DNA of 62,965 bases, the filler included, from Reticulomyxa filosa (taxonomy: Eukaryota > Protista > Foraminifera): assembly GCA_000512085.1 (NCBI GenBank). It is 24 parts of 24 records of this genome, joined end to end, with 100 filler letters (N's around TTAATTAATTAA, not from the genome) between each part and the next. Parts side by side here need not be neighbours in the genome. Positions count along the whole stretch, not along the records: positions 54,364 to 55,950 come from ASPP01026847.1; 23 more parts are not named here. One strand, written 5' to 3'. A model generated the notes under the pieces. That model searched no databases. It worked only from the letters and a program-made list of their open reading frames with translations, and was not told where the DNA came from. The position numbers and the translations under genes are program-made. How positions within the stretch are numbered: the stretch's first letter is position 1; each line of letters begins with the position of its first letter. Positions 1-62,965 of the stretch are shown here, piece after piece.

Positions 1-36
<36 letters not shown>

Positions 37-39
<3 letters not shown>

Positions 40-677
40 GAAACGTGAGATTCGTGCTCTTCTTCTGCATCCAACAATTTCTTGAACATTTTGTTGTGTA
101 AGGCCACAATGGAACCTCGGTGGGTCACCTTTGAGTAACGCAACTTTTGTTTCGCTGTTTGGAGCTCTTGGCGCAATTCGCGATTTTGATTTGCATATGC
201 GTCCAAATAAGGAACCAGTTGTGAGGTCTTTTATGGAGACATTGGTCATATTCATTATATTAATATACACACACGCACATATATACATATATATATATAT
301 GTATATATGTATTCACATATATTTTTATATATTTATGTATGTCTTCTTATTTCATAGGCAAATTTGTTTAACCAAAAACTCGCCGATATCAAATCAATAT
401 AAAAACAAATACAATTAAAATTGATTACTGATGTGTAAGGATTATCCAATAGAGAACGCCATGTCTCATCGACCACACTGATCTCAACATCATCGTTTTT
501 CGCTTGATTGGGACCATCGTTTCCCAAGTCTATATCTGATCCATCCTCATCCGCCGAGTTTGGCCCAGAGTTGTTTGTGTCGTCAGGTGCTCTATTACCG
601 GTTCCCGAATCCGCCCACTCAGACGAGTCCTTTTGTGCATCTGCGTCCAAGGGCGAGAAACCCCTATGCCCTGTCAT
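37..677 (-). CDS. Hypothetical protein with acidic N-terminus and coiled-coil exon (3' partial)
   Basis: ORF 333-677 has a D/S/N-rich N-terminus. A probable downstream exon at about 37-228 reads TSQLVPYLDAYANQNRELRQELQTAKQKLRYSK after an AAAG acceptor. Confidence 0.4.
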
Positions 678-1557
678 CTTTTTCTACCTTGTGGGAAGAT
701 TTGAACACAAATAACGATTTTTGGAATTGATTCTAGATCAATCCAACCGTGTTTTTTTTCACAGTAAATCCCTCGATTTTTACACTTTTTAAACGCCAAC
801 TTCTGCTTGTTTTGTGTTTCGTCAAACATTAGGCTGCAAGCATTAAAACTTGTGCTGATTTCAAAAATTGGATTAATTTGAAACTTCAAACTAAACAAAG
901 GATGGATGTGTGTTGTTCAATTGAATATTGCAGACAAATCAATGACACTATCGAATATATTGACGAAGAAATTTTGTCTTGTAGACGATCAGTTTATTGA
1001 CAAAAGGGCGCAGTTTATCATCATCTAGGAGTAATTGATAGTTTCTAAATTAAACATCCAGCAATTTGATAAATAGTATCTTATACGCTATATTCACAAG
1101 ATTGTATATTTACATTTTAAAAATCAAAAAGTTGGCAACAATTAATCGTTGAAGATAGTCTGTCTTGAAATATGTTATATGACAAAATTATTAAAACAAT
1201 TTTTTTATACGTCTGCAAGTAAAAAATTATTTAATTCCAAAATAGTTACATTTAAACAAAACGCGTTAATCCAAAGATAGTTCACATTGCAATCATATTT
1301 ACGTTTAATATATTAAATTCTTTTGTTAGTAGCTTTCCTCTGACCATTCCCAGTATTTAAGCACGTAATAGTGTTGAAAGAAAAGACATCATAGCCAAAA
1401 CAAGTAAATGTATATAATTTTATAACAATTGATCCTGTGTCTCTTGAAATGGAAAAAAAAAAGCAGTACAGTTCCAGTTTTAGACTTGAAGTCGTGTATA
1501 GAAAAAAGGTACTTCAATTTCCTTTGAATAGTAAGACTCGTGAGAAATATCCTGCAG

Positions 1558-2660
1558 ATGTCAATACCATTACCAACATTTAACCCAGGGTATGCAATAA
1601 TAATCGTCTTGGTCTTTTGTGGCGTAGTGGCGTGGTTAAAACCCAAAAAAGACGGGTATTTTCCCCTTCGATGGGATGACTACAACAAGCATTTACAGCA
1701 AACACGTGGGACTATTGCTATGATCGACTACACCTTTGGTATTTACGATTTACATTTTATTACTTGTCAGCTTACGTCTCTCCAGCGTTATTTGTGATCG
1801 ACTGTGTGTTAATGGCTGCAGTTGCAGTGGTAAGACTAAACTCTAACTTCGACGACCGAGTAGGGCGGGTATATACTGAATTTCAAAGTGACTGTGGAAA
1901 GAACTATGCCGACTTAAAAGACGTGATGAACGGGCTCAATGATTGGTCATTGCAGTTGACTTGGTGCATAATTGTTTAATTTTTTATGGTATGCCAGGTT
2001 CTGTCCTGCTTTGTACCCCTTTTTTTTTTTTTTTTTTTTTGCACGAATGACCTCCCAAGATTTTTTTGTTGAATCCTGTTTTTCCGTCCCGGCTTTCGTT
2101 CCCCCTTTCTCTCTTTCTTTTTTCTCCGATCTTGATTTGTTTTTTGAAATGTACAGAAATTGTTTAATACGACCATATTTATCAATGGAGGCACCAATGC
2201 ACTCATGGTTACATTGGCATTGGACGTATGGCTGTTGATCTCGGCGATCTGGTCGTCGGTTTTATATTCCACGTTAGCTGATCTTGCTTCTGGTGACAAT
2301 ACCTTTTCAAAGTGTTATAACAAAGCTCTTCAATCCTCCAAGGACTTTGATCACATTTTGTTTTCTTTGAACAAGATCAATGTGTGTTTGTGGGTGATGG
2401 TGTGTCTGGCGCTGCCCTTTACATATTGTGTTGACCTCATCGTGCAATCCCTCAAGGAATGTTACTACTGCTTTGAGCAAGAAGATACCAAAGAACACGA
2501 ACATATTCACAATGACACTCCAAACAAAGAAACTTCTGTCACCGAAGAACACCAAGAAAAACCCCAGGAAAAAGGTGTTGTGTCCGTAAATGACGTACCC
2601 ATCAATAATGAGGCCGTTGAAGTAGTATCAACAAAACCCCAAGGAACATGGGCAGAATAG
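1558..2660 (+). CDS. Multi-pass membrane protein of unknown function, at least 3 exons
   Basis: A 32-nt GT-AG intron at 1739-1770 joins ORF 1540 to ORF 1764 in frame (..DYTF/AYVSPALF..). The last exon is ORF 2160-2660. Several hydrophobic segments and an acidic tail. Confidence 0.6.
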
Positions 2661-2950
2661 AATTTTTTTTTTTTTTTTTTACAAAAACAATTTCAAACTT
2701 CTAAAAAATCGTTTTGGTGTTGTTTTTGTCCTTGTACTATTTGAGAAAGGGAAAAAAAATGAAGAGCATTTGATCTTCTTCTGAGGCATATTTTGTCAAA
2801 AGAAATTCTCAATTAATTGTTCAAAAAACGCATTGCATCATTTGTGTTTCACTTAAATTGAAAATTTTAACGAGAAAAAGTGCTATACTTTCACTCTTAA
2901 AAAAAAAGCCACAAGAAATAATTTTGTTGTTGTTATGTCTCGACCACTTT

Positions 2951-4399
2951 TCAAAGAATTTTGATAGCGCTGTAAATTTTGTGCACAAATGTAAATGTGG
3001 AGACAAATCCAATAGTTCCAGAAACGATAAAAAATGCGAGCGAAATTAAGAACATGTAGCCAAAGTACAATAAAGACGAGACGAAAGGGGCAATATCCAA
3101 TTTCGTGTAGAAATATAGTATTGAATACAAAAACAGATATAATGCAGCGCTTCCAGCAGTGAGCACACTTCTCCACCACCATTGCCAATCCTCGGCACAC
3201 AATTGGAAATAAGTCATCACAATGGTAATTTCGGCGCTGGTGAGGATCAAGATAACGAAGACCAACAACAAAAATCCAAACATGTAGTAATAACGATGCA
3301 ACCAAACACTTGACATTATAAAAAATACTTCAATGAATACTGCTCCAAAAGGTAGCACACCACCAACCAATATTGCAAAGTATTTTTGCATATACCATGG
3401 TTGTGGAGGGATCATGCGTGCAATTTCATTTGTCTAGCCATCAACAAAAGAGTTGCAAGTTGTTTTTTTTTTTTTAAAAAAAAAAACAAACAAATATAGT
3501 CCCTAAGAGTTTATTTAACTGGACATGGCAACTTTGGTGGATCTTTTTTATAGCCATAATAGGCACCCAAATATACCAAAGGCACAGAGATGCCAAACCA
3601 CAACAAGAGCAATAAGAACATAGTTCCGAATGGAACAGCTCCAGTGGAGCCTTCATGCCATATGAACAAGTTTAAAATGAAGAACACTGCAAAATTAACT
3701 CCTGGAAACAAAAACGCTGTTTGGAGTGTTTGTTTTTGCCAATCTGTTTCCGCAAACATTTTGTAAACACGGGCACTATAATAACCGGCCAATATTCCCA
3801 GTGTCACGTACAAAATTAATAATGTAGTCATCAAAGAGCCTCGGCTCGCAGGGGACAAGAATCCCAACGCAGCAAAGATTATTGTCAGAAATGACATGGC
3901 GATGACCTTTTTTTTTTGTAAAGGCGTAATTTACTATATATATATATTTTTTTTTTTTTTGTTTGTTTGTTTTTGTTTACAGTTACATACTTGTGCACCA
4001 CTTCCCACGAGTGTCGCAAACAATGATGGATATTCAGGAGTTCGGAATACATCTCCATGTACTAACTTCCAGCCATGTTCTTCGATTTGAGCTTCAAGTT
4101 CTTCTGGGTCTGCATTGTAGCTAATTCAAACAGACATACATTTAATTTTTTTTCTTGTAACTCCATCTTCTTCTTCTAACAATACCGACTTTGTTACATC
4201 GCAAAGAGAAAAAAAAAAAAAAAGAACCACAGACATACCGCCTCAAGTCTTTGTGCAGGGCACGCATTAAAATCATTGCAACCATTGCTGACAAGAAAAT
4301 GACAATCATAAACGAATTTAAAATGGAAAACCAGTGGATTTGAGGATCTTGCATTTTCAAATATGCGTCCCAACGACTTGCCCATTGTACATCAGATTC
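2951..4399 (-). CDS. Transmembrane 9 superfamily (nonaspanin/EMP70) protein, C-terminal 4 exons
   Basis: Family motifs [62 protein letters not shown] and [11 protein letters not shown] across GT-AG introns. Confidence 0.95.
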
Positions 4400-4508
4400 C
4401 TGTTTGAATATATTTGAATGTTTCAAGATAATTTGGATTGTTTTACTTTTGTTTGTTTTGATTTTTTATTTTTTATTTTTTTTGGTTGTAATACCCGCAT
4501 ACATCTTA

Positions 4509-4550
4509 TCCCCCCCCCCCCCCCCCCCCCCCCCCTCCCCCCCCCCCCCC
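4509..4550 (+). repeat. Poly-C tract at contig end, within a TM9 intron
   Basis: About 40 nearly uninterrupted C residues. Confidence 0.85.
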
Positions 4551-4650
4551 NNNNNNNNNNNNNNNNNNNNNNNNNNNNNNNNNNNNNNNNNNNNTTAATT
4601 AATTAANNNNNNNNNNNNNNNNNNNNNNNNNNNNNNNNNNNNNNNNNNNN
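4551..4650. other. Artificial contig spacer (N44-TTAATTAATTAA-N44), first of 23
   Basis: Identical 100-bp linker with stops in all six frames, starting at about 4551, 6065, 8019, 9708, 11408, 16233, 19880, 21476, 28157, 31976, 33505, 35938, 37065, 41492, 43230, 45031, 47019, 51463, 52619, 54264, 55951, 57121 and 61866. Confidence 0.98.
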
Positions 4651-5391
4651 CTTTTCATTCTCTTTCCAAGGTGAAAAGGATATTTAATATTTTTTTTTTT
4701 TTTAATGTGTTTTGGAAAAAGAAAAAAAAAAAGAAGACAAAAGCAAAAAGAAATAGTTTGTTTCAGGCGGCGCCAATGGGCGCCGCCTGAATTAAACTTT
4801 TTCTTTTTCGCTTTTTCCTTCTTTTTTTTTTTAATATTGAAGCTTTAGCCCTTAACAAAAATATATTTTGTAATTTGAAATTTAATTTGCCTGTATTTTT
4901 TTTTGTGGCAATGTTCACTTTTAGAAGCAGTACATAGCATTGTGGTGTTAAAAGAAGAAGTGTAATTTTTGCATCACACTTTTTATTTTGTTTATCCTTT
5001 TTTTTAAGTGTTACTGGTTGTTGAAATAGAGCTAAACAATTTTAAGTTGATTTTATTGTCATTATTTGTATTGTTTTGATTTACATTTGTTCAGCTGCCA
5101 TATTTTTAATTTATTATTTGGAGCTTTTTTAAATTTTTTATTTACTGTTGTTAATTTTGATTTGCAATTTGAAGCATAACTCTTTTCATTACCAACTCAA
5201 AGTAATATTGTTTTATTGGAATTGTTTTTTTTGCGGTGTCCAAGATTTTTTTCTATTCGTCTTTGATTTCTTTTTTGTTAGACATTAATATAAATAATAT
5301 AAGTGTATGTGAATTGGCATTTTGTTGTTTAGAAAATTACACAACTATATTGCATTTTTTTAAAAAATTTGATTTATTTGTGTGAATTTTG

Positions 5392-6064
5392 TCATTCCCA
5401 AATTCGAATTGTACAATCTGCAGAACCTGATGCAATTGTATTTCCATTTTGAGATAAATCAATACATCTCACAGCTTGAGCATGTCCTTTCAACACATGT
5501 ATTTCCTTTCCTGATTTTACCTTCCATATTCGAATTGTATTATCACTTGAACATGATATAATCGATTTACATTGGGAAAATATTTTACATCATTCACATT
5601 GTTTGAATGCCCTTTCAATGTTTTCCATAGTTTTCCTGTTTCAATATTCCATATTTGAATTGTATTATCTGATGAACAAGAAACAATAAAATTATTATCT
5701 GGAGAAAATTTTGCACGTATTACACAATCAAAATGTCCTTCGAATTTTTTCAATCTTTTGCCACATTCTGTATTCCACAGATTGATTGTTTTATCATTTG
5801 ATGATGATAAAATCATTTTACCATCTGATGAGAATTGTGTACTAAATACAGCCTTTGAATGTCCTAATAATTGTTTTATCTCTATTCCAGGATGTACATC
5901 CCATAATCGTATTGTATTATCTTGCAAACATGATACAATATATTTTCCATCTGGAGAAAAGTTAACATCACATATTCTATTGGAATTACGTTTAAATTTA
6001 TTTACTTCTCTTCCTGTATTAATGTCCCATAATCGAATTGTTCCATCACCTGAACATGAAACAA
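5392..6064 (-). CDS. WD40-repeat protein C-terminus with a 1-nt frameshift near 5570
   Basis: Repeats of GH..V....FSPD...IVSCSSDNTIRLWD. After FPN the repeat resumes in another frame (KSIISCSSDNTIRIWKVKSGKEIHVLKGH...TIRIWE*). Confidence 0.9.
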
Positions 6065-6953
6065 NNNNNNNNNNNNNNNNNNNNNNNNNNNNNNNNNNNN
6101 NNNNNNNNTTAATTAATTAANNNNNNNNNNNNNNNNNNNNNNNNNNNNNNNNNNNNNNNNNNNNGAAAAACATTTGTGTTTACCCAAAAGTTTCTTACTC
6201 TTTTGACGACTCATGGTGTAAACTGCTGTCGAACAAAAACAAAGCAGCGACAAAGGAACTATACGTTTTTTTGCTATTGTCAAAATCACAAGCAGAGGTA
6301 GCTCGGTCCAACAAGAAGTCTTGCAAAAAGCTATTACTGCTCCTGATATTTCCAATGAGAAGAGAGAACAAGTTTGATTTTTTTCATTTTGTCTTGTTTA
6401 TTATACAAAAATATTAATAAAAAAAACTTGGATTGTTCTTGCTGTAGTAGTTTCACTTTGTTATACAGCGAACTAGTTTGAAATTAAAAATATTGAAATT
6501 TTTTTTTCCAAACAACTAATGTAAACACACCAATTCGATATTATTGGCTTTTTTTTTATTTAAAATGTTATCTCTGACTGGTTACCCAAAGTAATTCCAG
6601 ATTTTTTTTAGTGACAGCTTTTTCAAAAAAATGTTTCTATTTTTAAATTAATAAAAACAGAAAAATTTCATTTTTAAAAAATTTTTTACTAAATTCAACT
6701 TTCGTAAATCTCATTACTTTTTATTTCTATCTTTGTGTTTGGATGTAAAGTGTGCACTTGATGCAAGATAAAACGAATGACACGGCTAATTTTTTTCATC
6801 AAATAATTGTGTGCAGCCATGACTATGTTATTGCCAATAAATGGCGTCTTTTTTGTTTTATAACTGTCTTCAGGAAAAATCCCAACGACGCCGGCGCGAC
6901 CATGGAGCAGTGTGGCACTTGAAGTGGTGTGCAAGCCAGAGTGACTGCACGAT

Positions 6954-7793
6954 ATGATTTATGTGTGCAACGACAAGGTGGTTGACGAAACGGACACACT
7001 GGAGGCCATCGGTACAAATGATAGCAGCGCGCCATTGATTTTGATATCACGTTTATCCAACTCACCCAACGCCGTACAAAAGACAAATGGCATGGGCAAT
7101 GACAATACGAACAATGACGACCACGCCGGCACCCATCACCGAGCGACGATGAGTGGAGGTGGTCAAGGTTTCTTTAAATCGACATTCTCGAGAAAGTGGT
7201 CCACATCTATTTTCGCCAATAACAAACCAGAGTCTAATCATACTCGTAGTCAGTCATTGAGCAAAGATATTTCGTTACAATCTGATTCAGTAAGAACACA
7301 AATGCAAAGAAATAGATTATATACATATATGTACGTATATGTACATATATGTATATGTGTGTACATACATTAAAAAAAAAAGATCTTGTCACCAAAAACT
7401 GTATCCGAACCTATGCTGAAGACTCAAAAGAGCAATGGCGACTTGTTTGACATATCCAAAGATGTGCTAGGCCAACTGAAAAAACACAGCCGCACAGAAA
7501 GCAGCGAGCGACTAACCGTGGACCCCGTGGGCGACGTATCTCCGCAAAAACGACGAAGCGAGAGTGTGGTGCAAAAAATGGAACGCTTAGGCTTTGGAGT
7601 GCGTGCGAGTCAAAGCACCAATGTACTTTCGCTCCCAGCGGGTCAAGACAAAAAGTGCATGGACGTCTTGCTACACTGTGCCCAACAATTCGACTCGCCT
7701 GTCGCCCAAGTCTCGATCGAGCGTCTTGTCCATGATATTTCCGATGCGGTCATGACTTTTCCACTCTTCAAAATGTGGTACCCTTTTTTGTAG
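6954..7793 (+). CDS. Ser-rich hypothetical protein, internal exons
   Basis: Two GC-richer ORFs (6954-7373 and 7386-7793) separated by an AT-dinucleotide-rich intron-like tract. No recognisable domain. Confidence 0.45.
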
Positions 7794-8174
7794 GAATCAG
7801 AAGAAAGAAAGGAAAGAGTGAGAAAAAAAAAAAGACGCTTTTTTAAAATTATATTTGATTCCCAAAAAAAAAAATTTATATTATGTTGAAACTATCTCCC
7901 ATAAACTGGTTGTGATGATCTTCATTTGTATTATCTTTGGACGACTCTCTGATGATTGATATTGAATAATGAGAGTAAATCAAATATTATTATTATTATT
8001 ATTATTTTGTAATGTTTCNNNNNNNNNNNNNNNNNNNNNNNNNNNNNNNNNNNNNNNNNNNNTTAATTAATTAANNNNNNNNNNNNNNNNNNNNNNNNNN
8101 NNNNNNNNNNNNNNNNNNAGTTAAGATAAAAAAAAAAAACCTTTGCAACCAAGTTTAAAAAAAAAACAACCAAC

Positions 8175-8723
8175 TGAACGAGCCCATGCTGTCAGAGTCA
8201 TGCGAATCGAACACTGCTCGCAAAGTTTCAATGTCACTTGCCGACAAGGTGTCTTTGGAATCGCTGATGCCATATCTACTGGATATTGTCATCGTCACCA
8301 TGTTATTCAATCGACTGTTTTCTTCTTTTAGCACTCGGATTTGGTCTTGCTGACTTAGCGCTTCAAACGTCGGGTTCCCGACATTCGGCAATGTGTGGTG
8401 TCTCACCAAACGACCAATGGCCAATGAATTGTCTGCAAAGGCATCTCTTCCTCCCCTTGGAGTGTAGTCACTGTCCAACTCGTCGCCTGATAACTTCTTG
8501 TGCACGTGATGCGATTGAAACTTTTTCGTTTGTCCACGCTAGCACGGGTCCCCTGCCAATTACGTCCGTTTTTCGGCTCTGTCGTTTCGCTGGGTGCTGT
8601 GTTCTTTCTATTCTGTAAGTGAATCAAAATTCCAAACGCTCCGAACCCTATTCCGGCACCAATAAAGGCGCCCAGAAGTACAAGTTCTCTGCTCGTTAAT
8701 TGAATATTGTAAGTGTTGGACAT
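8175..8723 (-). CDS. Signal-anchor membrane protein with short coiled coil and EF-hand-like segment (3' partial; frameshift near 8522)
   Basis: N-terminal hydrophobic helix LVLLGAFIGAGIGFGAFGILIHL. One extra A in the A5 run joins it to ORF 8155-8505, which ends DIETLRAVFDSHDSDSMG. Confidence 0.55.
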
Positions 8724-9120
8724 GGCATAAAAGGCTACAAACAAACTTAAAAAAAAAAAAACGACAAAAAAAGAACCCAACACTATAAATTAAGAAAGTT
8801 GAAAGCAGACGATATTAAAGAACGTTAAAGACAAAAAGTAGTAATGAAAGTTTCAATTATGCTGTGCCCTGTTTTGATCATTTACAAATACAAAAATGGT
8901 GCTGAAATAAATCTGAAGCAACTTATTTCACACAATTCGTTTTCTTTTTGACGCTGATACAAATTCTACAATTATTGACATATTCTTTTTTTTCTTGAGT
9001 AAATCGTGCTTGTCTCTCCAAGTTAATTTTCCTTTTTTTTTTTTTTTCCCACCAACTGTTTCGATTTTTATTTTTATTGTTTTTTTTTTTTTTTAAAAAA
9101 AGCTTTCTCTAAAAATCCGA

Positions 9121-9597
9121 ATGTATTCAACGAATTTCCATACGTTAAATCCTGTACTTCAAAGTAGTAGTCAAGGTTTCGTGCACACCATCTTGCCCAA
9201 CACGAACACACTTTGTTCTTCGCTCTTTTCTCCTTACGACCGCAGCACGTATATGCCGAGCACAGTCCCGGTACGTTTTTATGTGACCTCGCTGCCCCTT
9301 TCTTCGAGCCCGGTGGATGTGTCGAGCATATTTGTAAGTGGGAATGAAAAGAGTGTGCCGGTCACAGTTCCAGTGGCAAGCAACGAATTGGACGACAAGC
9401 GAGGGCAGTGTATCCAAGATTTTGAGTTGAAGTGTCAAGAAATAAAAAAGTCGTTGGCGCAGGCATGCAAAGTCTATGTTCCAGAAAGCTTGAGTTGTAC
9501 CAACAAGAAATGGAAGACCTTCAACAAAAGTTCAAACTTTTGGTCGGTGATCATGTACCAACACAGAATTGTACCTATCCTCCAGTTGTTATGCCGT
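9121..9597 (+). CDS. Hypothetical protein, first exon, divergent from the gene at 8723
   Basis: ATG-initiated ORF running into a poly-T intron-like tract. Confidence 0.45.
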
Positions 9598-9663
9598 TAC
9601 GTATTTTTTTTTTTTTTTTTTTTTTTTAAATTCTTCCTCCCTTTTTAAGCCAGGAACCCCCCT

Positions 9664-9700
<37 letters not shown>

Positions 9701-10976
9701 TTTTTTTNNNNNNNNNNNNNNNNNNNNNNNNNNNNNNNNNNNNNNNNNNNNTTAATTAATTAANNNNNNNNNNNNNNNNNNNNNNNNNNNNNNNNNNNNN
9801 NNNNNNNTTATTATATGTTGATTTAATCAACCCTTTTTTTTTCTTCCAAATCAAAAACAGAAGGATAAATTAATATCCAATTTAGAAATTGTTTGCAAGT
9901 AGCCATTTTTTTCTTAAATTAAATATATTGAAAAAAAAAGCTCATATTGATGCAATAATCAAATTATCTTTGAATTCAATTCACTTTTATGTTAAAAAAA
10001 TTGTAGAAATTTTTAATTAAAAATATTTTGATTTGAATAAGTTATCAAATACGAGATTAAATTATATTTTTCTTGCAAAAAGTATTTATATACATTCAGA
10101 TTATGTTGATTATTTGATTATAATTGATACAAAACGCAATTGTAAACTATTACCAATTATCCTTGTAACTGCTTCTCTTTTACGTTTAAATTATTGTTTT
10201 GAAAAAAATAACAGAGATATTCAAATTAATTATTCATGAATATTTCCTTTAGGATTCTTTGAAAGATTTTCCAAAAATATTTATTGTCGTGGTGAAAATA
10301 TTCCAACAGCAGAGGAATAAATAATAATTTTTGTTTGATTTGCTATAAAAAATAGAATGAATAATATTTATAATTCACTTACATGTCCATCTGATTGCAA
10401 TCAAAAATCTATAAAAATTAACATTGTTGTATCTTCTTGTTTTCTTTATTTTTTCAATATCAACATGACATCAGCACATAATGTATTTCTTAAAATATTT
10501 AAATAAAATTACATAAATAACTTTTCCTTTGGATTGAATTTACAAAGTTGATCATAAACAAATTTTTTTGTTGTAAAAAAGACAGATGTCTATTTTTAAT
10601 CAAATATTAAAAAATGAATTGAAATTGCTAATATTAAAGGAATAATTATAAATATGAACGCTATTTATTTCATTCACAAATATCTTCTGGAAAGTATTTC
10701 TGATTATACAGATTTAATAAAAAAACTCAGTCATAAAGAAATATAAATTTCTTTTCTTGATCTTCTGAGTTATTATGTTATTCGTTGCAATATCTTTTTG
10801 AAAATATACCCTATCAGAAAGAAAAGTTTTTGGAAGTTTACAAAAACAAATACTATTTTTTTTCAAAAAAACATAAAAATGAAAAGTGTTTTAAAAAAAC
10901 TGGAGTTAACAAAGAACTTTAAAGTTTTTTTGTTCAGAATAATTAATAACTAATAATTACGAACTAAAAAAAAAGA

Positions 10977-11407
10977 ATGCCTTACAAGGCTTTTATTTAT
11001 CTTGAAAAAGAAATGCATAAAGTGACACTTGCTTTCCTGAGATTAAAAAGATTGAAAGAAAAAGTGACAGAGATTATTAGTACAACTAACAGTAAAGCAA
11101 GAGACTATATACCCCATTTTAAAATTGCTGATAATAATGGCCAGTACATTACCAGTAACAGAGAATTAAGAATTGCATTCAAAACGAAACCTGTTCTTTT
11201 TTTCATTCATTTTATTCAAAGTTTTGTTTTTTTTTTTTTTTTTTAATTATTTATTTATTTGTTGATATTGATAAAACAGACAACAACGACGATGAAAAGG
11301 AATATCCAGAAAATGAAAAAAAAGAAAATAAATTCCACAATATTGTGAAATATAAAAATCTAAATACTGAAATTGATAAAGATGTTTCATGGAATGAAGC
11401 AAATAAA
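10977..11407 (+). CDS. 5' end of a PB1-like/TPR family gene, paralog of 23033-24867
   Basis: Exon 1 MPYKAFIYLEKEMHKVTL..FKIADNNGQYITSNRELRIAFKTKPV closely matches 24562-24867. Exon 2 (..EIDKDVSWNEANK) also matches. Confidence 0.85.
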
Positions 11408-11507
11408 NNNNNNNNNNNNNNNNNNNNNNNNNNNNNNNNNNNNNNNNNNNNTTAATTAATTAANNNNNNNNNNNNNNNNNNNNNNNNNNNNNNNNNNNNN
11501 NNNNNNN

Positions 11508-12420
11508 TTACTTTGGATGCATCGGTTACTAGGAGTGTATCAGATGCTTCACATGTCTCAGGCGCTTTAGAGGTCCCAAGCACGTTGGGTGTATCGGGTA
11601 CGTTGAGTATATCAAATATGTTGGGTGTTTTGAGCACACTGGGTATATCGAGCACACTGGGTATATCGAGCACACTGGATGTATCGATCGAGTTGGGTCC
11701 TTCGGTTTTTTTAGGTGTTTCAGCTGCTTTAAGTACATCATTTGCTTTTGGAGTACTAGATACTTTAGATTCCTCAGGTGCTTTTGGTGTATTAGGTGCT
11801 TCACATACTTTAGTTGATTTTGATGTATCGGGCGTTTTGGGCGGATCGAGTACTTCGGATGCTTTTGGTGTTTCGGATGTTTAGGTATATCAAGTGCTTT
11901 AGGTGTATTCGGTGCTTTAGGTGTATCGATTGCATTGGCTGTATTGATTACATTGGTTGTATCGGACGCTTTGGGTGTATCGAATATTTTAGGTATATCA
12001 ACTGCTTTGGATGTATCAACTGCTTTGGGTGTATCAACTGCTTTGGATGTATCGGACGCTTTGGGTGTATCAACTGCTTTAGGCATACCAGATATTTCAG
12101 ATATTCCAACTGTTTTGGGCGTATTAATTGCTTTAGGCATGTCAGATACATCAAATGTCCCAGGCGTGTCAGATGCATTGAGCACTGGAAGTGTATCAAG
12201 TGGTTCACGTTTGTCATTCACTTCAGGTACCTCGGATACTCTAGGTGTATCAGGCGCTTTATATATATCGAGTACGTTGGACGTATCAGGTACTTTGGAT
12301 ATATCGGGTTCTTTAGGTGTATCAAGTACATTAGGTGTATCGATCACATTGGATATATTGTGTATGTTGGATTGATCGGTTACATTGAATTCATTGGACG
12401 TATTTGATGTATCGGGAACA
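11508..12420 (-). repeat. Degenerate 18-bp (2 x 9-bp) coding tandem repeat
   Basis: Plus-strand unit resembles GTATCAACTGCTTTGGGT and encodes DTPKAV, DTSKAV or DIPSVL on the minus strand. Confidence 0.9.
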
Positions 12421-14314
12421 ACGATTGCATTAACTTCACACGGTTGAGGCTTTTCTTGTACAATTTCGACATCTGGTAAGGGGAAATCAATCACAAGCTC
12501 GGCAACTTTTTTTGGGCGTTTTTTCAGTTCCTCATATTCATCAACGGCTTGTTGTAAATGAGTTTTGACAATGTTCAATTCGTTGGACAAGTTATGGACG
12601 ACTTCGTCCATCTCATGAAAGAAAGCTTGCAAAGAGATTGCCGATGTTTGTTGTCGTTGTCTCTCATCTGTTTGTTTGTCCATGATATCACACCACACGA
12701 ATTTCCATTCTTCAATCACACGTCCGGACATTTTCTTATTTTCATCTTTTTCAACAAATTGAAGATTTAGTTCGTCGAGTAAATACCAATAGTTTTCATT
12801 GCAACTTTGTAAATGTTTCAAGTCTGCCTCTTTGTGCTGCAATTCCTCTTGTGTTTTTTCAATGCTTTTCTTCTTCTCTTCGCTTTGTTGTTTCAATGCA
12901 TTCATCGTGTTCGTTAAGTCTTCATTTTTTTCGCAAGCACTTGTCAACCGATTCTTTTGTTTTTTTAATTGTTCCTCAGTTCCGTTAATTTCGTCTTCTT
13001 TTCCTCTTTTTTTTTTTTTAAAAAAAATAAATAAATATTTTTATCAGCTGTATACGTTGCAAAAAAAAAAGAAAAATAGGTCCATGAATAGAGTAAAACA
13101 TATATCAGTTGAAAGTGATGTGCATCGATAAACTTCAATTTTGTATTTAAATATGCTATGTCATCATCCATTTCGCGCAACTGTTCTTCCTGATGCTTGA
13201 TTTCTTTTTCATGATCCGCTGTTAGAGTGACCGTGAATTCTTGAAATTCTTTCGAAGTTTTTTCCATTGTTTCTTCTTTGTCTCTTATTGTATGTTCCAA
13301 TGTCATTATTTTGTTACGTGATTCGATTATACGTTTTTCCAACTCTGGGATTGCAGATTCATCCAGTTTTTGCTGTAGGGAGAGAGAAAAAAACCGAGTG
13401 TTTTGTTGACAAAACCAAGTAGAACTTTAGCTTTTTGTTTGTTTTAATATTTAAAAAATATTTTTTTATATTTTTTGAAATTGGTGAAACCACTTAACCA
13501 CAAGTGTTGCCTTGTCGTTTTTTAATATTTTTATCTCTTTTTTTAATTCTTCAAGTTCCTGGTTCAAAGATTGATGTATTGACTGTTCATGTCTGAGTTG
13601 ACCTAGCAGTTGCGTATTGGGATACTTTTTACTTTGGATCTCTTCTTTTCGTAAAGCTGTTTTATTCAAACATTATGCGTTTCACAAAAGGTGTGTTTTT
13701 TCGTTTTGGTGGGTTTTTTAAACGTACCAACAGAAATTAATGTTTGCAATTGTTTGGATCTTGCGTTTGCATTTTTGTCACATCGTTGCAACCCAGAACT
13801 CATTCTCAAGTTTTTCTTCAACAATCCAACAACAAAAATAAATTATCACATCTTGTGTGCCAAGAGAGGGAAAAAAAAGACCTGTTTCAACGCGTTGATT
13901 TGTCTTTTCAACTGTAAATTTTCCTCTTTCAATTCACTCATATCTGGTTTTTCGATATCCAGAAATGTCTGCACTGCGTCCCATTCTTGATCGCTAATTC
14001 TTGAAAGCTCTAGTCGACTTTTGGCTAGTTTTTTTTAGAATTGCAACAACTTCAAAATTTTTTGTCACTTGTGCACTTTTTTTTGTTAGTTAAAGAAAAG
14101 ATAAGGCTGCATTACTCATGACAATTTGATTTCGGGTGGGAGGTCCAGTCAAACATATAGTGCAAGATTTCGGCCTTTGTGGAGTTTGTTTATTTTCTAT
14201 CGGTGGATATTCGTCCATAGTAAAATTTGCATCAGAAACGGATTCTGTTTCAGGTGACACATGTTGATTATCATCACAATTCAGGCATTCCAAATTAATG
14301 TCTGAATCGCTCAT
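11508..14314 (-). CDS. Multi-exon coiled-coil protein with long DTPK(A/V)x repeat tail (3' partial; frameshift near 11880)
   Basis: E/K/Q heptad-rich exons at about 14030-13880, 13660-13500, 13375-13105 and 13005-12500, followed by a hexapeptide repeat. Adding one A at CCTAAAC restores the repeat frame to the contig end. Confidence 0.7.
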
Positions 14315-15188
14315 ATTTTGATATAGATTAGGATGACTAAATAGTAATAAAGTGTTACGCTTTACGACCAATCATTGACTATTTGGGTCACGTTGAAATG
14401 CTACTTACTCATAAACTGTTAAAAAAACAAAAAAGTCAGGAAATAATTCAAAAGATAAAAGTTGATTGAGTGTTATATTTTTGAACCAAAGCGAGTAAAA
14501 GAAAAATATTTGCTTTGATATTGTACAGTATTATAATCTCTTGAGAGTGAAGAAAAATAGTTTTCATTGTACAAATGATGGATCGGTAGATGTTTATTAT
14601 TTCCACCAAAATTTTGGCTCCAAAGTGTGCTTTCAACAAACTTGATTTTTGGCGTGCTCTTAACAAAGTGTGAAAAAAGAGAGACAAAAACAAAAAACAA
14701 AAGCAAAAATTTTGGGAAAAAAAAAGGAGTAAAGGTGACACAAATAGCCAATATGTCACTGTTTGATTGTGTACCTTACTGGAGATCTTTGCACAAGGAG
14801 AGAAGATGGGAAGGGAAAAAGACAAAGAAAAACGATCTCACAACAAATAACAAAACAACAAAAGGAACTTGAACAAAGTCGCAAAGCAAACAATTCAAAA
14901 AACAAAAAAGCAAGATCAAGCATTATATGCAAAAAATAGTGGAAGAGAAATTATTAGAGATATTTTTTTTTTTTTTTAAGCCATGCCATCCCAAAGAAAG
15001 AACTGATCATTACATTGCAATGTAAAAGCTCAGAGGAAAGCAAAAGGAGCCAAAAAAAAAAAAAAGCAGAACTTTACATATGTTTTTTTTTTTTTTTGCA
15101 CTAGTTTCCAATAGTTATTGTTTTCGCACAATCCTTTGGATTGTATGCGTGTGTATGTGTATATGTGTAAGTTATGTGTGGTAACAAG

Positions 15189-16138
15189 TTATTTGATTTG
15201 TCTTGCCGATTCAGAATGTGGAGGCGGCGAAGAGTATTTAACCTTTGCTTTCTTGGAGGCAGTCCCAGCATTGCTTTTGCCAGTGCTATTGCTGTTTCCG
15301 TTGGCATTTTCGGAAGCGTTGTTATTGCCAGTGAGACCACGTGCAGACTGGGACCGCGCACTCGATGATGGTTTGACAGGCGGAGGAGGAGCTTCTTTGT
15401 CCAAATCCTCGCCGTCATTTGGGGTATCGGGTTCCTTTTGCTTATTGCTTTCGCTGGTATCTACCACAGCACTCTCGCCATTCTTCGTGGTGTCAGTCTG
15501 ACTTTGATCTTTTTCCTCCTGTTCGATCTGCTCCATCAACTCCTTAAACTGCGGCGATTGCAGATCGATGGGAGCCTTGAACGTGTAGCCCCAAAAGTGG
15601 GATTCGTCGGTCGTTTTGCTGGCGCCAAATTCCGTTTTCTCTTTGATGTCCTTTTGATCTGATTCCAAGGTTTCGAAATTTCCGTCAGTGTCATTTTTTA
15701 AGTGTGGAATGAAGGGTGGTCGAATGCTTTGCATGCTCTCAAAATCCATTCTTTCATATTTGTTATTGTTTTATATTACTATTTATTTATTGTTATCACT
15801 TTTTTTTTTTTAACAAAAAAAAAAAAAAGAAGAGTCTTACTTGTGAGCTTTGAACCATTCGTGGTTGCAAATTTCCTTAAAGCCGTATCGCCTTCGCTGG
15901 CTACAAACCAAGTTTTTAATCAAATCAATGCATGCGGATGACAAGCCGATGTCGGTGGGTATCTTGAAATGCCGGCGATAGTGAACTATTTTTTTGCATG
16001 TGTTCAAAGCGTCATCGTCATAAAATGGAGGATAGCCAACCACGGTCTCGAACATGATCACGCCCATGGACCACCAGTCCACCATTTTGTCATAGCCTTT
16101 TCGGTGAAACACTTCTGGTGCAATGTAATCAGGAGTTC
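15189..16138 (-). CDS. NDR/LATS-family AGC kinase, C-terminal two exons
   Basis: [39 protein letters not shown] tail PPFIP..DTDGNF and NDR-type hydrophobic motif FWGYTF. Confidence 0.88.
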
Positions 16139-16399
16139 CTTTGGTATATAGTTTCCCCCCACACACACACAAACACATACGCAACAAAAAAAAAAATTAA
16201 AAAACAAGGAACCCAAAAAAAAAAAAAAAAAANNNNNNNNNNNNNNNNNNNNNNNNNNNNNNNNNNNNNNNNNNNNTTAATTAATTAANNNNNNNNNNNN
16301 NNNNNNNNNNNNNNNNNNNNNNNNNNNNNNNNTTTTTTTTTTTTTTTTTTTTTTTTTGTCATTTTTTTTTTTTTTTGTCTTTTTCTTTTTTTTTTTCTT

Positions 16400-17532
16400 T
16401 TTTTACATGCCACTTAATATGTGGCGAATATATGGGGCAATGGCCCCAATCCACAGCGGCATCCCCCACTGTATTATTAGTGAGAGGACCCGCAACCAGT
16501 CCACCTCCACCACCATCATCTCTATCACCTCCAAATACCGCCACATTGTATTATGGAGGTGTTGATGGGCCATAAATGAGCCCACATCGGCGCGATTTGC
16601 CATTTGGCAATACTGGCCACCACGACGATATATTTATGTTGGTTATGGCCAGATAACCAACATAAATAGATGCTGATGCCAGCATCAAATAAATAAACAT
16701 TGCAAATATTATTTGCAATGTTTGGCCAACGTCCCCACTTTTGGCTCAGTAGGGGATGTTGGCATTTCTATATAAATAAAAAACACACATACACACACAC
16801 AAACAAAAAATTCAATTAATATCAAAAAAATATATATAAAATTTATCTCCTTTTTTTTTTCGCATACTTTGCTGTTGCTGTCGTTGTTGTTTTTGTTGCA
16901 TCGGTAGCAACTCCTGTTGTGACATCCATTCTTGTTGCTTTGTCCGTAGCTGTGTCCGTGGATGTGTCCGTGTCCATGGCTGTGGCCGTGGCTGTGGCCG
17001 TGGTCTTGTCATTGGATTGGGCGGAGACGACGGTGGCGATCGCAGCAACTGCTGCAAATTCTTCCAATTATGGAAGTTTTCCATTTTTCTTAATCGCATC
17101 ATATTGATGCTCATTTTCATTTTTATTTCATAGTCGCTGCAATCATCGTCATCTGTACCATCATAAAAAAATATATTATTATTATATTTGTACATATACA
17201 CACACAAAAATATATATATGATTCATATTCAATTAAAAAAAAATAATGATCATAAAAAAAAAAAAAAATATGCATATGTAAGTACCTTGTTGATGTGATA
17301 TGTTTGGCCATGGTGGGGCTTGTGGCAGTTGCCGGAGCGATTGTTGCTGTGGTGTTAGCTGTGATTGGAGCTGTGGTGAGAACTTTGGTTGGAGCTCTTG
17401 TTGTCCTAAATTTTGATAACGTAGTAATCTCTTGACCCGGCGTCCGACTATGTTTTTTTTTAAACACACACTTTCACAAGACCACAACAAAACAGATTGT
17501 GTATCTGTCTCCATACCATTGTTGCTCGCCAT
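16400..17532 (-). CDS. Thr/Ala-rich low-complexity protein, exon structure uncertain
   Basis: ATG at 17532 and T/A-rich segments (TTAPITANTTATIAPATAT, TATATATAMDTDTSTDTAT) separated by AT-rich intron-like tracts. Confidence 0.35.
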
Positions 17533-18909
17533 GTTTGCTTTTTCTTTTTTTTTTTTTTAAGAAGATGTCCCTTTGTACTATATTTGTTACGAAAAAAAAA
17601 AAAAATTGGTTGCCGATGTTGCTGATTGGTTGGAGTTGTTGTGTGTTATTCTAAATTATTTTTTATTACAAAAAATTTGTGAAGATTGTTGTCATTCATC
17701 CAAAAAAAAAAAAATTCATTTCAACAAAAAAAAGTCTGTTAATTTTTTATATCACACAAACCACACATGTCAAAACACAAAAATTAAAAGTTTTCTGAAA
17801 TAAAAAAGTTAGAACAAAAATCTTGTGCCTCTCTTTTTTGGAATATTCATAATAAGAAAAAGACAGCATGTGAAACATTTAACACACACAAAAAAAAAAA
17901 AAATCATTTGTGGATGGATAAAACCCTCGAGAAAATGACAACAAAATAAAAGTCCATCCACAGTCAAAAAGATAGACAAAAAGACTCCTTTTATTATTTA
18001 ATTTATTTCGTTTCTTTTTGTGAAACATTACCAATGATAAAAAATTATTCTTTTCTATGTTACGAAAGGAAATCATGCAAAGATGTTAAAAATTTTTCAG
18101 AATCAGCAAAAATCAAAAGAAAAATCGCAATTTGCTATTTTACATTAGTTTGAACAAATTTATATCTAATAAGCAATTGTAGATATTTAAAAAAAGAGTT
18201 AAATTTTAGTTTAAATTTTCAAATAATTCCACTTGTTTTGGAACGTTTGTACTTTAACACAAATGTTATCATTTTAATTTTTCTGGTCTACGAAAGTGAA
18301 AGTTGGCATTGATCTAAAAAAAAAGCCTATCCCCTTTAGGATAATAATCCTTTAGAAGTGATAAAGCAATGAGCGGAAATGTTGGAGCACTTTGCGGAAT
18401 GACTTGCCAAAAAAAAAAAAAAAGGTGTGTTAAGCTTGCACACAATTACGCCAATTGCCAAATGGATCAAGAGTTTAACATTTCTTTTTTTGCAGTTGGA
18501 TAGAGTCATTGGAAAGTTGTTGCAATCGCTGACCCAGTTGTAAATGCTTTTCGGTGCAGTTAATTTGCGACCTTTGTTAATGAAAAAGAAGTATTGAGAT
18601 TGATGGATATTACAATCAATCAATAATGGACTGATCATACAAGCATTATTTTCATTGGACTATATTTTTGAGTGTATATGTATATGGATGAACAAGTTGT
18701 TATTTCAATTGTCAAAACAAAATAAAATAAAACAAAACCATTTGCAAAGTGAATATAGTTAATGGACGCATCGTTATTTCCAAAACGAGTATCTTGAAGC
18801 CCAAATGCGAAAGAAATTCAAAAAAGAGTTGGACAGGAAATTGTGAACAAATAGACATTTGATTCGGCTGCTGATTGCATCTGCATGTATTCTATAAAAT
18901 TTCGTATAT

Positions 18910-19644
18910 TCATTTGTGTCCATTTGTGTATTTGCTCCCATCAAAGGCATCAAATGTTTTCCCTTCCATTGTCGCTTTCAATTTTTTTTTTTATGCCGAA
19001 ATTCACGGATTTTCTCGTGCCGTTCGATCACGAATTGATGTATTGCCAAATCATAATTGTTCCAACGATCTCGTTTTCCATCAAATGTATAGTTCTGATT
19101 ATAAAAAAAAAAAAAAAAAAAAAAGCACAAATATTACACACCATTGAAATATATATAACGTCTTATGTCTCAATTTTTATTTATTTGTTTGTTGGATATA
19201 TACATATATGTACATATATATATATTTACCCATTTCTCGGGAAGCAATTCGTCTTTTTGCAAATCTGTGTTTGTGTATTTTGCCTTTACTTGGTCAGGTC
19301 GTTCTACACAATCCTTTGTCTTATGTGTTCCTTCGCCACAGTTCTCACAACGGCCCTTTTCCCAACGTATTTTATCTTTTGCTTTTTTATTGATACCTGT
19401 GCTCACTACGTCGCCCACTTTTGCCAATTTCGAAAAATCTGACGTCAGTCGCTGATATCTGAATCTTGATCTGCTGTCACTTAAATACTCTTTTTTTTTT
19501 AACATTATACTGGGGAACACGTGGATTGATTATATATCCTTCGTCATCCACCTCAGCTGGTGCTGTACCAAGTTTCTTGAGCTCTTCTAACTCTTTCTTC
19601 TTTTTATAATCATCTCGACCAAACTTTATTATTCCTGCAACCAT
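18910..19644 (-). pseudogene. SLU7: Splicing factor SLU7, truncated and frameshifted copy
   Basis: [35 protein letters not shown], zinc knuckle CENCGEGTHKTKDCVERP and FDGKRDRWNNYD. Frameshift in the A10 run at 19491-19500. Similarity is lost after about 18950. Confidence 0.8.
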
Positions 19645-19814
19645 GTCCTATCTTTTTTATTCTTCAAAATATTGAGACCCCTTTCTGAGTAAAACAAAGA
19701 CCCCGAAAAGTGTTCACAACACTTTTTGTGTAAGTGAAATTTGCGCTTGAGTTGTTATGTTTATGATTTGTGAAGCTTTTGGGATTTGTGTATAATTTCT
19801 AAGTCTATGTATAA

Positions 19815-19879
19815 AATGTTAGTCTATGACTTGGGCTATGATAGACTGCCCTACTAGGCCAAGTCATAAACTATACATT
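19815..19879. repeat. Imperfect inverted repeat with arms of about 24 bp
   Basis: AATGTTAGTCTATGACTTGGGCTA pairs with TAGGCCAAGTCATAAACTATACATT. Confidence 0.7.
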
Positions 19880-20337
19880 NNNNNNNNNNNNNNNNNNNNN
19901 NNNNNNNNNNNNNNNNNNNNNNNTTAATTAATTAANNNNNNNNNNNNNNNNNNNNNNNNNNNNNNNNNNNNNNNNNNNNGAAAAAAAAAGAAAAAAAAAT
20001 CATATTGAGCTTTTATTTCTCAGTTAAACTTTGTAATGCTTTCAATTTAATTTAACGTTCGGTATTATCTCTCACTGTTTACAACAATAACGCAGCCTTT
20101 TTTTTTATTGTTTGCATTGGCTGAACGCTGTTATTCCGACATTGCTTAATTATATTTGAAAGATATAATTAACATATTGTCGATCTTGTCCAATTTATAT
20201 CTTTTATTAAAATGACAGACACATAAGTAAATTTTTCTTTTTGCATGAGTAAAATTTTGTAAGTGCGACCGGTGATACTTTTTGAGTTAACAAGTTTTGG
20301 GGATTGCCTGTCATAATTGATCTTTGAATGCAAACAA

Positions 20338-21442
20338 ATGCAGGTTCAAAAAAAGAAAACCATGTGCACAGATACTACAACTAACAAAGCGTTGATGAAT
20401 TCGGAAGCCAATTCAGTGATAAGTCAAATGTATACTCGATACAAGAACCCACCAACAAAAACACTACAAACCCATCGGCATTTAGGAACAGGAGCATGTG
20501 TGGGATACACGCTACAACTAATCGGAAGATACATACTTAATTGGAAGGCTGTGTCACCTAGTTTGTTTTATAGTAGTAGTATACTATCACTTTTGTTTTT
20601 GATCCATTTATTTTGTTTCGTGCATCCGTCTTCGTGCGACGGACTTGAAAGCGATTATTTTGCCATGGGTGTGACGCATGGTAGTGATTATTTAGTTAGC
20701 AAAGATGAAGCTAAAGCTCACCACTATAAAAACAAAATGAAACTTGAATACCTGAAGCGTTCAATGGGCAACGCGATTGTATTGAATCTGTTGGCGCAAT
20801 CCTACGTTATCTTTCCTTCGATCGAGTATTGCGCGACTCACAAATGTATTGCGTTATTACTCAGTGATGTTTGTGTGGCCATTGAGCTCGTACAAATGTG
20901 TTATTTCGCGCAATATTTCCAGCCTCATCAATACCAACTGGCTTTCAACTTTGTTCTCACGTTTTTACCTGGTAAGACATCGAGACACGCGAGGACATAC
21001 GTATACATACATTGTTTGTGTGTAGCACTAGATTGTCAATAATGTGACACATTTTTGTACAGAGAGGGTAGGAAATAGGATTGTGTGTACATAATTTTAT
21101 TCCAATACAAAAAAAAAAAAAAAGAATTGATTTGTACTTTTTTTTGACTCTTTCCATCCTTTTCAAAAAAAAAAAGTTTTTGTGGCGCTGAGGAATATCG
21201 CAAATACTCCAGAAAATATTTACATCAACTATTATTACTTGAACGTTTTTGGCACGCTTTTGATTTATTTACAAAGCTTTTGGTTCTCTGCTGTGGTCTT
21301 TCGTTATGATAAGTCCGGTCACACACAAAGCATCCATACGAACTTTGGTTTGGCTTTCATTGTTTTATCTTACTTTGCTATGTCAATGCTGGAATTGACA
21401 TCAGAAAGAATTCTTGCATTGATATTTGGTCTTCCTGTGTAA
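20338..21442 (+). CDS. Multi-pass membrane protein of unknown function, 2 exons
   Basis: ORF 20317-21042 has a GTAAG donor near 20972, and ORF 21182-21442 follows an AAAG acceptor. Multiple hydrophobic segments. Confidence 0.6.
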
Positions 21443-21575
21443 AAGAAATTTGATTGAAACGGAAGAAAAAAAAAANNNNNNNNNNNNNNNNNNNNNNNNN
21501 NNNNNNNNNNNNNNNNNNNTTAATTAATTAANNNNNNNNNNNNNNNNNNNNNNNNNNNNNNNNNNNNNNNNNNNN

Positions 21576-22487
21576 ATATCCCATATTCGAATAGTAAAAT
21601 CATATGATCCAGAACAAATAGTATAACCATTACCACCAATTATACCAATATTATTCATTATATTATAATCATTGTTATTATTGCATTGTAATGGTGAAAT
21701 ATCCACACACCAAACACCATCTTCATGTCCATTGAAAACATGTAATGATTTTGATGTTTCAACATCCCATAAACGAATTGTTTTGTCATATGATCCAGAA
21801 CATAAATATCTACCACCATTAAATGATGAAAATTCAATACCATAAACACCATCTGTGTGTTGATTGAATATTTGTAATTGTTGATTATATTTGAAATCCC
21901 AAAAACGAATTGTTTTGTCAGTGGACGAAGAACAAATGACATTTTGGTGATGATTATAATAATGATATGGTGAAAATTTCACATAATGCACAGGATCTGA
22001 ATGTCCATTGAATGATCGAATTTGTTTGCTGCTATTAATATCCCATACACGAACTGTTTCATCATTTGATCCTGAGCAAATAAATTGATCATCATCAAAT
22101 GTTAAATAATCAATACTATTCACACAATATTTGTGTCCGGTGAATGTTTTAAGTAATTTGGATGACGAACGAAAAATATCAAATATAAAAAAATTAATGG
22201 CCTGTGTTAAATATTAATTATAGATAAATATTTTTTTGGGACTATTTGTTTTGATTTAAAAAAAAGAAAAAGAAAATCATAACATAATCAACAACAATTT
22301 TGTCAAAATTATTAATCCATCCTAATTTAATGTTTAATATTCGAGTCCAATGATGAATAATGATTTGGATTTCTTTTTCTTCTAACTGATTCAATTACAA
22401 ATTACATATAATTACAACCAAAAGACAAACAGAAATCTAAAAGATTAAAACGAAGCATACCAGTGGCATCTGTGTTTCAGTAGTCAT
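21576..22487 (-). CDS. WD40-repeat protein of the expanded family (3' partial)
   Basis: Short exons MTTETQMPL and EIQIIIHHWTRILNIKLGWINNFDKIVVDY, followed by WD repeats (CSGSNDETVRVWD, CSGSYDKTIRLWD). Confidence 0.93.
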
Positions 22488-23032
22488 TCTTGACCTCTTG
22501 ACTTGTTTTACTTAGATCAATAATCAATATCAATGTTTAAAGGGCTCTTAAAACTATTTTGAAGAACATTTTGAATAACTTTAAACAAAATAATTTTTTA
22601 AAGAATAAAAAAGAAATATTTGAAAACTTCATATATGAGATTATTAATAATCTCGATAAACCTGTCACCTATGTGTTTTTTTTATTGAATTGAAATCAAA
22701 ATACCAAATATGATATTCAAGGACACTTATGTTATAATTTATAGATTTTTCGCATTTCTGATTTTTAAATACTTATCAGTCATTCCATTTAATACTTTTT
22801 TAAAATAATATATTAAACATATGATCGTTATACATAGTCATAACAAAGCTTATATTGCTAGTGTCTCCTTGAGCAGAAATATAAACTGTTTGGAGGTGTT
22901 TTATTAAATGTTGATAATCATGAACATAAAAATTTTTATTTATAAGCAAAGCAAAACTGTACAATAAATAATATTTATTTTCAAAATACGTTTTGATCTA
23001 AATAATCTTTATTTAAACAAACCAACACATAT

Positions 23033-24867
23033 TTACAAATTTTTCAATTTTGACATCACTACTTGTGTTTTTTGATTATTTTCACCAAATTTTCGAGTAT
23101 AAATCGACAATACATTTTCATAACACTTCTTTGCCTCCATTTTGTCACCTTTTTTACAATGGATATCTCCTAAAATATCATATGAATTACCAATGTCTGG
23201 ATGATTAAAATCAAATTTCATCAATCTCAATTTCAATGCTTTTTTTCCAAATTCCATCGCTTTGTCATATTCTTGCTTGTTATAATAAATACATGCCAAA
23301 TTGTTGTATGAAATGGCGATATCAATGTGATCATTTCTAAATTTATCCAATTTAATTTTTAATGATTTTTCATGATATCGAATTGCTTTGTTGTATTCTC
23401 CTTTATTTTCATAGACAATTCCTAAATTATTGTATGAAGTAGCAATACAAATGTGACCATGCCCCAATTTGTTCAAACTAATTTTCAATGATTTTTTATA
23501 ATATTCAATTGCTTTATTGTATTCCCCTTTATTTTGATAAACATTTCCCAAATTATTGTACAAAGTAGCAATATTAATGTGATCAGGTCCCAATTTATCC
23601 AATCTAATTTTCAGTGATTTTTCATAATATTCAATTGCTTTATTGTATTGTCCTTTACTTTTATAAACAATTCCTAAATTGTTGTATGAAGTAGCAACGC
23701 CAATGTGATCATGCCCCAATTTGTTCAAACTAATTTTCAAATCTTTTTCATAATATTCAATTGCCTTATCATATTCTTCTTTACAGAAATAAGCATTTCC
23801 CAAACTGTTGTATGAAGTAGCAATATTAATGTGATCAGATCCCAATTTATCCAAACTAATTTTCAAATCTTTTTCATAATATTTAATTGCTTTGTCATAT
23901 TCTCCTTTGTCTTTATATGCTCTGCCTAACCAATAACAAGACGTTGCAACATCAATATCAGAATCTTGTAATGTTTGCAATCTAAAGCAAAGTGCAAAAC
24001 GAAGTAACTGAATTGCCTCATTCAATTTTGATATTTCTAGTGCATTTTTTCCCAATTCCATTAAATTTTCTATATTTATAGGCCAGGGGCAAGTAAAAAC
24101 ATGAGAACGGAAGTGATAACGAATAACAGATTGATTAGTAGGAATAAGTTGCTGAGTAATATGGCAATTCCCAAATCCATCAATGACACAATCAACAGCA
24201 TAAACACATCCATCAATTATGATATTATCAAATGTAACACTTTTTGAATGGAATGAAGAAACAGAATATGATCCAAATATTAATTTCTTTTTCATATATT
24301 GACTTGAATTAATCATCATTGAGAAAGGGATATTTTCTTGAGATAATCGATTATTTGATTTTGCTAATTGATCAATATTTATTGCAACAACAACAATTCC
24401 TTGTTATTTATTATTAATCATTTCATTTACCATTTCATGTGCTTTTTTATTTGCTTTATTCCATGAAAAATCTTTATCAATTTCTGCACTTCTATGTGTC
24501 ACGACATTGTAGAATTCATCTTGTTTTTTTTCATTTTCTGGATATTTTTCGTCATCATTATCTATTTTATCAATCCATTATTGTTGTTAACAAATAAATT
24601 ACTTAATAAAAATAGAGACAAACTGTAAATAAAATGAATAAAAAAGAAAACAGGTTTCGTTTTGAATGTGATTCTTAATTCTCTGTTACTGGTAATATAC
24701 TGGCCATTGCTATCAACAATTTTAAAATGAGGTATAGAATATCTTGTTTTACTGTTAGTGGTATTAATAAGATCTATCACTTTTTCTTTCAATCTTTTTA
24801 ATCTCAGGGAAACAAGTGTCACTTCATGCATTTCTTTTTCAATAGAAACAAAAGCTTTGTAAGGCAT
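23033..24867 (-). CDS. PB1-like N-terminus, unknown middle domain and seven 42-aa TPR repeats (kinesin-light-chain type)
   Basis: Exon 1 (24867 to about 24624) splices to exon 2 (about 24561-23033). Repeat consensus IATSYNNLGxVYxxKGEYDKAIEYYEKSLKIxLxKLGxDH. Confidence 0.92.
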
Positions 24868-25139
24868 TCTTAGTTATTAATTATTATAAAACTTTAAAGT
24901 TCCTTGTTATTACTAGTTTTTTTTGACACCTTCCAATAACTTTTTAAAAGAGTAGAAAAGAGGATCAGTTCAATGGAAAATCTGTATTTCCAAAAAAAGC
25001 TATCAAATACTTTAGTAAATTAGTTTTTTTGTCAAATGTATAAACAGTCTTATATGTTATTATTATAATTTGATGTTATATCTCCAGTTCCACTTATTCT
25101 TGCATTACAATCGCACACAATTAATATTCACATATCTCA

Positions 25140-26430
25140 TTTGTTAGATAACTGTATCAATTTGCTACTTAGTTTGGGAAACTCTTTGTTCAAAGTTTCA
25201 TGGGTTTTTTCTAAGCTGTGGAACGATCTGTATCCTCCTTGATTTGTCTTGGAATTGCTGTCGACAGTATCTGTCAAAAATGGTTCCTTTTCTAAATCTT
25301 CGCAATATTTAATATTCAACAGAGAAGATGTGGCTACTCCCTAATCCGGTCCAATTTCTGTTGATTATTTTTTTGATTTGGATACAATTTTTGTTTGTCA
25401 GTATTTTGGACTTGTGTCTGTATATGTTTGTTTGGATTGTCTTGATTTTTACAGCATAGTTGTTATCTTTTTGATTTTGATTGTTGTTTTGATTCATTTT
25501 TCTATTCATGATTTCATTTTCACGCGTTGTAAATGAAATTATAATTTTTTGCATAACATTTTTAGTCTTTGAACAAATCAATGAATCACTTCTATGATTG
25601 CATTTACATAACACGCACTGATGTTTATTTGGTGATTTTTTGAACTTACATTGATTCATTCTTCAACAATACTTGTATATCGGTTTTTTATTGCAATAAT
25701 TTGTAATGTGATTTAAACCATAACATTTTCGACATTGTTTGAATGATTTCCTTGGACATTTGAAACGTTGAATTTCTTGGACATTATATTTATATTCTGC
25801 AAGCGATTCAATTATGTTTATATTTTAATGAAGACATAACGATTCATATTTGGATTGTTCATATCTTCAATCTTATTACTTTTTCTTCTTCTGGTATGAT
25901 TTTGGAAATATGCAGCATTTTGGTATTATAAATTGCACTTCATTGTCATCTTTAGAAAGATTTTGAACAAGTTCTTTGCTTTGCATGTCATTAAAGATTA
26001 TAAATTTCTTCTAGCTCTGAATTTTGAACACTTTTGGACAAATGAACATAAAGAGTTCTCCAACTTTCTGGTGTGTATGTGCTTTTATTTTTGGTCTGAT
26101 ATACTTTGAGTATATATTCATAAAACGAATTAAAGATGATGTATATATAATCATTCTTCCTTTGACAGGATTAATGACTAATGTTGGAAAATTATTGCGA
26201 AAATATTGTCGTATGATTTTTCTGCTTTTTTTCCAAACATTATCTTCATTTACTTCATCATTCTTTTTTTCTTCATTTAAATTACATTTTGTATCATTTT
26301 CTTTATATGCTCTTTCACATTCTTCATTATTTTCAACTATTTTTTCTAATTGATGCACTTTAAGTTCAATCTTTTGCATTTTACTATTATGTTGATATAC
26401 TTGATACGTGCCACCATTTTCGTCGTCATA
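25140..26430 (-). mobile_element. Degenerate non-LTR retrotransposon ORF1 (gag-like)
   Basis: Zinc knuckles CRKCYGLNHITNYC (CX2CX4HX4C), a broken second knuckle and CVLCKCNHRSDSLIC at about 25570-25735. Coiled-coil N-terminus; stops and frameshifts throughout. Confidence 0.75.
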
Positions 26431-27573
26431 TAATTTTTTCTTTTTATGTTCAGTGTTTTAGTTTCATACAATGACATCATAAACTGAGAATTATTTGATG
26501 TCATTATATCCACATAGTACTAAAACAAGTTCAGTATATATTTTAATTATTATATATTGTTCCGATGATGTCCTTGACTGTTCTAGTATAATTCCAGATA
26601 TATGCAGATATATATCGATATCGCTTATAGTGATATTTTCGCTATGGTTTGACGACAGCACTATGCTATGAAATGTTCCGGCCAGTTAAAGACTGATATG
26701 GAAATTTCTTTGCTTTTATACAACAAAAATCAAACTTTACTGCACATATATATATCGATAGAAGCTTGCTGGAGCCCATTATATCTACGTTTTTCAAAGA
26801 ATATCACAATGGTTAAGTTGAAAATTTTTTTTTTATATTGAACAACACCTGCAAGTCCGTTTGTATATTCTTAGAAAGCACATTGTTGATCGAGCTCAAG
26901 GAAAAATGTAGCAGACACAACTCACGCAATTCCAGTACGTTCCATCCGATCTACGAGTTGGGTCCGTTCAATAAGCTTTGTTCCGCAAATGATAAAAACT
27001 GTACACTCAAAAAAATGTTTCTGCCATTATTAATACAAAAACAAAACTATATACGTTCAAAACGAACGAGTTGGTAATTCTGGTTTTGCACAAAGTTTTG
27101 GCATAAATCTTTTTATTGTCAAAACAATACGGTAAAAAAAATAAATCCCTTTTTCCTTTTTGGGACAAAAACTAAATTTTTATTTTGTTTCAAATCCGAA
27201 TTATTTCATTCCAATAACAGTCTACAAGTTAGTTTTCAAATTCATACAAAAAGCTTCAATCGCTAGCAATTCTGATTAAATTATCACAGTTTATTAGTTT
27301 AAGTCATACGATCCAACATATTGAATCGTCCATATTAGAAATATATGGTATGATATTAGAATTGCATTAGAAAGAGTAAAAGAATCATTTAAAAATCGTC
27401 AGACAAACAATTTGTGCAAGTATTCATTCAAAGCAAAATCATCGCAAAAAAAATAAAAATAAAAATAAAGTGAAAAACCAAGATATAGATATGGATGCGC
27501 AGTAGTGGGGGAAAACAGTTACCTAGGCACATGTGTCCACACCCCAAAATGAAAAAAAAAAAAGTAAAGCTAT

Positions 27574-28156
27574 TTACAATTGTTTGTTTGATCGCATATT
27601 TTTAAGTCCATTTTGGTAATTCAAAACATCACTTGCAGAATTGATACGCCATAGAACACCAACATTTCCTCTAGAATCGCTTCGATTTGTCCCAAGTGGA
27701 AAATTGAAGGTTTTGTCCTGTTTTCCTTTTTCACTTTTGGAGGAACGTTGCAATTTCAAAAGTTGTTGTTCTTTCTTCTTTTGGCGTATCTTCATGCTAA
27801 GTGCACCAGCAAAGCGTCTCAATGTCTTTGGTGTTTCACTGCGACCATTTGCATTTGAATTTGGGTTTTTCTTTTCCAATTTGTGTTTTTTGGCACGTGT
27901 GCTTAATTGTAGTAGAGTATTTAAGAATTTATTACTCTGTTCATTTTGTCCGTATGTTATCACAGGTTTGAAGGTCTGTTGAGACCAGTTTGTATTCCAT
28001 TCCATTGTCAATACACTCAAGTCTCCAATGTTTGCCTCCGCACTTTCAGTTTTACTTTTCTTGCTTTCTGCTGCACGGTCATGTAGCATCAGCACAAGTT
28101 TCAATCCAAGGATTTTATCGCTCCACCAGTTTAGCATTGCAAAAGTCGGTCTGTCT
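27574..28156 (-). CDS. Basic hypothetical protein exon (5' partial)
   Basis: 187-aa K-rich ORF with no recognisable domain. Confidence 0.4.
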
Positions 28157-28256
28157 NNNNNNNNNNNNNNNNNNNNNNNNNNNNNNNNNNNNNNNNNNNN
28201 TTAATTAATTAANNNNNNNNNNNNNNNNNNNNNNNNNNNNNNNNNNNNNNNNNNNN

Positions 28257-29699
28257 TACTTGAATAATTGGATAATGAGGAAGATGTTTATAAATGTCAT
28301 GTAATAATACATCTGAGTCATTCATATTCAATAATATTGATGGTTTCCATTTGTCAAATATACATTCAAATAATATTAATTCATCTGTTCCGCAAATAAA
28401 ATGATTTATCATTAGTAATTTATGTCTTACATGCTGTATTCCTTGTTTCAGAGTTGTTGAATATGGATTCAATGACTCTTTATGTATTCTCTTATCTATG
28501 TCTTTCCAAATGACATGGAAAGAGCCGAACTCCTGTTTATTTGAAGTATAATTGTAACACTTTGACAATTTGACAATTTATAATTGATAATTGATAAAGA
28601 CATTTATATGTTTTTGCTTTCATTAACTGATAGACAATTTGATAAATCATCTCTATCTAAAGGATGTGATGTGCGGAAGTGCCAAGTATGATTGAGGATG
28701 AGACAAGCCCATTTGGCACGTGTTTGATGAATGTCAATGTCATTGTAATATTGAATGTGAACATTGAATTCCAATGATGATTTGTTTGGATTTCCAAGCT
28801 GTAATGATTTTATTTTTAATTTATTTTTGTCAAATAGCATTATCGTTCGATGTTCATAATCAAATACACTTTCATAATCTTTCCATTTTCCATTCGATAA
28901 TATACACACGCTTCCTTTAATCCAATGTCTTATTTTATATCTATTTAAAATGATTGGTTATATCATTTATATATTTATATCATTTGTTTTATTAAAACAT
29001 ACATAATTTGATGGGTAATCACTGCTTGATAGCATTTCCACAAATGTAATAATTGAATAGGATAATGTTGATAATACCAATTATTGTCATTTCCTTGTCG
29101 GAATCCATAATATTGCAAATGCACTTCCATACTTATGAATATTTGTTCAAAATCTGTACCTAATGTGTGGCATTTCGAAAATAATTTATTGTATAAAGCT
29201 TGTTTGTTAATTTGACGATATTTAATATGTTTAGGATATTTCAAAATATTCCATAAAATATGTAAATGCATATTTTTCAAAATCTTGAATTCATTTTCTT
29301 CCTTCAACCTATCATTTACAAATCTTTTTTTTTTATGTCTTATATATGTTGTGTCATTTAACTCATTCAAGTTGGAAGTTACACAAATATCATCTAATCT
29401 AACGAATGTATCCATATAAATTTGATTGTAGTTTCTCCATATTTAAATTTATTTTGTCAACTTTACTACCAAATCTTTCTAATAGCCTCATTAAATACAG
29501 TTGTTGTTGGGAATTTGTACTATAATTAATGTATATTTGAATAGCTTGTTGTCAAATATGTTTGTATTAGCTTTAACTTGTTCTCTACGATGGAACCCAG
29601 GACAATAGTTGTCTCCTCCAAGTCGCCCTTACACAAATTCCATGTTTTTGAGATAATTTCTTTTTCAATTGTATTGAATGATTCTTGAAGTTGTTCCAT
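28257..29699 (-). CDS. CUE-like x2, PUB-like, PH-like and ubiquitin-like multidomain gene (3' partial; frameshift near 29445, possibly pseudogene)
   Basis: Four exons: LQESFNTIEKEIISKTWNLCKGDLEETTIVL (CUE-like); ILWNILKYPKHIKYRQI..LQYYGF (PUB signature); GKWKDYESVFD..WHFRTSHPLDRDDLSNCL; FHVIWKD..LNPYSTTLKQGI..DVLLHDI..IIQV. Confidence 0.6.
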
Positions 29700-30256
29700 T
29701 TGAGACAGAGAAAGTGACCAAGGTTAAAAAAATTCTTTGCTTGAACTCTGTTGGTACAAAAAAAAAAAAAAGAGTGATATAGTTTTGGATTTTTTATTAC
29801 ATCTTTCCTAGCTGTTTCAAAAATTTAAATATTTTATTGATTTTTGAAAGTTTTTGGAAAAGTTGACAGTCGTGCCTATATTATAACCACAAAATTTGCT
29901 TTTTGCGTGATGAAATTGAATGTGCGAACCAAACTCACAAAAAAGAGGAATTAAAGCTTTTAAACACATGTCTCATGCTAATTTAAAAAATGTAATGCCC
30001 CTTCTATAACTGAACTTTTTTAGTTCAGTTTATTTTACTTATGTTTCCCGTTGAAATTATAAATAATATATATATTTCCTTCTATTACTTTTTTTGTCAA
30101 TAAAAAAAAATTGGAGCTACGTCGCCTTTGTTTCAAGAGGTTATACATACAGAGCTAAGAGGATTTGATTTTTAATATGAAAGCATGAATTAATATAACA
30201 AGGAATACTATGTATTTTCTCCGCAACAAAAAAAAACAACAAACAAACCAAAAAAA

Positions 30257-30880
30257 TCAAGTTGTAACACAAGTGCACCCATTTTCGGTTGGAGTGCGTA
30301 ATTGGAGTGTATCTAATGCCATATCTAAAATTTTGGAGGCATGGAGGGTGCCATCAATGTGAACGATCCTTTGTTTCAATTGTGCATTTTCAAATACATT
30401 GCTTTTGTATTGCAAATGACCCGGCCATAAATACTGTTCGAAGTAATCATGGGGGACGCGTTTTGTGGTCATTCTGCGCTGATAGCAAACCTCTTTGTTG
30501 ATATCGAGCCAAAACATAACATCCAACAAGTTGCAAATTCTGGAGTCAGTAAATGCTAAAAACCCTTCGATTATTACGTATTTCTTTCCACTTTTTTTAG
30601 CCTTTTGACTATCTATCATCTTTGATATTTGCTTCAAAAACTCCTCGGGCTTCAATGCTTCTGGAATCTCCCAATTCCCATCTAACTTGGCGTATATCTT
30701 TTCAACATCAAAGAACTTGTCTTGACATATGCACAAACAGTGCTCCTCTCCTATGTACGTCACCAAATTTCTTGCCAGCGTACCTTTGCCTGAACGCGTT
30801 GCTCCCGAGATCCCTATCACAATCACTGTCGATTTGCTAGATGATATGTCGACATTTTCTTTCGAATCACTCTTTGACAT
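30257..30880 (-). CDS. Nicotinamide riboside kinase-like P-loop kinase, intronless, ending CTCVTT
   Basis: VIGISGATRSGKGTLA, CQDKFF, WEIPEAL, IIEGFL, CYQRR and YFEQYLWP parallel NRK1-family motifs. Confidence 0.85.
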   Translation of the reverse strand: MSKSDSKENVDISSSKSTVIVIGISGATRSGKGTLARNLVTYIGEEHCLCICQDKFFDVEKIYAKLDGNWEIPEALKPEEFLKQISKMIDSQKAKKSGKKYVIIEGFLAFTDSRICNLLDVMFWLDINKEVCYQRRMTTKRVPHDYFEQYLWPGHLQYKSNVFENAQLKQRIVHIDGTLHASKILDMALDTLQLRTPTENGCTCVTT

Positions 30881-31485
30881 GTAAATATTTCACTATTTAA
30901 GTTTTTCTGAAGACCCTTTTTCTAGCCCATGCTTTGTCTTAATTGTTGATCCTTTTTTGTTTGCATTTTCACTTGTAAATTTCATAATTACATTTCTTTG
31001 ACTCAGAACATTTATAACATTTTATGAAAGTTATATAACTATAAAGAATGTCTGTTTTAATAGTATGTTGAACTGTATAATGGCCACTTGAGGGGACGAA
31101 GTAAATGCAATCTTGACACTTTATTTAAAAAAAAATGCAAATGTTAATTTTATGTTATTTTTAATTTCATCAATAAAAACGACATATACCTGTGCAAATA
31201 AGAGGTATCGTGTTTGTATGTCTGTGCGTGCACATTCATTATTAATATCAAAACATATGTGCCTACTGGATGTGCTGCGTCATAAGTAGTGTTTTACTTC
31301 AAAAAAGATATTTTACAAACAAATTAAAAATATGGCAAATTTGTGCGAATGTTGAATTTTTGTTAGTGTTAATTGTTACAAATGACAGTTCATTATTTGA
31401 TAAGAGAAGAAGAAGTTCAGCACCAATTTTTTTTTTTTTTAAAAAAAGGGGGGGGGGGAGAGAAAGAAGGGATCAAAAAGTTTTA

Positions 31486-31975
31486 TCAGGAATGAGTGGA
31501 TACGTCAACACGATGTGCAGTCATTTCCTGTGATTGCTTTAGGATGGGTTGGGTGTCATGTTGGGAATGACCGGGAGCGTCTTGAGCAGCAGCCTTCAGG
31601 ATCTTGCGTACCCTCCAAACCAAGACGCCATAGCTGACGACAGCAATAAAGCAGATGACAATGAACAAGGCCAGTTGTTTGGGATTGTCGACGCCCTGGT
31701 CGACGATGGTAGCCAGAGACCGAATCTGCGTGCCAAAGACACTAAACAAGATGCTGCCGGGAATGAATCCGATGGCATTGCCAATGGCACAGTCCTTCAG
31801 TTTCACCGAAGACAGCGAAAACATATAATTGAAAAGTCCGTTGCTTAGATACGGGAATCTTGCCAACATTACAATTTTGATTGGTTGCACCACCAACACT
31901 TTTTCGAGATACGAAATTTTCCCCATTTTTTCGCCGAACAGAAACTTGAACACGCTCTGACAACAGTGATGTCGC
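31486..31975 (-). CDS. VTT-domain (TVP38/TMEM64/DedA) membrane protein, C-terminus
   Basis: KIVMLARFPYLSNGLFNYMFSLSSVKLKD..IGNAIGFIPG..G is the VTT signature, followed by a TM helix. Confidence 0.85.
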
Positions 31976-32075
31976 NNNNNNNNNNNNNNNNNNNNNNNNN
32001 NNNNNNNNNNNNNNNNNNNTTAATTAATTAANNNNNNNNNNNNNNNNNNNNNNNNNNNNNNNNNNNNNNNNNNNN

Positions 32076-32940
32076 ATTTGTGGGATTATCAAATTGGCCC
32101 TTGGATGCGACCAAAATGAATCGTGTAGTAATGCATCGCATTCCAAATCCGACTTCAAAATAATTAGAAGACATTGGAAAAAAAGTACTTTTGTCATTGA
32201 AGAATACTCATCAGAAATAGCTGCTCAACTTGTACAATTTTTTCTTCAATTAAGAGATCATCTAGGTTCCAGTGCACAATTCCGTTGGAAAGAGAATCTT
32301 TTGAGAACAAGAAACTCTATTTTTATCATTTTTTATTCAAAACAACAAGGAGAATTTTTTGAAGGCATTATGCGCAACTTGGGAAGGATACAAAGAAAGG
32401 AGATTTCAAAAAGCCTTAAGAGCCGCGCTTGCACGTGTAAAAAGAATACCCAAAAATGAAATTTTGTTTTTTATGAATAAATATATGCCAATGAAATGTA
32501 TGGAATTAAATTTAAAAGATTTTAATTGTAAACATCGCATATTGATTTGCAAAACACCAAGTTCATGGTAAATGCTACTAGATCATAATGTATTGCAATA
32601 TACCAACACTGTCTTTATTTGAAAGCAAATTTGCAGCTGACACAACTACAATGACCAATTATGATTATTTACACAAGATCATTGATTGTATGGAAAAACA
32701 TTTAAATATGTAGTTATTGTTTCTAAAGATGACTTGAATGATCCAATGCAAAAAGCGTTTTTCAATCGATTTGAAAAACAATGGATTTCATATGATATGG
32801 CATTCTCTTTAGACATTGCCGAGAGAGAGCATCTACATTCGTAAAATACCTGTGCAAATACTTTGGGATTCATTCGAATGAATTGAAAGATTTATTTTAT
32901 GGATTCAATCAAGATAATATCCCTTGTGCCATTTCATATT
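32076..32940 (+). pseudogene. RNF213 (mysterin)-like AAA+ module pseudogene fragment
   Basis: FVGLSNWPLDATKMNR, EGIMRNLG, HRILICKT, LHKIIDCMEK, FKYVVIVSKDD..FFNRFEKQ and FYGFNQD are collinear with RNF213 motifs (FVGISNWALDPAKMNR..KICMETG..FRLIVI..INRLEKH). Contains stops, frameshifts and an internal deletion. Confidence 0.8.
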
Positions 32941-33604
32941 TATACACTTCAAAAATAATCAACCTTCAAAACAATGCAAATGGGACATCAATACTGAACT
33001 CCTCAAATTATTTTTTTAAAAATAAAAGGCAAAGTGGTCAGTGATGCAAATCCACAAAAAAATGCTCTGATGTTGGTGTGGACGAATGGATTGGAGCGAA
33101 AAATTTTTCAACAAAGATATGATGAATGCAAAAATGTGGACTCTCCTTGTCATAAACACTTCTTTCGGGTTTTTTGAAATTTAAAAGTTGTGTGACAATA
33201 ATTAAGGTTTTCATTAGTTTGGTTCAAAATTTTTTTTAAAATATAAGATAATCAAGTTATACTATACAATGATGATCCATTCCAAAAAACAATTATAATT
33301 TTTAATTATCTGTGGTTAAGTTGTTTTGAAATCACAATTGCACAAGCACAAATGAAATGTTTTTTAATTTTTATAAGTTGCACATTACGTCTTAATGAAG
33401 AGAAAAAGGGTTTTTCTTTTTTTTTTTCTTTGTCTATTCTTGTCCACTTCGCTAAATAAAAAAAAATGGTTTTTATCTTCGGATGCTGTGCATCCTTCAA
33501 CAAANNNNNNNNNNNNNNNNNNNNNNNNNNNNNNNNNNNNNNNNNNNNTTAATTAATTAANNNNNNNNNNNNNNNNNNNNNNNNNNNNNNNNNNNNNNNN
33601 NNNN

Positions 33605-34064
33605 TGATAATACCATTCGAATATGGGATATTGAAACAACAAAACAGTTCAATGTATTCAAAGGACATAAATCTTTTGTGAATAGTGTAAAATATGGATC
33701 AAATGAATTAATCAATACAATATTATCTGGATCAAGCGATAAAAGTGTTTGTTTGTGGGATATTCGGTCTGATCAACAAATTCAAGTATTCAATGGGCAT
33801 GAAAGTGTTGTATGGTGTGTTGAATATTCACCATTTGTAATAAAAAATGGTATTGGTAATTCAAATGTGATATGTTCTGGATCATATGATAATACAATTC
33901 GTTTTTGGGATATTCGATCAAATAAGAATCAATTGTATATGACCAAAGAAGATAATGGAATATATTGTCTCAAATTTATTTTATTGAAAAAGAAGGAGAA
34001 GACTAAATATGATTTGAATTTGTGTTATGGTTCAAGCAGAGGTCACGTTCGTATTTGGGGATAA
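33605..34064 (+). CDS. WD40-repeat protein C-terminus (expanded family)
   Basis: WD repeats ending DLNLCYGSSRGHVRIWG*. Confidence 0.92.
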
Positions 34065-34864
34065 TTTAGTTTTTGTCGAATAAGAAATGATGGTGTTTTT
34101 GTTTGAAAAGTTTGATTAAAGAAAAGTTAGTTGATGTTAAACTTGTTTAATCTGATTGAGCACACACTGAACGATATATTTTATCTTATTTTGTTGAAAA
34201 AACTGTGTTGAATGTTTTTTAAAGAATTGAAAAGCATAATAAATGAAAACTGCACTTTGAAAAGAATTAGATTGTATTTTTGTGACTATAAAACTTTATT
34301 CAAATGAAAAACCAAGGATTAATTGTAATATAGATACGTTTTTGTAAACATACAATACATAACGATTATAACAAAAGCGAAATTGCAGACAATAAAATAA
34401 AAACCATTGACGAATAAGATATTGCAACTCTTCTTAAAGGACAAAAGTAATCTTGCACATTTTATTAAGTATTAACAAAAAATTCAAATACAATAAGCGC
34501 ACATAATGTAACATCACTTGGATACTAGCAGATAAATTTGTACTCATTTTTGATTGTATTATAAAAATAACAAGCTTTTTGATAAATATCTCCACAAATG
34601 AAGAGTTCGTATTTGTGTAGCAAAGTTTGAAAGGTTTGGTTATTAGTATTGTTAATGTTGAGGAACTATGAAGTAGTTTAGATTTTTTAAAAAGGATTTT
34701 AGCTATCCAATTTATTGAAACAATGCCAAATTAAAGAAGATACTTTTTAAAAAAATTAGCCTTGTATCTTTCGTAATTTTTAACAAAATTTTGAAACCTT
34801 TTTTCTGATTATTTGAAATTTTTTAAAAAATGTCATCCTTTCTTTTTGTAAAAAAAAAGCAACA

Positions 34865-35937
34865 ATGATCAAATCAATGACGGCAATGATTTCACGCGTG
34901 TTTGGAACAAACTTATTCAAAGAAACAAGCGCAATACTATACATTCAAGATGGTCACTACATATGCCTAGAAAAAAAAAATACATATACATACACTTTAT
35001 TTAAAAAAAAAATAGCGGTGCATAGTAATAATAAGCGAAGGTGATGAAGGAAAAAGAACTACGTGGTGTCCAAAGAATTCAAATGAGCCACGTTTTTACC
35101 AAGAATTAGAAAAAGAAGATTAGGAAAAGCATTTGCAAGAATTCAAATCATTGACTGGAATAAGTGACTATAAAAATAATGAAAATGGTGAATATAATGC
35201 ATACAATGAATATAGTTTGGGGGACGAAAAGAAGCGAAAGGTCGTGGTCAAAAATGGTGAGTATTTAAAAAACATCTGGAAGAGTATGTACGATGAAGAC
35301 AGTCGTAAATGGTCATTGCAATTGAAAGTAGCTGATCAAAGAATAGAGGACACGTTAGAAGATGAAAAAACTGAAACGGTAGATAAGCAAGTATTTACAA
35401 TAATTTACAACAACAACAAAAACCCAACGTCCACAATCTATATTTATCGGTATACTTTGATAAAGTACTTATTTTGATCGTTTTTTTCAATACATATAAA
35501 ACAGATAGAAGACAATAAAGAATTAGAAGAAAAAAAGAACATTCGAAGATATTGGAAAAAAGAAGAAGAAAAAAATCAGTAATCGGAGAGATTAAAGCAG
35601 GAATAAATTTGCAAGGTTATTGTAAAAACAAAGAATGTTTAGCAGGCAAAACAAAGATTTCTGTATGTGAATTTGGTGAGATTTCATTGGATTCCAATAA
35701 CATATCTTATAGTTGTCCTGTTTGTAAGTAACTCACAGTGACATCCGTCATTAAAGCACTGTTCTTTAATTCAGAGCGCTCCATTTATGCAAATGATGAA
35801 TCATCATATGAAAATGACTACAATCATCAACGTAGTTATCCAATCCAATCAGGATTGAAATATACATTGAAAGAAAATAAAATTGGACAGCATGCAGAAA
35901 GTATTGAAGATTTAAGAGACAGAAGTGAAAAGGCAAT
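34865..35937 (+). pseudogene. Pseudogene with Cys4 zinc-ribbon-like domain
   Basis: GINLQGYCKNKECLAG..SYSCPVCK*LTVTSVIKALFFNSE, with in-frame stops at about 35121 and 35729. Confidence 0.55.
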
Positions 35938-36499
35938 NNNNNNNNNNNNNNNNNNNNNNNNNNNNNNNNNNNNNNNNNNNNTTAATTAATTAANNNNNNN
36001 NNNNNNNNNNNNNNNNNNNNNNNNNNNNNNNNNNNNNGTTTCATTTCAACAAAATTACCACTTCGTCGTCGATCATCAATTGTTTGAATATCTTCAACAA
36101 CCACTTTGCATATGCGACATTATATTATAGTGATCCCGTTTGGACAAAGAAATTGATCAATACACCAGTTTCATAAATTATCACTGCATAAAAATTCGAA
36201 ACACTAAAGAAAATTTTTTCCTTTTTTTTCAAGTCGTTTGATATCTTGCAATCTCTTGTAAATTTCAATACGTCTTTTCTTTGAAATAACAAATTATTCG
36301 TTACTTACTTGTTGAATCGTTTTATTTTTTGTGTGCTAAGACTAACAAGAAACACACTACAAGTGAGAATGAATTGAATAGTAGTGGGCCCAAATGGTGA
36401 AAAAGAAATCAATGGAAAATATATGAGCGGACTATGAACAAATGAATATGAAAATCAAATTGGATTGTATTGAAGAGTGAATATACGACAGTAGGGAAG

Positions 36500-36720
36500 G
36501 ATTGTCAAAAAAAAGTTATTGCATAATACTTTTTATATTACATTGAAGTGGACTTCAATTGATGAAAAGGTATTGAAAATATGATAGATACCGAATCAGA
36601 GCGCGATATTTGGGGCCAACACAATTGATATTGGTGTTATATGTTACTGATATCTGTTGTGTAATTACAATGGAATATGATATGGCAGATATTCAAATGC
36701 TCGCACATTTTTAAATATTA
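36500..36720 (+). mobile_element. Possible highly decayed reverse-transcriptase fragment
   Basis: IPNQSAI / LGPTQLILVLYVTDIC..MADI loosely resembles the LINE RT GVPQGSILGPxLFxLYxNDL..YADD region. Confidence 0.25.
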
Positions 36721-39224
36721 CAAACAAACTACATGGATATACAAGAGCATAAAATTTGATGTATTTACTTTTATATGATGGAACATATAACTTCGTCAAA
36801 ATTTTCATCGTGCAAGTTTAATGGATATTTTATTAATCAAATATGTTTGCCAATTATCACATGAGCTTTTGTCGCTACTTTTCATCAAATATTATGATAC
36901 AAAATGAACACAAAGCACACAAACCGACAAACTTGTATTATTATGAATCGCTTACCTTTTAAAGCAAAGTAATAATAAATTGTAAAGAAATTTCAAAAAA
37001 GAAAAAATATAATGATAAGGGAACACTAAAAGTACCAAATAATGAAAATTGCAATAAAAACACANNNNNNNNNNNNNNNNNNNNNNNNNNNNNNNNNNNN
37101 NNNNNNNNTTAATTAATTAANNNNNNNNNNNNNNNNNNNNNNNNNNNNNNNNNNNNNNNNNNNNTGGCTTTGCTGTCAATAAGGTAAAAAATAATTTATA
37201 AACATGTTGTTTTCTGTGTTTCAGACCATTCATTAAATATTTGAAAGCGGTATCTAAATGAATTTCATCCAAATCTTTGTACAGCCTACCTCTACCTTGC
37301 CGTTACTATCGATTAATTTTTCCATTAAATGTTCGAATACAGCACTCAATTGTCCTTGGCTCAATATCATTAAAATTTTTTTAAAAAATTTTACATAGTG
37401 CAAACAAACAATTTTTCGTTTACCTCTCGTTCATGTTATGCATATTTTTTTCATTAATATGACACACTCTTGACGGACATATTCGTTTCGGTTATAGAAT
37501 CCCATGCAATAATACTATCCATTTGTGTTTCACTCACTCTCAATACCATAGTTTCAAAACTGTTTTTATATCTTCTACTAGTACATTCATCTTGGTGTTA
37601 AAAACCTTGTTGATAACATTGCACAGCAATTTCTAATAGTTGAGGTGATATTCAATTGTTCTTGATATGCTAAATTGTGTTTGAAATTTTTTTAGTGGAT
37701 CATAAACTAATTGATATCCGGATGAATAAGGATGTGTTGTAAGTTGGGATAATGCAATTCTATCATCTGATCAAATAGTAGTCTTGGTGAAACGCAGTCA
37801 ACACCTTTCGGGGATGTATTGAGTTGATCCTTTTCATTCATGTTATCTCTTTGAGTTTTTTGAAGAGTTCGTATCTCTTGCAAGGTTCATTGTTAGCTGC
37901 TTTACTTCTTAACATAATTCATATGTCACGAATGCTCTTGTACATTCCTGCTCTTTGTTTTTCTTTTTCCATATACGCCAGATGTTGACGTTGACAATAA
38001 AGTGGGATACACTGAAGCAGCTAGATTGAACATAATAAAATAATCAAATTATTTGTTGTGTCCATTTTGTCCATATTGTGACTATCTTCTGCATAATATT
38101 ATTTCCAATTATATAAACGATTTCTTTCGGACCGTCGACCATTGATGGGACACACGCATTGCCACTGTCTTCAGATTCTATAACAATCAACCACAACATC
38201 AACATGTTATATATTTTTTAAACAAACACAAAGAAAAAAAATACCTATCAAATGTCGCAATCCCGCTCGGGATCATCAATTTCTCAAATCAAAATAAAAA
38301 ATAAAAAATTAAAATTTCAAATACAACTTTTTTTCATTTATATTCTTTTTTTCTTTTTCTTTCTTTATTATTTTCTTTTTCATTTTTTCCTTATAAAAAA
38401 TATCACCTTTTTTTTTCTATTACTTTTTTCTTTTCTTTTTCAATATTTTTTTTTCCTTTTTCTTTTTTCTTTTTTATTATCCTTTTTTTTTATTCTTCAA
38501 TTTTTTTTTTCTTATTAGTACCTTTTTTTTTTTTTTTCTTCCCCTTCTTTTATTATTCCATTTTCCCCCCTTATTCTCATTTTTTTTCCAACTCCCCCTT
38601 TCAAGATAATACATACACTACGATGTCTTTGTCACGTCCAACCTATTTGCGTAAAAAAACAAAGTTACATTTATAATTTTTTAAACAATCAAAAAAAAAT
38701 ATTTATAACTATTATTTGGAACCTTGTTTGCGTTTCTATTTTTTTTTTCCTGTGAAGACACTTACACACTTTTTTTTTGTTTTAGGGAGGGGAACATATA
38801 AATATATACATAATGTTTTTTCTTTGATGGGGAACCTATTGAATCACAAACACAGCAACATTATATATCAAAAGAATATATTTACATATATATAAATATA
38901 AAAATAACAAACCATTTTTCCTCGTTGAGGACACAGGGTAAGGTTCAACCACTTATTTTTTTTTCTTTTGTGTGAAGGGAGGGAACAGGTATTTAACGAT
39001 GTTTGCGGACGGAGGAACCTATGTTAACAACACAAAACACAAACATTAAACATATTTTTTTTTAAAAAAAAGACAAATAAAACAAACCATTATTTCTCCT
39101 TTCGGAGACGGGGGTGGTTTCTACCCCGTATTTTCTTTTTTTTTCTCATCACAGTAGGTGTTCTATTGATACAATCACACATACATAGTTATATTTTGAA
39201 CATAAACAAAAAGAAAAGATTTTA

Positions 39225-40846
39225 CCTTCTATGGTGCCCAGTTTTGCAATGCACCGCTCGCATTTTGCAATCACAACGATAAGTTGTATATTCTTCAAAT
39301 TCATGCAATCATTTGTGCCATTTTGTTTACGTCACAAGTTCCACACGTATACTATAAGCAAGTCACAACCAAAAGATAATGTCAATAACGTAGAAACAAA
39401 AAAAAAAAAAAAGATAACTTAACAACATAATATGGCCGATATGTAGATTTGATGATATTTGAGTTGTTTGTATATTTGTGATAATCCATTCAAAGTATTG
39501 TTGTATGTGAATGATCTGTGATGTGCATGAACTGATAAATTGTGGAGGCAAGCGAGCATGTTGGTGTATATCGTTATGTGGATGTTGATTGCATAAGTGC
39601 CATTTGATACCACTTATTGTAGAAAGCGGCGCTTCTGCGCACAAATAGAAAATAGACATTACGGCCGATTTGCAACAAAATTGCTCGTCGGTTACGTTAT
39701 GTCCATATCTAATTTGCGCCGTCAGCGCTTCTATCACCATAAGGGCATATAATGAACAATTGGACAATAGCGATTGACTTTCCATCACAACTTGTGCCAA
39801 CAATTTCAGCTTGTCGAACAATGTGTCGAAATCTCCATCGCTGTATGTCCATATTTCACTTAGCAATGTCACCACAAAATTGCATGTATCTTGACGATCT
39901 GAGTTATCATATGATATGTTACAATTTTTTGTTTGTTTTTAAAAAAAAAAAATAGAAGAAAAAAAAACAATTAACATTGCAGCTTGACCAACACTTGCGA
40001 AATATCAGGCGAAGTTGATGATAAGCATTTGTACGACGATACCTTGTGATGATAAATTTGCGGCGACAGTAGATAGTGTTTACATTTTATCTCTGAGTCT
40101 GCGCCAATGTGGTACCAGTGACAATTGACTGCGAACAATGCTTCGAATATCATACTCGTTCTTGTTGACGCCGTTTGTATCTCATTTGATGGTGGTGTCA
40201 TCACTTCTACTTCGCCATTCGCAAACGTACTTATTTTTTTTTTAATTTTTTTTAATCAAATACATCATATGTGCAATCCCTTCTCTCCTTACTCTATCTT
40301 GCTATAAGTAAATCTACACTTTTTTTTCATAGATATATTTTTTTTTCCATTTGATCTTTATATCACCGTTATTTACCTGTATGACAGTGGTTTTGATGTC
40401 AATTTGTAAAAAGTCATTGATGTAGTCGAAATTGATGTGAAAGTACTCACAGTCGGCGTTTTGTCATATGTCTTCTTAAATTTCTTTGGATGTATCGACA
40501 GCTTGTTCTGTGGAATACGTATAATTTCGTTTTTGAATTGCATTGGCTTCTTATTGAACATTTGCACCATCGATACAGCTGTCAAGCTGTTGACTTGTTG
40601 ATATTGCGCACACTTCCATGTTACCAATTCCACATGTAGTTGATTAACGTATTCCGTGACATTTTCAATATATTTATATTGTAGTGATGATCCGAATCTA
40701 TTTGTCTGTTCTTCAAGTCCCAGGCTGAACTGCATGTATTCATTATTTGCGCTTGACACCACCATGAGCGCATTTAATACATTTATTGTCACAAATACCA
40801 ACAACAATTCCATGCTGCTGAGAATAGCCAAGAGTTTTCCGTTCAT
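39225..40846 (-). CDS. Signal-peptide-bearing hypothetical protein, multi-exon, 3' part apparently decayed
   Basis: Hydrophobic N-terminus in ORF 40373-40846, then same-strand ORFs 39971-40204 and 39363-39875 separated by intron-like tracts. Confidence 0.45.
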
Positions 40847-41591
40847 ATTTTCTCCTCCGTTTGCCCTTCCACTCCTATTGGGCCAATAAAGCCACTTTAA
40901 GATATATTAAAAAATTTGTGGCAAACAATTTGTAGAAATACGGAGTTTATTGGGAGCATGTAATTTGTTGTACTTTATGTACATTCACTATAGTTCAAGA
41001 CAGACAAAAAAGTTGGCGTTTTTCTCATTTTAAAATTTTTTTCAAATTAATTGCAGCCTGCTCACATAAAAAGGCTGAACGGATAAAAAATCTCCAATGA
41101 AAAAAAGTTAAATGAAAAAAGCAGAATCAGTGAATGCTTTCTAACAAGCACAAGTGTGTTCGTAGCCTCTGGGCATGCAAAAATACCAATCTTTCGTACG
41201 ATCAAGTTATAATGCATCGCGGGGATTGCCTCATTGCCTGTCATGTAAAGCAATGACAAGATATTGACAAAAATTTTTTTGCATTCGTTCAACTTTCAAT
41301 ATCATTAATGCCAAAAGTACCTATGGTACATAACATACAATTTCTTGACTTATTTTTATTTGGAAATTTAAAGAAATCGCAATACCTTCGTTCATCAATG
41401 TACTTTTATTATTCATTTGAATATTTTTCTTTCAATCCACCAATTGTTGCACGTTTCCACATATCTTCGAATATTTTTGGCAATGCATTTCNNNNNNNNN
41501 NNNNNNNNNNNNNNNNNNNNNNNNNNNNNNNNNNNTTAATTAATTAANNNNNNNNNNNNNNNNNNNNNNNNNNNNNNNNNNNNNNNNNNNN

Positions 41592-41944
41592 AACGTTGAA
41601 AATTCAAGAAGGTGAGATGATAACTCGAATTTATTGTGGACAACGTGGCTTTGCACGACAAGAAATACAAGGCCGCATTGACGATTTGCAAAAACTAAGA
41701 AATTTGCATAAGAGGCTATCGAAAATCCGACTAGCAACGGTGCACCCGCGGTCAATACTGCACCAACCACTGATGCAACGAACAATACAGTACTGCCACC
41801 CCTATGCAACGAACGACACATTGCTCCTACTCCCGGATGACACAGATGATGAAGCAAAGAACAATCGAAGGTAGAAGCGAAGACGAAAGTGACCAAGACT
41901 ACGACGACTGTCAAAATTGAAGAAGTGATGAAAACACCATTCTA
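41592..41944 (+). pseudogene. C-terminal coding fragment with several frameshifts
   Basis: Coding-like segments alternate between frames and end KVTKTTTTVKIEEVMKTPF*. Confidence 0.3.
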
Positions 41945-43339
41945 AGTTTTGTGTGGGATTTTTAGCACTCGAATGTTATTTTTTTGATTAGTTGATTTTA
42001 TCATATTATTTATGATGTGATTGTTTGTTTGTCTTGTGGTAATGGAATATGTTCAAAAAAAGGTATACAAACAAAACTATACGGAATGACGAAATGCATT
42101 TAGAGATATAATCCGACAATTGTTAGTAGTATAACTTCATCCTGATAATAAACCAATACCAGAATGGTGGTTAGACCTAGACTTGCAGCAAAGGGCACAT
42201 GTACAGAGAATCGTGATTAGTGACAATTGGAAAGAAACGCGGAGTTATTTACCAGTGATTGAAAACGTCATTACTTGGTACAATTTGCATTAAATATCTG
42301 TCCAATTGGTGGTCTGTTTTTTGAAGTGCCATTCAGTTTGATTGGGACAAGTTGGTATTGAATGAAAACAAAGCTTATGTTAAAGTGGACAATCATTACT
42401 TAAATTAGTTCCTGAGCCAAATAATGTCATGTCCATTACGATCAATTAAGAGCTATCATATTTCAATGACACACAAGTGGAAATAGGCCAATAAAAAAAT
42501 AAAAAGAGCTGCTTCTGTAAAAATGGGAAAGGGACAACAAAAAGACAATAAATTTTCAGGTTTCAAACTCTGTAAATAATGTCTTTGGAGTGTATGTGCT
42601 CAAACTCCAAAAGCACACGCCCTGTAAAAGCACGAGTTTTCTTCATCAAAGGTGCGATTGTGTCTCAGAAATTTGCGTAGTTCTCCACATAATACCATTG
42701 TTGTGGTCATTGCAATTCTTGTCGCCATTGCTGTTATCATCATTATCATTATTATTATTATCATCATCAGCATCACCGAAAGCTACTCCAATGTCAGCAC
42801 TTGCGTCGGTGTCGGCGTCGACGTTGTGAAGAGAAGGAGTGTGGTCATTATTACAACTGCGGCCATCACCATTGAACCAATGATGTGGTTGAACAAAATG
42901 CAGAGATTGTTTTTTAGCTCGAATGCAATGCATTCTTGGTTACACGTTCGGTAGATACATCCATTGGCTTGGGCGGCGTTTGAACTAACAAACAGCAATT
43001 CAAATTGCTCCAAATGGTGACTTTGAATTTTTGCTTTTTTGAAATATGCGTACACTTTTTTTTTGAGTCTTTGCATTTGTTTTTTTTTCAATTTATTTTT
43101 AATCTGCCATTTGTCCCCATTGCCAGGATAAGACGATTTCGACTGAACACGTAAACAAAAGTGATGAAAAGCGTTTCTTCTCATTGCTTTTGTCTTTTGG
43201 CAGCGAGACTCGCTTCGATCTTTTTTTTTNNNNNNNNNNNNNNNNNNNNNNNNNNNNNNNNNNNNNNNNNNNNTTAATTAATTAANNNNNNNNNNNNNNN
43301 NNNNNNNNNNNNNNNNNNNNNNNNNNNNNTGTGTATATG

Positions 43340-44410
43340 TAATATAATGCTCTATAGTCAAAATCAGTACAAACAAAAAGACTCGGAACTTTTTTTGCGA
43401 TATCTACATCCGACTCCATTCTGTCTATACAAACAAACAAACAAACAAACAAACAAAATGTGGTGAGAAAGACAAAAAGGGAATACTGTATTGTCGAAAG
43501 GACCTTCCAAAGACAAAGACAATTTTTCAGGAGACGCAGTGGCTCTGTATTCGGTGCGTGCAACGGGGTCGCTGTCCGGAAGACCTTTGCTGTTTCGACC
43601 CAATGGCTTGGAGTCATTGTCCGTTCTGTTCATGCGACTTTCGATTCCTCCGAGTTTTCCTGCGTTGTTTTGGATATTGGACCCATTGCTATTATTGTTA
43701 CTGTTACCAGTAGTGATGGGAAGGCTATACGTCCGATGAAGAGAACCGGGAGATGTCGGTAGTTGAGCCATTTGAGATTGGGATTGGGATTGCGATTGCG
43801 ATTGCGATTGCAATGGTGGTGACGATGTGAAATCACGTCCAAATGATTTAGCTCGGCTAAACAAAGGTCTATTCTTTTCCACTCCTTCGACTTCGCTGCT
43901 GCTGCTTGCTTTCGATTTCAATTCACTTTCATTCATTCGCAAACGGGGAGATGTCGGTCTGCTTGACACTCCCGTCACACTGCTTGTCGATGCGCTCTCG
44001 TTCGATTGTCTCAACACGTCTTTCGTGTGCACCCATTCCAATCCCTCACTCGGCGCAATTTCGAAATGTTGACACAATGCGGAGTACATTGTCGGGGGGC
44101 AAGACTTTTTGTGCAAGCATTTCACATTTTTTGTTTTTTTTGTTTTGTTTTGTTTTGTTTGAGATTTTCCTTTTTGTTTCTAAGAAATCCCTTGCAAATG
44201 CATTTGCGTGTGTATGCTTATGTGTGTGTGTGTGTGTGTAGGGTCTATTCAATGTTGTAACTTTGTTCAGAGCCTTTCTTACAAACTCACAAAATTCTGA
44301 CTCTTTCAGTTTACCATCTTTGTCCAGGTCACATTCGTCAAATATACTTTTTAGTCTTTGTAGCTTTTTGTTTCGTCAGACCACAACACAGCAAACACAT
44401 CATCGAGGGG
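43340..44410 (-). CDS. EF-hand protein with Ser/Gln-rich disordered region (partial)
   Basis: Exon at about 44410-44245 reads KSIFDECDLDKDGKLKESEFCEFV, a canonical 12-residue EF loop (needs one extra A near 44358). The next exon is ORF 43364-44125 with an (SQ)n repeat. Confidence 0.6.
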
Positions 44411-44887
44411 GAAAAATATAGTAAAACACAAAAAAAGTAAAACTTACTTGGGTCATGATATCGCAGGAAGAACTTCTGGAATTTCCCACCACAATCTTTG
44501 TTGGGGCTAAAAAAATATTTTTTTTTTAGAAGTTGCACTGCAAACAAATTAAGAAATAGATTCTGATAGTGAATGTGAATTCCTTTGTAAATCAGCTTTA
44601 TAAAAATTTAACTCGTGGTTCTGTGGAATATTTGATTTTTTTATTTATTTCAGTGATCGCCAAATATGCCAATAACCTTCTTCACAATAAAATAGAAAGC
44701 AATCAACTGGATTGTAAATCCAAAAGAGGTGCTTGTAACGGGCAGTTTCGAGAAAGTAAAAAACTCAGCTGAAGAACTTTTTTTTGTGCTGAACACATGT
44801 CATTGATTTCCAAAAATAAACAAAATTTCCACTTGTGATAAGTGCCTCGTAAAAAAAAATTAAAGAAGCAAAAATTTGAATTTTAGA

Positions 44888-45030
44888 ATGAGTTTAGCCT
44901 TCGACAATGAATGGTCACTGAATGATTCGCAACACACTGACGACTCGTATGCCGAAACGTACCATTCCTCTTCGCCCTCGAATTCTGAAGTGAACGACAA
45001 TGGTTTTGAAAATCACTTGCGGAAGTAAGT
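44888..45030 (+). CDS. First exon of a hypothetical gene
   Basis: MSLAFDNEWSLNDSQHTDDSY..HLRK followed by a GTAAGT donor at the contig end. Confidence 0.4.
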
Positions 45031-47118
45031 NNNNNNNNNNNNNNNNNNNNNNNNNNNNNNNNNNNNNNNNNNNNTTAATTAATTAANNNNNNNNNNNNNN
45101 NNNNNNNNNNNNNNNNNNNNNNNNNNNNNNTATCACAAGGTTACATTACCGTATTGGTTCAATCTTTTTTTTTTGTAAAGTTGAATGACAATCAATTTTC
45201 AATACTTTTTTTGCTACTCTGAATGCCTTTTATTTGTTTTCGGAAAAAAATTTCATGACCTTTCAATAAAATTATTCACTTCCTGCTCACTCTTGAGAGG
45301 AAATCATCTCTCCTTTTTGATCACCTTTCTCATTGCTTAGGGCGGAAAGCTTGTCAACTATGAACTGCCCTTGTCCAAAACCAAACCTGGAACCAAAATT
45401 AATACCAAATTCGAAACTAAACACAACTCCAAACTTTATGCCAACTTGACCTATACTGGATAGTATCGAATGCAATTAAAACACTTACACCACATTTAGT
45501 GCACTTTATTCTATGCCATTGCTTGTAATGAAGTAGTTGTGAGAGAGTGGAAAATATGTGAGAACACCAAGAGATCCAAAAAAAATTTGTTTTCAATTGT
45601 GAAAGTGTTTTAAAAAAATTGTTGATTGACGATAATCTACGTTTGGTTTTGTTTTCATTTGTTCTCTACTTCATATTCTTTTTTTTTGCGTTGTGAAAGT
45701 TTTAGTCTCCTTTTACTTGTAGAATTTACCTGCAAATCTGTTCTGAATTTCAATATACAAATGTTTTTCTTTCGAAGGTTGCAAAGTCTTTTTTTGTCTA
45801 AAATCTAGTTATCAAAATTCTTGAACTGCTCAATTGCATGCTTACCCTGCTGCTTATACTGCTGACGTGTCCTGACATCCTGTCATCGTCAGTGCCCTGT
45901 TTTTCGTATGACGCGCTCTTGGTGCACAATGTGGTGCTTTTTCTTATGAACTTTTGGTGCACAAGTATGAAATCTTCAAAAACGGGAGGATTCAATGGAG
46001 ACACTCATCCCGACGGCATCTTGATCATGGCCAATGGACATCTTTGGACTATTGACTATATATTGTCAAAAAGATCGAGAAAATGAGGTTTCAATCCTCA
46101 AGCACATGGACCCTTACTTCATAAAAGTAATGACCACCATTGGAGTAGGTTGCTTAGATAATGATATTTGGAAAGGTGTGTCATTATCACGAGCCTGTCA
46201 AAAAACATTCTTTCTCTTGCGAGGCTTGTCTCAGATTGACTAGATCTACGTGCATTTTCACAAAGAATAACACCAAATGACAATTGTGCTGGAACGCGTG
46301 AGACGACACAAGCGTTTATATAAAAGATTGGAGTTGTACAGGTATCTTTTTTTGGAGGGGTTTTTCATCTTGTTTTACTTTGTCTACAGGTCAAAGTGCA
46401 ACCAATCAATTTTTTTTCAGATGATATATTTTTTCATCCAATAAAAAAAAAATGTAAAATGATTGCGATATACACAATACACAAACACATACATAGATAT
46501 AAATTTGATTATATTAAAGATGGAGGAAATGTTAAATGAGCATTTTTGTAGGCTTGACTGCTTCGAATATTTTGTCTTGTTTTTTATTTTTTTTGGAGAG
46601 ATAGTTATTTATCTTCTTAAGTGAAAAGAATTTTTTAATTAGAAAAGGACTAACTGTTTTCGTCTTGGGCTGTAATGAATGTACACAAAACAAATTCATT
46701 TTCCAATCAACTTAATATTTACATAAATCGCTTGCAATTCATTTAAAGTTTTACAAATACATTCGTTTGCCACAAAATTTTTCTTAATTTTACCTTAAAG
46801 TGGCTATGTGCTCATTGAATGTCCTTCCGTTCGGTGTTCCTAGTAGAACTGGAGGGGACAAACGGAGGAGAAAATCTTGAGTAAGTCTTTTGGCCAGTTA
46901 AGCGGCAGCATGAAAGCGTTGCTTGTGTTGGTGGTATTGCATGTATCAAATGCATTCGTTGTGACGTTAAACACAAATGAGAGTAATACAAGCAAGTGCA
47001 GCTGGACGAACACACAAANNNNNNNNNNNNNNNNNNNNNNNNNNNNNNNNNNNNNNNNNNNNTTAATTAATTAANNNNNNNNNNNNNNNNNNNNNNNNNN
47101 NNNNNNNNNNNNNNNNNN

Positions 47119-47524
47119 CCGCCAAAAATTGCCTCGCGGATCGCAAACTGCTAGAATTGCTTACCGTTATTTGATATTGTTTTGGACAGACTATTGTCAT
47201 TTTACTTATTTGCTTGCGCACACTCACGCTTTTTTGATATTCACACCAGACGTGATTTGCTATCGGACATTTGCCATTGTTTTCCTTTAGGTACTTTTGC
47301 AAGCACGATTCTCCTACTATGTACACTTCATCACTTTTCTCATGCTCTTTGCAACAAAGCTCTAATGCGTGGTTCGCGAGCTTGTGACATACGCAACATT
47401 GATAATCTTTATAACGATCTTGCGCTCCAGGTGATGTATCCACGAGCCAGTTCAAATCATAGCATTCATTTAAAATGGCATTTATATCATCTTTATTTGA
47501 ATTGCTATATTTACCTCCAAACAT
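47119..47524 (-). CDS. TRAF-like protein with degenerate RING and start of TRAF-type zinc finger (3' partial)
   Basis: YQCCVCHKLANHALELCCKEH..VGESCLQKYLKENNGKCPI..VRKQISKMTIVCP follows the TRAF N-terminal layout CxxC..C.H..CL..CP..I..L.VxCP. Confidence 0.75.
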
Positions 47525-47782
47525 TTTTTACTTTTGTCCCTTTTTTTTTTCCTTCTCCTGATATTGCGTCTTTTGAATACTTTTTTTACGTTTATGCCAG
47601 AGTTTAATGTTTTATTTTGTTTGGAAAAAGAGCAAGCGTTCATCACGTTGCTTAGAGCTTCCAAGCGTTCCAAAAAGGGGGTACTTAAAAGAGCAAAAAC
47701 TCTACTGTGAAGAGTTTGTTTCTACTGCTTTGTAATAGTTTTGGATTGATCCTTTGACAAGTTTGCTTTTTCACTTGAGAGA

Positions 47783-50269
47783 ATGTCCGGAGATGATGGA
47801 GGCTTGCAGGGCTTGAAAGCCTTAACTGATTTACTAGAGAACCATTTGAAGAAAATGGTGGAGCAGGAATCCTTTGTTGAGTTTGCAATTGTAAATAGCG
47901 GAGAAAATGCTTCTTTATTGAGAGAGGCTAAAGACAAAGCTTTAAAAGATGAAAAAGACTTATTGAAGTCATTGCAAGTATTGGAATTGAGCGACTTTTT
48001 AAAAAATTGTAAGTATTGAAAAAAAAGAAATGATTTGTCTGTTTCTGTGGGGCGTGAAAGAAGGAACAAAAAAAAAAAAAAAATAATGTGATATATTTTT
48101 CCCCCTTTTTTTTATAGGTGTCTTGGTGGAAAGGATGTACGATGAATTGTATGCACCTTTAAGAACAGAACAAAAAGGAGCACGCGAAAAATATGCAAAA
48201 AGTTTGGCTGAATACGAAAAAACCTAAACCTAAAACAGAAGGAGGTTCTATAGTCAGTTTAATGTTTTCTGCTCAAGTTAAAAAATTGAACTATATGTCA
48301 TTACATGTGAAGAGATGATTCAGCGCACTGTTACAACAAAAAAAGGGAATATACACGTATACTTTTTAAAAAAAAATAGAACTTGTATAAATCTGCGTTT
48401 GAGGGCTTCATCAAAGAGGTCTCCGCAGCATTCAACAAAGAACATGTGAAATTAAAGAAAATGGCTCCTGTCATGTGCAAAAACATTGAACGAACTTTTT
48501 ACAAAGTTGTGTTGAAATTACACAATTTAATATTTGTACTAAGCTTTTTTTTGAAATGAGGCAGTGATAAAAAAAGGGGCTAATTTAAAATAAGATAAGT
48601 GAAATGGGCGTGTTTGTTGTTACAAAAAAGACTTATTACGTTTACAAAGGAGATCACACTCAATTGACGGATTTGTTGCGTTGCTCGTTTGTATTTGATT
48701 CATTTGTCGATTTGTATAAAGCATTTGGCGTGTTTGAGAATGTAGCAAACTCAAAATCAGACATGAAAGGTGGCGTGTTGCGTGCCAAGGACCGATTTGA
48801 TCCCGAAAAGATGCCTTTTGGCTACCGTGACTTACTTGTAAATGTGATGTGTCCAGGAACTTCGGTCGTTTGTGAGGTGCAGTTCCACCATAAGATCTTT
48901 TATGATTCCAAAAAAGACAGTCACTACGTATACAAAAGAGCACGTCTTTTTGACGTTGGCGAACGTAACTTGGCCTATGAATACGTTACTGATCACATCA
49001 AATCCAAAATTCCACCTGAGCAAAAATATGTAAGCTGTAAACTTTTTGTTTCTTTGTTTTAATGCAACATTTTTTTTTTCCCCTTTTGCAAAATCGAATC
49101 AAACAAACTTGTTAATTGATGTTTGCGATCAAACAAAAAAGATTTCGAGATTTAATAAGGATGATGATGACGACGATCATGGCAAAAAAGAAGTGACTGT
49201 GTCCAGTTTGCTCAAGGAATGGTTCCCTGATAAAAATAATGAAGATGGTGTTGCTGGCATCACAGAAGACGGTAAAACAGTCTCCTATCTTCAAATTTTA
49301 GTGGATCAAGGATACGACAAAGTTGAAGGCTTGAAAGACTTGACTGATGATGATTTGAAGGAAATGAAATTTAAGCCTGGTATGTCTCATTTTTGTCGGA
49401 TTGAGAGAAAAAATTGATAAACTACAAACACAAGTGGGAATTTTTAAAAAATAGGACATCGCAAACAGTTCATCAAAAACAGAGACAACTACTTCAAATC
49501 TTTGGAAGATAAAGAAAAACAAGAAAAAGAAGAAAAAGAGAAAGAAGAAAAAGAGAGGGAAGAAAAAGAGAAAGAGATTGTACAGACAAAAACCAGCGGA
49601 GGAAAAAAAGAAGAACAAATCGAAGAAGATAATTCTGGCTTGAGAGAAACAAAAAACTAGTTAATTTTTGTATACTTTGCTCCAGCTGCATAAGTTTAAA
49701 CAAGACACATGGATGTGATGTGGTGATTACTATGTCAGTAATAACTTTTTAGCAAAAGAGAAAATTTTCATCGTTTGTGGCGCATTAGGAGGAAGTAATG
49801 GAGGAGGTGGTGTATATCTCGTGGACACCGCATCGCCACACAAATACACGTGCATTCGCGAAGATGGATACGTAAACGGACAAGCCATGTGTCGCATTTC
49901 TAATGAAAAGTTGTATATTTGCGCTGGCACATCCTTTGGCGCAAAAGGAGGCGGTATGTATATTTTTTTACATTGTAGCAACAAAGAAGGAAAAATTGTA
50001 TACTTTTCCTCTATAAAAAAATCGAATAACTAAACAAACTAAAAGGTGGAATTTGGGAAGTTGATGTTGAGACTGGAAGAGAATCTGAAGTGTGCAAAGG
50101 ATATGCGAATTGTACTACCATGACCAATGCTGGAGATGTCATCTACGCTGTGTGCGGACGAGCAGGAGGTGGCACTGGAGGGGGAGGTTTGTATCGTGTT
50201 GACTCTCGCACTGGAAGATATGAAGAGGTTGGTTCTGATTGGCAAAATGTTACGTGTATGGCAAGTTAA
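47783..50269 (+). CDS. RelA/SpoT-like synthetase domain, SAM domain, acidic linker and beta-propeller repeats (8 exons)
   Basis: Exons 47783-48008, 48118-48276, 48380-48505, 48631-49029, 49142-49379, 49455 to about 49637, 49753-49953 and 50046-50269. Motifs KNIERTFYK, DLLRCS, KDRF, GYRDLLVNV, EVQFH, HYVYKRAR; SAM YLQILVDQGYDKVEGLKDLTDDDLKEMKFKPGHRKQF; three 46-49-aa Gly-rich repeats. One frameshift in the A6 run at 48217-48222. Confidence 0.75.
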
Positions 50270-50312
50270 GCAGCCACTTCCTTTTTTTTTTCAAAAATCA
50301 TGTGAAATATAG

Positions 50313-50807
50313 GAAGTGCGTATAAAGTATACATAGTATGAGGCAAGGCTTATGGATGCAAAGGCTGTGGGGATTGATCCAAGCAAACAAAAATTAAAAA
50401 TTAAAAAAAACAAAATGACAAACAATCTATTAAACTGGGAGGCCAAATACTATATAAAGATGTTTGACAATGTTTGTCATGTGAGTTGAATTTTCACATT
50501 CTTGATGTCCTATCAACGTTTAGCGACTTGGCATTTTTGGATCAACTATGTACATAGGCGGTGGTGGTATTTGGGAAGTAAATACGGTCACTGATTGAAA
50601 GCATGTGGATGGAAATACACATGGTGAATGGTGGGCTTGGAAGATAAAAAGAGAATTTATTTTTGCAATGGGGTGGCCAGGAATCAACAAAGAACAACAT
50701 CGACTCTGAATACTGCTGGCTTGTTCTCATTTGATACAACCAATCCAAGAGAGGGCTATCAAACATTGCAACAGAGTAGATGGATCAATGTCACTTTGAT
50801 GTCATAA
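50313..50807 (+). pseudogene. Decayed propeller blades 4-5 of the upstream gene
   Basis: KVYIV*GKAYGCKG / GGGIWEVNTVT..GWKYTW*MVGLEDKKRIYFCNG..AGLFSFDTTNPREGYQTLQQSRWINVTLMS*. Confidence 0.6.
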
Positions 50808-52718
50808 AAAAAATTTATGTTCAAAACAAAAAAAAGGATCAAACTAAAAACACATTTTCAATTATGATCGACAAACTATCATTTTCAAGCTGGATTGATT
50901 ATAAAAGAAAAAGCAACATTTCATACTAATGAATAAAAAAATTAAACGCTGATTTAAATCATGCACTACATGATAGAATTGAAAAAGTAGACACTTGCCA
51001 AACACAAACTTAAATTTATCTCCAAAAATGAAGTTGTCCTTTTTTTGCTGATAAACATATATTTTTATGAACTTAAAACTAAGAATTCAGTTATAATCTT
51101 TATCACTACTATTGACATATAATTCTTTGGAACATGACATTAAGTCCCAAAAACGTAATGTATTATCATGTGTGTTGAAAATTCTTTTCAAATAATTCTT
51201 CTAGTTGCCAAAATGAACTTTTAATTTCTTTAAAACTTTTCTAGTTTTATGTTCACATATATTGTCGCTAATAACGTCACGTAGATATATTTCAAAAAAA
51301 AAATTAGTCTTGTATCTTTCTTAGTTTTTGAGAAAAATTAAATTCTTTTATTGCAGTTTATTACAATTTATTGAATCGCTGCAGTAAATTGCATAGAAAA
51401 CTGAACGCATAAAATACTACCTTATGAAGATAATTGATTTTCTCCATGAAAAATAAATATTTNNNNNNNNNNNNNNNNNNNNNNNNNNNNNNNNNNNNNN
51501 NNNNNNTTAATTAATTAANNNNNNNNNNNNNNNNNNNNNNNNNNNNNNNNNNNNNNNNNNNNCTGTTCAATATTTGAGTTTTTTAATTATTTTTTTGAAA
51601 ATTACTAAATGATTGAAAATTTTAACAAAAGACTTGCTGTTGAGCTGTTGCGTCAGTGCTGGAGTTTGCGCAAAGTTGAAAAAACAATTTGTAATAAAAC
51701 ACTAAAATGATATTTAAAAAAAAAATTATGTATGAATGTTGTTTTTTCATTTAGAAAATCAATCATCTATATAAGGTGCCATTTTATGTGTCAACTTTAC
51801 TTTGCATTATACAATCTTTAAAAAAAGCAGGAAATATTGTACAATTGATCTTGTTACATTCATTGGCCAATTATACTTGAATAAATACAAACGAAAAAAT
51901 AGAATTTATAAAACTAACGATTACTTGTTTATCATTTGTATTCATGATCAATAACAAAGCACTTGATCCAATGCTTGTTTGCAATCACATTTAATTAATA
52001 TACTATTAATCAATCTTTAACCTACAATGTTCATATAATCTCAAAAGTGGTTTTTTGCTTTTTAAGAATGCAAGTACATAAACATTATTTAACACATCAG
52101 CATATAATTTTCAATGGTTTCACGAAGTGATCCAGATAACATTATACTTAATTTTATACTAATTGTTAAATGAAAATACAATATCACGTAATGATATAAA
52201 ATGTACTTTTTCCATTGGTTTTCTATTGTTTAGTTTTGATTAATCTATTTTTCGTACAATATCATGTATAAATTTTTTCAGTCAATCAGAAAAATCTTGA
52301 AGTATCCACCTGAATAGTTCAAACATAAAATTTCAAAATGAATTTCAAACATTGTTAGTGTAAAATAAGATTCTTGACTTTGCTTCGTTCTCTTTCAAAA
52401 CAACTTTTCAGTCAAGTTGTGAATGACGACTTTGTCTAATTTTTTTTTAGATCAAAATAAATAACTTACTTAAATTGAAAAAAGATGCTGCAAAAAAATT
52501 TCGAAAGATAAAAAAAATTAAAATAATATTTAAAAACTACACTACTTGTAATTTTTTCTTTAAATAAAAAAAATGTTGATAAAACGTTGTTTTTTCATGG
52601 GAAAATCAGTCATCTTCANNNNNNNNNNNNNNNNNNNNNNNNNNNNNNNNNNNNNNNNNNNNTTAATTAATTAANNNNNNNNNNNNNNNNNNNNNNNNNN
52701 NNNNNNNNNNNNNNNNNN

Positions 52719-52977
52719 TGTTGAATATTCACCATTTGTTATAAAGAATAGTATTGGTAATTTAAATGTGATATGTTCTGGGTCATCTGATAATACAATT
52801 CGATTTTGGGATGTTCGATCAAATAAGAATCAATTGTATATGATCAAAGGAGATGATGATGGAATAATTTGTCTTAAATTTATTTTATTGAAAAAGAAAG
52901 AGAAGACAAAGAATGTTAAATATGATTGGAATTTGTGTTATGGTTCAAAGAAAGGTCCCATTCGTATTTGGGGATAA
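52719..52977 (+). CDS. WD40-repeat protein C-terminus (expanded family)
   Basis: VEYSPFVIKN..CSGSSDNTIRFWD..NLCYGSKKGPIRIWG*; close paralog of 33605-34064. Confidence 0.92.
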
Positions 52978-54189
52978 TTTACTGTTTTGTCGAATTTTTC
53001 TTTTTTGAAACGTTTGATTAAAAAAAGTAAGGTGATATCAAACTTGTTTAATTTGATTAAGTGCAAGCATTGTTTTATCTTACTTTGTTGTTTTAAAAAA
53101 TTGAAAAAATCTACATCCAATTTTTTAAGGAGTTGAAAAGCATAGTAAATAAGACTTGTATCTAAAATCAAAATAAGTTGCAAAATATTTTAAGTGTTGC
53201 GTTTTCTTCAATACTAATTTTTTGAATTGTTTTTTTATAGTATCGAACACTCAAAACAGGATAAAATAAAAAGGACAACAGCGTGCATTACTAAAAACAA
53301 TATTTTTTACTGAAGCAGGATATGAATGAACAATAATTCAAAAGAATGCAATAAAATAAAGAGAATAGTTTATCTTAAGATACTTCTAATCTGTGGCTGT
53401 ATGCAAAGCGAATATATTCTTTATAATATCATATTCTATATCTATTTACATCATTGTGAAAATAAAAATTTGAAAAAGTATTATTTTAAGGATCCGTTTA
53501 TATTCAATCCTTACGTTTTTGGCAACATGATATTTTTAATGAAGGAAAAAAAAGATAAATCAAAAAAGCTTTATTCACATATTTTCATCCCAAACATAAG
53601 TTAGGCCTTTGATCATACAATTTTATCAATGCCTTCATTTCTGTTTTGCATTTTCCTGATTCTGGTTCACTTTATATACCTCAATTAAATTATGTTAAGT
53701 TTTGAATAGTTATTTGATATAAAAAGTGTTTTCATGCAATGCAAAATGAAAGCTTATCAACTCTGCTGTCATGATTCAAATACGTTCTTCATGTAATTGG
53801 AATATTTATATAAAATTCCATTTCTTTAAATGCTTTAGATAAGTTCAACATTATATTAACATTTTCAAAAATCATTTCATCAAATTCATAAATTTGTCCT
53901 CTTTTAATAATATTCTTACATTGTCGATGTTCCACCGCAATTATCCACTTATAAAATCACAAAAATACAATCTAATTCTTTTCAGAGTGCAGTTTTCATT
54001 TATTGGCTTTGAATTCTAAAAAAAAAATTTAATGAAAGTTTTTTCAGCTTTTTTAAACAACAAAATAAGATAAAACACATCTTTTAGTATGTGCTCAATC
54101 AAATCAAACAAGTTTAACATAACTTAATTTTCTTTTATCAAACTTTTCAAACAAAAATACTTTCATTTTTTGTTCAACAAAACATCAAA

Positions 54190-54263
54190 TTATCCCCAAA
54201 TTCGAATGAGACCTTTGTATGAACCATAACACAAATTTAAATCATATGTCACATTCTTTGTCT
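54190..54263 (-). CDS. Extreme C-terminus of another WD40 family member
   Basis: TKNVTYDLNLCYGSYKGLIRIWG* plus a homologous 3' flank. Confidence 0.85.
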
Positions 54264-54838
54264 NNNNNNNNNNNNNNNNNNNNNNNNNNNNNNNNNNNNN
54301 NNNNNNNTTAATTAATTAANNNNNNNNNNNNNNNNNNNNNNNNNNNNNNNNNNNNNNNNNNNNAAAAATTTTGATTAAATGTTGTTTTTTCATGGAGAAA
54401 CATAACATCTCTATAAGGTGGCATTTTAGGTTTCAACTTTCTTTTTTATCTTACTGTATTATGTTTGTAACATTTTTTTTAATCTTTAATATTACGAATA
54501 TAATTGATGTTGAAGTTTTTAACTTTATAATTATTGACGCATGTATAGAAGCTACTTCAGGAAATGTTTTTCATTGTATTAATTATTTGTATTTTTCACC
54601 TGAATGAAATATATTTGATTGACTACAACACTAGTTATTCTATTTTGAGTGCTATTGGTAATTGTTTCCGGTATTTTAATCTACAGTAAAATGTACAATA
54701 TTTTTTCTTATGAAAAACATAATTAAACACAATATTTAATTGAATAAAGTTATTGCAGAGATTAACAACGTTCTGAACAGTTGACCTGTTTCCAAAATTT
54801 GAACAAATTTTTCGTACAAGAAAAAATTATATGCAAAT

Positions 54839-55876
54839 ATGAGTACCGTAACATGGAGCTGTCCAAAATTGTTTAACTTGAAAGTAGCAGAACTTCGTCG
54901 TCACGGTTTCCAGGACGTTGAAGATTGGCTGTCACGTCCGGGACATTTGTATATCGGACGTAAGCAACGAGTGTTTATTTACACTAATATACGTTCAACG
55001 GAGTGTCCCGGTACCAGCGTGGTGGCAGATAAGCGAACTACGGCAGGCAAGACATTGCAGAGACCAGTGGATACAGAGCGATCAATGAAACAGGGCAACA
55101 AAATGTGTGAAAAGCTACTTTCTTGCCCGATCGGATCATACATAGACAAAAACCAGAAAATTGTGAAGTTACTAGTGATCCCCGAGTCGAAATGGCATAA
55201 CCCATTTCGAAGCAAAGAAATCGGTCTAGGCAATTCACTACAACAATTTGAAGATTATCTGAGCAAGAACAAAGAGTTACTGCATGGCTTGGATGAGCTC
55301 GATAACGTAGCTGCCATTGGCTGCTGGTGTGCACCTAATCCATGCCATGGAAACGTTATCTTGAATTGGCACAACAAATTCAAACAACTGAAAGCCACCA
55401 CCATTCAACAAAAGTCCACACCGTCTGCAAATGTCGCTCCCGATCAAAAGCCCACGGAGGTCGTAAGCCTCCTTCCACTGCCAGTGTCTGGGGAGGTTCC
55501 TTCGCCAAATTGGACAATTATAACTTACACCAACACAAAGATGAAGAGAATGAAGTTAAGGGATAAAAAAAAAATTCTGAAGAAAATTCTAAAAAAGTTT
55601 AATATATACATATATATATTTTTTTTTTTTTTTTAAGTATTCCCCTCCTTCCTTCCTTCCTTCTTTCCTCAAATAAACAAACAAAAAAATCAATACAAAA
55701 ACAAAATACAGAAAATTGACGAAACGAATGTCAGCAAAACATTGTCATGGATCCTGCGCCATGGCTGTGGCGAATTGGGAATTCCAATGGACGACGCGGG
55801 ATTTGTATCGGTTCAAAGGCTTTTGCAGGCAAAGCCTATGAGAGTACGTAATGTGACCCTTGCCAATCTCGAACAT
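54839..55876 (+). CDS. DUF4326 domain fused to Tpt1/KptA RNA 2'-phosphotransferase (3' partial)
   Basis: Exon 1 has YIGR, SKWHNPF and GCWCAPNPCHG. A phase-0 GTAAGC donor at 55463 and the CAG acceptor at 55711 join it to VSKTLSWILRHGCGELGIPMDDAGFVSVQRLL. Confidence 0.8.
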
Positions 55877-56449
55877 GTACGCTTGAGAGGGGGGGGGAGG
55901 GGAAAGAAAAAAAAAATTACAACTTTGTTATTTGGTTTTCTATTTTGTTANNNNNNNNNNNNNNNNNNNNNNNNNNNNNNNNNNNNNNNNNNNNTTAATT
56001 AATTAANNNNNNNNNNNNNNNNNNNNNNNNNNNNNNNNNNNNNNNNNNNNGACGACGAAAATCGTTGTTAATAATCGAAGATTAACTTCGAACTTCTTTC
56101 AGATACTGCTAGATGTTGCAGTAAATAGTTGTTCTGTGCTTGTCTTCCTTCAAAATACAACTTTTTTTCAAGTTTATCTCGATGATGAAGGACGTTTAAA
56201 TTATTTTTTTTTTTTTTTGTGGAAGATTGATTATCCCTTAACTCGCACTGCTTTTTGCCCTTCTACTTGCATAAACTCAGGTCTTTTTAGTTAAAAGAGC
56301 ACCCTCGTTCTAAGAAATAGAACACAGTACTCAAAAAAAAGAAGCAAAAACAAAAGACACACAAAAATCTTACACCAACCAAAGCTCAATTCAAAAAATA
56401 ATCAAAAGAAAAACAATAAAGTTATTTCAATTTAAATTGAGATTTACTT

Positions 56450-57120
56450 AAGAAAATTTGACAATTATTCAAATCCTTCTCTTGATCATGACATATGGTT
56501 TCCACGATCGATCCCCGATAATGAATTGTTTCATTGGCAGTGACAATATATTGATATCTGGAAGCAATCTTGGATGTTTATCCACCAATTGTGACGTAAT
56601 TCACTGTATTGCTAACATTCCATCAGGAAATGCTCGACGGTTTTTTCTTCTTTACACCAAATACAATCAGGAGAATCTAATCTTTGGATGTTGTACAAAT
56701 AATTATTCAATCCAATTTTGCCAGTAATCGACCGACAAATAATCTTGCGTTCACTAAATGTCAATGAATGCAATACAATCTTTTCAAATGATTGAGCTTA
56801 CATCAGGTTGGATAGGAAATATCGTGGTATGTCTTGGATTATCAATACCTTCACAAATCCAATGCCTGTTTTATTGCTCTGTAAAATATGGGTTCAATCC
56901 ATGATTATTTAGGAATACCGCTGATCTGTGTTGTTGACTTAAATTTGGTTGCAATTGCAACGCTTTCTTGCGAGCATTATTTGCAACAAGATCCACTTTA
57001 TCACTACCAGAATGACTTTTAATCCAGTAGATCTCTGGTACATTATCCTCATTAAATGATCTTAGGATCTTTAATGGCACTTTATAGATATCTGAATCCC
57101 ATTTATTGAATATCGCATTG
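56450..57120 (-). mobile_element. 3' part of a degenerate LINE ORF2: RNase H C-terminus plus CCHC finger
   Basis: YWIKSHSG..DKVDLVANNAR (RNase H WxKxH..AD.LA motif), then IICRSITGKIGLNNYL..SPDCIWCKEEKTVEHFLMEC*; stops and frameshifts. Confidence 0.8.
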
Positions 57121-57256
57121 NNNNNNNNNNNNNNNNNNNNNNNNNNNNNNNNNNNNNNNNNNNNTTAATTAATTAANNNNNNNNNNNNNNNNNNNNNNNN
57201 NNNNNNNNNNNNNNNNNNNNGGTAAGTTGTATATATATATATATATATATATACAG

Positions 57257-57997
57257 GTGTTGGAGCAAGAATCGGAAGACCAAACGGATACCATGTCTGT
57301 CGCATCGAACGACAGCAACCGCAGTCACAGCAACAGCACCGACAGCTTTTCTGGAATGAAGCGTTCGAAGAAGCTGAAAAAGCCCCGACGATTAACATAC
57401 GATCTCCAACAAGGAGGTGCTGAAAAGGGCCAGCAAGCAGACAACCCCTTGACAAGTGCGAGCGCGTTCAATGGCAGTAAGTTGATCGGAGAGCCGAGGC
57501 CGGTCGTACCTCCTCCTCCTCCTCCCCTTCCTTCTTCCAAACTGTCAGTGTTATCTCCGATTTTGGACGTCCAAGAAAGCGATGATGGTGTTTTGCAAAA
57601 CTCCCAACTCGATCTCACTCTTCATGACGCAAAGCAAGACACCGTAGAGTCGCATTACCGAGATGCAAACATAAGCACTACTCTTGATGGCATTGCCACT
57701 GTGGAGAAACATAACAGCATTTCAATTCTGTCAGGTTTGCTTTCTTAAACATTACCTTTTTTTTATATATTTAAAAAAAAAAAAAAAAGGAAGGAAATAA
57801 TAGTTTCACACACACACATACAATACCACACAGGAGATATCCGCATAGTCTCGCCAAGAAATACCGATATATCGGAGGAAACAAGTAATGTACTAACCGC
57901 TCGGGTCACTAGCATTCCCAGTGCTAATAGTACACCTACCTTGTCTGGTGGTGACAATCATTTCGAATGGGGGGGATCTGCGTCACCTCATGGATAA
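57257..57997 (+). CDS. Disordered Ser/Pro-rich C-terminal exons of an unknown protein
   Basis: Exon after a TACAG acceptor containing PPPPPPLP, an intron at about 57734-57833, and a last exon ending SASPHG*. Confidence 0.55.
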
Positions 57998-60899
57998 ATT
58001 GTACTGCGTTATTATGTCCGATTTTAGGAGGAAAACAACAAAGTCCAATGGATGTTTAGTTTTTTTTGTTGTTGTTGTTTTTTTTTTTTTTTTTGAGAAC
58101 TGTAGAAATATTTTCTTGCTGGTACTTGTCGTCTTGTTTGTTTTTATTCTTCTTTTTCTCGTTTGAAAGTTTAAATCTTTTTTTTTTTCTTGTTTTTTTC
58201 CCCCTATTTTGGTGTTCTTCCTTACAAAAAGAGTAACCTACTGTTCTTTAGGTGGATAATAGAACATTATGTCAATGCGCTGCTTTGAGTTGGACAAACT
58301 GCATATATGAAAGTAGCGCCTAGTCGTTTGTGGTGTGCAACTTATTGATTTTGTTGTTTATATCTCTTATTGGATAACATGATTCTGTTCTCTTGCATCT
58401 CTTCCACTAGTTGCAAACGAATGATACATGAAATATACAAAAAAGTAAAAAATATTAATTAGATTATTGGAGATACTATCAATGAAAAAGACTTGGAAGT
58501 AAAAAGACCGGAAAACACTGAACATGCAATAAACATAGTTTTTATTTGTTTATTATCATATTGTCAATTAATTCAACAAAATTGGCAACACAAAGATATG
58601 GGAACAGAGAAATTTAGTGTTGGTGTTGATTTAGACTATAATCACTGGCCTCTATGCTGAACAACACCTTTCTTTTGCTTTTTTTTCAATCTATGTTATA
58701 ATTCAAAGTCTAACTCACTTTTCAAAACAAACTTATTCAACTATATCTTCTTTTTAATACGCTTGACTTATCCATATCTTAATATGTTTTTCTCTTTCAT
58801 GAATACTAACAAATACATTCACTAAGAGGGAATCTTCGATCTTAAAAATCAATGTAGTTAATAAAACGGAATATAGAAAATGTATGCACATTATTTGAAA
58901 CAAACAAATAGATTGATGTTTATGCTAGTACATTCAACTTTGCTTTATTTTACGAGAAAGAAAGCTATTTAGTTGATTTGTTCAAGTAAAAAACGAATAA
59001 TCAAATAATTTTTAATTTTTTTTTTAACGACTTTTCGCAACTTAATTGCACAACGTCAAATAATGGAAAATATAAGATGTCATTCTAAGTATTGATGCGC
59101 TGTGTAATCCAATTTTCTGGCTGCTATAGTCGCAAAAAACTTATACACAAGCCAATGCTGCAATATGGTGCCGACGGAGACTATTTACATAAATATTTGT
59201 ATTTAAGACAAAGCTTAAGAATCAAAAATAATGTAAATACAAAAAAATTAACTTACTTAATATTGTTTAACAATGTTTAAATACTAACTTTTTAATGACT
59301 ACTGTAATTGTTTTAATTTTAGTTTTTTAGTTATATTGCAATATGCAGGTACATCATAGTGGTAGTAATAAAAAGGATTAACAAAATTTTATAGCCTAAT
59401 GTTTAATTGACATTAATTCCTTTTCGAATCACCAAGTTCAGTGTGATAGAATATCGTCTGGATCAATATCAAAAAGTTCATCTTGTTCTAATGCTTCATT
59501 ATCAATATTGTTCATTATTGCTTTGATAAATGATTTGCATTAAATTTAGTATTGCTTCTTCACTATTAGTTGAGATAATGCCCAAGTGTTGGACAAAGCT
59601 TCTTTTTATTGGAATGAAAGTTTTTCTAATATAAGCTATAGCAAAATTTTGAATATTCTTTGTCAAATATTCCAATTGAAGCAGATAGCTTTGCATTTGG
59701 TTCAGTATTGTATTGTTTTCTTTATCAATTTGTCTTTATCTTTTTCATATTTTTCAATAAGAGATTCAATTTTGAATCAATTCACATTATAACTTCATAT
59801 GTAACTTTCATCATTGTGAATATATTCTTAATCAAGTTCAATATGTATATTGTCACTTGGTGAATCTACTTGTTGTATTTAAATCAAATTTCATTTTTTT
59901 TATTTTTCAAGCTTGTATAATGTAAATTAGACTTTATATATAACAACATTTTTTTATACATTTGAGTTTCGAAAAACGGATTACAAAATCACTAATTAAT
60001 TTACAATACTTCTGATCGAAGAATTTTAAAAATGTTGTTTAATTTTGTAATATATTTTGTATCACTTGCTTAGATATATAAATTTTTTTATCTTCAAAAT
60101 AATATTAATGTGCTTGATTTAATACATTTCAGTTTATTAAACATGATAATTTACCAACTTATAATTTAATTTCAGCCAGTGTGTTGCATTATAAAAGCAT
60201 GGCAATGATTCGTCACTCATTTTCATGATTTTTTTATTTCATTCAATTTTAGTTCAAACAAACAAAAAAAGGGAGATAATGTAAGTTTTTCAAGGAAATT
60301 GCAAAAATACGCCAAAAGTTTCAACAGTGGAATGCACGAATTATGAAAAGAAACAGAAGAATAACAAACAAATAGAAAACAGAAGATTATATGGTTCATT
60401 TGTTAACTATTAGTGTTTACTTTTATTTTTTTTATTTTTTTGATGAAAAAGAAACGTTCTTTAATGGAAAAAATATCTAGTTTTTATCTCAATCTCTGTT
60501 ATTTAAATGATTTTTCTAAACAAAAACTACAAAATGATGCGATATTTTTAATTGGTGAACAAAGTATTTCTTCATTTTTTCCAAAAGTCTTAATAATTGA
60601 TTTTGCATTTTTAATGTAAAACTAAAAAAATTTGATTTTTTATTTATTCTATTTCGTTGTTGCTTTGTTTGTGAAATTAAAAAATAACGACATGAAAAGT
60701 TTAACAAAACGAGTTCCCAAGGTTCTATTGGAAAATTGTTCGTTTTGCCTTACGAATTGACTGTATTTTGAAAACATCAACATAGATAATTGGGACATCA
60801 GTTTTTCTTCACAACTTTTGAAATGTCATACTTAGTCATCCAGCAATAAAATAAAATTTTCTTTTTTGTTTTCAAAATACGTTTTCATCCAAATAATCT

Positions 60900-61865
60900 T
60901 TATTTAAACAAACTACTTAATTTCAGCATTACTTCTTGTGTCTTTTGATGATTTTCACCAAATTTTTGAGTATAAATCGACAATGCAGTTTCATAACACT
61001 TCTTTGCGTCTATTTTGCCACCATTTTTACAATTGATATCTCCTAAAATATTATATGAGTTACCAACATCTGGATGATTATAATCCAATTTCTTCAATAT
61101 CAAATTTAATTCTTTCTTTCCAAATTCAATTGCCTTGTCATATTCTTGTTTATAATAATAAATTAATGCCAAATTTTTGTATGAAGCAGCAACACAAATG
61201 TGATCAGATCCCAATTTATCCAATCTAATTTTTAATGATTTATTACAGTATTCAATTGCATTGTCGAATTTTCCTTTCTTTCCATAAACACTTCCCAAAT
61301 TGTTGTATGAAATAGCAATATCAGGATGATCACATCCAAATTTACTCAATTTGATTTTCAATGATTTTTTATGATATTCAATTGCTCTATCATATTCCCC
61401 TTTATTTTCATAAACAAGTCCCAAATTGTTGTATGGAATAGCAACACTAATGTGATCATGCCCCAATTTATCTAATTTGATTTTTAATGATTTTTCATGA
61501 TATTCAATTGCTCTATCATATTCCCCTTTATTTTCATAAGCATTTCCTAAACTGTTGTATGAAGCAGAAATATCAATATGATAATATCCCAATTTATGCA
61601 AACTAATTTTCAAATCTTTTTCATAATATTCAATTGCTTTGTCATATTCTCCTTTATCTTTATATGCTCTGCCTAACCAAAAATAAGATACTGCAACAAC
61701 ATTATGATAATCATATAATGTTTGTAAGTTAAAGCAAAGTGCAAAACGAAATAATTGAATTGCCTCATTCACTTTTGAGATATCTAATGAATTTTTTCCC
61801 AATTCCATTAAATTTTCTATGTCAATAGGCCAAGGACAAGTAAAAACATGAGAACGGAAGTGACA
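60900..61865 (-). CDS. TPR protein with six 42-aa repeats, paralog of 23033-24867 (5' partial)
   Basis: Same HFRSHVFTCPWPI leader, same first and last cap repeats and same 3' flank as the 23033 gene. Confidence 0.93.
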   Translation of the reverse strand, partial: CHFRSHVFTCPWPIDIENLMELGKNSLDISKVNEAIQLFRFALCFNLQTLYDYHNVVAVSYFWLGRAYKDKGEYDKAIEYYEKDLKISLHKLGYYHIDISASYNSLGNAYENKGEYDRAIEYHEKSLKIKLDKLGHDHISVAIPYNNLGLVYENKGEYDRAIEYHKKSLKIKLSKFGCDHPDIAISYNNLGSVYGKKGKFDNAIEYCNKSLKIRLDKLGSDHICVAASYKNLALIYYYKQEYDKAIEFGKKELNLILKKLDYNHPDVGNSYNILGDINCKNGGKIDAKKCYETALSIYTQKFGENHQKTQEVMLKLSSLFK

Positions 61866-61965
61866 NNNNNNNNNNNNNNNNNNNNNNNNNNNNNNNNNNN
61901 NNNNNNNNNTTAATTAATTAANNNNNNNNNNNNNNNNNNNNNNNNNNNNNNNNNNNNNNNNNNNN

Positions 61966-62965
61966 CTTCTACTTCTACTTCTACTTCTACTTCTACTTCT
62001 GCTTCTGCTTCCAAAGGAACTAGCAACGCTACTAGTGCTAATGCAAATTCCAATATCAATGCTGGTGAGGCCAACAACGAACCCTCCAAAAAAAAACCCC
62101 ACAAAAACTCGGATGACAACCCCGATGCCGCCTTCGAAGCGAGGCTGGAAGAAGACATCATCGCCGAGTCGCCTAACATCTCATTCGCCGACGTTCTGGG
62201 ATTGAACAGCGTCAAACTGGCCCTGTACGAAACCGTCATTCTTCCCGCGTTAAAGCCGCAATTGTTTACAGGTCTACGAGAGCCTGGCATGGGTTAGTAG
62301 TTTTTGATTTTATATATACATATATACATATATACATATATATTTATATTTATATATTATATATACATATATATAATATATAAATATAAATATATATGTA
62401 TATTAAGGCATATTATTATTTGGTCCTCCTGGCAATGGCAAAACAATGATCGCGAAATGTGTGGCGTCCTCTTGCAAGTGCACCTTCTTCAGTATAAGCG
62501 CATCCTCGATAACCAGCAAGTTTATCGGAGAGGCGGAACGTTTGATGCGGACATTGTTTCGAATGGCTCGAGAAAAGGCGCCGTCCATCATCTTCATCGA
62601 CGAAATCGACTCGCTGCTGACTGCGCGAGGTGGCAAGTCCGAAGCAGAGTCCTCGCGACGTATAAAAACCGAGTTCCTCGTCCAATTCGATGGCGTTGGC
62701 GCGTCCACCCAATCCAACCAAGAAAAGCAAGTGCTCATCATTGGCGCAACCAATTTGCCTGAGGAATTGGACGACGCCGTACTACGACGCTTCAGCAAAC
62801 GCATTCTAGTCCCGCAACCCGACTTTGACGCACGCTATGGCTTGCTACGCAATCTCATGCAACATCAAAAGAACAGCTTGACGCAGGAAGAGTTCCTCCT
62901 CGTCGCCAAAAAAACCGATCGCTACAGCTGCAGTGACATCAAAAACTTGTGCAAGGACGCCGCCA
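61966..62965 (+). CDS. Spastin/fidgetin-like microtubule-severing AAA ATPase (partial at both ends)
   Basis: VILPALKPQLFTGLR, GILLFGPPGNGKTM, IFIDEIDSLL, SRRIKTEFLVQFDG and GATNLPEELDDAVLRRFSKRI; intron 62293-62407. The sense frame is absent from the ORF track. Confidence 0.92.

What the first reader, a model, noticed from the sequence alone, without database searches (positions are those of the whole stretch)
47783..50269. Spliced RelA/SpoT-like synthetase-SAM-beta-propeller gene: candidate eukaryotic alarmone-type receptor
Seen: eight exons give an RSH-synthetase-like domain (KxxxRxxxK, DLLR, KDRF, GYRD, EVQ, HxxYK), a SAM domain whose PG/HRK motif spans a phase-matched intron, an E/K linker and 46-49-aa repeats (I/LYxxxG..GGGGxYxVD..G....W.N...M). 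The repeat exon has no ATG of its own and joins in phase via a GC donor at about 49638 or a 1-nt fix near 49655. Known: RSH synthetases make (p)ppGpp; toxic small versions make (p)ppApp or pyrophosphorylate tRNA; characterised eukaryotic synthetases are plastid-targeted; SAM domains oligomerise enzymes, as in SARM1. Inference: the acidic N-terminus with no hydrolase or transit peptide suggests a cytosolic ligand-gated enzyme, with the propeller as sensor, SAM as assembler and a nucleotide messenger or toxin as output. Its motif variants (R for S, D for S/H) may mean a different product.
Basis: partly seen in the sequence, partly recalled or inferred. Interest (0 to 1): 0.9.

Follow-up and report, generated by a model that had tools for sequence, protein, structure and literature searches.

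The report
Foraminiferan alarmone synthetase with shared frameshift
A spliced gene of a foraminiferan protist joins a bacterial-type alarmone-synthetase domain to a SAM domain and a beta-propeller and belongs to a large family with swappable partner domains that likely act as sensor-switched nucleotide-making enzymes; this copy has lost half its propeller and has a reading-frame break that its closest relative shares.

Summary
The gene is real. It has eight GT-AG exons encoding a helical N-module, a RelA/SpoT-type synthetase, a SAM domain, an E/K linker and propeller repeats; the contig is from Reticulomyxa filosa. (1) Exons 6-7 join through a normal GT donor inside the apparent TAG. (2) The gene runs on to 50807, but blades 4-6 of a six-bladed propeller are destroyed by a 172-bp inversion, stops and frameshifts. 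(3) A +1 frame break at an A6 run (48217-48222) recurs at the same run, as an inferred A9, in the closest ortholog, whose downstream frame is otherwise conserved. An intact paralog folds like RSH synthetases, and catalytic residues are near-invariant across a family of 78 clusters; all named members I looked up are foraminiferan. The module is fused to ubiquitin, WW, lectin, MATH, SPRY, kinesin, 14-3-3 and other domains. Best reading: a cytosolic, sensor-gated pyrophosphokinase family; product and gating are untested. Fungal RelA_SpoT-NLRs are the published precedent, and this scan has already noted the family. The shared break could be programmed recoding (about 15%), but two homopolymer errors or mutations are likelier.

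The parts
47783..48008 (+). Exon 1: start of the ~110-aa helical N-module that precedes the synthetase in the family
   Evidence: Identical to R. filosa RFI_31401 (P0016) and 91% identical to ortholog ORF P0017; GT donor at 48009
48118..48276 (+). Exon 2: end of the N-module and start of the synthetase; contains the frame break
   Evidence: frame changes at the A-run; GT donor at 48277
48217..48222 (+). A6 run at which the frame shifts by +1 (upstream frame stops at TAA 48225-48227); the ortholog has an inferred A9 run here in the same phase
48380..48505 (+). Exon 3: synthetase motif KxxxRxxxK
   Evidence: 34 of 42 residues identical to P0001
48631..49029 (+). Exon 4: catalytic core (DLLR, KDRF, GYRD..N, EVQxH, HxxY)
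   Evidence: 120 of 133 residues identical to P0001; motif conservation; RSH fold of an intact paralog
49142..49379 (+). Exon 5: acidic linker and most of the SAM domain
   Evidence: Pfam SAM_2 E 0.029 alone; above cut-off in P0001
49455..49659 (+). Exon 6: end of SAM and E/K-rich helical linker; ends at the canonical donor TA|GT
   Evidence: long helix in the ortholog model
49739..49953 (+). Exon 7: propeller blade 1 and start of blade 2
   Evidence: 46 of 71 residues identical to P0001
50046..50264 (+). Exon 8: rest of blade 2 and blade 3 (reading into the intron stops at 50267-50269)
   Evidence: 53 of 72 residues identical to P0001; intron 50265-50312 is GT-AG
50313..50373 (+). Remnant of exon 9 (start of blade 4) with an in-frame TGA at 50339-50341
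50374..50545 (-). Inverted segment holding the rest of exon 9 (blades 4-5, one in-frame stop) and most of an intron, bounded by 9-nt inverted repeats
   Evidence: Minus-strand hit E 3e-12; repeats at 50374-50382 and 50537-50545; flipping restores colinearity, E 9e-36
50558..50807 (+). Remnant of the last exon (blades 5-6) with a frameshift and in-frame stops

Best explanation
This is a damaged Reticulomyxa copy of a foraminiferan gene family built on a helical N-module, a RelA/SpoT-type synthetase domain and often a SAM domain, fused to exchangeable partner domains; the family likely works as cytosolic, sensor-switched pyrophosphokinases that are predicted to make an alarmone-type nucleotide. 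Mechanism, all inferred: the partner domain (here a six-bladed propeller) binds a ligand; SAM clustering or movement of the N-module switches the enzyme on; the enzyme moves pyrophosphate from ATP to the 3'-OH of a purine nucleotide ((p)ppGpp or (p)ppApp; tRNA is less likely) as a stress or defence output. In this copy blades 4-6 died first while exons 1-8 stayed under selection. The A-run break most likely reflects a homopolymer error or a recent mutation.
For: SHOWN. Exon structure matches a contiguous ortholog (77% over 502 aa). The model of an intact paralog (pLDDT 96.5) has RSH synthetases as all 25 listed Foldseek rows and as ranks 1-27 by VIA (Z 8.8-12.2; first non-RSH row Z 8.2). A 71-sequence profile finds B. 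subtilis RelP at E 0.007. Among 101 rows scoring >=120 bits, counting only rows that cover each column, the catalytic positions are kept: D 74/74, R 72/74, K 78/80, G-loop Y 79/80, E 76/77, Q 75/75. The D-x-x-R spacing matches SaEAS D121/R124 (PMC12691689, passages). The family has 78 clusters at E<=1e-30. Named members are all foraminiferan: 6 of 10 looked up and 5 of 10 carry or share a cluster with a name, the rest have none. Partners include galectin, C-type lectin, AbfB, a weak ricin-B/fascin hit, ubiquitin, ubiquitin+Hint, WW, C1/ZZ, TLDc, Kelch, kinesin+EF-hand, choline-transporter-like, 14-3-3, MATH and SPRY. There are 0 nonsense codons in 595 codons of exons 1-8 against 3-4 in the last ~148 (p 0.0016 counting four). 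PRECEDENT: RelA_SpoT effector domains on fungal NACHT-WD40 NLRs (PMC4986451, passages).
Against: No activity, product, ligand or localisation was tested. The window's own exons match no RelA_SpoT HMM; close relatives score only E 6e-4 to 0.1, below cut-off. Syn3 differs from characterised enzymes: the position of RelP His and SaEAS N169 is Leu, with Asp two residues before it and Asn two after, so the chemistry may differ. Many partners (kinesin, ubiquitin, transporter, 14-3-3) suggest localisation or general signalling rather than ligand sensing. A crude pattern found a SAM signature after the module in only 16 of 36 whole-module rows (it probably undercounts). As assembled, this copy yields only a 111-aa peptide. 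The same-phase break in the ortholog is not well explained by chance.
Confidence: 0.6

Rival explanations
1. The +1 break at the A-run is inherited and functional: programmed ribosomal frameshifting or polymerase slippage lets only a fraction of messages give the enzyme, which limits a potentially toxic synthetase and leaves a free N-module.
For: The ortholog is split at the same run and in the same phase: P0017 and P0001 each lie on a 2440-nt contig, and their overlap forces G-A9-CC. P0017 was seen on 2 contigs. In the 11 codons after the run and before any Met, the two species differ at 7 third positions and at no first or second positions, so that frame was translated from upstream for a long time. 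The other five runs of six or more A in exons 1-8 are in frame.
Against: The family spacing Y-E-x-K-P-K-P implies A8 in frame, a mutation and sequencing hot-spot; A6 is -2 and A9 is +1, so these may be two separate events. About 70 other members are intact across the site. Single-base homopolymer breaks occur elsewhere in family contigs: L003 has an extra A in an A7 run, and the tails of P0065, P0083 and P0092 look shifted by eye (3 of 22 truncated rows). The 77 nt across and after the run fold no better than shuffles (z 0.49). Ribosome sliding was weak on A9-A10 in an E. coli cell-free system (PMC4363877, section 11). That the two ORFs lie on one contig is inferred from equal contig length and a consistent overlap; I could not read that DNA.
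Confidence: 0.15
2. The window copy is simply a pseudogene: a recent duplicate decaying throughout, with an intact or extinct parent elsewhere.
For: Frame break, inversion, stops and frameshifts in one locus. A second R. filosa copy at 93% identity (P0005, ETO07747) has substitutions in motif residues and a broken model.
Against: Lesions cluster in the last ~148 codons; exons 1-8 keep every splice site and catalytic residue and have no nonsense codon. This rival concerns only this copy, not the family.
Confidence: 0.35
3. The domain is an RSH-fold enzyme with a different acceptor: tRNA-CCA pyrophosphorylation as in CapRel and FaRel2, or another RNA or protein target, acting as a translation-blocking suicide effector.
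For: CapRel aligns over the longest stretch (183 residues, Z 10.3, rmsd 4.4). Syn1 and Syn3 variants are fixed in the family.
Against: Z-scores of all RSH subtypes are tied within about 2 units, so structure favours no acceptor. The tRNA activity of CapRel is from the PDB title; that of FaRel2 is recalled.
Confidence: 0.2

Closest known systems
Fungal NLR-like proteins with an N-terminal RelA_SpoT effector domain (RelA_SpoT-NACHT-WD40; PMC4986451, passages seen)
   Same: Eukaryotic, non-plastid RSH synthetase domain fused to an oligomerising domain and a repeat sensor domain; domains are swapped combinatorially; function untested.
   Different: SAM instead of a NACHT ATPase; an extra ~110-aa helical N-module; partner domains on either side; foraminiferan.
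Small alarmone synthetases RelQ/RelP, exported SaEAS (8VX3), Tas1/Apk1 (6OX6), CapRel (7ZTB)
   Same: Synthetase fold (Z 9.5-11.7); catalytic D, E-x-Q, G-loop Y and K kept; D-x-x-R spacing as in SaEAS; no hydrolase domain.
   Different: 13-20% identity; KxxxRxxxK and GYRD-L-L-x-N replace the RxKxxxSxxxK (recalled) and GYRS-L-H forms; spliced, multidomain; no signal peptide seen by inspection; no subtype resolvable.
divRel small synthetases of Dictyostelium, ascomycetes and diatoms (PMC3153485, passages seen)
   Same: Synthetase-only RSH in eukaryotes outside the main plant RSH groups, probably from bacterial gene transfer.
   Different: Those are described as sporadic and synthetase-only; this is a large lineage expansion with SAM and many partners. 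Direct relationship not tested.
SARM1 (recalled)
   Same: A SAM domain beside a nucleotide-consuming enzyme and a repeat sensor.
   Different: Single SAM, RSH rather than TIR chemistry; analogy only (SARM1 SAM matched the profile at E 1.1).

Membership tests
RSH synthetase superfamily | SYNTH-domain fold | tested here: met
   Model of intact paralog L001:552-1430 (pLDDT 96.5): Foldseek E 3.5e-5 to RelQ; VIA ranks 1-27 all RSH, best Z 12.2, rmsd 2.6 over 133 residues
RSH synthetase superfamily | Catalytic Asp, E-x-Q, G-loop Tyr, basic ATP-binding residues | tested here: met
   Present in the window and near-invariant in the family; roles from PMC12691689 and PMC7229694 passages
RSH synthetase superfamily | His/Asn of Syn3 four residues after the G-loop Tyr | tested here: not met
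   Leu at that position, Asp two before and Asn two after (alignments; Asn 76/78)
RSH synthetase superfamily | Pyrophosphoryl transfer from ATP to a 3'-OH | not testable with these tools
   Needs an assay
Long RSH (Rel/RelA/SpoT, plant RSH) | HD hydrolase domain and TGS/ACT regulatory tail | tested here: not met
   No such Pfam hit in P0001 or the relatives scanned
RelV / Tas1 / SaEAS branch | Closer to this branch than to other RSHs | tested here: inconclusive
   SaEAS is the only PDB sequence hit of exon 4 (E 0.74) and XopAD hits are weak (E 0.02-0.03), but RelP scores better with the deep profile and fold scores are tied. No RelV sequence was compared.
NLR / STAND receptors | NACHT or NB-ARC ATPase domain | tested here: not met
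   Absent from P0001 and from the 54 relatives scanned at E<=1e-4
SAM domain | Pfam SAM match above cut-off | tested here: met
   P0001 SAM_2 22.2 bits vs 20.5; P0008 and L001 also above cut-off; the window's exon 5 alone is below
Propeller lectins | Fold match favouring lectins, or known sugar-site residues | tested here: inconclusive
   Six-bladed propeller; YWTD, Kelch and NHL Z 20-24; Ralstonia lectin Z 20.1 at rank 24
Programmed +1 frameshift genes | Same frame change conserved in orthologs with both frames under selection | tested here: inconclusive
   Met for the only ortholog covering the site; no third ortholog and no reads

The most novel reading that the evidence does not exclude
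Foraminifera have a large, unpublished system of cytosolic sensor-gated alarmone synthetases, and in this ortholog group expression of the enzyme is throttled by a conserved +1 recoding event on an A-run. That would be a case of programmed frameshifting or slippage in Rhizaria and would suggest that some 'pseudogenes' of Reticulomyxa are live genes.
Probability: 0.15. Interest if true: 0.92.

Novelty: new variant of a known kind. Interest (0 to 1): 0.62.

Why it matters
Whether non-plant eukaryotes make (p)ppGpp-type signals in the cytosol, and with what enzyme, is an open question (own knowledge; PMC3153485 notes disputed reports in Dictyostelium). This family supplies dozens of intact candidates with conserved active sites, wired to lectin, ubiquitin, MATH, SPRY, 14-3-3 and motor domains, so the question can be tested directly in laboratory E. 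coli. This particular copy is a poor test subject. Its shared frame break is a cheap, decisive lead on possible recoding in a lineage for which my one look-up (this scan's notes) found none.

Tried and rejected
No whole genome is held for the window, so R. filosa paralogs could not be counted. No sequencing run was listed, which is no evidence on expression. The JGI metagenome scan did not return the ortholog contig (3 other loci from 113 pattern matches). In bacterial and archaeal genomes, 26 pattern matches gave no relative (narrow patterns, so weak). Viral contigs gave 1 distant small synthetase among 56 matches. PADLOC and NCBIfam named no family above cut-off. The Atlas search for exon 4 gave unnamed clusters at 0.94-0.95 (one with a foraminiferan record) and a RelA_SpoT cluster at 0.89; the Atlas search for the propeller did not complete. 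The tree is a quick, unfinished run on 146 columns; I use it only to say that P0001 groups with P0057 (99) and with P0002/P0003 (94), and claim no donor. Rejected: the GC donor and 1-nt fix at exon 6 (a canonical GT exists); the 50269 end (ortholog match continues); re-initiation at the first downstream Met as the explanation of the split (codons before that Met are under selection); TGA-as-Cys recoding (two stops sit at Cys positions, but other stops and frameshifts in the same stretch show decay). Literature searches (listings and abstract starts only) found no paper on a foraminiferan RSH family; 'alarmone' + 'foraminifera' gave 0 papers. The R. filosa genome paper is not held, so its text and supplements, which may mention these genes or the error profile, were not seen. 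No complex prediction was run.

Full report
Setting. The window is 24 short contigs joined by N linkers. The locus fills one 4344-bp contig (47119-51462). Exon 1 is 100% identical to R. filosa RFI_31401, a 111-aa model on a 4344-bp contig, so this is the Reticulomyxa filosa assembly. No whole genome and no reads were available.

Gene structure. A search with exon 4 returned 12 proteins at E<=0.001 among 113 candidates. The best, P0001 (634 aa, unnamed JGI record), is 90% identical there and has the whole architecture in one frame. Using it and paralog P0003 as guides gives exons 47783-48008, 48118-48276, 48380-48505, 48631-49029, 49142-49379, 49455-49659, 49739-49953 and 50046-50264. All introns are GT-AG, and the joined frame matches P0001 at 385 of 502 aligned residues.

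The 3' end. The gene continues past 50269. P0001 has six repeats, modelled as a six-bladed propeller that matches YWTD, Kelch, TolB and NHL propellers with tied scores. In the window, blades 4-6 survive only as remnants. There is a TGA at 50339 and a 172-bp inversion between perfect 9-nt inverted repeats; flipping it restores colinearity. There are further stops at about 50520 (minus strand), 50625 and probably 50596, plus frameshifts. Exons 1-8 have no nonsense codon in 595 codons against 3-4 in the last ~148 (p 0.0016 with four; about 0.008 with three, by hand). The 3' half of the propeller therefore died while the rest was still maintained (inference).

The enzyme domain. The window's exons match no RelA_SpoT HMM and close relatives match only below cut-off. 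I therefore folded the intact N-module plus synthetase of paralog L001 with a 71-sequence alignment (pLDDT 96.5). All 25 listed Foldseek rows and VIA ranks 1-27 are RSH synthetases. RelQ, RelP, Rel, SaEAS, CapRel and Tas1 are tied within about 2 Z units, so the product cannot be read from the fold. Catalytic positions are near-invariant. The D-x-x-R spacing and the K, E and Q match the SaEAS/Apk1 residues listed in PMC12691689 (passages and section 6 read), and the G-loop Tyr needed by toxSAS enzymes (PMC7229694, passages) is kept in 79 of 80 rows. The Syn3 His/Asn position is Leu, with a conserved Asp before and Asn after.

The family. A profile of the module finds 78 clusters at E<=1e-30, 224 at 1e-10 and 1884 at 1e-3. 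Of 20 proteins looked up, the 11 that carry a name or share a cluster with one are Reticulomyxa, Nonionella, Bolivina, Elphidium or Ammonia; 9 have no taxon. I scanned 54 of the 150 listed proteins (chosen as the longer ones), 12 earlier hits and four ORFs from three loci. Partners lie on either side of the module: galectin, C-type lectin/Xlink, AbfB, ubiquitin, ubiquitin+Hint, WW, UBA, C1/ZZ, TLDc, Kelch, kinesin+EF-hand, choline-transporter-like, 14-3-3, MATH and SPRY. Of the 54, 23 had no Pfam hit at E<=1e-4. A fixed effector module with reshuffled partners is the pattern of fungal NLRs, where RelA_SpoT is a published N-terminal effector (PMC4986451, passages). Synthetase-only RSHs in Dictyostelium, ascomycetes and diatoms are also in print (PMC3153485, passages). 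My paper searches found nothing on the foraminiferan family. Two earlier notes of this scan describe it; they are not independent evidence.

The shared frame break. As assembled, the frame shifts by +1 at an A6 run (48217-48222) and stops after 111 codons. The ortholog appears split in the same way. P0017 (124 aa, 91% identical to exon 1, seen on 2 contigs, the longest 2440 nt) ends 12 residues past the site, and P0001 (contig 2440 nt) begins there. Their overlap has one solution, a run of nine A in the same phase. The next 11 codons differ between the species at 7 third positions and at no first or second positions. So the downstream frame was long translated from upstream, which argues against old pseudogenisation and against re-initiation. 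Either the break is inherited and recoded, or an in-frame A8 was miswritten or mutated twice (-2 and +1). Against recoding: about 70 paralogs are intact here, L003 has an extra A at another run, three protein tails look shifted by eye, there is no notable RNA structure, and ribosome sliding on A9-A10 was weak in vitro (PMC4363877, abstract and section 11). That the R. filosa assembly used homopolymer-prone 454 reads is recalled, not checked. I put recoding at about 15%.

Mechanism. Shown: gene structure, RSH fold, conserved active site, SAM, propeller, partner shuffling, 3' decay. Inferred: cytosolic location (acidic N-terminus, no signal seen by inspection); ligand binding by the partner; switching by SAM clustering or by the N-module; pyrophosphoryl transfer to a purine nucleotide; a stress or defence role.

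Verdict. The family is a new variant of a known kind, with no description found in print and directly testable. This copy is damaged, and the family has already been noted in this scan. The shared break is the one new lead. Interest 0.62.

Noticed in passing
window 47119-47527 (-): A RING/TRAF-zinc-finger-like ORF (by eye; Pfam gave only a weak BTB_SANBR hit) lies head-to-head with the gene on the same contig, about 250 bp from its ATG.
   Followed up: partly
L003 1406-1412: An intron-less SPRY-RSH-SAM contig has an extra A in an A7 run that splits the catalytic domain in the +1 phase.
   Followed up: partly
L004 2839-3393: A viral contig carries a 184-aa stand-alone synthetase with the same GYRD motif, downstream of an ORF that looks like a nucleoside-diphosphate kinase by eye.
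   Followed up: no
P0042, P0038, P0067, P0055-P0063 (proteins): Unusual fusions of the module: ubiquitin plus Hint (intein-like) domain, kinesin motor plus EF-hands, and a choline-transporter-like membrane protein.
   Followed up: no
L001 477-3110; L002 19-2421: Intact members with three carbohydrate-binding-module-like repeats (by eye, no Pfam hit) and with two MATH domains.
   Followed up: partly
P0166-P0176: The propeller repeat forms an unnamed family in metagenomes (11 hits among 1405 candidates of up to 347 aa); P0166 is a six-repeat relative at 59% identity.
   Followed up: partly
window 54803-56002 (+): Two consecutive ORFs; by eye the first resembles a DUF4326-type domain and the second the start of a tRNA 2'-phosphotransferase (labels recalled, untested).
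   Followed up: no
window 5517-6116, 21524-22213, 33561-34064, 52675-52977; 23033-24403, 60900-61913: Several WD40-repeat and TPR-repeat gene fragments of expanded families (mostly by eye).
   Followed up: no
window 50339 and 50625: Two of the 3' stops are TGA at positions where the ortholog has Cys; probably chance in a decaying stretch.
   Followed up: partly

Follow-up and report, generated by a model that had tools for sequence, protein, structure and literature searches.

The window considered here is a stretch of 62,965 nucleotides, filler included, in which 24 parts of 24 records of the Reticulomyxa filosa genome (assembly GCA_000512085.1) are joined end to end. The part examined, a 1.6-kb fragment at positions 54364-55950 (record ASPP01026847.1), contains two coding-like blocks with a GC of 0.40-0.49, outside which the DNA is AT-rich (GC 0.20-0.25). 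The first block, exon 1 (54839-55462; all features described here lie on the + strand), encodes 208 aa from an ATG at 54839, with an in-frame TGA 36 nt upstream (54800-54802), and comprises a complete DUF4326 domain followed by a linker of about 30 aa, as delineated from Pfam, from its relatives and from an AlphaFold model. A candidate phase-0 intron of 249 nt (GTAAGC...CAG, 55463-55711), found by a scan for donor and acceptor patterns, separates it from a 55-aa exon that corresponds to the N-terminus of Tpt1/KptA (55712-55876, Pfam PF01885). Where the Pfam match ends, the next intron begins (GTACGC and then a G/A-rich run, 55877-55950); translation past 55876 is of low complexity and the later Tpt1 exons lie beyond 55950. 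A Rfam scan of 54364-55950 gave no RNA family match.

Exon 1 matches DUF4326 (PF14216) with an E value of 2.1e-13 and 51.2 bits, for a Pfam cut-off of 25. The Pfam alignment covers profile positions 17-81 only, because a conserved insert of about 70 aa splits the domain. This beta-rich insert (54965-55186) is specific to a protist subfamily, according to the relatives and the model: it is kept in P0001-P0019 and missing from P0004 and from the phage-type members. It is modelled confidently by AlphaFold, save for residues 75-90. The possibility that it is itself an intron was considered and ruled out by its coding-like GC and by the 45-55% identity found in the closest relatives.

Upstream of the insert, the family alignment and the model delineate an N-terminal strand, two short helices of the LKVAELRRHG type and the HLYIGR strand (54863-54961; HLYIGR being residues 36-41 of exon 1). 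The modelled elements are strand 10-13, helices 16-21 and 27-31, and strand 36-38, and L19, G23, W30, Y38, G40 and R41 are conserved among the 92 family members aligned. The helix pair (54863-54943, LKVAELRRHG...DWL) resembles a nucleic-acid-binding motif of the SAP/HeH type and is kept across the family, outside the Pfam model; the Pfam SAP profile itself gave no match.

Downstream of the insert, the 92-sequence alignment identifies an SKWHNPF motif (55187-55207; S117, W119, N121, P122) and, together with the model, a GCWCAPNPCHG strand-loop-helix (55319-55351) that constitutes a candidate active site (C164, C169, H170). N121, C169 and H170 are invariant among the 92 DUF4326 sequences and all three are kept in exon 1, as are all the near-invariant residues (Y38, G40, R41, S117, W119, P122, G161, C162, W163, C164 and P166). 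In the AlphaFold model (pLDDT 94.9), strand 159-162 precedes a helix starting at residue 170. As modelled, DUF4326 is a small alpha/beta domain whose strand-loop-helix bears the invariant Cys-His pair; the copy in exon 1 is complete and apparently active.

DUF4326 is widespread, being found in phages, giant viruses and protists. An exhaustive search among 1.84 billion protein representatives returned 1739 matches, and the best 150 of the 1739 were examined. Among these listed matches, about 19 belong to the insert-bearing subfamily, the top one being 55% identical, and residues 9-183 of exon 1 share 45-55% identity with P0001, P0009, P0002 and P0003. The four relatives of named source are all proteins from the transcriptomes of the Foraminifera Bolivina argentea and Nonionella stella. 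Others of the insert-bearing relatives come from eukaryotic metagenome contigs. Taken by themselves, these relatives point, short of proof, to a rhizarian source for the DNA. Throughout this subfamily DUF4326 occupies the N-terminus; it stands alone (about 180-266 aa) or precedes a low-complexity linker and an enzyme. The enzyme is a 2H phosphoesterase in P0003, P0005, P0007, P0008 and P0154, a metallophosphatase in P0010 and P0016, and peptidyl-tRNA hydrolase PTH2, a tRNA 3'-end esterase, in P0014. On two eukaryotic contigs the DUF4326-2H fusion is one uninterrupted ORF. As a separate observation, the first motif of all five 2H halves is H-I-N-(I/L), not the usual H-x-T/S-x, and the second is H-L-T-(V/M); these proteins could represent a distinct 2H clade.

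The partners of the wider family include Macro (L085), YAcAr/SLOG (L124), NADAR (P0111) and microbial PARG (P0139) domains, which reproduces the NAD+/ADP-ribose context described for DUF4326 in two earlier studies (Iyer et al. 2022, PMC9503650; 2021, PMC7824862). GDSL esterase, RNase H, PIF1 helicase, AlkB-like oxygenase, OGFr_N and DUF5131 are also found. The GDSL esterase recurs as a partner: P0084 has it fused to DUF4326, and on eukaryotic contig L166 a GDSL/SGNH esterase gene (1-627) ends 40 nt ahead of a DUF4326 gene on the same strand (668-1249, P0012). This partner goes unmentioned in the available parts of PMC9503650 and PMC7824862. The OGFr_N fusion is metagenomic (L013, 30-1184; OGFr_N E 3.9e-12). 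As for the more distant, insert-less P0004, it belongs to a giant-virus contig (L005) with NCLDV capsid and histone genes, on which a protein of 1063 aa that matches NADAR weakly is encoded at a distance of 2.4 kb (4404-7595 / 10001-10453).

The second exon aligns with positions 3-53 of the 177 of the PTS_2-RNA profile (PF01885; E 8.3e-13, 49.2 bits, Pfam cut-off 26), and the match extends to the final residues of the exon. It carries SKTLSWILRH at 55733-55762, that is, the SKxLSxxLRH motif that supplies the first two residues of the catalytic Arg-His-Arg-Arg tetrad (Arg-His at 55757-55762). Its best solved relatives, by sequence search of the PDB, are the tRNA 2'-phosphotransferase 1 chains 7yw2 and 7yw3. 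The exon starts seven codons ahead of the motif, right after the sole available AG. Upstream of the exon, its frame stays open as far as a TAA at 55634-55636, 76 nt away, and no in-frame ATG lies between. A word search with the 55-aa exon gave no candidates and a viral scan with the same probe gave nothing.

The sequence-only reading of this DNA had proposed that the two exons are spliced into a single protein, and its description of the locus was borne out in detail. The intron runs exactly as it had placed it, with GTAAGC from 55463 and CAG to 55711, 249 nt in all and phase 0 at both edges; the complete DUF4326 domain that it had seen in 54839-55462 is confirmed by the PF14216 match and by the full set of invariant and near-invariant family residues; the Tpt1 N-terminal exon with its SK..LS..LRH motif is likewise recovered at 55712-55876, by the PF01885 match and the location of the motif; and this exon is, as claimed, devoid of a usable ATG, its first in-frame Met coming only after the catalytic Arg-His. 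The domain matches of both exons are far beyond chance; this cannot be said of the splice signal. The sole consensus-like donor in phase 0, and the best of the phase-0 donors, is GTAAGC at 55463; from the in-frame stop to the Tpt1 motif, no AG is present other than that of the acceptor CAG. The 1.6-kb part contains GTA[AC]G four times, two of these within conserved coding sequence (54960 and 55844), and we estimate that a phase-0 donor site would fall in the tail region by chance in roughly one case in eight.

Since the two domains, the phase-0 GT-AG link between them and the missing Tpt1 start are all real, a fusion is the simplest gene model. We give even chances to this reading, according to which the examined part holds the 5' part of one eukaryotic transcription unit and the splice that we infer, from 55462 to 55712 in phase 0, yields a protein with DUF4326 at its N-terminus and Tpt1 at its C-terminus. 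Apart from a weak mini-exon with a GTAACA donor (54392-54466), no ATG-bearing exon of the part other than exon 1 can reach the Tpt1 exon in frame via GT-AG, and exon 1 is the one substantial coding sequence able to do so. Furthermore, the order DUF4326-linker-enzyme is the habit of the insert-bearing subfamily. Against the fusion speak the presence of the same donor type in conserved coding sequence and the composition of the candidate intron, whose first 100 nt or so are not AT-rich and contain the tail motif of P0001, SVWG, read in a different frame. As regards its domains, its phase-0 link and the absence of a Tpt1 start, the fusion claim stands; it is weakened by the lack of a second example among the proteins and loci searched and by these signs, within the candidate intron, that the sequence may be read otherwise.

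The signs in question deserve a closer description. Within 55463-55711, the drop in GC, from 0.6 to less than 0.2, comes only past about 55570: the first 50-100 nt are as GC-rich as the exons and a coding-like GC persists to about 55510-55570. In the main frame, the TAA at 55634-55636 is the sole stop across the candidate intron, i.e., one stop in 83 codons, and at most one stop occurs in 1.9% of dinucleotide shuffles, a statistic that the homopolymer and microsatellite content may inflate. The length of 249 nt is a multiple of three. In another frame than that of the main ORF, an ORF at 55465-55566 carries SVWG (55483-55494) and ends with a TAA (55564-55566) that falls where GC drops. The corresponding pattern, [SDEN][VI]W[GND], occurs once over the six frames of 54364-55950 and appears in 0.27% of region shuffles; it is found 30-70 aa past CHG in seven relatives (P0001, P0003, P0005, P0006/P0154, P0007 and P0010). 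Further downstream lies a low-complexity block (T16, (TCCT)6 and an A-rich 12-mer repeat; 55619-55701, Tandem Repeats Finder), in which a pattern scan locates an AATAAA (55672-55677).

These features could also be accounted for by two separate products, a possibility that we hold to be less than probable but serious. A stand-alone DUF4326 protein of about 240-265 aa would have its tail in the so-called intron, following the main frame to the TAA at 55634 or, given a short cryptic intron or an error of one base in the assembly, the SVWG frame to the TAA at 55564. The Tpt1 exon would belong to a transcript starting elsewhere, its first exon being upstream (with DUF4326 nested in an intron), beyond the part, or supplied from the very beginning of exon 1 through alternative splicing. 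Indeed, P0001, the closest relative among the matches listed (55% identical), is a stand-alone protein of 260 aa whose contig looks derived from an mRNA: it has a leader and a stop, and an AATAAA close to its end. The foraminiferal transcriptome proteins P0009 and P0011 have 262 and 266 aa, to be compared with the 265 aa of the read-through ORF here, for which no database record was found. The coding-like GC to about 55510-55570, the other-frame SVWG (p ~0.003) and the position of the AATAAA, downstream of both candidate stops, point in the same direction. However, no ATG-bearing mini-exon with a compatible donor exists within 55463-55711, and the 76-146 nt that separate the candidate stops from the Tpt1 exon are too short for a promoter, a first exon and an intron. 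Moreover, same-strand nesting is uncommon, and the switch of frame requires either an unproven indel or a GC-rich intron of 62 or 71 nt with a poor donor.

The SVWG motif, in conflict with the frame of the main ORF, suggests that the 3' end of a stand-alone ancestor has become intron and left a relic, that there is an alternative isoform, or that the assembly contains an indel. In the last case, a one-base error upstream of 55463 would shift the donor from its phase and undo the fusion.

Several other ways of reading the interval were tried and set aside. A 22-nt intron (55463-55484) yields the third frame, where a stop is soon met, and an earlier acceptor at 55637 has no phase-1 donor. A reassigned TAA was rejected, as exon 1 contains no in-frame TAA despite its many Gln codons. 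A hint of GC by codon position for the SVWG frame was discounted, the three-periodic nucleotide model being powerless with 184 training codons (3.5 bits). Spliced-leader trans-splicing is a possible source of an ATG, and it was put aside as it is not known for Rhizaria.

Two repeats are also present. A low-complexity inverted repeat (55622-55651 / 55887-55916; 30 nt, 70% complementary) has one arm in each of the introns around the Tpt1 exon; its arms, a T-run/CT-rich one and a GA-rich/A-run one, could pair in the pre-mRNA or be due to chance. In turn, an A-rich direct repeat of 26 nt, 85% identical (55138-55163 / 55693-55718), relates a piece of exon 1 to the acceptor together with the 7 nt that open the Tpt1 exon, and may also be a product of chance.

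The fold of exon 1 is matched by a DUF4326 cluster representative of the ESM Atlas (TM 0.86 by target, rmsd 1.4, 114 residues). Outside the family, a PDB search by sequence with DUF4326 gave no match, and Foldseek returned nothing at E < 0.09 for either the exon 1 model or a minimal family member of 110 aa (model pLDDT 97.5). In an exhaustive structural scan the best matches were weak, with Z of at most 4.9. Many Cys-phosphatases are listed, at Z 2.5-4.1 only, and scores as high or higher are reached by NADAR (Z 3.8 and 4.2) and by the C-terminal domain of RapZ (Z 4.9 and 4.2); the weak neighbours include the RNA 5'-phosphatases BVP, PIR1 and the capping-enzyme triphosphatase, at Z 3-4. The canonical C-x5-R phosphate loop is absent from the candidate active site, where, in C-W-C-A-P-N-P-C-H-G, the sixth residue past C164 is His170; a variant phosphate-binding loop is possible. 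In PMC9503650, DUF4326 is placed in the rhodanese / Cys-phosphatase superfamily. The structural results obtained here with models are compatible with this placement, without confirming it.

DUF4326 had been taken as uncharacterised by the sequence-only reading. This holds for experiments, as no experimental function was found in the literature searched, but not for computation, since Iyer et al. 2022 (PMC9503650) predict that it processes terminal phosphates on the ribose of ADP-ribose derivatives. The same paper summarizes the established chemistry of Tpt1, in which the RNA 2'-phosphate attacks NAD+ and ADP-ribose 1'',2''-cyclic phosphate is released, and describes a pathway (KptA -> ADPr>P -> 2H -> ADPr-1''P -> Macro) where a 2H enzyme opens the cyclic product to the 1''-phosphate and a Macro domain takes the phosphate off. 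The proposal that DUF4326 acts on ADP-ribose products or RNA ends gains support from the 2H, metallophosphatase and PTH2 partners of the relatives, but is not new, as far as its action on ADP-ribose derivatives was already foreseen there.

The chemistry that we infer for DUF4326 comes from the context of its fusions. The Tpt1 half would remove 2'-phosphates from RNA in an NAD+-dependent manner, releasing ADP-ribose 1'',2''-cyclic phosphate; a 2H phosphoesterase, the fused partner of DUF4326 in its closest relatives, would open the cyclic-phosphate ring; and the DUF4326 module would then take off the remaining ribose-linked phosphate, a step that in yeast is that of the Macro protein Poa1. Because the subfamily is joined both to the maker of the cyclic product (if the fusion is real) and to the class of enzymes that open it, the remaining phosphate hydrolysis is the most economical assignment for DUF4326, and C164, C169 and H170 could form the catalytic centre of this reaction.

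Going further, we tentatively propose, and with limited confidence, that the fusion and the foraminiferal 2H fusions together would mark DUF4326 as a non-Macro phosphatase of the ADP-ribose phosphate that RNA 2'-phosphate removal leaves behind, built on a Cys-His variant of a phosphatase-like fold, with SVWG as a relic of the origin of the fusion. A stand-alone DUF4326 gene would have come to be read through into a neighbouring Tpt1 gene, and its old 3' end would have been intronised.

A somewhat more doubtful option is that the fusion is real and DUF4326 acts on the nucleic acid, either removing a phosphate or an ADP-ribosyl-phosphate cap or recruiting Tpt1 through its N-terminal helix pair. 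PTH2, RNase H, PIF1 helicase and AlkB-like oxygenase among the partners would fit such a role, as would the RNA 5'-phosphatases among the weak structural neighbours (Z 3-4), and a jumbo-phage analysis tied DUF4326 to components of DNA replication and R-M systems (PMC7824862). Nevertheless, the commonest partners (Macro, NADAR, PARG, SLOG and 2H) process free or conjugated ADP-ribose, and the structural matches are too weak to guide a choice of substrate.

Among known systems, the nearest are the DUF4326-2H proteins (Bolivina argentea P0003, Nonionella stella P0154, and P0005, P0007 and P0008 from environmental eukaryotic contigs), which belong to the same subfamily, carry the insert and are 42-47% identical. 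In them, too, DUF4326 comes first, and a low-complexity linker leads to an enzyme at the C-terminus that belongs to the RNA 2'-phosphate / ADP-ribose cyclic phosphate pathway. They differ in that their partner is of the 2H cyclic phosphodiesterase type and is encoded in a single ORF, whereas here Tpt1 would be joined via the candidate intron. In yeast, Tpt1, Cpd1 (2H) and Poa1 (Macro) are separate proteins (summarized in PMC9503650), and the same chemistry is expected for the Tpt1 half described here. The yeast pathway has no DUF4326; in R. filosa the enzymes would be joined, and the predicted DUF4326 activity would replace the last, phosphate-removing step.

The viral DUF4326 proteins fused to Macro, SLOG/YAcAr and NADAR, as described by Iyer et al. 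(2022, PMC9503650; 2021, PMC7824862), belong to the same Pfam family and have the invariant N, C and H as well as the near-invariant motifs. Unlike exon 1, those of phages and giant viruses are without the insert, and a KptA/Tpt1 partner was neither reported for them nor found in our searches. The Bodo saltans virus, in turn, has a KptA-Nudix fusion (PMC9503650), where Tpt1/KptA is likewise joined to a domain predicted to process the ADP-ribose product; its partner is a pyrophosphatase (Nudix) and the protein is viral, whereas here the partner would be DUF4326 and the protein cellular.

A second example of the architecture was sought in several ways. No Tpt1 partner was present in 40 Pfam-scanned DUF4326 proteins, mostly the longest of the best 150 of the 1739 matches; two word searches found no DUF4326-Tpt1 protein; and no Tpt1-like sequence was detected with the 55-aa exon as the only probe within 10 kb of DUF4326 at 165 metagenomic and viral loci. 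The least likely of the readings, to which we give little credit, is that the juxtaposition is non-biological, a mis-join via 50-80 nt of low-complexity sequence, or that the locus is decayed, its frameshifted DUF4326 and Tpt1 fragment being no longer expressed as proteins. In its favour, the architecture was found nowhere else (best 150 of 1739 matches; 165 loci), the fragment has 1.6 kb, only homopolymer and microsatellite (T16, the TCCT repeat and the A-rich repeat) lie between the coding blocks, and the conflict between the main ORF and the SVWG frame would fit a frameshift mutation. Against it, both blocks are whole, free of internal stops and with all the family-invariant residues in place, and they share strand and frame with one main-frame stop in 249 nt (p ~0.02), which would be an odd coincidence for a random join.

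Both domains of the predicted protein belong to known families and the functional idea is already published as a computational prediction (PMC9503650). What would be new is the DUF4326-Tpt1 architecture, together with the protist subfamily and its 2H, metallophosphatase and PTH2 partners. Should the fusion turn out not to exist, most of the functional argument would still stand on the 2H, metallophosphatase and PTH2 partners of the relatives. Taken with these 2H fusions, a link to Tpt1 would narrow a general prediction, which leaves both the phosphate and the ADP-ribose derivative unspecified, to a single reaction that can be assayed and that belongs to a well-defined pathway. If true, it would also be the first case, in a cellular eukaryote, of a Tpt1 linked to a module that may clear its by-product.
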